Positions 1-64,000 of a stretch of 64,000 nt of DNA are shown in pieces. A program made the position numbers and the translations under genes. How positions within the stretch are numbered: the stretch's first letter is position 1; each line of letters opens with the position of its first letter. The notes beneath the pieces are model-generated. The model saw only the letters and a program-made list of their open reading frames with translations, ran no database searches and was not told where the DNA came from. This stretch comes from Octopus vulgaris. Taxonomy: Eukaryota. Location of the stretch: positions 37,386,001-37,450,000 of the forward strand of contig OX597815.1 in the NCBI GenBank assembly GCA_951406725.2. Reading direction: 5' to 3'.

Positions 1-282
1 TTGAAATGAAGTTACGTTTTTAGCCAACCTATATAAAATCATGAACTGTCAACAATTTGAGTTCTAGTTTACTTATTCTATTTCAATTATTTTGCAGTTG
101 AAGGGGGTCGAAATATATCCATATTTAAGTCCTGTAAATACGAACAATATTAGGAATCATGACTTTTACGAACTTCAAGAATTGTCCCACAAGTTTATAT
201 TTTATCTCGCATTTCTGTGTTTATATTTATGTCACATTTTAAGGTACAAGATGAGAAGCTTGGACAGATAAACGGCGAACAG

Positions 283-420
283 CAATATGGCAGAGTCGTC
301 AGAACTTCGGATGAAGTGAATTGTGGTAGTCATTCCGATGTCTAGCGTTCTAAGTTCAAATCTCAACAATGTGAACTTTGCCGTTCATCCCTCCAGGGCC
401 AATAATTTCAGTAACAGTTT
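283..420 (+). mobile_element. Degenerate tRNA-derived SINE, family A
   Basis: tggcagagtcgtcag...gttctaagttcaaatctc...actttgccgttcatcc aligns by eye with the intact copy at 28692-28920. Confidence 0.55.
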
Positions 421-1935
421 AAGCCTATGGACTTGCCGAATGGTTAGAGTTTGATGAAATTCCTTGTAGTATTTGCACCTGCTATTAACCTTCTAAATTT
501 GAATTCGTTGTAGTAAAATGAAGGTAGATTTATTCCATCGCTCGATTTAACATTTCACACCACCTAGTTCTTGGGTCTGCCTTTAGCAGAGCTTATACTG
601 TTTTAAACATTTGGTCCAGATCTCTGGTTGAAGGATATATTCTATCCTCTCCTACCATCCTCGAAGGCCATAAAATTTCCCATGGGTATTGACTTCTGAT
701 TAAGCGATAAAAATTGCTAACATAAATATCAATGCTTCTCGTGAATAAAATTCATAGTAATGGAAATATTTTTCCAGTAGAAATTAATGCAGTTGTAGGA
801 AACAGTTTTGCAGATGTTACAAAAGTTTCCATCCGAGATAATATTCTCGAAAATTCAGCACTGAGTGTCATTGTCGTACTAGCTTCTCATAAAAAAAAAA
901 AAAACAATAAATATACAAAATGATCAAAATTGTGGGATATAGTATAACCACGAGATGACGTTTTTGCTAGTCTGGTTAAGCCCTATAATTAACCAGTTAA
1001 GTTGACATTACAAATGATGTTATGATGTTTTCGAAGTTATATTTTCTTTTAAATAAGCCGTTTTGCACCTGAATCACTTTGGAGTGGTTATACTCTATTT
1101 TGAAATCGTTATTACAACTTTAAAATTACTATTCTTATTACAATGTTGAAAATTTTAATTTTGAAACCATTACTTTCCCTTTCGATGTCACATCTCGAAA
1201 TAAAAATCTGCTCTCTTTGAATTATAAATACAGTTTCGTCACAATTTTTAGGTTACAAAAATGCAAATAAAAGCAATACCAAAATAGAAACTGAACAAAA
1301 GGAAAATAATTTTGTTTCCTACCAATTAAACGAAACAAACAAAATTGCTAAGTTAGCAATCTTTCAAAAACATTTTGCTGTTCCTCGGAGTAGTAAGAGA
1401 AAGCAAAGATACATTATAGATTCTGGAGACGCATTACACTGCACCATAAGTGTATGGCATTCTTAATAACATTTCTCAGAATATTGCAGCTAATTGAATT
1501 AAACAAGCATATTGCACAGAAAATTGGATTCTTGACGCTTTACTCAACTTGGGAAAAGGTTCTGTCACAGAAAGGTTTACATTTGGAACGAAATTTATTT
1601 GATTATATTGTTTCGGAGACATTTCTAAAGTATGGTTGCAACACCTTTTTGGCATTATTAAACTTGTGTACGTATACAGAACCTTGTCTCTTATTTGGTA
1701 AGCTACCTTTCTCTGTCACAATTTCTTCATACTATTCCCCCTTGCTTTCTATTTATCGTTTGTCAATTCTTTCATTCTGATGTCTGCTCCTACTTCGTCT
1801 GTCGACTATTTGCTGCAACAAATAAATGCCAAACAAAACGGATGCGAAAATACACTTCATAGAAAAATAGTTTCTAAGATTGTGTTAGAAAACTAATGTA
1901 CCTGCACGTGGTATACATACATATAAATGTATATG

Positions 1936-2274
<339 letters not shown>

Positions 2275-2597
2275 TAGGATATGAGGAGGAATACTAAAAC
2301 ATAGGCATGGGTTCTGAGAGTCCAAATAGGTGTGCCATCAAAATTCCACTCAGAATAGCGGTTGAAGTAGTTTTGTCTTGTTCAAAAATGACTAGAAGTT
2401 ACATCCCTTTGAGTCAGAAGCTATAGGTCACAGTAGTAGTAGTGGTATATATATATATATAGGTTATGAGAGGTAATGGTGTCAACAAGACCCAAAGGTG
2501 TCAGGTAATGCTGAGTAAGTGCTATGGACAGACTATAGTTAAGTTCTTGGTTCAGTGATTATGCGAATGAGGAGTCCAACGTAGGTCATATATCAGC

Positions 2598-2649
<52 letters not shown>

Positions 2650-2706
2650 CAGAATGAGATAAAAATCCAAGGCTGTGTAAGATTTGAGAACATTTATAAA
2701 GAGAAG

Positions 2707-2754
2707 GTTTTACAGCTGTTTCTGGGATATTTTATATATCCCTTCATCGGAGAC
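2707..2754 (-). ncRNA. Minimal hammerhead ribozyme motif (left arm of palindrome)
   Basis: Minus strand reads gtct-CCGATGA-a-gggatat/ataaa/atatccc-a-GAAAC-agct-GTA-aaac; stem I has one mismatch. Confidence 0.65.
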
Positions 2755-3026
2755 GGTGTGAGAGAATGGTTAAGCAATAGTTAATCTAGATAAGATATGA
2801 AATAGAGCATGAAGTGGGGGAATGAAAATAGACGTTAGATATGCAGGTATATTGTATCTGTAGTTCTGTTATTTTGGTAGAATGGTATATATATACTATT
2901 CTGCCTAAATAATGGAAATACAGATACAATATCCCTGCATATCTCACGTCTATTTTCATTCCTCCACTTCACTCTCTATTCCATACCTTCTCTAGAATAA
3001 CTATTGCTTAACAATTCTCTCACACC

Positions 3027-3074
3027 GTCTCCGATGAAGGGATATATAAAATATCCCGGAAACAGCTGTAAGAC
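3027..3074 (+). ncRNA. Minimal type I hammerhead ribozyme motif
   Basis: gtct(stem I)-CCGATGA-a-gggatat/ataaa/atatccc(stem II)-g-GAAAC-agct-GTA-agac(stem I'). Stem III is the palindrome ACAGCTGT; predicted cleavage after 3070. Confidence 0.75.
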
Positions 3075-3969
3075 CTATTTATATAACTTAGATAAACTTA
3101 GATATGTTTCGACCAATGATTGGTCAAGGCCATGTCTAACTTAATAGCACCACCTGATAGGATGATTTGAATCCTGTTTAAGTCAAGTTTTGTTTATGGT
3201 CCATTCAAGTCGTGAGTTTTTGTTGGGTGAGTTGTATCCAATTATGGGTGGCTTATCTGGTATTCCTTGAAGGAATCTATCCAGACTCCGTTTAAAGTTG
3301 ATGGGATCCTTTTCCTCTTTGATCTCTTTCGGGACAATGTTAAATAGGGCAGGGCCTGTTGAGGAAAAGAAATTATGTTGTAGTGTACATGTATGCTGTG
3401 ATCTTGAATTGGGCAGGGGACGTATGGCCCTTGGTCCCAGTCTTGGATGAACCTTGAAGCTAATGTTCAGGTCGTTCGGGCAAAGTTGGCAGTATAGTCT
3501 CCACATCGTACAAATGATGTACCGCTCACGGCGACGCTGCAGAGAGTAGAGTTTCAAGGCTTTAAGGCGATCCCAATAATCGAGAGCAGCTATGCCTTCA
3601 ATTCGTTTACTTATTGCTCTCTGGGGAGATTCAATCCTCGAGATGTTTTGTCTTGTATGGGGAGACCACAGTGGGCAGCAGTATTCGAGGTATGGCCGTA
3701 CAAAAGAGGAGAAAAGTGGTATGATGACACCTTGTTCTCTGGACCGGAAAGATCCAGGAACTCATCCTACGAGCTATATCGACCTTCTTGTTGATGTGTG
3801 CACTCCAACTGAGATCGTCATCAACAATTACACCCAGGTCTCTGATATTGTTAGAGGCTGTGAGCGGTTCCCCTGAAGGAAGAGAGTATGACTGTTTTAG
3901 TGAGGAATTTCTTCCAAAATGCATCAGCTCAAATTTTCCCTCATTCAGTTGTATTTTGTTTCTGTCTGC

Positions 3970-5124
3970 TCATTGACTCACAGCATATAGATCAGACTGG
4001 AGTTGAGTTCGGTCTGCTTCTTCATTGACGATTTGCTGGAGCTTAGTGTCATCAGCAAATATTTTCACTTTGCAGTGATGTACGACACTGGAAAGGTCGT
4101 TTATGTAGATTATGAAGAGTAACGGACCCAAGACAGTCCCCTGGGGGACACTGCTGGTGACTTTTACTGGGCTTGAGTGGACTCCATCAACTACAACATG
4201 TTGTGTTCTATTCGCCAGGAAACACTTGATGCAGCGTAGAACTTTTCCACGGATTCCAACATTTGCCAATTTTGAGAGTAGGATATTATGGTCTACCCTG
4301 TGGAACGCTTTACTGAAGTCAAGGTATATGACATCAGAGTTCGAACCTGTTCCCAAGGCTTTGAGTACATCTTCAATGTGGTGTAAGAGCTGTGTTAGAC
4401 AGTCCCTGCCACAGCGAAAGCCATGCTGATTTGCATTTAGGAGTTTGTGGGTCTCCAGGAAGTCAGCTATCCTTGATCTTAACACTCTTTCAAACACTTT
4501 GATGATGTGGGAGGTGAGTGAGATTGGGCGATAGTTGAGTGCGATGGATCTGTTTCCCTGTTTAAAAACCTGGATGACTGACTGGGATAGAAATTGTTTC
4601 GGTATATAACCTGCGTCTAGCGAATTTCTCCATAGGTTGGTCAGAGAGATTGCAAGTTGGTGTCTACATTCCTTCAGCAGACTAGCGTGGAATCTATTAG
4701 AGCCTACAGCAGAGTAGTATTTGACCTCATTTATTGCTGTTATGATGTCAGTGGCAGTGAAGGTTATGTCTGAGATTTTATGTTGAGAGTCAACTTCGTT
4801 CGCTTCTCTTACGTCAATATCAGTGGGAACACTAAAGACAGAGAAGTATTGTTTCTGCAGTATTTCTGCCATTTCTTCAGCATCGTGTTGGGGAATGCCG
4901 TTATCATCAATCAATGGCCCAATGGGTGAGACAGTGGTTCTATGCTTATTTGCATAAGAATAGAACACTTTTGGGTTCTGTTTGATGTTTTTGATTACCC
5001 ACTGTTCCTCCACAGCTCTTTGATTTTCAATGGAGGTTTTCAGGTCGTTCTGCAGATGAAGTTTTTCCAGCTCTAGCCTTTTCATTGTTGTTGAATGTGG
5101 ATGTTGTATGTGGGAATATTTCAA
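3970..5124 (-). pseudogene. Reverse transcriptase portion of CR1-like ORF2
   Basis: 384-aa ORF with canonical non-LTR RT motifs including FADD; truncated by a stop and an upstream duplication frameshift. Confidence 0.9.
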
Positions 5125-5586
5125 TTGGTTGATTTTTTTGTTGAGTCTCTTGATGCGCCTGATGAGTGTTTTTTTCTTTTTAGGGAGCCAGTTTCTGGTT
5201 GTGTTAGTAGATTTCGTGGGAGCGTGTTTTGAGCATGTATAGGTGACAATGGCCCAATGGGTGAGACAGTGGTTCTATGCTTATTTGCATAAGAATAGAA
5301 CACTTTTGGGTTCTGTTTGATGTTTTTGATTACCCACTGTTCCTCCACAGCTCTTTGATTTTCAATGGAGGTTTTCAGGTCGTTCTGCAGATGAAGTTTT
5401 TCCAGCTCTAGCCTTTTCATTGTTGTTGAATGTGGATGTTGTATGTGGGAATATTTTAATTGGTTGATTTTTTTGTTGAGTCTCTTGATGCGCCTGATGA
5501 GTGTTCTTTTCTTTTTAGGGAGCCAGTTTCTGTTTGTGTTAGTAGATTTCGTGGGAGCGTGTTTTGAGCATGTATAGGTGACAATG
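4912..5586. repeat. 335-bp tandem duplication inside the LINE
   Basis: caatg recurs at 4912, 5247 and 5582; the two units are near-identical and both encode MKRLELEKLHLQNDLKTSIENQ. Confidence 0.95.
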
Positions 5587-6181
5587 TTTTCAAAGTGCTG
5601 CCATGCTGTCTCAATATGGGTGGAATTGAGAGTAAAAGACCAGTCGATGAAAGACAGATCCTTTCTGATTGCTCCTCAGTCCGCTTTGTGGAAGTTTATG
5701 TTGTCAAATGAGTGTCATGGAGTGGGATTGGCTGGTTTGGTTTTTATATGTCGGGAATTAAAATTGCAGAGTACCATGTCGTGGTCTGAGAGGAGAGTTT
5801 TTTCAACTGAAATACTGCGAACGAAACTAGAGTGATTGGTCAATACCAGATCCAAGATCGTTTTATTCTGTCTCGTTGGTTCGAGCACTAGCTGAGTCAG
5901 GAAGTATTCATCCATTAGATTAAAGAGCAGTTCTGTTGCTGCTCTATCTGATGTAGAGCATTTGCCTAACTTCAGAGTATTTGTGGGCCAGTTCACATGA
6001 GGGAGGTTAAAATCACCCATCACTAGTTTGTTTCCGGAGTTGTACTTCCGAAGGAAGGACTTGACTTTACTAAGGCACTCTTCAAAGCACTTTAGAGGTG
6101 CTTGAGGAGGCCTGTAAAGACCAACAATGATTATGTTCTGAAATCTTTTACAGCCTTGGATTTTTATCTCATTCTGTTAAG

Positions 6182-6215
<34 letters not shown>

Positions 6216-6316
6216 CTTAACATAATGAGAAAAAAAAAAAAATATATATATATATATATACATATATATACATATACAAATATGTGTCTGTGTGTGCATG
6301 TGTGTATTTATATTTA

Positions 6317-6362
<46 letters not shown>

Positions 6363-6383
6363 AATATATATATACATTTGTGC

Positions 6384-6427
<44 letters not shown>

Positions 6428-7135
6428 ATCCCCCTCTCCCATATATGATGTTTCGATAATGAGTAAAAACGTTGCTCGTAAAAATGCCGCCTTGTTTTTA
6501 AGCCCAGCTTTTGCACAAGTGTCGCATAAATGCCTTTTCTAACCTAAATGCAATACAGAATCATGACATTTGGCATGGTTTACAGACATATCTCCTGAGA
6601 TCACTAATAGAAAAACATTTATTACACGCTTAGCAGACAGATGTTCTTGCAGATGATAAATACATATATTATTACCTTGCTGCTTCATGTATCTGTGTAG
6701 TTAATGAGAATCGACTCAGAAAGTCAAGCTTGGTTACAAGTTGTACATATCTATAGTGTTTCTATTCCGTGCATACTTTGTGTCCCTTTCAGTTCTGCGT
6801 ATTTAATGTGATTCTCTTTAAAATTCACGAGCACGTTGATTGTATTTTCTTTTCCAGGATACATTATCACTTAGAATTGTTTATCCTCAGTATTAGAGAT
6901 TTTACGATCAATTTAATCGATGGTTCCCTTACACCACAATGTTTGACTTTGTGCTAATACTGCAAATACTAGCCGTATATATTGGTTTTCTAACTTAAAT
7001 TTTTAATCTGCTGTTTGATTTACCACCATTGCCTGACTCTAAGGTGCTTTATCAAGATGTTCTCTGAGACGTTTTACTCTCGTCTTCGAGTACCGTAAGC
7101 TCTGTAAAATTTGACGAGCACTGTCCTTCTCTACT

Positions 7136-7500
7136 AGTAATAAAACGCCTTGATTCTTTTCTATCATAAGAACTATATATCAAAGGACTGCAAATAGGGA
7201 CACCTGTACTCCATGTAACTTTAATATCTTGTTTTTCCAGCTCAAATACGTAATAAACAAATACACCAATCACTGCCAGGGTGACAAGAAACATAAAAAC
7301 TGGTGGCGGGCAGCAAGAGTAGTTCGCAAGTAAATCCTTTTGTTTCCGGATAGGAACAATGCTTACAATGGCTGCTTCCACAACACCACTAACTTTCACT
7401 TTATCTCGGGAAAGTAGAGCATCTTCACCAGCCATCAAAGTTGCGAATTCGTCATAATTTATGAAGGAATCTGCATTACTGTTGGCTTCTGCCAACATTT
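7136..7500 (-). pseudogene. Fragment of an EF-hand-containing rhomboid protease gene (RHBDL1/RHBDL3-like), lacking the catalytic region
   Basis: ANSNADSFINYDEFATLM (EF-hand loop), YSCCPPPVFMFLVTLAVIGVFVYY (pre-TM1/TM1 signature), SPLIYSSYDRKESRRFIT (L1 loop, WR motif decayed); similarity stops before TM2. Confidence 0.85.
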
Positions 7501-9380
7501 TATGTAGGTTTCGATTCCCTGATTTATGTAGGTTTCGATTCCCTAAAGCCCTGAAGTGATGTTATTCATGAGGCGTTGAAAAGTGGCCGGGGCATTCAAG
7601 GTGTCGTTATATGAAATTATTATCTGAAAATATTATCTGGAATCTCTTTCGAGATGTTTTTGGAAATCTCTTGCGAGTTCGAGTTACCCATAGAACGAGT
7701 CACAGCACATGAGGAAAAAACACCAGGAATAATTTCCTGAAGGGATTCAGTGCTCTCAGAAGTGCTTGGCCCAATGCTAACATGATGATCAGACAAAACC
7801 TTGGACCCTGTTAAATCATTTCCAATAAGCAAGTCTACACCTGAAACTAGGATAGTTTTCTTAACACCAACTTTCACCAAACCAGACACAAAATTTGACT
7901 GCAAATCAACAAAATAAGAGGTGCACCTGAAATTCCACTAATACCCTCTAATAATACATCAGAGTTAGCAGAAAACACTTCGGAGACAGGAAGAGTACCT
8001 TCTAACAATAGAGACTGGAGTGCGCCTGTGTCCCTCAAAATAGTAATGGTTCGTAATGTGGATTTATCACCCTCAAGTGAGACAAACCCTTTTGAAATAA
8101 AAGGTAATTACCCCTCTTCAACAAAAACGGCAGGCTTTGGTGACTGAACTCTTGAAACAAACTGCTCCTCAGTGTTAATAATGTCGGAAATAGGCTGAGA
8201 CTTGACATTCACAAAAGCGTGGATCAAGGTTTGTGACTGATTTTTTAACTTAAGCTTTTTACACTCTGAAATCAGATGGCCGGCCTTTCTACAATATCTA
8301 CAAATAATTGTTGAAGGAAAATTAGAAACAAATGGACTGATTGACTTTCTTAACTCTGAACCACTAGACTTGTTAGGATTCGAACCTGACCGAGCTGAAT
8401 AAATTGACTTACTTGTCTGACCTAACTCGAAATTATCCGGATGATAATAACAATACAACTTGAACTCACGCTTGTGAGTAATAGAATAATCATCTGCTAA
8501 ACTAGCTGCCTCTTGTAACTGTTCTACTCTCTGCTCTTCGAAATATGTCTTAACATCAACATTGAACACATTGTTTGAACTCCTCTAATAATATAAGCTG
8601 TCTCAATTAGTGAAAATCTTCCCCAACTTCTTTTGAAAATTTGTTTGATAGGTGGTGTACCTATCAAACAAATTTTCCTTCTTTCTAGCAAATTCTACAT
8701 AAGTATCCTCACTTCTTTTCTTGGACTGTCTAAATTTTTGTCTATATGCTTCAGGGACCAGTTCATAAGCTTTTAGAATATCCTGTTTCACCACCTCATA
8801 ACTCAAACTTGCTTCGTTCGATAAATTTGAATAGACTCCCTGAGCCCTGCCTTTTAAAACACTTTGTTTTAACATTGTGCAATATTCCAGAGGCCATCTA
8901 GAATTTATTGCCACCTCTTCAAAAATGAAGGAAAAATTTATCAACATTCTTTTCACTAAATGGAGGCACAAGTTTAATATTCTTAGCTACATCAAAATCT
9001 TTCTGATCACGAGGAGTGTCCAACTTTCTACTCTGTAACTCCATTTCTTTCAATTTTAATTCTTTTTGAATTTCCATTTCCTTTATTGCTTTTTGAAATT
9101 CTAATTCCAATTTCCTCAACTCAAACTCTTCTGTTTTCTCTGTTTTCAACAAGGACAAAGCCGAATCTTCGAAAATTTCTTCATCAGCCAAATGTTCCAA
9201 AACCACTTTGAAAATCTCTCTCTTTTTCATGGTTGACTTAACTTCATCCATATAGTAATGTTTGGCCAATAGCAACAATTCTGATTTAAAAAAAATCCTT
9301 AATTGCTCCACACTGGGAAATTCAATAAATTCTTCAACCTTAAACTCCATATTCTCGAAGAGAAACTTTGTTGTCCACAT
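7499..9380 (-). mobile_element. Degenerate Ty3/Gypsy LTR retrotransposon internal region (Gmr1-like gag, protease, RT remnant)
   Basis: Gag LVPPFSEKNVDKFF...YELVPEAYRQKFR; zinc knuckle CRYCRKAGHLISEC; protease ILRDTGALQSLL at ~8005-8042; RT remnant LNAPATFQRLMNN...GIETYI at ~7500-7600. No LTR pair identified. Confidence 0.9.
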
Positions 9381-9722
9381 TTAATCTTGTGAATATCTCT
9401 GGTCATTATATTTCACTTGCTTTAATTGATAAATTGTGAACGGATTCGAAGGTTTATATACGTATGTATAAATTGTTATTAATGAGAAGAGATTTAATTT
9501 TAGTGACTTTGTATTAAATATTTGGTGTTAGTTTCGGTATAATCCAATCCGTTTTCTGTTTTATAAGCAATACCGGACAGTTATGAATGCCTCCCCTAAA
9601 AACCTCTCAAAACTTCTGGAATGCACCCCGTATAATATAATATAATATAACACACACATACACATACACATATATATGTATGTATGTATATCTATCTATC
9701 TATCTATCTATCGTAAATTATA

Positions 9723-10432
9723 CGATCTACCAATTCCAAATTAGTTTACTGGGCATTTAGTAGAGAAACCCGAGTTCGAGATTAACATATTCATTTTTTA
9801 TTCATTCTGGTTTTATAATAGCGTGCCTCATAAATTCTTTTTTTCGTGGGTAAGGTTTTAACTACCCGTTCTAGCATGTAAGGAATCCTGTCAAAGGTTT
9901 CCTCTCTGTGTATAAAAATATTTTATACACTTTATATTTTTAAAAATATGTTAGGTTTTATGACTTTTATTTAGGCATGCTAACCACTGGTAAAAGGTTC
10001 CTTCAATATATTTCCCTAATATTTACGATAAAAATATTTATAGTTCTGAGGGTATATAGAACAAAATATTAGATTTATTTATTTAATGCTGGACTATGTT
10101 TACGCTTGCGCATTAAGTTCGAATCCATAACGGATAAAGATATGGCTGTCTTGCGCACGTGTTTTCGGTACGTATTTGCAACTGCATATTTAATCATTAA
10201 TTAGCAATCTCTCTGACGATCTAGAAATTCCAAACTAGTTTATTTGGCAATAATAGAGAAACTCGAATTCGGGATTAACTTATTTTTGTTCATTCTGTCT
10301 GGTGTTATAGCAGCATGCCTCATGGATTCTTTTTTTTTCGTGGTTTGGGTTTTAACTGCCCTTTCTAGCATGTGAGGAGTCCTGTCAAAGGTCTTCTCTC
10401 TGTGTATAAAAACATTTTATACACCTTATATA
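9723..10432. repeat. Two diverged ~210-bp direct repeats (about 9723-9936 and 10217-10432)
   Basis: Both run cgatcta...aattccaaa...ctagcatg...cctgtcaaagg...gtgtataaaaa.attttatacac. Confidence 0.85.
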
Positions 10433-10477
10433 TATATTTGAATATATATATATGTATATGTATATGTATATGTATAT

Positions 10478-12165
10478 ATCACCTTGACCGACCAGTCCGT
10501 CAGGCGTCCATTTGACACCGCTGGTCACAGCACGCTGTCCACTCCTCTCTGGATCGCGCCTTTCTCATCCACGTGATCCCAATCGTCCTCCTGAAATCGT
10601 AACTCCACCGTCGTGGAAGTCTTCCGGGTGGTCTTTTCCGCTCACGCGGGTACCACTCGACAGCTGCGTGCGTCCACCGCTTATCGGTGAGCCGGGCGAC
10701 GTGTCTAGCCCATCTATACTTGCTGCGTGTATACTCTGCGATGACATGTCTCACGCCGGACTTCTTTCTGATGATCTTGCTACTTATGTGCTCTCTCAAC
10801 GAGATACCAAGCATTGACCTTTCCATGGCTCTTTGAGCCGTTACCAGTCTTTGCTCTTCTCTCTTTGTGGTAGCCCATGGTTCACTACCATATAACATTG
10901 CAGGCAGAACTGCACTGTTAATGAGGTTGGCGCGGGTGGTCCTGTCCAACTTTCCCTTGAGCACATCCCTTATGCCATTGAACGCCTTCCATCCGGCCCT
11001 CACTCTCCGTGAGATCTCCTTTTTGACATCCCGGCACATATTTACTTCCTGTCCTAGGTAGACATATTCCCTCACCTCCTCTATTTCATCACTGCCGATC
11101 ACCATTCGACCCGTTGGTACATTGTCTGACCGCATGTACTTTGTTTTCATGCGGTTCATCTTGAGACCTACTGCAGAACTTTTGATGTCGAGCTCCGTCA
11201 GCATGGTCTGAAGCTGATCCATGTTTTCAGCGATGAGTACGAAGTCGTCAGCGAAGCGGAGGTGAGTGAGGAGCTCGCCATTAATGTTGACACCACCTTG
11301 CCAGTCGATGCCTCTGATGATCTGTTCGAGACATGCAGTGAAAAGTATTGGGGAGATTGTATCTCCTTGCTTCACTCCCTTCTCGACCGGCACTCGTATG
11401 GGTGATGACAGTAGAGCTATGTCGGTGGTGCATCCGGAATTTGCCTCTCTGAGCAGCTGCACATATTGCGCCTCTGCAGCGAGTTCAGCACTGCGTTGGT
11501 TTCGACGCTATCGAAGACCTTCTCATAATCTATAAACGCAACGCAAAGAGGCAGCTTGTACTCATTTGCTCGCTCAAGCAGTTGCGTTAGAGTAAATATG
11601 TGGTCAATTGTGCTGTAGTTCTTTCGGAAGCCTGCTTGTTCCCTCGGTTGTTGTTCGTCGAGACGACGTGACAACCGGTTCAGAATTATCTTCGTGAACA
11701 GCTTGTACACGTGAGACAGCAGGCATATGGGTCGGTAGTTCTTTAGATCTTCTCTGTCGCCCTTCTTATACAGCAGGATGGTATTTGACTCTTTCCAAAG
11801 CGAGGGAATTCTTCCCTCGTCTAGATAGTGCGTAAATCGCTCAGCGAGGATTTTCCAGAGCTGCTCTCTGCCTGACTTTAGCACCTCTGATGTTATACCG
11901 TCTTTCCCTGGAACCTTTCCGTTTTTCATCGAGCCGATGGCTCTTTCAACCTCACTGACAAGGATAGGTGGCACGTTTTCTTCCTGTTGAAGTGGTGGTA
12001 ACGGCTGGACATTTCTGGTAGACTTAAAGAGCTTGGTGTAGAAGTCTTCACAAACTTTTTCCATCTCGTTGACCGGTATTCCATCTGTATTTTTCAGGGC
12101 CGTCACCTCCGATCTATATAGTACCATGTCCCTCTTGCATTTCTTGAGGCTTTTCTATACATATG
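10478..12165 (-). mobile_element. 5'-truncated RTE-clade LINE (RT and C-terminus)
   Basis: PGKDGITSE, NYRPICLLS, EQAGFR, FIDYEKVFDSV, KGVKQGDTISP, LRFADD, YVYLGQ, MLYGSE, RPPGR. One frameshift near 11460; lies between TA-rich microsatellites. Confidence 0.95.
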
Positions 12166-12170
12166 AACTC

Positions 12171-12275
<105 letters not shown>

Positions 12276-12857
12276 ATTCATATATGTGTGTGTATGGGTT
12301 TGTGTTTGAAAATACACTCATGCATTTCTGTCCTTGTCTTTGTTCATGCATATTTGCACGCATGTATATATATATATGTATGTGTATTTCTATTTGCCAC
12401 TACCAATCACAATCCTGTAATCTGGTTCTTGCGATGACTTCATTATTGTTGTATTACATCAATGTACTTTTTGACTTATACTTCCTCATTATCACCATTA
12501 ACAGAGATGTCTGTATCGGCAGTAGAAGCAGCAATAGCAATAAATAATAAGAACACAGCTATCATCTAAGTCGTTACCAGCAGACCACCAACACCAGCAC
12601 CACAACCAACACCACACTACTAACCCTTCACCCCTCCTCTTCATCATCACCACCATCATTTCTGACATCCGTAACTTCGTTAGCTTAATTGTTCATGATG
12701 AATAGAACCGAAGACGACTTGTGAAAGACTCGTTCCGCACGGACTATGTTCGCACAGAATCATTAAATATTGACTAAACTGGATAGAGTGTAAAAAGCAA
12801 AGAAGAAAGATAGGTTAGAATAAAAAAGAAATGAAAACGAAAGATAGAAAAAGGATG

Positions 12858-13231
12858 GATAGAATTTATAAAGTTCAATGAAAATATAGAAGAAATCCTG
12901 AATTATCAAAATATGAATAAAATTAAAACGGGAACATTGAATTGAGAAAATTGGAGTAAAGTACTCAGAAAGGAGAAAACATGATAAAAAATATTAATAA
13001 TATTTGGGTAAAAAAATATTGTTCTTTTTTTAATTTTTTATATTTCCAATTTGAAAAACTCGTTAATACCATTTGTAATTAATTGAGAAGGAAAGAAATA
13101 CTCTCTGACATTTACATTGAAAAATATGTCAACATATTTACTTATGAAAATGCATAGAGTTCTGACAATATTTGAAACAGAAGTTGCCCGAAACATGTTT
13201 CGATCTTGTTGTACCTTGTTTTGCATTTTAC
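12858..13231. repeat. Locally duplicated segment (second copy at 19124-19964, interrupted by a SINE)
   Basis: gatagaatttataaagttcaa...aattgagaaaattggagtaaagtac...ggagaaaacatgataaaaaatatt...ttgttttgcattttac present in both places. Confidence 0.9.
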
Positions 13232-14734
13232 CCAATGTTTCAATTCTATCTAACCTCTTTGATCTTACCAAATTTTGACCAACTATCTTCAGTTTTACAT
13301 CGATCCTGAAGATGACAGAAACACTTTTGAAACAAGAACTTCTTTAATAATATTTTGTCTATATCCCAACTGACCACCTCTACCATTTCCATACAGACAG
13401 ATATAATAATTTGCTCTCCTATATAATATTCTAACTAAAGGATGGGCTTCGTCCATGACCCAATGACCTACCTATTTAAAAAAGTGACCTGCCTACTTTT
13501 AAAAAAAATCCTCAGTACCTGTGTTTACTATTATTGGCGTAATGACCGCCCCAAAACACAACATAACTTCTTGAGTTTATATATCTAATTAGATAAACAA
13601 AGCTAAGATATTGTTGATAGCGAGAAGAACCTCCAGTACACGCTCTTATGACGTTGGTATTATAATTGCATTTCATGTTAGTATAATGGTAATAAAACCG
13701 TTTAAATGAGATTTTGAGACTGTTGTTGCAGCTGTTACTGCTAGAAATGCTCTGTAAACTAATATGTTTAACAATTCAGTTATAACGCCTGCATTAAACT
13801 GACCGCCTTCTGGGTTATTCTTACTTTTAATTATTTCATTAAATGTTGAATTATGGTATGGGACCTGAATTACATTTAAAATGAATCTATTGGTACCGAT
13901 AGCTCCCGAGACTTTGCACATCTTTAAGTGATTTTTGTTTGCCTTTGCATTGTGAACAGCTACATTCCAAGGAACAAATGACTTTTGTATGAGATTCCTA
14001 TTACCATAAGGGAAACACAGCGGAAATTACCCTACCTTATTAATACAATGTCGCAAATTTAGTTACGCTAAATAACAATGCTAGTGAATTTTCAAATGAA
14101 TCTCTCTGGTGTCTGCTTCTGCTATAAACTGTTTATAAACTTACTATCCGATATTTCGCTCATTAGAAAGTAGCAGAAATTGCAATGAATGAAGTCTTAG
14201 AATTAAGTTCCTCTTGATTTATTTTTACTTTATTCTGTATAAAAGGAAATTTCGGAAGCAATAGCCGAAGAGTAAAGCTCACAGGCACAAGCCAACTTAG
14301 GTTAGGCGCTCTCCTATTAATACAGTTGAACCTAGATGATGTTAGTTATCAAAACTATTTTCACTAAATTTCTCAATGAAAGAGATCACTGGGACGAGAA
14401 TACAATAGATCCTACTCATGCTAAATGTAGTTGTATTGTCTAAGAAGTAAATATATTCAAGATGAGAAAGAAGGTGTTGGTTTATGACCTTCTTCATTTC
14501 CTTGAGATTTTGGCAAAGAAAGCGACAGGGTTTTGAGAAATTTTTATTCCTGGTGTCACGAGTTTCAATAGATCGGAATACTAAAACAAAAATGGAAGTT
14601 TGTTGAAGAGAGAAACCATCGTTTCTTCTTGAAGTTATGTTGAATATAATACAAGGAACAACAACGTATAAAAGATCTCCAGGAAATGAGAAAGTACAAA
14701 AGTCATGAGTTATTTCTCAGATATTATCTTTCAT

Positions 14735-14875
14735 CTTTTACTTGTTTCAGCAATTGGGCTCTTGTTATGCTGGAGAACCGCTTTGAAGGAGTTGGTCAAA
14801 CAAATTGATCCCAGTATTTATTACTTTAAATCTAGGTGCTGATTCTATTGATTTCTCTTTGCTGAAGTGCTAGAT
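14735..14875 (-). mobile_element. Degenerate 3' part of SINE family B
   Basis: tcttttacttgtttcag...atgctggagaaccgc is the reverse complement of the tail region of 19285-19693. Confidence 0.55.
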
Positions 14876-14981
14876 AAAGTTGTCATAAGTAATACATGTT
14901 CTGTGTTATAAAATAATAATATGCCCAGCGACCGATTTGTCATCAGTTATTATCATTATCATCATTATTATTATTATATTG

Positions 14982-15118
14982 AAAGTAGCAACCTAGTAGA
15001 ATCTTTAGTACACTGGGTAAAATGCTTAGCAGCATTTTGTTCACTTTTACGTTCTGAGTTCAAAATCCGTCGAAATTGACTTTGTGTTTTATACTTTCGA
15101 GGCCGATAAAATAAGCAC
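14982..15118 (+). mobile_element. Degenerate SINE family A fragment
   Basis: aatgcttagcagcatt...cgttctgagttcaaa...gactttg...cgataaaataagcac. Confidence 0.65.
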
Positions 15119-17690
15119 TTGCTTTGTTCCTGCTCAAATTCCTTTATTACTGTTTCGACATCTAATTCGATTGAACTTGACTGTACCAATTTCCCTTTCT
15201 TAAAAGTGGCTTTGACACACTTTTCAAGGCCAAACTCCATCCAGATATCATCACTGAATCCTTTCACAGTATGCAGTATTCCTTCAAGCTCTTCATCATC
15301 TTTGCCATATAGTTTTAAATCATCCATATAAAATAGATGGCTTATTTTCTTGTCAATTTTGTAGCCATACCCAGTTCTATGCAGTTCACTTGAGAGTGGT
15401 ATTAGTGCTCTGCAGAAAATTAGTGGTGAAAGTGAGTCACCTTGGAAAATGCCAGTTTATGCTAATATTGTTTGAGAGCAATACTCTATTAGAATGATAT
15501 GTTTGGAGCTTCGTGTTCCATAGTGACATATTATACTGTAAAAATCTGAAATCACAGGAGAAACTTTTAGAATGTCCAGCAACTTCAGAATCTACGAATG
15601 TGGTACGCTGTCAAAGCCATTTTTATAATCAATCCATGAAGAGCTGAGATTTCTGCGCTTGTTATAGCAGTTCTCAAGGATCATGAGATTAATTAGGAGC
15701 TGATCTATGCATCCGTATGAGCTTCGTCTGCTTCCTTTTTGTTCAGCGGGAAAGAGGTTATTCTCTTCCATAAACGTATATGTTTTCTCCACTAGAATAG
15801 ATGTCAAAACCTTATAGGTAGTAGACAAACATGTTATATGCCGGTAGTTTTTTGGGTCTTTGGGTTTGTTATTTTGGGGGAGGAGGTAAGTAATACCATT
15901 TGCCATCCAATGGGGAGTTTTCCTGATAATACTATTAAATATTATTACTTATTTCTTTATTGACCACAAGGGGCTAAACATAGAAGGGACAAACAAAGGG
16001 ATTAAGTCGCTCACATCGACCCCGGTGCATAACTGGTACTTAATTTATCGATCCCGAAAGGATAAAAGTCAAAGTCGACCTCGGCGGAAATTGAACTCAG
16101 AACGTAACGGCAGACGAAATACCGCTAAGCATTTCGCCCGGTGTTCTAACGATTCTGCCAGCTCGTAGCCTTCATTTTATTAATACTAAAAACTATTAAA
16201 TAGTATTTCTAACATTTTTAGTGCGGACGAGAGTGATGAGAGCCAGAAATTTGGTTCTCTATCAATACCAAGGGATTTCGACTTATGAACCTTCGTTAGT
16301 GCCCTCCTTCGATCGGCGATTGCGATGTCTTCCCATACCTGTTCTTGTAGTATTTGTAGGCATCTTGGGTGCGTTTGATCCCGTCTGCATTTTCATTGTA
16401 TGTTTTCTCATCACTCCAGATCCCTTCTAAAAGATTTCAACTTCTTCCATTAAGGGTGGATTTTCAATGGTTAGTTTTTCTTTCCCTATTTCCCTGTAAA
16501 ATGATTTGGCATTGGATTTGAACATCTTATTTTGTTTGTAGCATTTGATTCTTTTCTCAAATTTGCGTATTCTCTGAGTTTTTGCTTGAACTTTTTATTT
16601 AAGTGTTTCTTTCGCTGACATTAGTTCTCTTGTTGAGAATCCATATTTTCTTACAATCTTCCTGCCTTTTCTTGATCTTACACCATTTCCAGAGGTAGCT
16701 CAGTTAATATTGATATCTCCCTTCGCAATGATTTAATCTCAGTTTCAATTTTACTCCTCCGGTTTGATTTTTCTTTTTATTGTTGGCTTTTTGGGTGTTA
16801 AACAGCATATTTCGATTACCTTAGCAACAGAGTAAATAATTTCATTTAACTTATTAAGATCGGGTTTTAGTTGTTTGAATGATTTCTTGTGTAACGCAGT
16901 TGCCAATTTTTATTTGTGTTTTATGTTGGTTTGCATTTGAGAGTTTATGGAATAGTTTCCTATCATTCATATTTATATGCCCTACAACTGCAAGCTCATT
17001 CAGAACTTCCTACTTCACTTTAATGATAGATTTTCTGTGTTGTTCAGCAAATAAGTGGTCTTCAAATTCTGTTTTGACATCATTTTCTGGGCTGTTTTTC
17101 CTAGGGTCATTATATTTTCCTTTTTCTTCAGGCTCTTGAGTGGTTTCGGCAGATGGTCGCCCTTCAGTCAATGCTTGTGGTCCAACATTCGTCTCCTCTG
17201 TTTCGTTGTTTCTTTCCTGACTTATATGTGGGTCATTCTCTACCACTTTTTTAATAGAAGTTAATTCTACATCTGTGAATCTGGTATTTCTGAAGATATC
17301 TCTTCTAAAATTTGCTAATCTGTTTTCATCCAGGTTTGGTCTGCTATCTGGATTCCGGCTCCTCCTCATTCTGTAGGAGTTTGCAGTGTGTTTCTCTTTG
17401 GTTGGCTTACTTAATGCAAAGTAATAAGCGTATATTACTTCTTTATATTCTTCCCGATTCCATGTAGTTCTTATACATTTTTGACTTTTTGGTCGTTGTG
17501 GTGGTGAACTTTAGGGTATTAATTTGGGACAAATCTCGTTTAAGTGGCCTTCCAAGTTTATATTCTAGGAGGATATTCTGCCATTTGAAAATTTTTCGCC
17601 GCCAGGCTGACAGCCTCCTGACAGGCGCGCTTCCGGAATAACAATTGGACAAGCGAATCGGTGTACTGTTTGAAATGTTCTTTCCTTTTC
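15119..17690 (-). mobile_element. Non-LTR retrotransposon of the REL/R4-Dong type, 5' region and RT (degenerate, internally deleted)
   Basis: GITYLLP, PKNYRHITCLSTTYK, EQKG, WIDYKNGFDSVPH, GIFQGDSLSPL, HLFYMDDLKLY, MEFGLEKC; N-terminal RNPDSRPNLDENRLANFRRDI. Confidence 0.85.
15952..16172 (-). mobile_element. tRNA-derived SINE, family A, nested in the R4-like element
   Basis: Reverse complement of 28692-28920; box A-like TGGCAGAATCG and box B-like GAGTTCAA. Confidence 0.9.
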
Positions 17691-17798
17691 AAGTAAAGTT
17701 AAATTATTGTTAAATCTTCATTTTAAAAAAAATATTTTTATTTATTTATTTATTTTTTAACCACTAATCTTCATACAGTGACCGCATTTATAATCATT

Positions 17799-19095
<1,297 letters not shown>

Positions 19096-19284
19096 TATTA
19101 CTATAAATATAGAAATAAATAAAGATAGAATTTATAAAGTTCAACGAAAATATAGAAGAAATCCTGAAAATAAAATGAGTCCACCGAATTATGAAAATAT
19201 AAATAAAATTAAAACGTGAACATTGAATTGAGAAAATTGGAGTAAAGTACATAGAAGTAAAGTATACAGAAGTAAAGTACACAA

Positions 19285-19693
19285 GCGTAGGAGTGGCTGT
19301 GTGGTAAGTAGCTTGCTTACGAACCACATGGTTCCGGGTTCAGTCCCACTGCGTGGCACCTTGGGCAACTGTCTTCTACTATAGCCTCGGGCCGACGAAA
19401 GCCTTGTGAGTGGATTGGTAGACGGAAACTGAAAGAAGTCCGTCGTATATATGTATATATATATGCTTGTGTATATGTTTGTGTGTCTGTGTTTGTCCCC
19501 CCAACATCGCTTGACAACCGATGCTGTTGTGTTTACGTCCCCGTAACTTAGCGGTTCGGCAAAAGAGACCGATAAAACAAGTACTAGGCTTACAAAGAAT
19601 AAGTCCTGGGGTCGATTTGCTCGACTAAAGGCGGTGCTCCAGCATGGCCACAGTCAAATGACTGAAACAAATAAAAGAGTAAAAGAGTAAAGA
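19285..19693 (+). mobile_element. tRNA-derived CORE-type SINE, family B (octopus OR-like), full length
   Basis: Box A gtggctgtgtggt, box B gggttcagtccc, CORE-like ccttgggcaa.tgtcttc, internal TA/TG tract, tail (aaagagt)n; near-identical to 50544-50952. Confidence 0.9.
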
Positions 19694-19978
19694 GAAAGGA
19701 GAAAACATGATAAAAAATATTAATAACATTTGGGTGAAAAATATTATATTTTTAATATTTTATGTTTCCAATTTGAAAATCTCGTTAGTACCATTTTTAA
19801 TTAATTGAGAAGGAAAGAAATATTCTTTGACATTTGCATTGAAAAATATGTCAACATATATACTTATGAAAATGCATTTCGTTCTGACGATATTAGCTAA
19901 TTTCCTTTGAAACAAGTTGCCCAAAACGTGTTTCATACTTGTTGTACATTGTTTTGCATTTTACATTATATCTGTGAC

Positions 19979-20069
19979 CTTTCTTCTTCTTCTTCTTCTT
20001 CTTCTTCTTCTTCTTCTTCTTCTTCTTCTTCTTCTTCTTCTTCTTCTTCTTCTTCTTCTTCTTCTTCTT

Positions 20070-20128
<59 letters not shown>
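19979..20128. repeat. (CTT)n(TAT)n microsatellite
   Basis: Direct reading; the same compound structure occurs at 21918-22081. Confidence 0.98.
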
Positions 20129-20129
<1 letters not shown>

Positions 20130-21135
20130 GACGTCGTACAGTAAACAATATCATGGGGCTTTTGATTGAAGACATTGTGTCTACCGGGGGTTTCTACTGT
20201 TTGTCAAGTGATACCAAGGCTCTCAGACTGACAGCACTTTATGCAATATACGTGCTGTTCGAAGTAATACCAACTTTTGTAATACACCCTAAATTGTAGG
20301 GTATTTCTAAAGTTTTCAGATATTTTTTCAGATTCGATGGTATTGAACTCAATGCTCCAATGACAATAGGGATAATCTCTATGTTTGACTCTCGTAGCTA
20401 CTACATCTTAGTGATTTCACTTCTCAGGTCTCCGTATTTATAAACCTTTTCTCTTTCTTTCATGATATGTTGACCTTCTGGCACTGCTGCACCAATTGTT
20501 AGGCACTCTTGTTTGTCCCTCCTAAAGGTTACTATATCTGGCATTTAGTGCTCTAATACGTTGTCTGTCGGAAGTCAAAGTCCCAGAGGATTTTGCCTTC
20601 CCCTTTTCGTCCATTACCTTTTCCGGCGTATTTTGGTACCCAGCATCCTTTACTTCATTTCCATACTTACGACATAGTTGCCACTGGAGGTTTTGGGCTA
20701 CCTTGTCGTGTCTACGCTTGTACTCTTTCTGCGCAAGACTTTCACAGGCACTAACAATGTGAGTCACGCCTTCGATCCTCTTTCCACGCATTCTGGTATA
20801 TATACTTTTTCACTCAGTTTGTATTCAACGCCTGATTTTGGACAGCGATGATTAGGCTTTCAGTAGTCTTTTTTTAGGTCACCCTTGTTAAGCCACCTCG
20901 ATAATGTTTCCTAGTCTTTTAAGTTTTTGGTTTCACGGTGGAACTGACTATATAATTCCATGCGGAGTAGGTTTTTTTTCTCTCTCGTTGGCTGTTGGTG
21001 TTCGAAATTCATGAGCATTCACAGGTCCATTATTATTAAATCCGTCTGCACTAGCAGCATACTGTAGCAGGTTTTGTCTGTTGTTTACCAAATATTCTGC
21101 TATGTTTCTTCTTTCACAGTTAACGCACTCCACTA
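20128..21135 (-). mobile_element. 3' fragment of a second R4/Dong-like LINE ending in (TAA)n
   Basis: VTHIVSACESLAQKEYKRRHDKVA (zinc-knuckle/RHD), KEREKVYKYGDL, IIPIVIGAL, ARILHKVL; 3' UTR abuts the TAA array. Confidence 0.85.
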
Positions 21136-21178
21136 CACCATTATTTATTTATTTATTTATAATAATAATTATTATTAT

Positions 21179-21290
<112 letters not shown>

Positions 21291-21335
21291 ACTAGTACTA
21301 CTACTACTACTACTACTATTATTATTATTATTATG

Positions 21336-21368
<33 letters not shown>

Positions 21369-21917
21369 GAGTGAGGGAGTAGTGCCTGTCATCAAAGTGA
21401 CACTGGGGTAAAATATACGAAGCCCAGTATTCCCATCATGACTACCCGTCTGATAAGGGTACACCAGGCACATGCATCACAACCATATGTACGCGACATG
21501 GTGATCTCATATCAAGATAATCAGCACATGACCTTGCAGGTGGGGCCCAGTTAGAATTGTATTCTGGTCGAGTAACCCATCCCGCTCAAAAAGTCCCTGA
21601 ATAAGAGTTGTTTAAGGATGTTGAACGAAACACCCATGTTTTCAGATTTGAATTATTTAAACCCCAAAGAATGCCTCTCAACACATCGCTATGATGCTCC
21701 CCCACTACTTCTGCTCGTGATCAGAGATGCACATATCAACAGCCACAAAGTAATATGCTCAACTGGTTATGGTCAAGCAACTGACAAGCAAATCTATGGT
21801 ATTGAGCAGAATATTTACTGTAGCCCATCTTTTATACCAAGACAAAGCGATATACAAGCTGACAATTCAAATCACTTAAGATGAAAAGCCATGAGAGCCA
21901 CAGCCTGGTACTGCATC
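21369..21917. repeat. Non-coding interspersed repeat-like segment between trinucleotide arrays
   Basis: Complex ~550-bp block bounded by (TAT)n and (CTT)n. It resembles a common octopus repeat from memory, but there is no second copy in the window. Confidence 0.4.
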
Positions 21918-21986
21918 CTTCTTCTTCTTCTTCTTCTTCTTCTTCTTCTTCTTCTTCTTCTTCTTCTTCTTCTTCTTCTTCTTCTT

Positions 21987-22081
<95 letters not shown>

Positions 22082-22360
22082 CTTTTATGCATTAAGATTA
22101 GCCTGTGCTACTTTTCATCGACAATGTATTAACCAAAACTAATCATATATTTACTAGCTGGTTAGATAATTATTAATTCAATCTAATGTAAGCAAATTTT
22201 ATATATCTTACACTGTCATTAGTAAATGTATTTCATTGCATAGAGTTATAAATTGCCATAAAAGTCTGTATATGATGTCTCGACAATCTCGTAAACGTAT
22301 AAGATTTCAGAGTCATCAATTTATATTTATAAATTCCACGCACATTCAGTGTGTGTGTGT

Positions 22361-22419
<59 letters not shown>

Positions 22420-24378
22420 TGTGTTTGTGTGTATGTGCGAGTTTTATTGATTATTAATTGAACACACCTGAATTAATGAGACACATGACACTACATTAGT
22501 TAAAACTCTAAATGTTTCAAGAGCAAAATTATGTGTTGATATTCTAGTTTTCTAAAAGTTTCTGATAATTATTATTTAAAACTGAGAGATTGAGCTCAAG
22601 TGTGTACTGTAAAATCTTGAGAAACATAGGTGAAATGACCACTCCTATTAGAAAGAGGATTGAAAGTACAAGGCTCCAGAAAACAATGGGGAAACACAAA
22701 CCCGCCATATTCAATCAATATTGGTTATAGGAATTCAATTATTGACCACTGAACTATTAGAGACAACAGGAATTTATTAATAAGCTTTCGAATTTCCCCT
22801 GTCCTTTTTAATTGATTCAATCTTGCCAAATACATTTTCCTCACTGATATTAAACGAGCCAATTAGTGAGCGTCTATCTTGTCATTTAGCCCAATAAAAA
22901 TAGCAGCCCTCAAATCACGCCATGCCGTCTTATAAATAAAGGAAAAAAAACCGGACAATTTAGTCACTGATATAAGCAAAGAGAAAATCATAACTAGTGG
23001 AACGCACTTGATACAAAACTAACCTCAGACTAAACATCAGAAACATGAAATAAGCAGGGCAAAAGCTGCGTTTCCCATAGCTTGTTGCGTTTTGAGCATC
23101 ATTTTGAAAATAAAAATCACCTAAATGAACTCGAGAAGCGATTCGTTATAAAATGTTTAAATGTTATGAATGTAAAACATTAAAACCTGACAAAACAGTC
23201 AAATTATAAGACATCTCAACCATCAAGTTATTTAACAATTATCGCACGTAACCAGCTCATTAAATGAAAGCTAGAAGACATACATTTAATAATGGCTTGT
23301 TAATTGTTTTCTAATCAATCTTATGTGTGTGTGTGTGTATGTGTGTATATACTCGTGTGTAGTTTTTAATCTTCTTTACACCGTGTTTATTTTTGTATCA
23401 CATTCTTTCTACATTTAAAATTAATTTCTGAAACTCGTTATTGTTTTCTTAAAATTCAATTACCTCCTTATATGCAATTTCCTGCTTTGTAGTTATCTCT
23501 ACATGGTCGTTCTGAAAGACTGATAAGGCAAACTCGATCATGATTTTGCGTCGTATTACAGTCCTTAGTTAAATCTCTTTATCTATTTCCCTCTCTATTT
23601 CTCTGCCTCTCTGTGTCAGTTAACCTGTCAATTTACTGGTAAGGCATTTCAGAAGAGAGTGCCTTATGCTGAAATAATGTAATATTGATTAGAACAACGA
23701 AGGAACTTCTGCACGATCGTACGACAAGCTACAATTAGCAGACAAAAATCTCTCTAAAATCACAACGTAAGTTAAGAATGACACATTATATAGACCCTAA
23801 GGTACACCGTGTTTAGTAAAAAAGAAATAAGGTACCGAAGGTTGCCAACAACACTTACTAGTGTAGATCTGCTCGATCAACTGTAACCAAAGATTAAACC
23901 TAAACAATATCAAGAACGACTGTGCTTATTCATGATCTTTGTACGATTAAATTTCTCTATTATACTGTTATTTGTTATGTCGGTTTATAAAACTGAATGC
24001 TAATGTTTTAAAGAAGATTGAACTTTAAATACTTTCGATACTTTTCTAGTGAAATATCGTTTATGATGTAGCATCATTTCCATCGTAAAACTTTGCAAAG
24101 TGAATCGGTTTATATAGATTATATTGCCATATGGGGAGTCATGCAGAAACTTTCGTTGGAGAGGGATGAAGGATTTACTAACATTTATGTCCTTAGCATT
24201 TTCTGATTCTACTTGTTCTCTTCAGAATTTTGTTTTGACTGAAATGTACCACTTATAACATTTTCAATCAAATCTAATAACACTAAAATTTGAAAGAAGA
24301 AACCCTCCAAAATAGTAATCCGTAGTAGAACATGTTTCAGCCATCACATCGGGAAAAATCCATTTTTATTATGACATA

Positions 24379-25212
24379 CCAGGGGGTATCAAAAAATCCC
24401 AGGACTAATTCTGTAGCTCGCCAACAGATGGCAGTACACGATTACTTCCACAATGAGAGCTAGAAGTGACCTTCAGGAGGCAGTGTGCCGAGTGACATCG
24501 CCGTGTTTACTTTGCAAGTTGTGAAATTTGTGTTTTTGTGATCACGTGTTTGCTGTAGTCGGCGATTTGGAACGAAGAACCAACGTGAAATTTTGCGTTA
24601 AACTTGGAAAGTCTGTTTTAGAGATATTGAGCATGCTTTGGCAACAAGCTTACGGCGACGAGGCAATTGGTCGTACGCAATGTTTCAAGTGGTATGGGCG
24701 CTTCAAAAGCGAAGAACTTCCCTGGAAGACAATGAGTGATGTGGAAGACCTGCCATGAGCGTCATCCCCGGAAATGAGGAGACAATTCATCAACTTATGC
24801 ATTAGGATCGACGGAAGCGTTTGAGGAAGGACATTCGGTGTAAGTGACCGGATCTATGGAGCGCGAAGAACTAGATTCTTCACGATGACAGTGTCACGGA
24901 GCTCTTCTCACACGGTGGCGCTTTCGCGCTCGCCCTATTTTATAGATTTAGCACCTGCGGACTTCCATCTCTTCTCCAAGATGAAAATTCAGCTCAAAGG
25001 TCGCCGTTTTAACACCGTTGTCTAGATCAAGAGCGAATCGCTGAAGGTCCTCAACTCACTTACAAGCCGGGTTCCAAAAGTGACAGGAACACTGGGACCG
25101 ATGTATTGCTGTGCAAGATGACTATTTCGAAGCAGATGACGTTAAAACCTAGGAAAATAAGTTATTTTTTTATTAAACACAACTAGTCCGGGAACTTTTT
25201 GATACCATCTCG
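24379..25212 (+). mobile_element. Internally deleted mariner transposon with TIRs
   Basis: TA-flanked imperfect TIRs (ccagggggtatcaaaaaatcccaggactaatt vs reverse complement cgagatggtatcaaaaagttcccggactagtt); HTH RTNVKFCVKLGKS...AYGDEA...CFKWYGRFK; DLAPADFHLFSKMKIQLKGRRF. Confidence 0.92.
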
Positions 25213-25336
25213 TATAAGATATGCCATTCTGATATAATAGCTTTCATAAATGAGACAATGAACCTTTTGAATGATCAAAACCTTGTCTTTAAAATCTCTA
25301 TAAACCGAACAAAAATAGAATTAAAAAGTTTTAGAG

Positions 25337-25765
25337 ATGTCAGGAATATATAGAAAGTTACTGGATGGAGGCGTGAATAAAATATTGCATTAAGCTCTCG
25401 CTACTTTATGTTTTTGGAGTGTGAGATAGGAACAAAAGTAATAGAAGGCTTTCAGGAAAGCATTTATGTATAACTGTAGGGCAGATAGTAGCCAGACTAT
25501 AGCAAGTAAAAGTAGACATATTCATGCAAACTGAAAACAAATTAAGAAATGTCATGAATATATAGAAAGTTACTGGATGGAAGCGTGAATAAAATATTGC
25601 ATTACACTCTCGCTACTTTACGTTTTTGGAGTATGAGATAGAAACAAAAATAACAGAAGGCTTTAAGCAAAGCATTTATATATATCTGTAGGGCAGATAG
25701 TAGCCAGACTATAGCAAATAAAAGTAGACGTATTCATGCAAACTGAAAACAACTTAAGAAATGTC
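25337..25765. repeat. 212-bp tandem duplication
   Basis: atgtca recurs at 25337, 25549 and 25761; two units with scattered substitutions. Confidence 0.95.
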
Positions 25766-26139
25766 AGCTGCGTTTGACTTAATCATTGATAAAATATATT
25801 TACATATAGGGACCTAAAAGAATTATAGATCTGAGATGTATTACAATGAGTATATCATTATGTCAAAGCTCCAGTATCGTCATAAATATGTTGTGTTTTT
25901 AAGTAACTCCAAACCCAGCTCTGCACAGAATATTCACTTACTGGAATGGATGATAATCGAGTTTATGAATAAAGGTAATATAAAAGTCAAGATCTGATAA
26001 GACATATCTTTGTAGAGTATTAAAAGCATCATTTAGGCACCAGTATATGGTTAATTGTTGTCTTAAGTATGAGGCATTAGATTTATTACTGCAGGTAGCA
26101 ATTATTTGAACTAGGCAGCCGGTAAGGATTTCTAAAAAC

Positions 26140-27020
26140 TTACTGACACCCTCTATGCTGCCCTACTTGATAACTTGTCAAAATTGAAAACTAAATCCAT
26201 TAGACGATCCCTTTTCATCTCTAATATCCCTGGACTCCGATTAAACTATATCCCACACACTTTCCCTTTCTAATAACCAAGCTACAAATCTTATATTTCT
26301 TCAAACTGAAAGTCTCAACCCTTCTCTATAGACAGTCTCTATTATCCAGGCTGCTGTCATTACTCATAGTATCCTCCGAAATATTGTCTGTGCTTATCTA
26401 GATACCATTCACTTCGAAACTCATTTCTCTTACCGGAATACCAGCAACAAAAATTTGTAGTGGCTTAGGCTCAATGCCTTCCTCTCCCAAACCTCCAAAT
26501 GCATCTAACACCTCAAAAACAATAATATCTCTACCTGCACGGGTGATTTCTATCTCCTACCCTCATTCATAACAGAAACTTCATTGTTCAGATCTCTTCT
26601 TACCCTTCACATTTATTGCCGGTGCAGAATCCATATATTTAACAATCCTCAGTTCTCTAAATCTATTAGTTTCATCCCTCTGTACATCTTTCTGATTGGC
26701 ACATAAACACTTGAAACTCCCTTGAACATTTATTTTATCACTACAAAAATCCAAATTATATGAGACAATAATTGTCCCTGCATATACCGGATCTCATCTA
26801 CTGCCTATTCTAAGCAACAGCTTTTACCTCTAAGACCCACTAGAACTGCAACGCCTGCAAAATTATTACTCGGGCTGTCAAGGCTGTCTATCTTCATACA
26901 GCTCACATCCTTCAAGTATTCCTGCCTCACAAACTGCAGTCGACACTTTTGGATCATTATTAAAATGAACTTTACCAACATTATGTTGCCATTCTTTACA
27001 CTATTCCTTTTAGACACTGT
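26140..27020 (-). mobile_element. Possible ancient LINE RT remnant
   Basis: Strand-biased composition and broken reading frames reminiscent of a LINE ORF2 C-terminus; no intact catalytic motif. Confidence 0.3.
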
Positions 27021-27499
27021 GGTTCTGTGAGTAGGACTACTACGGTAAAGGGAGAGCGATTTCAGGTGTGAATTTAATGACGTGCTGTAAGATACGATAG
27101 CATTCTATAGTAAACAAGTGTTTCGTAGCATTGCACAATTAAATTCCGATTTCAGAGAACATAGATAACTGTAGGCCATCCCTTCTTATATATCTAAATT
27201 GTAATAGGGGTTAGCTCCGTGGATTAAGAAGTGAAGTTAAATGGAAGAGTAAACCTAAAAAGTTTGGCCGAGTTTGGCGAACCTCGGAATTCAAACCTCA
27301 GTTAATCAGAATGTTTTGGAATCGAACTATCATATTCTTTCTATATTTTTACTTTCCAACATTCCAAAGAGAAAACGCTTGAGCTCTTTATTAAACTAAC
27401 AAAGAATGTAATTAATAGAAACCCGGAACATCAAGGGACAACAGAAACAATTTGTTGCTATTTCAATATTTCATTTAATCAAAATCACCAAACCATCAT

Positions 27500-27703
27500 A
27501 TTTATCTTTCACTTCTATCAGCCATTATACTGCGGCTATGCTGGGGCACCGCCTTAAATACTTTTTAGTCGAATGAATTGATCTTAGTACTTATTTTAAA
27601 GCTTGATATTTATTCTATAGGCCTCTTTTGCCGAACTGCTAAGGGGGGATGTAAACACACCAACACCGTTGTCAAGCAGTGGTGGAAGCCAAACACACAC
27701 ACG

Positions 27704-27736
<33 letters not shown>

Positions 27737-27900
27737 GGCAGGCTTCTATCAGTTTCCATCTATTAAACCCACCCACAAGGCTTTGATCGACCCGAGGCCT
27801 CAGTAGAAGACAATAGCCCAAGGTGTTATGCAGGAGGACTGAACCCGGAATTATGTGACTGAGAAGCAAATTTCTTAACACACAGGCACGTCTGCACCTA
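27500..27900 (-). mobile_element. SINE family B, diverged
   Basis: Reverse complement of the family B head (gcccaaggtg...ggactgaacccgg) and tail (atgctggggcaccgcc). Confidence 0.85.
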
Positions 27901-28691
27901 TATCGATGAAAATAACCAAACATGAGAAATAACTTCAGTGTTTGTGATTTATCACCAAATATGACATCTCTGCTTTTGCAAAACTAATAAAAGAATTGTA
28001 ATGTTTATACAGTATACCGATATTATTATCATTTTTTCAATAACTCATAATGTATTTAGCTTTTTGATAAACGAACCGTTGATATGCTGTATCATTTATT
28101 GGAGTTATTAACAAAGATACAACAGTGAAAGCGAAAACGATTTAATCTTGCTGCATGACAGTATGTTATTATCATTATTTTCCACTGTTTATGTACTGGG
28201 TAGAATAGCAATTTGTCTTATTGACAAATGGATCATAGATTGTACAAGAACTATAAAATTGCTCTCAACTATTTCAATGCAACTTTTCAATATCAATCAA
28301 ATGAACTTTGTCTGATTTTTTGTGTTGTAATCTAAATGAACTCTCAAGACATTTGCTGTGTACTTACTAGTTCCAGCTATTTACAAAAGATTTACATATT
28401 TTCATTGTACATGATGAGGAGCCTTCATTGATATATTTGCTTAAAGTCTAATGATGGGCCAGTCATGACCAGGGAAACTAATCTCCATCTTGACAATGGT
28501 AGGTTATATTATATCTTAACTTTCAAACAACCACCATCAAATTTCAGATGTTGCGTTTCCCACAAAAGTATACTTCACTAACTGATGCTTGCTCATTATA
28601 TGTAGGTTCAAGATACGCTTCGTATTATAATAATGTAAGACGCTCGGTAAAATCTTTCATATTGTGATATTGTGATACCTTGTGATAAGAA

Positions 28692-28920
28692 AGCGGCGAG
28701 CTGGCAGAACCGTTAGCACGCTGGGCGAAATGCGTAGCCGTATTTCGTCTGCCGTTAGGTTCTGAGTTCAAATTCCGCCGAGATCGACTTTGCCTTTCAT
28801 CCTTTCGGAGTCGATAAATTAAGTACCAGTTACGCACTGGGGTCGATGTAATCGACTTAATCTGTTTGTCTGTCCTTGTTTTTCACCCCTATGTTTAGCC
28901 CCCTGTGGGTAATAAAGAAA
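28692..28920 (+). mobile_element. tRNA-derived SINE, family A, full length
   Basis: gcggcgagctggcagaaccgttagc...gttctgagttcaaattccgccg...cctttcggagtcgataaattaagtaccagtt...aataaagaaa. Confidence 0.92.
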
Positions 28921-29574
28921 CAGATATTACTAGATGTACATTTATATATATATTCTGAGGAGTATTTTTCAAACTTACTTAAAATCAAGTATTACCAAAA
29001 AATTGTCTGGGGAATATGATAAGATTAAGATTGTTAAGGACTTTTCAAAGGACACAATAAAATAAGTGAAATAAATTTGTTTTGTCTAGCTAGAGAGTCA
29101 AAACTAGATAGCAATTTACACCTTTGATAACGTCGTGGAAGAAACTGAGTGTTCACTTGCAGCGAGGCGTGAAAAATATAACGTTTCAGGTTCTTTGCTT
29201 TACGTCTAACTATGTGGGTCGAAACGTTGATTTCTTCACTCCTCATCAACGCGTAATCTCTTTTGAAATGATCGCTGCCAACGCACACCCACAACAGTTC
29301 CCTCGTACATTAGATGTAACAATGTTCTTATATATTATACATACACGCTCACACAAATGCACGCGCACATACACGCAAACTCACAAACACACACGCGCAC
29401 GCACACACACACACACACACATTCACACACACACACATTCACACACATACACAAATTACTTTTCAGTTTGAAGGTGTTCAAGTCAATGTTATTTGCTTTT
29501 CTTATCATTTAAGGTGAATAATGAAAATGGGAGTCTTAGATAATATTTGATAAGGTTAATAACATTCTAATACT

Positions 29575-30325
29575 AATTTCGCTTTTGGATTTGGTTTGCA
29601 AGATTCTTTATTTGAGTTCGTGTGTTGAAGCATATTTTGTTGTATCTGGGGAGGGCCATCACCTTTTCCAGCGACCACAACTGCTTAACCTCCCAAGCTA
29701 ACCTATTATATCTATCGACTTTTTTCTTCCTAATCGCATACCTTGTTGTCAGCTAGGCATGCTATATCTACGATCTAGCATCGTTTGCTTTCTTTCTCAA
29801 TTAAGACTATGTCTGGTTTTCTATTCTCTTTCTAATGGTCGCACTGAATTATAAAATCCCATAGGAGCTTTACATTATCATTTTCGATGATGCTATCGGG
29901 TTTATGTTCGTACCACTTTTTTCCTCTGTCAAGTCCATAGTTGTTGCAAAGTGTCCAATGGACAATCCTTGCTATATTGTCATGACGTCTCTTATATTCT
30001 TTCTGGGCTAGTGGCGTACATTGACAGGTAATATGCTATACGGTTTCACCATTTTCTTCGGAAATTCTGCACTTATCACTTTCTGATGTGCTGTATTTGA
30101 TGTAATTCGTTCTTAATGCTTGCAATTGGGCACACAGATTAGAGCCTCCGTTTCTGGTTTTAAATCACATTTAGTTGTCCATAGCCATATTTTTTTCCTG
30201 TCTGTCTTATCTTCAACATCCCTATGAAATTGTCCATGCATTCTTTTCTTTATCCACCTATTTTCAATTTCATTCATTCTCAAGTCCTTGTACAGTGCTT
30301 TATCTTTGCAACCTTCCAATATTTG
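29575..30325 (-). mobile_element. 3' fragment of a third R4/Dong-like LINE
   Basis: KRMHGQFHRD...CDLKPETEALIC, ETV.HITCQC.PLAQKEYKRRHDNIA, WYEHKPDSIIENDNVKLLWDF. Confidence 0.85.
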
Positions 30326-30333
30326 GGTTGAAT

Positions 30334-30530
30334 ACTTTCTTTCTGTCTTTCTTTCTTTTCTCTTTCTTTCTTTCTTTCTCCCCTCCTTTCTTTATTTCTT
30401 CCCTCCTTTCTTTCTTTCTTTCTTTCTTTCCTTCTTTCTTTCCTTCTTTCTTTCTTTCTTTCTTTCTTTGTCTCTCTGTCTCTCTGTCTCTCTCTTTCTC
30501 CTCTTTCTCTTCCTTTCTCTCTTCTTGTCT
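30334..30530. repeat. (TTTC)n/(TC)n polypyrimidine tract
   Basis: Direct reading. Confidence 0.95.
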
Positions 30531-32245
30531 GTATGTCAATGGGTTTAACTTTGATTATCACATTCTTGAGGTCGGTAAGTCTAGTAGCGGTGGTCTAAAC
30601 CACAAAAGAATTTATTCGAAGCAAAAATAAATTGTCTTTTTTCTTTGAAGTCTACAGAAATAGTCTCGATGACTTTCAAGGCGAATAATTTTTTTACTAT
30701 GCGACATCTGTCAACTATGTTGCAATTTCTGCAATATTTTATATACCGTTTCGTTAAAAGTCTTGTTAATTGATTGTCGTTAGTATGTTTGTTACGACAA
30801 GCCTAACTTGGTCGAGCTTGTTAAATGACGTCGGATGACTCGTGACAGTTCCATTTAAAACTTCGTCTGACAAGCATCGAGTAATCTTTTAATGAGGCTG
30901 CTTTGCTGTTGAGATTGCAATTTCTCATTCCTGTCACAACTCATGTAGAAAGTTTTGTTCATGTACAGCAGAATTTTTTTTTTACTTTACCTCTAAGCTT
31001 CATGCCATTTCAAGATTTTAACATTTAATCTTCTGTCAAATATTTTAGGTTGCTTTAACTAATAACTGATGTGCATACAACGAGAAATAAAATCGATTTA
31101 TTAAAGTTTTAGATAAATATCAAACAACATTCATAGCTACATTTTCTTATAAACATACATACTGTGCAGGTACGTTTAGACATATCAGGTATGTATTCGT
31201 CATATTGTATGTTGGTATGTATATATTTGTACATAAACACACACACGCTCCCCTTCACTCCCTCTTTCTCTCTCACATACCACACACATACGCACACACA
31301 TACACTCACAAGCGTGGGTTATTTAGTCATATCAGTATAAATGAAAAATATCCCATTGTCGAAATTCACCATATATCTCATCAGACGCTAGAGGCGCAAA
31401 ATGCTTATCATTATATAGAAAATTACTTATATCTTAAGTATTTGGTTCGATGATCTTCTATTATTTTGTGTGTGATAGAAGAAACAGTTTATTGAAACAT
31501 TGGTAAATTCATAGACTTTTTGTTACAAGAGAAACAATGGGAATGAGAGTATTCAATGTGTTTCAGAGAATGGGAAAATGTTAGGAGCATAAAACCGAAA
31601 TGCAATAGGAATGACGAGAATACTAGAAACTATTGTAGCTGTGATACAAGAAGCAACTGGAAGATCCATCTTCTGGGAAATGATGTATATGATAATAAGT
31701 ACCATGCTGTGAAATGATTTTCTATTCGTGAAAGATGTACAAGTATGCAGTTTTATGTGATGTAGTAAAATATACATTGTACCAATACGCCACAAAGGGA
31801 CTGAAACTGTTCAAAGGTAAGGACATTTTTAGGCAGGAAGAGACAGCGTTAATTTAGATGCTCTTTTAGCCAATGTATAAATGTGTGGTCACCACAGAAT
31901 CTGTAATTGTATTGTATAGTATCTTTATGAGTGATCTGTATCTTAATGCATAAGGAAGATATTGTGGTTGCATATATTCTTGATGTGAATAGTGAATGTA
32001 TTGTGTTTTTTCTTCAAAATCTGTTCATAGAAGTTATTTTCAACTAATATGATTCATGCAAATTGCTATTGGATCGTTGTCGGTGCAGAAAGTTGTTAGA
32101 ATGGGAAAGAAATAGCTATATCTGATAAAATATGTAATTCAAGTGATAAACGAGATATAGCTAATAAAATACTATTATTATTATTTACAGTATATATATA
32201 CATATATATATATGTGTGTGTGTGTGTCGGTGTGTGTGTGTGTAT

Positions 32246-32312
<67 letters not shown>

Positions 32313-32375
32313 TATATATTCATATACATATATATATATACACTATAAATAATAATAGCATTTTATGAGCTTAAA

Positions 32376-32573
32376 CTTATAGCGATAACCGCGCAATGAC
32401 TGAGGAAAAAAATCTAATAATGGGGCATATAAGTCCTCAACACAAAAAAGTAGGCTTACCAGTACGTGTGGGATCGAACCCAGGTACAGGAAAACCTACT
32501 TTTTTCTGTCGAGCGCTTATATCCCCCATTATTTGACTATTTTTCATAGTAATTGCGCGGTGATCGCTATAAG
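32376..32573. mobile_element. Foldback/MITE-like hairpin (79-bp arms, 40-nt loop)
   Basis: 32376-32454 is the imperfect reverse complement of 32495-32573. Confidence 0.7.
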
Positions 32574-33854
32574 CATATACGCACTCCTATATGCATATGC
32601 ATTCGCATATACCTGTATATATGTAATAGATAATCAACTAGATAAAAATATAAACATTCCTTCGGTGTGGAAAAAGGAAAGTGAATCCTTACGGATCTTT
32701 TCCCTATTTGCTGATAACTCAGCATGGAAGACATGTCCAGTGTCTTTCACAGTCGATAGTAAGGGGTATCTAGCTTCTACACAAGGCAGACGGCAATAAA
32801 ACTTTTACCGTGGTAGATAACATTAGTTCCATGTCTCTGCTTTCGATAGCTGGTCATTGGTGCTAGTATGGCGTAATTAGCAAGTTGAAAAATGGTAAAC
32901 TAAATCATCAATGTGCTGCGTCTTTTGCTATTTTCTGATACAATCATTTCTCTGTCATAGACATTGTGTTCTAGCAACTATATTAGCATAAAAGGACACC
33001 ATAAAACGGATAAAAAATACTTTTGTTTAGTTCAATCCGTACTGTATGGTAGATAACGCAACGGTCTTTGTTGTACAAGAAATTATCTTTCAAGAAAACA
33101 CCGTCATAAAAGTACCAAAGCTCCTGAATATATGATAGTTTTAAGACACACAAGATTGAGGTTAGAAAATATTAGCTCGTAAAACTTATAATAGGAAATG
33201 TTGAAAGATCTGGGAGATGCTTTCACACACATATTTTTAAATATCTGACAGCTTCTCTCTTTATCTCCTTAAATCTTCCATTTGATGTTGAAAATTCATG
33301 TAAGCTGACTTTAAAAAAAAAGAGAATATTAAATAAATATACTTATAGAATAGACACAATTATTTGTCAGCAAAAGTTTGAAAAATACGAATGGGGTTCC
33401 ACAATCAGCCTAATGTCAATAAGACAAATATGATGGTTCTATTTTTGTTTTTGGTTCCTGCATTCGGACATCTAAAATTGCCAATTGTCGAAAGCGCGAG
33501 CTAATTCTATTAAATAACAAATTATTTACTCTAAATGTAATTTCCAACAGAATTGCACATTTTCATTTACTTGCTTCCCATTCCAAGTTAATTTCTATCT
33601 GAAAATTAAACCACGAATGTAATTATATTTTTATTAAATACACACATAGATCAATATTTACACACAAACACATGAGTGCACACATCTATATATGAGTGTG
33701 AATATGTACGGCTGTGTGCAATGGTGTAGTGGGGATACATTTCGGTTTTTCATATGTATGTACATAAATATATACTGTATAACACACATATACATACACG
33801 TTTGAAACAAGAAGTGATGTGATTCTGTGTATGTGTGCGTAATCTATATATATG

Positions 33855-33900
<46 letters not shown>

Positions 33901-34074
33901 TGTATATGTATGTATATATATATGCGTGTGTGTATGTATGTATATATGTATGTGTATATATATGTATATAAACATAACACACGCGGACACACACAGAGCC
34001 CGTGACAAATACAACATACTCACACACACGCACTCACACATACAGGCATATGCACCCCCACGCATACGTATGCA

Positions 34075-34600
34075 CACACAGTCCGACCTCTCCACTTCGC
34101 ACATCTTCCCTAACCGACTCCTCCCCTCCTTCAAACCAGCCCACAACCTACGAGACCTCTTGGTCCACAGCTTCTTCCCTAACCCAACCTCCCAACCCGG
34201 CTCGTTCCCCTACTCACGCCCCCGCTGCCGCACCTGCCCTTACCTCTCCAACACCGCCTTCCTCACCAGCACCCATCATCGACCCTATCACATCACCGAC
34301 TCCTTCACCTGCACTTCTACCAATATTATCTACCACATCTCCTGCTCTCTCTGCCATTCTCTGTACATCGGGCAAACGGGACGCCGCCTGACTGACCGGT
34401 TCGCGGAACACCTCCGAGACATCCGACTCGGCAATGACACCCCGATCTCACGCCATTTTCGCTCTACCGGTCACTCTTTGTGACACCTGACCGTGTTCGG
34501 ATTATCCTTGGAGAGGGGCCATCCGGATTCCCGTTTGCGCCGTGAACAAGGATTAATCTTCTCTCTTTGCTTCTTTGTACAACATGGACTCAACTCTCCT
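34075..34600 (+). mobile_element. Penelope-like element fragment (GIY-YIG endonuclease)
   Basis: NLRDLLVHS, RCRTCPY, FTCTSTNIIYHISCSLCHSLYIGQTGRRLTDRFAEH, ISRHF. Confidence 0.92.
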
Positions 34601-35347
34601 CCCCACTTCATCTAAGATCCTCTCCTCGCCTCTCTCCCCCTCACAAATACATCCTCCCACCCACCTCTCCTCTCTTGCTGCAACTCCTATTTCTCTTCCC
34701 TCCTCTCTTGCTCCAACTCCTATTTCTCTTCCCTCCTCTCCTATCTTCTCTTCACTCCTACCTACCTCCCTTCTCCTTCCTCCCTTCATCGTCACCCCTC
34801 CTTCGTAAGCATTCATATATATATATATAAGCATACACACAGACACACACACAAACACACACACATATTATGTATTTGCTTGTGTATTCAAACGTTGAAG
34901 TGTGTCAAAAGGATTAGACAAGTGCTCAACACATGTTATATAAAATATGGATTATTGAAATTAAATCTTTATCTCGCGATTCGGGTTTTACATCACTCTC
35001 TTATATATGTGGAGTCATACATATCTATTTCAAAGATATGTCCCATCCATGACGTTACATCTATAACTAAACCGTCTGTTAGATTTTACTATCCCTTTCA
35101 AAAATCTTTTCTGGGTCAAAAATAAATCGTGATATCCTTATCTTGTGTGATGTCACACCCAAAACACATCGTAGAAATCTATTGTACACATTTTGTGAAT
35201 AAATAGAGAAATATATATCAAGTTGATAAAACTTAAGTGACTAGAAACTCTATCACATATGCGTAACATCAAGGCTTTAGAATTTAACAAATAATGTAAT
35301 TAATGTGTAAATTAAAGAAGACCAAACTATTTCCGTGTTTCATAGTA

Positions 35348-35907
35348 CAGTAGTCACTTGCCATATCATGGTTCACTTATCGCGGTTTATTATTTGAGCT
35401 TAAGCCAATTCCTCTGTGGTGTTGTTCTGCATTTATTATAAAATATATACAAATTATAAAAATAAAAACTATATACTTGGGCAAGTGTCTTCTGCTATAG
35501 CCTCGGGCCGACCAAAGCCTTGTGAGTGGATTTGGTAGACGGAAACTGAAAGAAGCCTGTCGTATATATGTATATGTATATATATGTATGTGTGTGTATA
35601 TGTTTGTGTGTCTGTGTTTGTCCCTCTAGCATTGCTTGACAACCGATGCTGGTGTGTTTACGTCCCCGTCACTTAGCGGTTCTGCAAAAGAGACCGATAG
35701 AATAAGTACTGGGCTTACAAATAATAAGTCCCGGGGTCGATTTGCTCGACTAAAGGCGGTGCTCCAGCATGGCCGCAGTCAAATGACTGAAACAAGTAAA
35801 AGAGTAAAGAGTATACAGTACTGTTTGTACTTCGCGGATTTTCGCGGATTTTCACTATCGCGGTGGGGTTTTGGAACGTAATACCCGTGATAGTCGAGGG
35901 ATTACTG
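35348..35907. mobile_element. Tigger/pogo-like MITE with a nested SINE
   Basis: Termini ta-CAGTAgtcacttgccatatc and (reverse complement) CAGTAatccctcgactatc. Confidence 0.55.
35476..35812 (+). mobile_element. SINE family B, 5'-truncated
   Basis: Starts at cttgggcaagtgtcttc and ends in the aaagagt tail; matches 19358-19693. Confidence 0.9.
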
Positions 35908-36998
35908 CACAATATTTTACGCATTATTTACTCTATTCAACTAAAGAGTAAAGAGTTAAAGCATGCTTCATTGGTTTACTTCCGAAACTTTCGTTGCTCT
36001 CTATTTCAGTAAGATATAATAGCAATAATTATTGAACTGGAAATTTTTTGCTGTAAGCAGAGATACAAATTTTCGATAATTTTTTCTTTTACGCTCCATA
36101 ATAACTGACATACATAAGATAGTTAATGATCAATACATCATTGTGTAAATTTAATGAAGCACTAAATAGAACACATCTCATAAGAATATCCAAGAGGAAA
36201 CCGGTCTTCACGAATTTCATTAGCCATATTGAAATGCATGATTGTATTTACAGGTATTCACTACTCAACTCCAACGCAATTTGTTTCTGAGAAGAAATTA
36301 TTGAATTCATTTAATCCCTTGTTACTTGCAGCCTTCTAATCAGCGCCAAATTTATAAATAACATTTTCTATTGAGGAATGAATGACAACGTAGGCCTCAA
36401 ACCACAACCTTTAAATACTAATTGTGGTTTACTTTTATAAAATGATATGACTTGATAGATACAGTTTTGGCTGAAGGCTAAGTGTAGTTACAAATATTGC
36501 ATTATGTATTTCGTCGAAGCGCATAACTCGACATAAACTACTTCGAATTAAATACCAAGAGAGATAAAAAAAAATGCTTGTATTGAATAATATTTTTGAT
36601 TACTGATTAACTTCTCCAATAACAAATAAATTGGAAAATAATGGTTAAGTTGGGCAAATTACAAGATATGAAGAGAATTAAATATTTCGAACTTGAACTA
36701 TACAAAGAGGATTCAACTCAAAGGTTCAGATGGTTAAGGGTATTTTACATTGCACGCACGTACGCAGACGTGTTTGTATGTACATACTCACACATATAAA
36801 CATACATTGCACACACGCGCACAGGTCCGTTGTAATATACAGCGCTAATATTTCCTTTAAAGTGACACTAGGACCTTATTTTATGAGGGGAAAAATCGAC
36901 ACACTCCTATCTATCCGTATTCACACCCATACATAACACACACACAGACACACACACACGTGTATGATATATATGTATATGTATGTATGTATGTGTGA

Positions 36999-37045
<47 letters not shown>

Positions 37046-37052
37046 TAGTTAT

Positions 37053-37399
37053 CACCATACTAATATGGCAGTCTATAAATATAAGACTAAAGCTGTCGCT
37101 GATTAGCTCCAAGAGGCCATCGCCTCTAGCTAGCTATACGACACACGAACCTGCGTCCATTATAACCTTCGAACAGGGGAGGTCAGCCGCTACACCTTGC
37201 TAGTCAGACATCTGCAGACATGTTTCAGGGTTGTTGCCCTTTATCAATGCAGAGTAGTCAGACCCGCAGGTGTCGCTACTGACCGTCTGTTCGAAGATTT
37301 TATTTACCTAGTTACTGTGGAATACATCCACTTGTTTTCAATAATAGAAATATTAAAATTATTAAGTCTCTCTAAAGGAGATTACGGCAGCGTTACTGG
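37053..37399 (-). mobile_element. Retrozyme-like non-coding element flanked by a 14-bp direct repeat
   Basis: atattaatagttat at 37039-37052 and 37400-37413; internal long hairpin carrying a hammerhead; no meaningful ORF. Confidence 0.65.
37211..37253 (-). ncRNA. Type I hammerhead ribozyme with U3-A8 core variant
   Basis: Minus strand: tctgca-TTGATAA-aggg/caacaa/ccct-GAAAC-at-GTC-tgcaga; perfect 6-bp stem I, 4-bp stem II, palindromic stem III ACATGT. Confidence 0.82.
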
Positions 37400-37487
37400 A
37401 TATTAATAGTTATACAGTTTTAATTTCAAACTTACACCTTCTGTTTTGAACATGACAATTTATCAACATTGAAATGTTTTAATTTAA

Positions 37488-37629
37488 TTTTGATTTGTCC
37501 ACATTGAAACTTATAACGATGTTTTTACACTTTTACCATTGATAAACAAAAAATATTGAAATATTTAATTAGATTTTGATTTGTCCGCATTGAAACTTAT
37601 AACGATGTTTTTACACTTTTACCATTGAG
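37488..37629. repeat. Short direct duplication of about 55 bp
   Basis: ttttgatttgtcc(a/g)cattgaaacttataacgatgtttttacacttttaccattga occurs twice. Confidence 0.9.
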
Positions 37630-37755
37630 AAATATATATATATATATAAATATATATATATCTACATATATATATATATGTATATATATATATGTATATA
37701 TATATATATGTAGATATATATATGTATATATATATATACATATATATATACATAC

Positions 37756-37807
<52 letters not shown>

Positions 37808-37869
37808 ATATATGAGGACGTTAAGCCTTAAATTTGTGGAAACAAATTAGAATGTGTAAAATAAATTCA

Positions 37870-38543
37870 CATCTTTAAGGTATTAAGGTCATAAAGAAAA
37901 TAGAGACAAATGGGCAGAAGACTCCATGAAGTTAAATTTTTCAAAAGTCCTCTTTACTGACAAATGCCATGCTACCCTAGACTAACCAGATAGGTGGAGT
38001 AAAGGATGGGTTACAATTAGCGCAAATCGTCCTCATCGTTTCAAACGCTAACAAAGGAGAGGCGGAGTCATAAATTGGGCTGGCATCATTGGAGACAAGT
38101 TGGTTGGTCATTGGAAAGTTGGAGACAGAATAAAGATGACATCTAATGCCTATGTTTCCTTTTTAAGGGACAATTTTAAGCCATGGTTGAAGAAGCAGAA
38201 ATTTTCATTAAATAGAAGGCTGGTATTCATGCAAAATAATGCGCGTTCCCATGCAGCTATGAAATCTCTGGAATACCTACAAGAACCAGGGTTCTCTGGA
38301 CACCGTTTGATGAATTGGCTAGCGTTTTTACCCAACTTAAACTCATTTGAAAATCTACAGAATGTTCTGAAGAGGAAGATATATCAAGTTGAACGACAGT
38401 TTTCAACGAAAGATGCGCTCTGGGAAGCTATTGTGGATGCTGCTGACAGTATTACACCAGATGAAGTAGTTACCTTGACAAATTCAATGGATAAACGCGT
38501 CAGGGACGTTCTCTCATGTGGAAGATCATACATCCATCATTGA
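37870..38543 (+). mobile_element. Tc1-family (DD34E-type) transposase pseudogene fragment
   Basis: FSKVLFTD, GGVINWAGII, VFMQNNARSH, LMNWLAFLPNLNSFENL (decayed WPxxSPDLNPIEN), LTNSMDKRV. Confidence 0.88.
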
Positions 38544-38915
38544 CTATATGACATCATATTTCTTGTATTATTTTCATTCAAACATATTATGTTCATTATA
38601 AAGTCTGTTATGACTATATTTGTTAAAAATTAATTATCATATTAAATAATTGTTTGTTTTTGCATAATTAGAATTTTTATTAAACCTATCTAATAATCTA
38701 GGACGTTAAAAATGATGCCTATTAACAAAAGTGGCCGTTATTTCTTTACGTATGGGTGGCTCAAATTCCTTTGAGTACAGTGCATGCAGATGGGTGTTAT
38801 CATCATGCAGGAGAAAAATATCTGGATTCGAACGAATAAATACTGTTATTGAGGAAAATCTGAGCCGCCTATTAATTTGACACGCTGTGTAGATTCTACA
38901 CACACACATACACGT

Positions 38916-38956
<41 letters not shown>

Positions 38957-39047
38957 AGTAAATGGTTGATAAAAAGCAGTTATCCAGACTGTTAGTATAC
39001 GGTAATCTAGAAATGGGAATGATATATAAACATGAAAAGTACATTAA

Positions 39048-39197
39048 TATCCTTTGTACTGAGGCACAAAGCCTTAAATTTGTGAGGTGGGGATTAGTCG
39101 ATTATATTGACCTCAGTGTGTCACTTGTATTTAATTTATCGACCCCGAAAAGGTGGAAAGCAAAGCCGACCTCGGTGGAATTTGAACTCAGAACGTA
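39048..39197 (-). mobile_element. Partial SINE family A-related repeat
   Basis: taatttatcgaccccgaaaagg...gacctcggtggaatttgaactcagaac. Confidence 0.75.
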
Positions 39198-39692
39198 GAC
39201 AATACAACCTGTAGGCAACGAATTAGTAAAAAGACTCTCTTTATTACAAAATGCAGACCCCTTTTGAACGCATCTACAACAAATGACATATTCACTATGG
39301 CCTTAGAATAACACAAACACACACGCAAATATTAAAAATGATACATTCAAGAGATTCCTAAGAATTCATTTAAAAACAGTCCAAATAACTTCTATGATCC
39401 ATAACGAGTCACTTTTAGGTCACTTGACTATTTAACATCCTACTACTATCATGGCACCTACATTCCTTCTTATTCTCCCTTCTCTTTCACTTTCTTCTTC
39501 TTCGTCTTCTTCCTTTTCGCCACCTCCTTCCTAACTTAACCACTATTGCTGTTTAGAATAACACCTACGCAAATTTTATAAACAAACCATTCAAAAGAGA
39601 TGTCTCAAGAATTCAATGACTACTACCATCCACAACAAGTCACTTTCAGGGCACATTTAACATCCTATTACTGTCATGGCACTCCCGCGTTC

Positions 39693-39713
39693 TTCTTTTC
39701 CTCCTCCTCCTCC

Positions 39714-39754
<41 letters not shown>

Positions 39755-39814
39755 CTTCTTCTTCTTCTTCTTCTTCTTCTTCTTCTTCTTCTTCTTCTTC
39801 TTCTTCTTCTTCTT
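39693..39814. repeat. (TCC)(TGT)(TCT) compound microsatellite
   Basis: Direct reading. Confidence 0.97.
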
Positions 39815-40059
39815 CCCTGCCAAGTATCCACAACGACCTCGAAACCACAAGTGTAAACAAGAGAGACAGAGACAGACAGAAACAAGGAAAATGCCACTTA
39901 TATTTGAATACTATGCAAGTATTCTTTTTAAAAAGATGTTTTAAACTTCCAATATTTAATTGTTTTCCATGCTTACAGTTGAAAAAGTCTCATTGACTGA
40001 AACCGGCACTGAAATGTTTTTAATAAAATTATTTTAGCATTTTCTATCTTTACTTTTTT

Positions 40060-40115
<56 letters not shown>

Positions 40116-40297
40116 ACACACATACACACACATACACATACACACACACATATATATATATATACATATATACACATATATGAACTTTCGAGATGAGCGA
40201 CTGTGTTAATATTGTATTTATTCCTATATACGCCAATAGAAACACACGCATGCACACGCACACACACACACATGTATGTGTATATATATACATGTAC

Positions 40298-40360
<63 letters not shown>

Positions 40361-40363
<3 letters not shown>

Positions 40364-40800
40364 GGTGTCTCCCCACCCAAAATGCATTCTCACCATAAAT
40401 AATTGTAAGGTAGGTGTTTATAAAAAATACATTTAATTTTCAAAATTTAATAGAATCTACAGACATTATTTTATTGTATTGTCAATGCCTGCTTCTAAAC
40501 TGACGTTCGTTCTGGTCCAGGCATTACTGACAACGCGAAGCAATGGAATCGCAAACATCACAAAACAATACGTTTGATATTTGCGTGTATTCTCGTTCAG
40601 TAGCTGCTCTCAAATCGGCGATAGGTATCTCCATAAAAAAAAGTCTTGTTCTGTGAAGTCTGATAAATACGGAGGATATTCAACGAAACCCCTTCGTCCA
40701 ATCCACCTATTTGGAAAGATTTCACCAAGGAAGAATCTAACATTGTGATTGTAGTGTGTGCGTGTGGTGGGGATCAGTGTCATCTTCTGCTGAACAAATA
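40361..40800 (-). mobile_element. Tc1/mariner (rosa/maT-like) 3' fragment
   Basis: Terminus ta-CAGGGTGTC; minus strand encodes FPNRWIGRRGFVEYPP..SDFT (decayed RWIGR..WPPRSPDLTP). Confidence 0.7.
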
Positions 40801-41149
40801 AATAAATAGCATTTTAACCAGTCGGAAACGTTAATTCACTTTTTCTCAAATATTTGTTCTCTTAAAATATTTGAGAAAAATTATATAAACGTGTCCGACT
40901 GGGTAAAATTCTGCTTATTTATTTGTGCAGTTGACGATGGCACTACATTTAAATTAATGTTATGATTGCATTGTTCAATTAAATGGAGCCGCTTGAAATG
41001 GTCGTACTGCATCACTACTTGATATTCTGTTGCTTGATTTCATTCACCTTATTTCGGGCTGAGTGGATAATACTGGAATGACTTGGTACTTCAACTTAAG
41101 TACTTAATTCAACTGAATCTCACTTATTTCTGAACTCGTCAACCAAACG

Positions 41150-41304
<155 letters not shown>

Positions 41305-41779
41305 ATATACATGCATTTATATATATATATATATATATATCTTTTGAACGAGAACTGGGAGTTTACTTAATAAGAAGGTATGTGTCTGTCTTCATAGATA
41401 TTCTCATATCCAACTGTAGCATTATTTGATTGTAAGAACTACCTAGACTTGATTAATCCCATGTTACTTGCCGTCCATAATTAACATAATCAACATAAAT
41501 TTTAGAATACATACTAAGCATTCAGAATCCCAAGGTATATTACAATGTAACCATAATTTAGCAAATTGCCACAATAAATGCCAAGATGTTCTCTATAATT
41601 ATGCCGACTCCAGAAAATATATATTATATAGGTAAATATACAGTAAGATTCAATAATATACAATATGGTGGTCACAAGCCTGCTGGCTGTCCCTTCTCTG
41701 TTCTTCAAAAATTTAGAAATAACGACCAGGCATTATGAAAAATATGGCTAAACTTTTCATAAATGCTTCAAGTGAGAAA

Positions 41780-42115
41780 GTGGGGAATGAAGACGATGGT
41801 GATGGGGGAGGAAAGCGGAAGGAGGGGTAGGAAATTATGATTAGGAAGATAAATATGAGGATCAGGAGAGGGAGATGAAGATGAAGTGGATGAAGTTGAA
41901 GATAAGAAAAATGAGAGAGGTGGAGAAGTCAATATGAGTATGCTGATACGAATAATAACAATGTAGATGATGAAGAGAATGCTAAAGATGAGAATAAGGT
42001 GTGAGATGGAGAGCTGAGGGTGAAGATAAAGAAGATGAGGATGATGAAGAGATGAAAGAAGCTATTGATGCGGATGATTGAATAAGGAGAGAGATGAAGG
42101 GAAGGAAGGAGACAA
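41780..42115. repeat. Purine-rich low-complexity tract (degenerate GAT/GAA/GAG)
   Basis: Direct reading; stop codons interrupt the reading frames. Confidence 0.85.
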
Positions 42116-42811
42116 AAAGTTCATGATTTCACATGGATGTTTCATATTCAATTTAAAATAGCTCCAGTATATTTTAATTCAATGATTTCGTTTCGATATG
42201 GCAAATTATAAGTATGTCAATTTGAAATCGTTTCATTGCCATTATGTTACTAAGGTTACTAATGCCGCTAATAACACGGAAGAAACTATTTTCTAGTGAA
42301 TATAGAAAGCAGAAACATAGCAAGCAAATTTGTTTGAAAATATACTGAGAAAGATTTTAAAAACTCTAATAGGTTTAACGCGTAAGTATATTAACATATT
42401 ACAGTAAAAGGGAACTTATGTCTAACAGCTTACGATATAACTGCTATCATGTTGAGGCGTTAAGAAAGAAATAAGTGGATGTCTTTTCTCCCACAAGTCT
42501 TCCTCTTGTATTGCCTTTCATGCTGGATTTTAGATAACGACAAAAATAACAACAAAAAACAAAAGAAAAAAACGATGTTCAAAAAGAGGTAAAATCATAT
42601 TTGGCGTTTATTACTATTTTATTTCATCACTAGAGGAAAACAGAAAATTAATTCAGCTGTTGGTAATATAATATCAACGAATAAGTAAAAACTATCAGCG
42701 AGAAGTTTTCTGGCAAGATTTCATTGCGAAAAGATAGAAACGTTGTCGACAAGTTCAACTAGCTAATGTCGTATATAATGTTATATATATATATATTTAT
42801 GCATACACACA

Positions 42812-42882
<71 letters not shown>

Positions 42883-44514
42883 ACGTATATATAATAAAAT
42901 ATGCTTCTAAAACATATGTTCATACATACACACATACGTGTGTGTGTGTGTGTGCGTGTGTGTGTGTGTATGTGTGTGTGTGTGTTTATGTTTAAAACGT
43001 TGATCGGAGAAATGGAAACTCTCCGTTTATATGAAGCATTGAAATAAGTGCGGAGCAAATATTGATTTCTTTTGTCAATGATGCCACCTTTAACTGAAGC
43101 ATCGCCAATTACTAGTCTTATTTTATCGACAATGTACGTATGAAAGCAATGCTAACACCGATGGGATTTGAATTCAAAACATACAAGATAAGATAAAATA
43201 CTACAACGTATTTTGTTTGGTGTTCTACTATTTATACCAAGCAGCCGCTCTTTGATTTCTTAGTGGGAGACTTACACATTTATCGGAGACTAGAGACTAT
43301 TAGAAAAGTGAATGAAAAGATACAGTTTTGCGACGGAGTCGAAACTAAATCACAGTATAAAACTATTAGAGTTTAACATTCAATGCTTAAAGGGAATGAA
43401 GGAGATTCTATGTGGCCATCTCTTGCTAGAAGTCGTATACTAAGTCTTTCGAATCCCACCCTATTGTTTTGAAAGATGAAGAACTAAGTCGTGAAAGTAT
43501 TGCTAAATTCTCAAAATAATGGGGCTGCATTGGTTGAAATCCCTTTGATGACGAATCTGTTCTTGCGCGGTTGATCTGTCGTTTAACGACGGAGACTGGG
43601 TTTAAACGTTCATTCTCTAGTATTCAGCACATAGAATTTCCTTGCCCCTAAACTCAACAATACACACAATCTGGTTTCATCTTTTTATTGTCATTAATCG
43701 TCGTAACATTGTGTTCCACGGGGCGAGATCTCTCGGTCAATGCCCAACGGCTGACTTGAATTTAAAACATGTACGGTTAGAATGATTCATCGCTTACAAA
43801 GCATTTCATGAAGTGTACATAGGCAAACCATGCCACTCAGTTATGACTACACTATTCCAACAAGTTTAAAGTAGCGATTTTCTTTTCGTTGATATATCTT
43901 TCACTGTGCTCATATCAATCCATTCCTCACAGTTTACATATTCGTAAGCATTCATGGTGATGCGGACTCAGGCATTTCGAATCATTTCGCTTCCTTTCTC
44001 TCTTCATATGCTTATGCATGTGATATGTTTTATATACGTACATGATTGATAAAGGCACAGACACAGCCAAAATGTGTTATGCAACTGTGCCATTCAGTAA
44101 CACATTGTGTAAGTGACTTCTATCTTAAACTCGGGTTGACCAATGCCTTGTGAATGGGCTTTGGGTGATGGAAAGTACACGAAAGCTGAAATCGGATGTT
44201 TTTGAAAGTCTTTAAACTGAGCAAGGTTTTACGTAATGGTCGCATTTCCTTGTATATATTATGCAAACTTGAAACGCACATATTAACGTATTTCCAAATA
44301 TCACTGTATAGTTTAATTTTATTATTACAACTAATACGACTCGATTACAAAACGATATCATTTATACGAATACCATAACAATAATTTGGAGCGGTTTGTT
44401 ATATTTGACTCGAGCTGAGTGCAGTACATCACTTCTTAGCGTAATACAAAACATACAAAACACACACAAACACACATATTTAGGAAGACTTTCTACCTTT
44501 GATAAACATAAATA

Positions 44515-44642
44515 TCCGCTTTGCATTATTTACATTTGACGGATATTTGTCCTGATCTTGTTTGTTGTTAATACAACGTTTCACCAGGTGTCTTGGGGAA
44601 ATTTCGAACCTGGGCTCTCATTCCTAAGGTATTTTTCGATGC

Positions 44643-44679
<37 letters not shown>

Positions 44680-45440
44680 ATTATTGATATTCTGATCACC
44701 GCCCTGCGCTCTTATGTCTGTGGGCAATTATGGAGTTAATTTTTACGGCTTATAAATCTAATATTTTCCTATCCTTCCTTAATACCGGTTCCCATGTTAC
44801 TCGTATCGGCACTCGGTTCTAGCATATATGCTGCTCCCTTTAGGTTTCTTATTTTCCAGTTGTGTTCTCTGTCTATTATTTTAACTTCATCCCACAGGAT
44901 GGGGTCTCCGTTATTCCATACTTGATCAGCTATACCCGATTTATCAATATCTCCTCCTGTCACAGCTTTGCGATGTTCGTCTACCCTTATTTTGAGGGGG
45001 CCGGCATGTTTCGCCTTTGTATTACCTACCACAGCCGCATGGGTTGGCGTGCATGCAGTTTTTGATCACATTCTCTTCTACTGGTGGTTTTACTCGAAGA
45101 AGATATTTGCGAAGTGTTGTATTACTCTTGAAATCTATCTCGATGGCATATGGGCCGCATATCTTTTGTATCTTTTGGGAGAGGCCTTTTTACCTAGGGT
45201 AAACAGACTGTGGCCAGTTTATAGAGTTCATCCCCTCTTTTCTTTATAATTGAAATGGATAGTATGTTTTTGGGGTAGTTGTTGCTTATAGATTGTTACT
45301 TAGCTTGATCATTTCTTCCTGGTGTGTATCAGGATCGCTACATATATCCTTTGGTCGATGTTTTAGGCACTGAGCAATCCCTCTCTTAACGGATTGTAGG
45401 AATTGAACAATCTCTCTTTATGTATGGTGGGAACTGAAGT
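44515..45440 (-). mobile_element. Penelope-like element 3' portion (RT C-terminus, GIY-YIG remnant, pLTR)
   Basis: PLKIRVDEHRKAVTGGDIDKSGIADQVW...WDEVKIIDREHNWKIR; upstream LPYV-like ctgtttaccctaggtaaaaggcctctcc; pLTR with (TAA)n and a residual GAAACGTT. Confidence 0.85.
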
Positions 45441-45462
45441 TATATGTACATACATACATACA

Positions 45463-45513
<51 letters not shown>

Positions 45514-45581
45514 ATATATATATACATATATATATATGTATGTATATATATATGTGTGTGTATAAAATTAATATAATTATA

Positions 45582-45629
<48 letters not shown>

Positions 45630-48320
45630 TCACAATCATGCACACATACATGTAGGCACACACACATACATACATACCCACACATGCACACCCTTACACT
45701 GAATGCACACACACATACACCTTTTTGCATCCAGGCAGCCCCCCCCTCTTTTCTGCTTTCCGGTTTTGGCTGTTGGGTCCTCGGTTCCCGCGTAGCGGGT
45801 CGTTCGAGGGCCTTTGCGCTCGCGCGCCTTGGCGCGCGCTGGGGGCTTGGTCGGCCCCATGGGCTTGCGTTGTATTGCTTGTGTGTTGTGTGCGTGAGCG
45901 CGCTTCGTGTGTGTGGGCTTGCTTCGGGTGTGCGCGTGCGTATGTATACATACATACGCACATACTCGCATGCATCCCTACCCACATACATACACGCACA
46001 CCTACTCACACACACACATACACACACACACACACATACCCGCACACACACACTCACACACACACATACACACACACACACACATACACACCCACAGACA
46101 TACACCCATACGCTCACACTCACACGCATACACACACACATACACACGCACACGTACACATACACACACACACCTACATACATACTTTACACTTGTACAC
46201 ACACACACTTACATTCATACACACACACACCTACACAGCCATACCCTCACTCAGACACACACACCTACCTACACACACACACAAACACACACAGACACAC
46301 TCAGACATACATACATCTACACACACACTCAGACACACACACATACACACACACATACATAAACACACACACATACACATACACACACATACGCATACAC
46401 ACATATACTTATACACATGCACACACACACACACATACATACATACACCCATACACATACACACACACATACCTACATACTCCTATACGCACATACATAC
46501 ACACAGACATACACACATACACACTCACACAAACATACACACACACATATTTACACACACACTCGCCTGCACGCGCACACACATGCATGACAAACACCCA
46601 TACACTCACACTCACATACGCACACACCAACATAAACACGCACACGCACACACACACCTACACTCCCACACACATACATACGCACCTACATACACACACG
46701 CACGCATACACACGCACACACACGCATACACACATACATTACACACGTACACACACACCTACATACATATGCATACACACACACACACAAACATGCACGG
46801 ACACACCCAGACATACATACATACACCTATACACACACGCCCACACACCTACATACACACACATACATACACACACATACACGGACACACCCATACATAC
46901 TTACATACATACACCTATACACACACGCCTACACACCTACATACACACACATGCATACACACACACATGTACGCACATACACACACATATACGCACATAC
47001 ATATATACCCACACACATGCACACACACACACATACGCACATGCATGCATGCATTCACACGCGCACACCTACACGCATACATGCATACATGCATACACAC
47101 ACGCACGTACACATACATACATACACACACACATACATACACCCATACACATACATGCATCCTACACACACATACATACACACTCACACATACATACACA
47201 CACACACACACTCACTCACACACCTGTATGTACGCGTACACACATGCACATACACACACTTCCACACACCCACACGTACATACATACACACTCATACACA
47301 TACACACACACACACACACGGACATACATCTATGCACACACATATATACACTCATACTTACATACATTCATCGGACACACTGACACCCAGACATACACAC
47401 AGACACACTCACACATCCACACACATACATACTTACACACACACTCGCAGGCGCGCGCACACACGCGCTTGCGCCGGTTCGCGCACGCATACGCGCATGC
47501 ATGCACCTCGCTCTTGGACCCGACGGGAACTCCCGCTCGTTTCTGGGGCCGTCGCCTGTCGTTGGGTTCTCCCACGCCCGTCTCCGCGGAACCACTCTTC
47601 CATCTTCCCCTCACTTGGAGTCCTTTTTCCTTATAACCCCCCCTTTTTTTGCTACACACACGCGCACACATACATACACCCACTCACACACACACATTGC
47701 TTAAATATATACATTACTCTTACACACACTTCAAATCTACTCGCCATTAATACAACCATGACACTGGACACACACACACTACTACTCAACACGCTGGCAC
47801 GTTACATACGGCCCCACCCCTTCCCCTCCCTCCCTTCCTCCTTCCTTCATTTTCTTACTACTGACCACTGTCTGCTGCCTACTACTGTTCGCCCTACCTC
47901 ACACGCCTACACACAGACGCACACACTAACATATACATATATTTTTTGTTTTTTTATCTCGCCTCACACACACATACACACACGCACACGCACACACTCA
48001 CACATACACACACATCTGTTGCGTTACCAACCCTGTCTCCACTCTTTTGGCTTTAAAAACCTACTTTGCTCTTGTTATCGTAAACTTCCGCCTTTCACCA
48101 TGTGTACTTCGTAAACACCAGTCGTTTTTTTTCTCCATCTCTTGTTGCCCACTTTGGGATCTTTCTTTCCTCTCTCTTCCTTCTTTATGTTTCCGACGAA
48201 GAGCTCCGCTCGAAACGTCATACCTTCATGCTTCCATCTTTCCAGAGCGCCTATTAATAATAATACTGTAATTGTTCCACGTGTTGTTGTTTTTTCTGTT
48301 TTCCCGTTTGGATTAAAATT
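45630..48320 (+). mobile_element. Composite insert: cryptic (CA/TA) microsatellite body with a Penelope-like pLTR end
   Basis: Flanked by a 37-bp direct repeat (45553-45589, 48342-48378); ends in a pLTR-like segment with a hammerhead motif at 48189-48223. Confidence 0.6.
48189..48223 (+). ncRNA. Minimal hammerhead ribozyme motif
   Basis: gttt-CCGACGA-a-gagc/tcc/gctc-GAAAC-GTC-atac; stem III reduced to the palindrome ACGT; stem I imperfect. Confidence 0.65.
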
Positions 48321-48370
48321 ATATATATGTATGTATATATATGTGTGTGTATAAAATTAATATAATTATA

Positions 48371-48985
<615 letters not shown>

Positions 48986-49003
48986 TATATATGCACATAT
49001 ATA

Positions 49004-49099
49004 TTTAGTACTGCTTCTTCAGAGCTTTCACCCACCCGTGAAAGCAGTAATTAACGTAAGTAGCCGACATCTAGAAAGCTCTGAAGAAGCAGTACTAAA
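49004..49099. repeat. 26-bp perfect inverted repeat around a tiny Penelope-like coding remnant
   Basis: tttagtactgcttcttcagagctttc / gaaagctctgaagaagcagtactaaa; plus strand encodes VINVSSRHLESSEEAVL. Confidence 0.8.
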
Positions 49100-49116
49100 C
49101 AATATAACATACATAC

Positions 49117-49245
49117 ACGGGGAGCGATGGATAAATTGTCACCACTTTATATTTTTAAGTTCGCGCATACGCATTGCTTGTTTTACATTTAGTCGACTAC
49201 AGAGTTTAGTATGGTCAATTGGGCACCGTCTGTGAAAAAAAACCA
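49117..49245 (+). mobile_element. Terminal fragment of the maT-like transposon family seen at 59440-60271
   Basis: gcgatggataaattgtc...gcgcatacgcattg...gtcgactac matches the reverse complement of 60135-60271. Confidence 0.75.
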
Positions 49246-49269
49246 TTTCCCTGGCGAAATTTCCTACAC

Positions 49270-49860
49270 CACCCCTTCCTAAAACACCAGTATTTGACTG
49301 GTATTTCCTTTTATCGACCCGAAAGTGTGAGAGATAAAGTTTAGATTGGTCAGATTTGAAACCGGGACATAAAGGGCTGGAATGTTTTATTGTGTCTGAC
49401 TCCCTAACGATTCTGCCAATTCACCAATAGCTGCAATAATCCTTTCTACTATAGGCAAAAGACCTGGAATTTTGTGGGAAGGGGAACGATCGGTCACATC
49501 GACCCTAGTATTTGACTGTTAGTTAATTTATCGACCCAGAAAAGATATAAGGCGAAGTAGTCCTCGGCGGAATTCGAACTCAGAATGTAGTGACAAACGA
49601 AATACCTCTAAACATTTCGCCCGCGTGCTAACGATTCTACCAGCTCGCCAATTGTTAAAATAATGCTTTCTACTATAGGTACAAAGCCTGAAATCTAAGG
49701 GGAAGCGGGATAATCGATTACATTGACACCAGTGTTCAACAGGTACTTACCTTACCGTCCCATAATGGATGAAAGGCAAAGTCAGCCTCGGTGGAATTTG
49801 AACTCAGTACGTTAAGACGGATGAAATGCATCTAACGATTCCGTCAGGTTGCTGCCTTAT
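49270..49860 (-). mobile_element. Three tandem degenerate SINE family A-related units
   Basis: ttatcgaccc...tttgaa...ctaacgattc repeated at about 49310, 49530 and 49750. Confidence 0.8.
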
Positions 49861-50543
49861 CCAATAATAGTAATAATAACAGCATCAATAATCATTCTTT
49901 CTAATTCTCAAGCCAGAGAATTTGAAGAGAAGGGGCAAGTCCATTACACCAAAGCCAATAGTTGACTGGTAAATTTACTTTACCCGCAGTAGTATTTGAG
50001 CTAACAGCATCAAAAATAATAAATGAAATAATGCTTTCAAGGATGCAGTAGATATTTCGTCTAGCATCCTATTAGCATCGCTGTTCGTCAGTATCACATC
50101 TGTTTTAAAATGTTGTATTTAAGGGAGTAAATATGTTATGTGTAAAGTTATATGTTAGAGGTTTCGAAATTAAGAAAGTAGTTAGCTGTCATATAGATTA
50201 GAAAGAACATTGTACAAATAAATTATACAGATAAATTCCTACAAACACACGAATACGCACACTTCTATATTTTTGTTATCTTAGATATTCGACTGGAATG
50301 TGTATTAGTGAAATTACTGTTGATATGTTTATATTTTGTAACAGCCAGTCGTTTTATGTGGGCAGAGGGTGTACTAATTTGGATAAACTAATTGATGAGT
50401 TGAATTTATTTGAAATTTCGAATCTTTCAGTAGTTGTCTCTAGATTAAGGATGATTCTACTATGGCTTGCTACGACTAAATTAATGCCTTAACTTTCCCT
50501 ACAACACTGATGAGTCGGCAGAAATAAAAAAAAGTTCAACATT

Positions 50544-50700
50544 AGGCGCAGGAGTGGCTGTGTAGTAAGTAGCTTGCTTACCAACCACACCGGGTTCAGT
50601 CCCTCTGCGTAGCACCTTGGGTAAGTGTCTTCTACTATAACCTCGGGCCAACCAAAGCCTTGTGAGTGGATTTGGTAGATGGAAACTGAAAGAAGCCCGT

Positions 50701-50735
<35 letters not shown>

Positions 50736-50952
50736 GTATATGTTTGTGTGTCTGTGTTTGTCCCTCCAACATCGCTTGACAACCGATGGTGGTGTGTTTA
50801 CGTCCCCGTAACTTAGCGGTCCGGCAAAAGAGACTGATACAATAAGTATTAGGCTTCCAGAGAATAATTCCTAGGGTCGATTTGCTCGACTAAAGGCGGT
50901 GCTCCAGCATGGCCGCAGTCAGATGACTGAAACAAGTAAAAGAGTAAAGAGT
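50544..50952 (+). mobile_element. SINE family B, full length
   Basis: ggcgcaggagtggctgtgtagtaag...gggttcagtccc...aaacaagtaaaagagtaaagagt. Confidence 0.92.
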
Positions 50953-52873
50953 ATTAAACTGGCCGATATATTTATCTAAATCATATATTTATCCAAATAT
51001 ACAAAAGTTGATGTTTATATTAAATGCGTAGCGATAGAAGGTGTAAGTCTAAGAATGTATACGAAAAGAAAATGTTAGTTGTAAATAGTGGGATATTTTA
51101 TCATCAGTATTTATACAAGTAGAAAGGTTAGAGCGCTAGAGATGGGTGAAATTTATTTTCACTTTCAGCTTCTTTACCTATCTATGTGTAAGAAAAAATA
51201 TGAGCTGGGAATTAAATTCAGTTGGGTTGCAGTTCTGGTTTGAAAGGATTAAAGTCATATATTTAGAACAGTGAAGCAAGATTACAAGGAGAGGATGACA
51301 AGATGCAGTAGGTAGAGTTAAAGGAATACGCTAGAAAGTTTGTTAGAACTGAAATATTGGTATCATCCTGGTAGTTGCAACGCAATCACGTGGTTGGTAA
51401 GCTTTTGAATGTTCTTTTCTTGATATACTCTAGAAGGATTTATTGGATGGAAAATATATATTTAAGCTAACTGGATCGATATATTAGCGAAAATAAATAG
51501 CTAATAATATATTGATTTATTTTATTAGCCACGATGCGTAGTGAAATTGGATTTTGTCCGATTTAAGTTTATTTCAGAGGTAATGAGGATGAGAGCAATT
51601 GTAGATGTCACTATCATTGAACAAATATTAGGTAAGGTAAAAGTGATACAGACAGACGTTGGGGTTAGATAAATTTATTCTGCATTGCCATATTAGATTT
51701 TGAGCTTTACTTAGAATGCAGAAATTGGATAATTTTGTGGAAGGACGTAAATTCTATTTCCATCTTCTTTAAATACATAAAATATTTAATAACTTGCTTT
51801 CAAATGTGTTTTTCTTTGAATTTAACATGAAGTAAATAGCTTATAACTTTCGGTTAGAATTTTAGATAGAGACACAAATCTTATATATCTTGTTAATAGA
51901 AAACTTTTCTTAAGCGTGTATCTGAAAGAAGTCAGCTGCTGTTGAAAGTGAAATAATTCGAAACTACACATTGGACCGACAATTCGTTCAGAACTTAACG
52001 TTTATTCAAAGTGACCGATCATTCACTTTAGGGACTTGCAGATCTCGTCAAATTTTATTTGAAATACTATGTTCACACACAATATGATTACTATGTGCGA
52101 AAGCACTTTTATCTCCTTATATTACTCGAATATCTACAGAAAACACTACCAATATTTTTATTAACAAAATATCGATACGGCTCATATGTATTTAAACTAA
52201 TTCAAAACGTGTCGCTAGAAATTGGCAAAATTGGCAAGCATTGTTGGTTGTTGGCATGAATGCCCGTTATTTCAGACTATTTGTAATGCTAAATATTTTG
52301 CTGCAGTCAGGTTTCCAAAGACCTGGTATCTAATTTTAGAATAACCGTGAAAGTTGTAACGAAACGTTTTGAATCGAGGTTTGTATTATAATCAATGACT
52401 TGCAGAGGACAAGACTGAATAAGCATTTTTCTGTGAAGGAAAACAATATAGTTGTTTCTAAATTATATTGGAAATATTTAAATAGCCGTGAGCCTTTCAC
52501 TACGTGGCATGTTTTAGAAATATACGATGTCCAGTCAAGATAATCTATTTCTACACACACGCACGAACACATGCTTACACTTACATTGAATGTATGGATA
52601 GTACTATACATACATACATACATAAATATATACATACGTGCATACATACACACACACACACAAGAACAACACACACAAGAACAACACACACACACACACA
52701 CACATATATATGTAAAATTTAAATAATGAAGGTGATAAATTGAATATTAATTTAATTAACATCAATTTAAAACCAGTAGCCTCGAATATAGAAAAATCTG
52801 AAAATTCAGAAAAATTATATTACATGCGTATAAGAAGGTATGAAAATATACAAAATAAAGAATTGATCGTATA

Positions 52874-52947
<74 letters not shown>

Positions 52948-53049
52948 ATTTATTTATCTATCTGTCTGTTTGTCCGTCTGTGTATGCATGCATTTATGTA
53001 TTATGTATGCAAGTATGTATGTTCGTATGTATGTTCTTCCCTTTCCCTT

Positions 53050-53305
53050 TTTAATCTTGGGATAAATTTTGACCGGCCACATACGTGGTAGCAAGGTTGT
53101 GAAGGAAAGTATCTTGTTTTGACCATTATTCTTTAAATCTTAAGGTCTTGCAGATTATTATAGCTCCAGATTTTGTGAACATTTTTCGCATATGAATCAA
53201 AGATTTGTATTCTCCTCCCAAGATCCCAAGTTTAGCCACACTTGGCTTCAGACGGATTGGTATGTATCCTGTTGCTCCAATAATAACAGGTATAAACCCG
53301 AAAGT
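53050..53305 (-). mobile_element. 3' tip of a REL-type LINE next to (CATA)n
   Basis: Minus strand encodes FGFIPVIIGATGYIP...LGI...IICKTLRF*. Confidence 0.65.
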
Positions 53306-53344
53306 GTATTATGTATGTTCGTATGTATATATGGATGTATGTAT

Positions 53345-53597
53345 GTATGTATATTTGCAGATTTTTTTTGTTTTATGTATGTATTGTCATGCATATAGTT
53401 GCATATCTAGACATGCTCATATATATTCAAATGATAAATTTCTGGAAAGTTTCACAGATTTTACAGTTGCAGTGATGGTTTGGATCTGTGGTCTTCGAAT
53501 TAACTTTCTCTCTTCTGGTTTTGAGAAACCTAATTCCTCAAGATTGGTGCTTAGGTAGTGTGTTACATATCTCAGGGCCACAATAATTACAAGCATA
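53345..53597 (-). mobile_element. 3' tip of a related REL-type LINE with a (CATA)n tail
   Basis: VIIVALRYVTHYLSTNLEELGFSKPEERKLIRR.QIQTIT.TVK, homologous to the adjacent fragment; bounded by CATA arrays. Confidence 0.65.
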
Positions 53598-53899
53598 TAT
53601 GTATGTGTGTATGTATGTATGCATGTATGTATATATGTATGTATATATGTATGTAAAATGCATGTATTTATGTTACGTATATTCAAAAACTGAGAAAAAA
53701 ACAAAAATCATTTTAGTAAAATAGATATTATTTTATCAATAATACAATCCCTATCATTATTGATGCTCCTATCCAAAGGAAGGGTAATGTTCGAGAAATT
53801 CTGAGTTCTCCTGGAAACAAAAATCTATAACGTTTACTGTTCAATGTCTTTCATCTTGAATGTTTTTCCACGTATAAAAAAATATGGTGATTGTAAAAA

Positions 53900-54400
53900 G
53901 TGATAAACCCTGTGAGCAACAAGGATGCGGAACAAATTCCCATCATACAGATCTTATCTTTTTTTGGGGGTTGTTTTACTGAGCTAGCATATGTATCGTG
54001 ACGCTGCAGAAAATTTGATATTTCAAAGTGGGCCAGTGTCGACTTAATGCTCCATGTCATCAATGTAATTGCTGACAATACATGTCTGAAATAATGATCT
54101 TTTCTTATTTCAGTATTCCATAAGATACAACACCGTTCAAATAAGTATATCAATGGATTAATACCTGGTTTGTTCTTGAGAACTTGTTCTCCTTTACAGA
54201 AAATGACAGCTATTTCTCTGCCGACATGACCTAATTTTCTTCAACTGTAAAAATGAGGTGCAGAATCGAGAGATTACGGCGAATAACTCTGGGCTCGGTT
54301 TTTAAGCGGAAACACACGAAGAGGTCAAAATCCCCTCTTTACACTTTCTTAATTTGCGGGAGATGCTCATGGATGTTTTATCATAACATATTTAGTATAT
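53900..54400 (-). mobile_element. Highly decayed REL-domain LINE remnant
   Basis: CILWNTEIRKDHYFRH...FEIS...KKDK resembles ILWDxxIxTD..HxRPD...IEIS...KxxKY. Confidence 0.4.
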
Positions 54401-54741
54401 GCATCCAAATATATTCTACATTTATTTTTGTGTTGCTTGTGTATCATTACTAACCTTTTAAAAATCCTACTGTAATCCCTAGGAGCTATATTGCTCACGA
54501 TAATCTTTACCTTACATAGAGTTAATATTTACTGTACATTGTAAACTTTGCACTGATAGCTCTAGTCATCTCTGTTACAATCTAAACGCCACCAACTCTT
54601 CTTTAGCTGATATGTAATTTAAAGAACTTCGATACCTATTTACTTTTCAAGCACCAATATATCTATGTTTGCATATATCTGTATTTATGTATATCATGTC
54701 AGGTCACATATAGTGTTAATGGGAATATCTACCTCAGTATA

Positions 54742-54977
54742 TATTTCTTTACTATCCACAAGGGGCTAAACACAGAGGGGACAAACAAGGACAGACAAAC
54801 GGATTAAGTCGATTACATCAACCCCAGTGCTCAACTGGTACTTAATTTATCGACCCCGAAAGGATGAAAGGCAAAGTCGACCTCGGCGGAATTTGAACCC
54901 AGAACGTAACGGCAGACGAAATACGGCTACGCATTTCGCCCGGCGTGCTAACGGTTCTGCCAGCTCGCCGCCTTATC
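54742..54977 (-). mobile_element. SINE family A, full length, with a 16-bp TSD
   Basis: tatctacctcagtata at 54726-54741 and 54978-54993; body is the reverse complement of 28692-28920. Confidence 0.95.
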
Positions 54978-56523
54978 TATCTACCTCAGTATAACCTGTA
55001 GAATGGACCATCGGCAAGTAAAATGCCACCACTTAGTTGATAAGAAGGATGTTATTTGTTTTGAACACTCTGCAGGATGAAAAACATAACCTGTCAAAGG
55101 GCGGATGAACTCAAGAGACTCAACGGTCATCCAAATGCTTGCAGTGAATGACCCTGAAGTCTTTATTGACATATCTCTCTTTAGGAGACGAAAACCTCTG
55201 ATGTAATTGATACTGTAAATACATTTGTATTCAATGACATAGATTAATGCTTTTGTGGCAAATGCTTTCGTTGACGAGACAGTGGGCTTGGACCTTGTAA
55301 AACTTTTCCTCGTTTAAATCTATAAGCACAGGCATCGCTTGAGTTTTAACATCTTTATTAACATCTTTATAATGTGTTGCCAAAAGGGTAAAATAGTCAA
55401 TGAAATATCCCATGAAGTCAAAGTATGTGTCAGTGTGAGTAGTAGGCTGACTGGATATCTGCTGCAAGATGTATTATCATATCATGCAAAAAAGTGTAGA
55501 TCTCCATCATGAATGAAAAGACATCCGTGCTCTCCACGTTTAAGAGAAAAATCAAGCAAATCCTGTTTGTTTGTCTGTCTGACAATGTATCTATACGTGC
55601 TCGAGCGCGCGTATATGTGTATGTGTGTATGTGTGTATGTATATATTTGTGAATGTTCTGAGTATGACTTGAAACTGCATCAAGTATTAGGGCCAAATTT
55701 CGGCAGTTCAAGGTTTTTCAGGAGTGTTGAACCATCTCTTAGCCACCAGTATCTTCAGGTCTATTCCGATTCGGGGTAGTAACACCTGTCAGGATGTCAG
55801 CTATGACTTAATTAGCATGTCACGCAACTGCTACCGGAAGTTCACACAGAGACATCACAAAGAACTCAAGACGGATTGAAGCTCTTCAGATCTTTCGTTG
55901 CTCATCTAAGAAAACTCGATACAAGTCCTGCATCCTGATAACTACAGGGCTCACGGTACTTGTTGCATCAGACCAATACAAATCTGAAGGAATAAAGAAC
56001 GGGAGTGACTGCATAAATTAATCCGCTGTAATAATAAACCCTCGCTGACCTATGGAGAAATGTATTCAGCATTTAAAAAAAAAAGGGTAAAGGAGTAAAC
56101 CCTTGCAGAAAATCCGGAGGGATGGGTCCTAAATCAGTTCTGTACGGTTATACGTATCTAATATCTAGCACCCTTTGACTGCTTGGGTGCTGAGAACGTT
56201 TTGACGTCTTTCCTTCGTGGTGTAGAGGAGAGGTAAGTGTACTTACTTTGGGGGCTTTGCACAGGAAATAGTCCGAACATAGCAGAGATTGTGGAGCTTC
56301 TGTCTCTACATTATACCTTCTTTCACACCGAAAAAGACCAACTGTGTATCTGTGTAGGGTACGCGCACGTGCGCGCGGTTGTGTGAGAATGTGTGTGCGT
56401 GAGTGCTAGGTTGTTCATATTTCAAACTAATTTTAAGAACAACAATGGGATATATACATAAGGGGTTTCGATACTCAAAGTAAATCCAAACACAAACACA
56501 TATTAACACACACACACACACAT

Positions 56524-56554
<31 letters not shown>

Positions 56555-57487
56555 AACAGACACATACACACACACAAACACACACGTAATAATAATAAAT
56601 TAAAGTGTGAGAATTTGATGAATATGCGTTTAACTTTTCATGGTGGATACAAAAATAAAATCGCAATCTCATTTATTTGCTTTTCATTTCTTCCAGTCTT
56701 AAGAGAAAGCAGTAGGCTAAATAAATAATGCAAGATTGCTTTCATGAGGAAGAAATTGCTCCATCCTTTATTTAAATGGAAGACTTGTTTTCCGAATCTA
56801 TTTATATGTATCGCCACATGATTTGATAAATTTAGCTAATCTCCGGCGATAATTTATTTCTCCTTTTTATACTTCTGGTTTTACAAGACCTGTAGGAATT
56901 CAAATAAAATTGCAACGATGGAATGTTTTTCTACTTCACATTCATTAATGCTCAAGTTATTTTCAGAACAAAACTCCACTCATCTCTTTTTCTCTACTTG
57001 AATTGCAAATGCTACTTTAATCCCAAATTTCCCGAATCATTCTTCTGGCGATCGAATGATGAATGTTTGAACATCCAACAGAAAAACGACTGTGTGTTGC
57101 AGCCAGTTTCATGCGAATGTTTTAGTACTCAATGTTTAGTGATGTAAAGAAAATAAATTTACAGATTCTACTTCCTACAAAATTGGTGTTAGCAGATTTC
57201 GATTAAAATACGCCGAGAGAAAATAATGGTCTCTCTTGAAACAAATTTAATCGACGCTCTAACGCTCCTGTCAATACTCTGCTTTTGGAAAAAGTAAAGA
57301 AATAAACCGAAATTTGTTTCTATTCTGAAATTTTCAAATGTTTGTCAGGTTGATTGTTAAGAGACGCAATTATTTCCAATTATTTTATCTGAACTACAAT
57401 CTACTAATATCAATTCTGTAGAAAGAAGTCTCAGCAAATATATTTGTTGGTACACGAAGACACAGACAGACAGACAGAAACACACAG

Positions 57488-57566
<79 letters not shown>

Positions 57567-58701
57567 CACACACACACATACACACACACACACACACATA
57601 CAACATACATACGCATACACTCACACACGTACAAAGACTTATGTATGTTTCTCTGTGTGCGTGTGTGTGGGTGTATGTTTAAAATAACCTGGACAATTCA
57701 CGAGCTGCTTTTTTATTTTTTTGCTTTCCATACCATTTTCATTCCTACGAATTGATAATCATCTTAATGTTCATGTGTAATGGCTGGCTGTTACCTTTCA
57801 GTTAAAATACCCACGAATGTTTTAGATTATGTCTAGTAGAAATGAAACTAGTAAGAATTATATTTGAGAATAATTTCATATATTGAAACAGAAAAACAAC
57901 TGCGCGTTTTCGATATCTTTTATAAGTTCTTACATAAAAACACATTCAGAAACCCCATACCCACACACACACAAGCACAGACACACACACGCACACATAG
58001 AAGCACTCTGTCACACACACGAACATTTACACATTTACATGCATGCATACATATACATATACATACATAGATACATACACACACATATATATATATACAT
58101 ACATAGATGTGTGTATACATACATACCCAAGTTCATATGTGCAACATTTGTTTAATTTCATATTACGGTCTATTCTCATCTGACGCTTTATTCATACGTA
58201 TGTATGAGTTCTAACACCAAATTATTAGCATCACTTTTACAATGCACGCATACATACATACATACATACATACATACATACATACATACATACATAAATA
58301 CATACATACATACATACATACATACATACATACATACATAGATACATACATACATACATGCATACACACACACACATAATCGCAGACAGATAGATATGAC
58401 AGAGACTAAATATTTTAAGGAAACCTTTGGCACATCCTCGTATATATAATATAGAGGAATAGGAAAACATCGATTAACTGGAGGCTTATTTACTGCTGGG
58501 GGACAAGGGCTCCCAGCAGAGGTATTTAAAGTTTGAAAACAACGATCAAGGTCCCTATCCAGAAGGCTACAATCTAATCAAAATATTTGGAACATAATAA
58601 TGCAGTTATAGGTGGGTTTGCTTCCTTAACAGCAACTTCTTATAGTAACGGATATATTTCCATCTCTTAAATTCTACTAAAGCAGTATAGCATAATATGA
58701 T

Positions 58702-58769
<68 letters not shown>

Positions 58770-58789
58770 ATTACACGCATATACGTACT

Positions 58790-59062
58790 CTCTTATACAC
58801 ACACGCACCTTCATTTTGGGGATCACATTTACTTTGTTATTTCCCCTACGTCTTCGCTCTCCTGTGTGACCCGTTTGTCCGGCAGTCGCCATGATAGATC
58901 GGTAGCCACTACACACATTTGTTTCTTTCTGTGTTCCTTTCTGTAGAAGAGCGTAGGCTCGAAACGTAAAAGACTTTTGCAATTCCTGAGCGTTATACTA
59001 ATACATCTGTTTGTTCTCTACACCATCTGTTTTCGCCTTTTGTTTTCTTTCACGATCTCTCC

Positions 59063-59066
<4 letters not shown>
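58790..59066 (+). mobile_element. Solo Penelope-like pLTR between (TA)n arrays
   Basis: Same architecture as 48020-48320 (hammerhead, then tcc.gagcg...taatac...ttgtt, pyrimidine-rich end). Confidence 0.7.
58937..58972 (+). ncRNA. Minimal hammerhead-like motif (A6 changed to U)
   Basis: cttt-CTGTAGA-a-gagc/gtag/gctc-GAAAC-GTA-aaag; perfect 4-bp stems I and II. Confidence 0.65.
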
Positions 59067-59136
<70 letters not shown>

Positions 59137-59439
59137 ATGGTGTATGCATGTATGTGTGTGTGTGTGTTGTTAATGAAAGGGATGGAAGATATGAGAATAT
59201 TAATCACTACAATTGTATCGGCTCATTTATCTCTCACGGGTGGTATACTTAACCGGTTCAGAAGCATCCGTTAGTGTAGATGTGTCTCTTCGGCGGATAG
59301 TCAAATATAACTCGTTAAAATAACGACTGTTACGCAAGGTATCTTCTCGATTCGTGTAAAGAAAAGCAGAAGATTAAAGGGTATAGCTTTAGCGGTAAGC
59401 TACCAGGTATATAACATACGTTTTATTATCTAATATATA

Positions 59440-60271
59440 CAGAGTACGGTGAATGAGCTGTCGTCTAAATTACGCAAAAATGAAAAAAACAATGACATCT
59501 CATTTTAACAGATATAATTACCAAAATGACGTACAAATATCTTGAAATACTAGAGAGTAAATTTATTCAATAAAATCGTCATTGGCTTCAACCACGGCTG
59601 CCAGACGACTTCGGAATCTCCTGCAAGTCTTCTGGACGATCTCAGTGTTTAAGTTGCTTCAGGTTATCTTTGGTGTTACAAGGAGTTTTGTTGGATTCTC
59701 GATCAACTGCACCCCACACATAATAACCAAGGAGGTCGCACTCTGTGGTGTTAGGTGGCCAGATGGTAGGGGTGATGTGGTTGCAGAAATTTTCTGACAG
59801 CCATGACTGTGTTCTCCTGCTTGTGTGCAGGTTCCTGTTGCCAGGCATAGGGTCTTCCTGCAACCACCCTCTTGACTCAAAGCAGCACTACCTCCTCCAG
59901 GTACTTGATGTAGGCCTCCGTATTGAGTCTGAGGCTGTGTGGGAAGTGAACGTCGTTATCGCTAGCGATCACTCCAAAGACCACGATGTTGACTGGATAT
60001 CGGTACGTGTGCCCAGATTGCACTCTTCTCAGATTGACCCCCAAACACTCCAAAATGTTCGTATGGGAGCTTCTGGAGCGAATGACAAGCAGTGCAGAAT
60101 GTCGTTTCCAAACTTTTAGCTCAGTGAATTGCGTTATGGTTCTGTTTTTCTTATAGACTGTACCCAATGGACCCTACAATACTGTGTAGTCGACAAAATG
60201 AAAATCAAACAATGCGCATGCGCAAAATAATAAATGTAAAATGATGGCGACAATCTATCCATCGCATCCTG
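59440..60271 (-). mobile_element. Internally deleted Tc1/mariner (maT, DD37D-like) transposon
   Basis: TA-flanked degenerate TIRs (cagagtacggtgaatgagctgtcg / caggatgcgatggatagattgtcg); VVFGVIASD, LNTEAYIKYLEEVV, HTSRRTQSWL, WPPNTTECDLLGYYVWG. Confidence 0.88.
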
Positions 60272-60288
60272 TATGTATATATATATAG

Positions 60289-62620
60289 GTACCCTTGTTA
60301 TGGACACTTGTCCATATGGTATAACTGGAAAAGAACTGCCTGCACATTCACACAAATACTGTCCTAAATACAGAGTCTACGCTCCTGATCCTAAATATGG
60401 ATGCACAAAAGCAACGGATGCGCATACTTCCATCCTAAACTGTCCCAAAATTCTGTGTTACTATGGATATGCCCTAACCCAGAATGCAATTACCACTATT
60501 TGAAGGACAGAAAACAAACGAAAAATAAAAATAAACAGCAACAGAGGAGTAAAACAATAACATCAAAAACAAACTGCAACCACATTTCACCTCCTAAAAC
60601 CAAACAACGAAGACATTACTATGGGAACATCATAACACCAAATAACATAAACATGAACAATGTATCATATGACCAAATGGGAAACCAAAGAGATAACTCT
60701 TTTTTACTAACTTATCTAGAAAATATGATGGTCGAACTAAGCCGGGAGATCCAACGAGCTATCAACTGCCGTGTATGTAAAAAACAAGGAACACACCTCC
60801 ATACAAAAACTACCCTCACTGCTTCCTCTGAACAACATAACACATTAGACTAAGCACTTAGAGCAATACAAACTAGCCTTGCTTCGACATTCTTGCTAAA
60901 TATACGTGGCATCAACCTGTCACTCAAACAATGGAAGATCCCATACATAGAGATTTGGTTTGCCGAAAAGGCATGCTGCATCCTTTTCTTTATCCTTCCT
61001 GAAACTCACGTAAACAGCACTCACATGGATGCCGAGGTGAATCAAAAAAAATCTCACCATAATTCGTGCAGATTGCGCAGACCGAAATAAAGAAGTAACA
61101 GCCATTTTTCTCCATGACTCCTTTGCAACTGATGCCGAAGACATATTTTCCAATGGCTACTGCGAGTCCATATCATTATTCAACACGGCCAACGACATAA
61201 CCATTGATGGTCTCTACAAGCCTCCCCAAGCACCTCTAAAGTGCTTTGAAGAATGCGTCCTATATCATTAAAGTCCTATATAATTAAAGTGTTTGAAAGT
61301 GTGGTGAGATCAAGTATAGCTGTCTTCCTGGAGAACCAGAATCTTCTAAATCCAAACCAGCATGGCTTTCGCTGCGGCATCGGCTGTCTAACACAGCTCT
61401 TACACAACATCGATGATGTCCTTAAAACCTTGGGATCAGGTTCGAACTCTGATGTTATATATCTTGACTTCAGTAAAGTGTTGGACAGAGTCGGCCACAA
61501 TATCCTACCGTCAAAATTGTCAAATGTTGGAATCCGTGGAAAACTACTACGTTGGATTGAGTATTTCCTGGAGAACAGAACATCACATGTTGTAATCGAT
61601 ACAATCCACTCAAGTCCAGCAGATGTCACCAGTGGTGTCCCTCAGGGGAATGTCTTGAGCCCGCTTCTGTTTATAGTCTATATAAACGACCTTTCCAGCG
61701 TATTAAAACACTGCAAAGTGAAAATATTCGTTGATGAATCCAGGCTCCAGAAAAGTATCAATGGAGAAGAAGACCGAACTGAACTCTAGTCTGATCTACA
61801 TCCTGTAAATCAATGAGCAGACAAAAACAAAATGAAACTAAACGAGGGAAAGTTTGAGCTGATGCATTTTGGAAGAAAGTCTATGCTAAAACAGCCATAT
61901 TTTCTTCCTTCAAGTGAACCAATAACAGCATCTAGTAATATCAGAGTCCTAGGAGCAATTGTTGACAACAGTCTGAGCTGTAGCGCCCACATCAAAAATT
62001 TGCTCGCAGGGTGTGCTCCTGGATCCTAAGAATCTTCCGTCCAGAGAACAAGGTGTCACCATTCCCCTTCCCCCCCCCTTTGTACGGCCACACCTCGAAC
62101 ACTACTGCCCCCGGTGGTCTCCCCATACAAAAATAAATATTTCGAAAATTGAATCACCCCAGAGGACAGTAACTAAAAGAATGATCTCGATTATTGCGAT
62201 CGTCTTAAAGCATCGATACTCTATCCTCTCCAGCACTGCCGTGAGCGATACGTCATTTGCACGATGTGAAGAATATACTACCACCATTGCCCAAACGACC
62301 TCAACATTAGTTCCAGAACTCATCCAAGGCTGGGACACGTGCCATACTTCCTCTACGCAATTCAGGATCACAACACACAAATTCACTGCAACACAATTTT
62401 TTTCCTCAACAGGCCCTACCATATTTAAACAGTGTCCCGAAACAGATCAAAGAAGAAAAGGATCCAATGACCTTTACACGGAATCTGAACAAATATTTTC
62501 AAGGAATACGAAATCAGCCACCTATACCTGGATATAACTCACCCAACAAGAACTCCCTGCGCTAATGAACCATGATACCACAAAACTTGTCTTAAAAGGA
62601 TTTAGCTAAGTTATCTAAGT
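60289..62620 (+). mobile_element. CR1/L2-like LINE of the same family as 3087-6132, with ORF1 remnant, EN start, large internal deletion and RT
   Basis: Cys/His-rich ORF1 remnant (CPYGITG...CPKY...CAYFHPKL...CPNPECNYH); EN LLNIRG, ETH; RT NQHGFR, YLDFSK, GVPQGNVLSPLLFIVYINDL; tail ctaagttatctaagt. Confidence 0.92.
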
Positions 62621-62689
62621 AGTGTGTGCGTGTGTGTGTGAGTGTGCGTGTGTGTGTGCGTATGTATCTATATGTGTAATAATAATAAT

Positions 62690-62920
62690 TGTTTCTTCTA
62701 TGCACAAGTTGTGAAACTTTAGAGGAAGAGGATAATCGATTATATCGACCCCGGGGCGCGATAGGTGCTTATTTTATCGATTCGGAAGTATGAAATCAAA
62801 GTCAGCTTAGATGGAATTAGAACTCACAGCATTAAGACGGACAAAATACTGCTAAGCATGTTATACCTCTTAACCCTTAACGACATTTCGTCCGGCGTGC
62901 TAACCATTCTGACAAATCAC
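62690..62920 (-). mobile_element. Degenerate SINE family A-related repeat
   Basis: taatcgattatatcgacccc...ttttatcga...gaactcac...catttcgtccggcgtgctaac. Confidence 0.7.
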
Positions 62921-62928
62921 CACTCTAA

Positions 62929-63100
62929 TTATTATCTCCGCCTTAGCGAATGCGGAGTTATTGTTTTTTCAGTCGTGTTTGTTTGTTTGTTCGAATGAAA
63001 CCTTCAAGGATGTTTGGCCTCGTGACTGGTACAAACTGATTGATTATATTTGGGGATCGATCTGATATAGGACAGGGATTCTGAATTATTTGTTATATTT
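62929..63100 (+). mobile_element. Possible Helentron-associated non-autonomous element (HINE/DINE-like) fragment
   Basis: ttattatctccgc-cttagcgaat-gcggag hairpin followed by (GTTT)n, typical of this class. Confidence 0.45.
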
Positions 63101-63171
63101 ACTTTACATGATTACGATCTTACGTTAACTTTCAAGTCTTTCTCAATTATCTCCCTTTAGGCTGTAGTATT

Positions 63172-64000
63172 TGTTTGAAGCGAGGATATTTTTTCGCCAC
63201 ATGCTGGTAACTTTTATGCAACACTTTTGAAATGCCAGCGGGGATTTCAAAAGGCAATTTGAAAAGCGGGGATTACTGGAAACATGCAAATGCTTTTGTA
63301 TGTCATTAAAGGAAATAGCAAATGAAATAGCTAAGATTAGCAAAGATAGTCAAACCTATACGCTTAATTAAAGCAAACACAATACAATAGATGACAGAAT
63401 CCCTTTAGTGATTAACTGGCACCGACATTTCGCTGGCATTTCAAAAGTGTTGCATTAAAGTTACCAGCATGTGGCGAAAAAATATCCTCGCTTCAAACAG
63501 ATATTTCCTCAGCCGCCTATTGTAGCCTTTAGACAGAATAAGAATATAAGAGAATTATTGATCTCTATATCTGACTCCAAGAAAACGAACATTGGAGTAT
63601 CTACACGCTGTGCCCTGCCCTAACGAACAGCCGAAAGAGAGGTAAGCCCTGTTCATTGTGCAACAACATGAGTGAAGTGGATTCCATCAGAAATCATAAC
63701 AGAAATGTTATGATTTATACAGAAGGTGGAACATGTAAAGATTCCCATTTGGTGTACGCTGCAGAATGCACGAAACACAACCTAATTTACGTCGGATGCA
63801 CAACAAAACAATTAAACAAAAGGTTTAATAGGCACAGATTCAATGTCAGGCACAATAACAGTAGTTCAACAGAAACTGCTGAACATTTCGTTTCAAGCGG
63901 CTGCAATTTTGAAGACTTGAGAGTGCATATTCTCAGAAAATATTCTGAATCTGCTTCGCTTTCACTTCTCAGAATGTATGAGGAGAAATACGTTTACGCG
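63172..64000 (+). mobile_element. Penelope-like element with a 5' inversion; GIY-YIG domain runs off the window end
   Basis: RIPLVINWH, FPQPPIVAFRQNKNIRELL, TCKDSHLVYAAECTKHNLIYVGCTTKQLNKRFNRHR...AEHF; 63172-63240 is an inverted copy of 63431-63499. Confidence 0.9.

Follow-up and report, generated by a model that had tools for sequence, protein, structure and literature searches.

The closest described counterparts of the locus presented here are LTR-mediated retrocopies, reported by Tan et al. 2016 from fly, mosquito and zebrafish, and from chicken, mouse and human (PMC5131818). According to the available part of that paper, integration by integrase needs both LTRs, microsimilarity at the joints has a median of 6 nt and is lacking from 4 of 29 joints, and secondary retroposition is optional. 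The same text refers to host mRNA within LTR elements in the human FAM8A1 piece in HERV-K, in maize Bs1 and in yeast Ty-mRNA chimeras. Judged by these partial descriptions, the octopus piece resembles LTR-mediated retrocopies in being a partial, intron-free mRNA in the frame of an element, in the same orientation and free of poly(A) and target-site duplication. With FAM8A1/HERV-K, Bs1 and the Ty chimeras it has in common a fragment of host mRNA in LTR-element sequence; the FAM8A1/HERV-K piece, too, is said to be a pseudogene without transcription. By analogy, the octopus piece probably works like an LTR-mediated retrocopy. In the described LTR-mediated retrocopies, however, the element extends to both sides and includes LTRs, whereas the octopus piece has upstream element sequence only and no LTRs; its microhomology of 0-1 nt, its single copy and its mollusc host are further differences. 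Element sequence on both sides also sets FAM8A1/HERV-K, Bs1 and the Ty chimeras apart, and Bs1 has multiplied. As neither the two-sided element flanks nor both LTRs were found, we file the octopus piece only as a processed retrocopy and not as a full LTR-mediated retrocopy. Among the papers listed in our literature searches, none dealt with this locus or with cephalopod retrocopies mediated by LTR elements, and the terms 'retrocop' and 'pseudogene' are absent from the main text, as available, of an octopus repeat annotation (PMC13282606).

The window, i.e. the whole 64-kb stretch of DNA that was analysed, corresponds to C2:37,386,001-37,450,000. A DNA search of the same genome (10 of 10 candidates scored) assigned the rhomboid-derived piece on its minus strand (7503-7139) to three exons belonging to a single gene, which spans C1:92.556-92.650 Mb (Table 1). 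The parent introns of 9,756 and 5,501 nt (GT-AG) are missing from the window and both exon joints are exact, while on C1 the copied exons carry AG/GT flanks. The copy starts 88 nt inside the first exon and stops 23 nt short of the end of the third, both ends falling inside exons, and covers about residues 62-183 of the parent. In the window frame, 102 of 121 residues are identical to residues 64-184 of an Octopus sinensis rhomboid-related protein 2-like (P0001), the sole match among 545 longer candidates, in agreement with the earlier note, which had recognised a rhomboid. P0001 matches Pfam Rhomboid at 177-334 and, weakly and below the curated cut-off, an EF-hand at 61-86. The copy lacks residues 1-61 and 184-379 and has 20 substitutions in 120 codons relative to the C1 parent. 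An active rhomboid protease has a six-helix core with catalytic Ser and His; the fragment ends at residue 183, and S246 and H319, which we take to be the catalytic-motif residues, fall outside it. The segment is non-catalytic, as had been proposed.

Table 1. Positions of the features described in the text, numbered within the window
Feature	Positions	Strand	Remarks
3' flank, old host DNA	6690..7138	.	neither Gypsy nor later rhomboid exons; no poly(A)
148-codon ATG-to-stop frame	7052..7498	-	120 rhomboid codons and 28 flank codons
5' 132 nt of parent exon C1:92579766-92579612	7139..7270	-	91% identity
Entire parent exon C1:92585432-92585268 (165 nt)	7271..7435	-	linker and start of first hydrophobic segment; 95% identity
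3' 68 nt of parent exon C1:92595344-92595189	7436..7503	-	second EF-hand-like loop; 87% identity
24-nt head-to-tail tandem duplication (22-nt exact core)	7498..7545	-	over secondary deletion joint; 22/24 letters alike
72-nt RT piece	7526..7597	-	92-96% identical to RT of C3 and C9 copies
Gypsy gag-protease-linker remnant	7598..9354	-	stops and frameshifts; no LTR, no 5' leader
5' flank, host DNA	9355..9627	.	ends in roughly 55-nt high-copy repeat end (9575-9627)

A search of the genome with the whole of P0001 (19 of 19 candidates) returned nine exon matches of the C1 parent, the copy in the window and a single distant paralogue, located on C21, but neither a second rhomboid copy nor the missing 3' half. 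The paralogue exon (C21:37,330,415-37,330,600) is 39% identical to P0001 residues 185-247. The joint between RT and rhomboid was single-copy among 10/10, 13/13 and 19/19 candidates of three genome searches, in which no secondary retroposition was seen either. The intact, intron-bearing parent lies on C1 and the copy on C2, i.e. away from its parent, as is typical of a processed retrocopy. Alignment to the parent, which the earlier note had named as a check, showed the introns precisely spliced out. The piece is neither a native exon nor devoid of a rhomboid match, and the retrocopy claim therefore stands: 7503-7139 is an intron-free retrocopy in the same orientation as the Gypsy internal sequence. 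Likewise, the reported uninterrupted rhomboid segment of about 120 codons is indeed open over 120 codons; it is composed of three parent exons and not of one, and the last 28 codons of the frame (7138-7055) are unrelated flank, the rhomboid part ending at 7139. The exact joining of three separate parent exons refutes a native rhomboid exon, and an assembly chimera is refuted by independent contigs of other taxa, which run across both the 5' and 3' boundaries as well as across the joint of RT and rhomboid; no point could be found in favour of either, and their joint probability is practically nil.

We then turn to the joint itself. Read on the minus strand, NAPATFQRLMNNITSGL*GIETYI of the RT gives way to another GIETYI, after which a stop-free stretch (7561-7052) continues in a different frame. 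The 22-mers at 7499-7520 and 7523-7544 are identical, so the repeat of the earlier note is real, and they form the core of a longer tandem unit (7522-7545 and 7498-7521). DNA runs of organisms A, B, C and D were aligned on 6400-9900, best rows only. Among the matches listed, organism A (possibly the source sample) carried the window version over 6435-7575 with no differences, duplication included. In the listed matches of organisms B, C and D, by contrast, 78 other letters replaced 7506-7528, and in all three of them 4 nt were missing at 7388, producing a frameshift at about codon 37. The break at YIDD and the duplication were thus seen in organism A only, among the matches listed. Chimeric contigs of C and D part from the parent exon at the base that corresponds to window position 7503; counted by eye, their loose end agrees at 24 of 30 letters with the RT of the C3 sibling about 50-80 nt past YxDD. 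The 78 letters, known as a length and as this one 30-letter loose end in two runs (C and D), are in length exactly collinear with the RT of the C3 and C9 copies. From this length, its collinearity and the match of the loose end, it can be inferred that the original joint lies past the RT catalytic motif. The 78 further RT-length letters also indicate that the YIDD break and the 22-bp repeat of the window result from a later deletion and tandem duplication, and a loss of 79 nt minus a gain of 24 nt equals the 55-nt difference between the window and the B/C/D versions.

These comparisons alter the interpretation of the joint considerably. The RT does break off at YIDD in the window, as had been noticed, but this is not the point of capture, since in the listed matches of B, C and D the joint lies 78 letters further. 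The duplication is not a scar of capture, having arisen with the later lineage-specific deletion and duplication, and the 9-mer ctacataaa, proposed as a microhomology shared by both parents, is a product of the same deletion. At the original joint, exact microhomology amounts to 1 nt against the C3 sibling and to 0 against the C9 sibling, both taken as stand-ins for the donor copy; the second joint has been lost. As read from sibling frames, the ancestral form had both the RT-rhomboid and the linker-RT joint in frame; this has a chance of 1 in 9, a coincidence which we do not count as evidence of selection. In the window, the frame is shifted immediately upstream of the linker joint. Lineage-specific damage is found on both sides of the RT-rhomboid joint. 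The organism D contig across this joint ceases to align at 7275, at a distance of 4 nt from the second of the exon joints, and leaves 110 more letters unaligned, for which an insertion, a deletion or a retained intron are candidate causes. A DNA run of organism E contributed a weak piece of 39 letters at the locus; the parent exon was likewise missed in that run.

Upstream of the joint, the Gypsy remnant shares 84-93% identity with siblings located on C1, C3, C6, C9 and C16. The match starts about 3 nt ahead of the gag ATG, and Pfam matches to SCAN-like and zinc-knuckle domains in this remnant are weak and below cut-off. The linker meets the RT piece across a deletion of about 2 kb, with integrase and 5' RT gone; in the C9 sibling, the two lie about 2,040 nt apart with the integrase core in between. 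Pfam matches in this sibling begin with rve (weak, E 0.0015), followed by RVT_1 and RT_RNaseH. Integrase upstream of RT-RNase H is the order defining the Gmr1 clade of Gypsy, according to the parts available of two reports (PMC6238403, PMC8220671). The donor family is Gmr1-like by domain order, and the window copy has lost the integrase and RNase H which the C9 sibling retains. The family is small, with about six copies having internal sequence above 80%. The C3 sibling holds an LTR pair, in which 29 of 415 aligned letters differ; three of four mapped siblings lack one end in the 20-30 kb examined. Near the window copy, neither an LTR nor an RT-RNase H 3' part, save the RT piece in Table 1, was found from -30 kb to +64 kb, in searches in which 40 of 48 and 23 of 23 candidates were scored. 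When three siblings were compared at high sensitivity with the whole window and 30 kb of DNA beyond it downstream, the matches listed, apart from the parts already known, were simple repeats only. A chimeric element, as the earlier note had put it, is not supported: the locus has no LTR, no 3' Gypsy part over 30 kb downstream or 54 kb upstream, and one copy of the joint.

Several further observations concern this family. Within gag, 43 nt at 8635-8677 are 88% identical to the reverse complement of this very segment, and 25 nt agree at 100% with the C1 sibling in reverse, resembling a small fold-back insertion. One sibling (C3:37,583,830-37,587,211) has both LTRs and RT-RNase H, with early gag joined directly to the end of integrase, which indicates that internal deletions are common in the family. 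At C3:312,989-313,173, 185 nt repeat, at 99% identity, the end of the LTR and the region of the primer site known from the C3 sibling, which lies 37 Mb away. Nearly identical RNase H-LTR or LTR remnants occur in pairs about 50 kb apart (C24:28,790,806-28,791,924 on the plus strand and 28,840,043-28,841,255 on the minus strand; C12:79.868 and 79.919 Mb), which suggests segmental or inverted duplications.

Both flanks consist of ordinary host DNA, with two different kinds of old repeats. Alignments of the 3' flank to Gypsy 3' parts did not score above shuffles, and neither did those searching both flanks for remnants of LTR or leader; Pfam gave zero matches in the 3' flank (six frames) and in the 5' flank (three frames). 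The 3' flank has a weak, old-repeat-like match to C1:167.47 Mb and one 49-nt match, the extension of which gives no more than an old alignment, roughly like that of a repeat. A second captured mRNA in the 3' flank was considered and rejected, no exon-like match of similar age being present, as was an enclosing DNA transposon, since each flank matches a repeat of another kind and the two do not match one another. The repeat end closing the 5' flank is presumably mariner-like. Elsewhere in the 64-kb window, no host exons were recognised by eye among the long ORFs. The window also contains a near-perfect palindrome at 2705-3076 (191-nt arms, 91% complementary) and a 335-nt tandem duplication at 4912-5546 (99% identical), a recent duplication or an assembly artefact, within a LINE-type endonuclease-RT relic. 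A fairly intact LINE-type RT, which we assume to be RTE-like, lies on the minus strand at 10500-12154 and has two long frames of 335 and 245 codons.

As for the origin of the locus, we consider it probable that it is a dead retrocopy made by template switching, whatever its route of entry. Copies made by LINEs have poly(A) and a target-site duplication as hallmarks. Here, 740 nt of 3' flank contain no A-run of at least 8, the boundaries share only 5-6-mers, a length expected by chance, and 3' exons or the 3' end of the gene are absent nearby and elsewhere. Although age could have erased the hallmarks, the piece is in this respect unlike a LINE-made copy, and we counted this in favour of template switching. 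So did we count the similar age of both halves, which differ by 8.6% from the parent and by 7-8% from the nearest Gypsy siblings, compared with 7% between the C3 LTRs. Finally, partial mRNA stands in place of part of the element reading frame, as in the cases described in the available text of PMC5131818, which was also counted in favour.

Alternatively, two independent insertions, a rhomboid retrocopy made by a LINE or Penelope element and a Gypsy copy, might have been joined by deletions, with the 3' half of the retrocopy removed. The fact that the original joint has almost no microhomology, the frequency of deletions at the locus and the abundance of LINE-type elements in the window are all in line with this. 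However, a member of a rare family would have had to insert next to an equally uncommon event, a retrocopy, with orientation shared and timing similar, and the small size of the Gypsy family makes such a chance neighbourhood unlikely; nor is there a remnant of poly(A), 3' exon or UTR. The position of both rhomboid ends away from exon boundaries argues, in addition, against a splice-trap route. We regard two insertions as an unlikely origin.

Given template switching, the detailed history which we tentatively favour is that of a switch between host mRNA and Gypsy RNA, integrated as a whole element that later lost both ends and is now non-functional. Host rhomboid mRNA would have been co-packaged with Gypsy RNA, and during minus-strand synthesis RT would have switched from about codon 62 of rhomboid to a site about 80 nt past YxDD. 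A further jump, or a later deletion, from RT to linker may have removed the integrase. The chimera would then have integrated as a whole element, and both LTRs and the 3' half would have been lost before the taxa split. In the window lineage only, 79 nt would have been lost between two 4-nt repeats (ACAT), followed by the 24-nt tandem duplication, by which the rhomboid piece would have left the RT frame.

Several points were counted against this history. Gypsy sequence after the retrocopy, and an LTR in the range searched, are absent; the 0-1 nt of microhomology at the original joint is below the 6-nt median given in the available text of PMC5131818; and no empty (pre-insertion) allele was seen in the runs examined, so that the entry route is a matter of inference. 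Contigs of A, B and C span both the 3' and the 5' boundary, those of B and C reaching 7192 and 9312-9623 (among the matches listed). Hence the LTR-less structure is older than the A/B/C split, and an eroded element requires two end deletions older than these taxa.

The same boundaries bear on another possibility, namely that the template-switch cDNA never had genomic LTRs and that end-joining used an incomplete chimera to patch a break in a chromosome, with no involvement of integrase. Capture of cDNA at breaks is known for yeast Ty1. Both ends lack any trace of LTR in A, B and C alike (among the matches listed), there is no target-site duplication, and no later deletions of the ends are required. 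On the other hand, siblings of the same age have often lost an end (three of four), so erosion suffices to explain the missing ends, and filler sequence or microhomology with the flanks can be judged only with the empty site. Break-patching appears doubtful to us, if somewhat less so than two insertions, and later erosion of a whole element is retained as the working history.

The ancestral continuity of frame allows for a more far-reaching idea, which we consider rather improbable. The founder might have been a Gmr1-type element in which integrase, most of RT and RNase H were swapped for a host EF-hand and membrane-anchor module, with a continuous gag-protease-RT stub-rhomboid frame, and which entered without LTRs. 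If this were true, the locus would record a Gag-Pol chimera that was tethered to the membrane and short-lived, and no LTR-mediated capture of mRNA would have been traced in a cephalopod before it.

Finally, we examined if the open frame could represent a functional new gene, a non-catalytic EF-hand and single-pass membrane peptide under selection in the window lineage. The 120 rhomboid codons are free of stops and indels, as opposed to 10-16 gap openings per 1.75 kb in the neighbouring gag-protease region compared with two siblings (gaps common to the copies compared). The frame has an in-frame ATG at 7498 and one strong hydrophobic segment (residues 67-85), and dN/dS is below 1. However, the 31 of 360 nt that differ from the C1 parent (8.6%), 9 of them synonymous and 22 non-synonymous, give a dN/dS of 0.67, which is not different from 1 (Fisher p 0.36). 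Three sites keep the P0001 or other-taxon state in the window, so some of the differences, among them a part of the synonymous ones, arose in the parent. Under simulated neutral change, the frame stayed free of stops by chance with a frequency of 0.36-0.46, i.e. about 0.4. The 31 changes show no skew of the kind expected of inherited A-to-I edits (6 A>G and 4 T>C). The copied piece contains a single EF-hand-like loop whose partner is missing, W180 of the parent's loop motif is R, no LTR promoter is present at the retrocopy, and the window ORF had zero Pfam matches at E<=1. Six of 24 listed runs were aligned, and no RNA run was listed with the locus. In a presumed RNA run of organism E, the contig at the exon examined was that of the spliced parent, and a chimeric one was absent; neither result weighs for or against expression.

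A functional retrogene would keep its frame across taxa and have a dN/dS significantly below 1, whereas here the frame is shifted in three of three related taxa (among the matches listed) and the divergence agrees with neutral change. That the frame is open cannot be taken as evidence for function. A functional gene is accordingly very improbable, and a working peptide of the kind suggested by the earlier note, possibly Ca-binding and membrane-anchored, finds no backing in these data; the retrocopy is probably a non-functional, dead relic today.

The locus is real and well resolved, yet ordinary in kind: retrocopies of this kind are already known, and it points to no new protein or mechanism. 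It also calls for caution: the most striking features of one assembly, namely the break exactly at the catalytic motif, the repeat at the junction and the unbroken frame, proved on comparison of related taxa to be accidents that occurred later and in one lineage. Its shared and private indels are usable as markers among related octopus taxa. With this locus, the range of RNA-based gene copying linked to LTR elements comes to include octopuses, where it is tied to a Gypsy family with the Gmr1 domain order.

Follow-up and report, generated by a model that had tools for sequence, protein, structure and literature searches.

An A-poor patch in an octopus Penelope-like element as a probable genomic record of ADAR editing of a 3′ UTR hairpin

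Within the window, the 64,000-nucleotide stretch of Octopus vulgaris DNA analysed here, lies a patch of 204 nt with only 5 A on the plus strand (45738–45941; 57 C, 77 G, 65 T and 24 CpG). The flanks are about 41% A and 5% G, and the only stretch of this length in the window with a lower A count is a pyrimidine tract at 30334–30537 (3 A, 7 G), the next lowest after the patch having 19 A. RNA editing is normally erased along with the RNA, and the locus raises the question of whether the missing A were edited in an RNA and the result kept in DNA. A first-pass annotation, made from the letters alone, had pointed out this A-depleted, G-rich patch in its A/C-rich context, which is real, and had read it as ADAR hyper-editing of an RNA intermediate of this insertion. 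We find that the patch is an inverted duplicate of a 3′ UTR module of a Penelope-like element, and that both arms changed from A to G on the sense strand, very likely through ADAR editing of a hairpin whose sequence was copied into master copies by reverse transcription.

The insert is a young Penelope-like element

Both this patch and a second GC-rich patch lie inside an insert of 2.7 kb, with the following features.

45545–45617, strand not given: left copy of the target-site duplication, 73 bp repeated exactly on either side of the insert
45632–48315, plus strand: young copy of a Penelope-like element, 5′-truncated to 3′ UTR only, in a (TA)n tract; matches longer copies at 91–99%, with the 5′ limit set by eye where the TA tract ends
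45738–45941, plus strand: arm 1, the A-poor, G-rich patch, an inverted duplicate of the downstream UTR module, A>G-rewritten; homology to the unedited module runs via the older grades D, C and B
45946–47425, plus strand: CA/CATA-rich spacer separating arm 1 from arm 2 (A 41%, C 39%, G 5%)
47426–47640, plus strand: arm 2, the original UTR module, also A>G-rewritten; folded in isolation with arm 1, it forms a duplex (45757–45945 with 47426–47621)
48193–48219, plus strand: hammerhead-like motif near the 3′ end of the insert, read from the sequence; core position 4, usually U, is C throughout the family
48334–48406, strand not given: right copy of the 73-bp exact duplication (target-site duplication)

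The 3′ part of the insert was searched against its own genome assembly (2.8 Gb, 227 contigs), where 40 of 40 scored matches are 96–100% identical. Longer copies extend upstream of the 5′ end of the insert into reverse transcriptase (RT) and GIY-YIG endonuclease (EN) frames on the plus strand, which confirms the earlier assignment of that strand as sense. The frames stand in the order RT then EN, with matches to RVT_1 (E value 0.00089) and GIY-YIG (E value 0.0047) that are both below Pfam’s curated cut-off; a third frame of the longer copies has no Pfam match. About 40 residues ahead of the GIY-YIG match, P0001 has a C-x4-CxxC linker. In 3 of the 11 long loci (L062, L065 and L070) a partial repeat of the 3′ end lies upstream of the ORF, with arm 2 near the start of the repeat in L062 and L070, and (TA)n directly adjoins the 3′ ends of most aligned copies.

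As read from these sequences, the element appears to have features of Neptune-type Penelope-like elements. In the accessible parts of PMC8557442 and PMC4209133, such EN+ elements have an RT followed by a C-terminal GIY-YIG domain, as here (by weak matches), and they share with the octopus family the linker (CX2-5CxxC before the GIY-YIG motif; PMC8557442, accessible part), partial tandem repeats (pLTR) and (TA)n targets; their hammerhead-like motif has a counterpart at the 3′ end here, with one core change. Distinct from what those parts describe is the CA-rich 3′ UTR of about 3.1 kb, in which an internal inverted duplication is a fixed family trait. The hammerhead-like motif was compared with minimal Penelope-like hammerheads (from the accessible part of PMC4209133); Rfam gave no match at gathering score anywhere in the window, this motif included. 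The C-for-U hammerhead core is also present in relatives of families E and F3, and F2 has another variant.

Other Penelope-like sequence is present nearby. Related endonuclease-region fragments occur at window positions 34079–34603 and 63486–63997 (56% and 28–42% identity to P0001), and positions 44460–45440, beside the insertion site, look by eye like a minus-strand fragment of another Penelope-like element, where P0001 gave no match. Between subfamilies A and B the spacer (45946–47425) is about 2% different and the 3′ tail 17%, a possible sign of mosaic history or of alignment bias.

The G-rich form is shared by all close paralogues

Matches to the patch in its own genome are 95–100% identical in 40 of 40 scored cases (the best 40 of 432 candidates), and the flanking downstream anchor has 401 matches. 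A purine-degenerate 27-mer from the patch has 273 exact matches, and none of the 100 matches listed has more than one extra A. When 30 loci were anchored on each flank, the G form was found in every copy holding the patch. Across 95 distinct copies the patch contains 5–11 A (median 8), the window copy being the A-poorest, and contigs from four public runs under three organism labels also read the G-rich form. The change is therefore ancestral and family-wide, and not specific to the window insertion as had been proposed.

No close unedited paralogue was found in the same orientation: with as many as 3 mismatches allowed, three A-enriched motifs retrieved 7, 3 and 2 sequences, each a family copy with one or two A. 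These motifs missed the precursor because it is too diverged. An A=G-tolerant alignment of the modern patch to 44 stretches from sister families and the element itself, with its own patches masked, gave repeat-type matches only, and is uninformative because of that masking and because the modern patch was compared directly. The first-pass annotation held that a G form common to all paralogues would speak against editing; it is indeed common to the close paralogues, but an unedited form survives in opposite orientation in a sister family, as described below.

In young copies C>T changes occur at 14.6 per 1000 CpG sites and at 17.7 per 1000 other sites; CpG sites mutate no faster, and there is therefore no sign here of methylation or function of the CpG cluster. 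Conserved local RNA structure within the patch is unsupported, the sense-strand z lying between 0.08 and −1.6 and 17 subfamily differences keeping the fold no better than random placement. By eye, some short motifs could be read as splice sites or as YY1/NRF1 motifs.

Truncation of the 5′ end inside the patch is seen in 6 of 30 downstream-anchored copies, 4 of them within 19 nt (window 45799–45817; L229, L241, L243 and L255), compared with 9 of 24 in the 1.27 kb that follow. Stalling of RT in the GC-rich sequence is a possible cause, the numbers being small. One young copy, L270 (G000:C1:93328300-93333300), has lost arm 1 through an internal deletion and kept arm 2, and provides a natural control for arm function.

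Arm 1 is an inverted duplicate of a UTR module

A search with motifs of the endonuclease region reached older relatives. Two of these, L272 of grade C and L280 of grade D, match grade A at the ORF end with 91% and 88% identity, and both contain homologues of the two patches. The D patch as query led to 30 old loci. Majority patches of D, C, B and A1 have 8 A each, with 13, 15, 19 and 25 CpG, respectively; the second GC-rich patch of the window copy (47448–47640) has 24 CpG.

In two loci, L186 and L187, the first patch is absent and the second is A-rich. With this A-rich module as query, sister family E was found (30 loci fetched), which has a single A-rich UTR module and no first patch. The D-form first patch matches the E module on the minus strand only, in 27 of 30 loci (E values 4e-8 to 1e-3). 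It thus arose as an inverted copy of this module, which is today's second patch. Homology of the window patch to E is undetectable in direct comparison, the link running via D, C and B. Both arms are absent from the loci read in families F2, F3 and F5. In a tree of 3′ tails, 21 two-arm rows fall on one side of a branch (support 95/99) and 25 one-module or no-module rows on the other, the distant F2 rows lying on the latter side; the tree omits 9 rows without a usable tail (L315 included) and 10 of 24 E tails.

The core of the inverted precursor has 48 A and 2 CpG in 131 nt; the D form has 8 A in 156 nt. Of 54 G in window arm 1 that map to the precursor, 25 were formerly A and 25 were already G. 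This origin alters the proposed starting text of the patch. Conversion of G back to A was said to restore text like the flanks, but when the patch is scored with a model of the flanks that includes an A>G channel, the result is −414 to −427 bits, worse than the −408 of a uniform model, and T makes up 0.53 of the pyrimidines in the patch against 0.26 in the flanks; the precursor was instead the downstream UTR module in reverse complement. Of the two tracts read in this way, cgcgcgc did come from cacacac, and the TG tract came from (TATG)n and not from an AT-only tract. Scored with Markov models, A>G ranks first of 24 edit channels in most cases, but only at z 2–3 over shuffles. The creation of a CpG-dense island by editing, also proposed, applies to the first part of the rise: A>G changes took the count from 2 in the 131-nt precursor core to 13 in the oldest two-arm grade, and the later increase from 13 to the 24–25 of today is mostly due to T>C.

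At the end of arm 2 (window 47590–47625), a pyrimidine tract followed by CAG is found in D, C and most A copies; E has CAA, and the window copy has lost the feature. Judged by its letters, the A>G change there may have made a 3′ splice-site-like signal.

The A>G excess is confined to the arms and falls on the sense strand

The unedited and edited forms were compared as the majority sequences of E and D, which represent living sister groups and not a proven ancestor, with a scoring matrix that gave all four transitions equal treatment. Between the reverse complement of E and D arm 1 there are 33 substitutions. A>G makes up 25 of them and turned 25 of 41 A into G; the other 8 are transversions, 5 of them A>T, and G>A, C>T and T>C are all absent. 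Arm 2, which was not inverted, shows 13 A>G among 26 substitutions, with 13 of 26 A changed. With both arm cores pooled, 38 of 59 substitutions are A>G, alongside 2 G>A, 0 C>T and 4 T>C, so that mismatches against the unedited counterpart have the A>G bias that was predicted for them. Under four scoring schemes applied to both arms with their repeat ends, the counts are 46–48 A>G, 2 G>A and 6–7 T>C.

Outside the arms, only 3 of 303 A became G between E and D (34 differences in 964 nt, from the ORF end, the early UTR and 260 nt after the module), compared with 38 of 67 in the arms (Fisher p 6e-30). The core of the earlier proposal, sense-strand A-to-G change fixed in DNA by retrotransposition, is borne out by this contrast, and we infer from the sequence pattern that ADAR was the agent. 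E copies compared with their own majority show no comparable bias (13 A>G, 22 G>A, 19 T>C and 17 C>T). Young copies give no sign that A>G is still in excess in the arms, which have few A left: it affects 4 of 710 A there and 56 of 15361 outside them. The A>G form is present in all later subfamilies.

In both arms A>G falls on the sense strand, as would be expected if one RNA folded back on itself and both strands of its stem were deaminated. Ancestral A–U pairs are now 43 G–U, 35 A–U and 4 G–C in D, and U is kept opposite 43 of 47 G sites; this retention of U in the partner arm confirms the A of E as the original state, and the position of all two-arm rows on one side of a supported branch in the tail tree points to the same direction of change.

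Depletion of G 5′ of edited sites, a further prediction of the first-pass annotation, goes in the right direction without reaching significance: between E and D, 2 of 7 A were edited after G and 36 of 53 after other bases (p 0.088), a trend toward 5′-G avoidance. The corresponding figures for the two-arm copy L315 are 1 of 7 and 40 of 80 (p 0.11). After U, A was edited at only 2 of 6 arm-1 sites, which speaks against the ADAR reading.

The predicted duplex and probable repeated rounds of change

The energy of the duplex between the arms, relative to shuffles, gives z of −13.4 in D, −9.7 in C, −8.1 in B and −6.8 in the window copy, with −2.1 for the window antisense. When the whole UTR is folded, 120 of the 175 nt of arm 1 in L315 are paired with arm 2. 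For the window copy the figure is only 16 of 208, and imposing the arm duplex on it costs 26 kcal/mol; in the fold of the whole window insert, 0 of 189 nt of arm 1 pair with arm 2. By these models the duplex is largely decayed in the window copy. Inverted pairs of family copies occur at G000:C4:83571500-83591000 (about 15 kb apart) and C10:114845018-114849975 (directly adjacent), and are possible further duplex substrates.

L315 (G000:C15:62096418-62099550) is the least-derived two-arm copy, with the fewest other changes and the strongest predicted duplex. It has 31 edits in common with D and 6 of its own, and lacks 15 of those of D; of 55 ancestral G–C pairs, only 2 are now A–C. Together, these shared, private and missing edits point to at least two rounds of editing.

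Of the 49 changes that separate arm 1 of D from that of the window copy, 18 are T>C, the most frequent kind, and subfamilies A and B differ in the patch chiefly by T and C. T>C opposite an edited G was seen at 17 sites (G–C) against 13 that kept G–U, compared with 0 A–C and 13 A–U opposite unedited A (p 0.0004 in one alignment); this bias is alignment-dependent, having the same direction with p 0.003–0.47 across 12 variants. The later T>C could reflect selection for pairing, copying between the arms, or editing of A–C mismatches in antisense RNA, causes that are inseparable here. ADAR acts on A–C mismatches, according to the accessible part of PMC4693238.

Probable editing of a hairpin and its alternatives

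In the proposed mechanism, the inversion of the UTR module would have arisen in a master element, whose transcript would have folded arm 1 onto arm 2 across a CA-rich loop of 1–1.5 kb. ADAR would have deaminated about half the A of each arm, and the edited RNA would have remained competent because the changes lie outside the ORF. Editing followed by reverse transcription would have taken place in at least two rounds, and later U>C changes, tending to lie opposite new G, would have made some G–U pairs G–C and raised the CpG count. Conversion of about 50% in long duplexes is the published level for ADAR in the accessible text of PMC2790459 and PMC4693238.

Inversion of the module would by itself make the patch G-rich and A-poor, as the complement of a C-rich, T-poor strand, and the inversion is real and accounts for 25 of the 54 mapped G. 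As the sole cause it is refuted by the A content of the inverted precursor core (48 in 131 nt against 8 in 156 in the D form), and the unmoved arm also gained A>G; that inversion alone produced the patch is very improbable. Ordinary mutation with selection on the hairpin, and no enzyme, could let wobble-tolerated transitions accumulate in the arms, given that A–U to G–U keeps the pairing and that later T>C tend to lie opposite G. G–C to G–U would be tolerated equally, yet C>T is absent from the arm cores against 38 A>G; selection cannot raise the rate from 1% of A outside the arms to 57% inside, and subfamily differences preserve the patch’s own fold no better than randomly placed changes. We hold such an enzyme-free course to be improbable.

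The weakness of the 5′-neighbour signature would suit another strand-specific mutator, either RT misincorporation in duplex RNA or a deaminase other than ADAR. Errors by RT would have to arise in the duplex alone and be of a single substitution type, the private changes of young copies consist mainly of C>T, T>C and G>A, and both the level and the confinement of the A>G changes match published ADAR activity (PMC2790459 and PMC4693238, accessible parts), which leaves a different mutator unlikely. A base-calling or consensus artefact had been named by the first-pass annotation as a real alternative, and the window copy does have the lowest A count of the 95 copies, as an artefact or an edit private to this insertion might produce. 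Both are excluded by the family-wide G form, with its 273 exact 27-mer matches, and by the agreement of the contigs from the four public runs, and their probability is negligible. The preferred reading is thus editing of the folded transcript, probably by ADAR, fixed by reverse transcription.

A bolder version would make ADAR a recurrent heritable mutator of an active retrotransposon lineage, in which repeated rounds stripped A from the UTR hairpin, selection rebuilt G–C pairs, and a microsatellite-like tract became a CpG-rich element now used by the family, for example as a promoter or RNA-folding signal. We regard this extension as conceivable but rather doubtful.

Relation to known systems

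ADAR A-to-G hypermutation has been described in the genome of Drosophila sigma virus (PMC2790459, accessible part), and the same text cites Rous-associated virus and avian leucosis virus as further cases. These viruses and the octopus element share clustered A>G on one strand, affecting about half of the A in a defined region and copied into a replicating genome. The viral cases in that text are rare single isolates; here the changes are in a non-LTR retroelement master lineage, through at least four successive subfamily grades and hundreds of chromosomal copies.

The ‘DNA editing’ of vertebrate LTR retrotransposons by APOBEC, as far as the available portions of PMC4866542 and PMC2873906 describe it, is likewise a deaminase-type hypermutation in genomic retroelement copies, recognised by strand bias and by polarity relative to a relative. 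There, the cDNA of vertebrate LTR elements undergoes G>A and each copy is scored by itself, whereas here the change is A>G confined to an inverted repeat of a non-LTR element; the APOBEC screen took invertebrates as its negative control (same portions). Hyper-editing of RNA across Metazoa is heavy in octopus, includes an edited Penelope element of a lizard, and is depleted of G upstream of edited sites (PMC5625713, accessible part). In that system, as here, inverted repeats serve as the substrate in repeat-derived double-stranded RNA; the edits described there are in RNA only, and here the changes are in DNA. A literature search that covered main texts, with few subscription papers, found no account of ADAR edits that became fixed in the master lineage of a retrotransposon.

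In this family, edits seem to have become part of the inherited genome and to have multiplied into hundreds of copies. Outside the ORF, such editing is not necessarily a bar to further spread of an element. A single assembly still contains the unedited form, a copy edited early and in part, and four later grades, a dated series with which one can ask how far ADAR shapes transposon sequence and GC and CpG content in animals that edit heavily.
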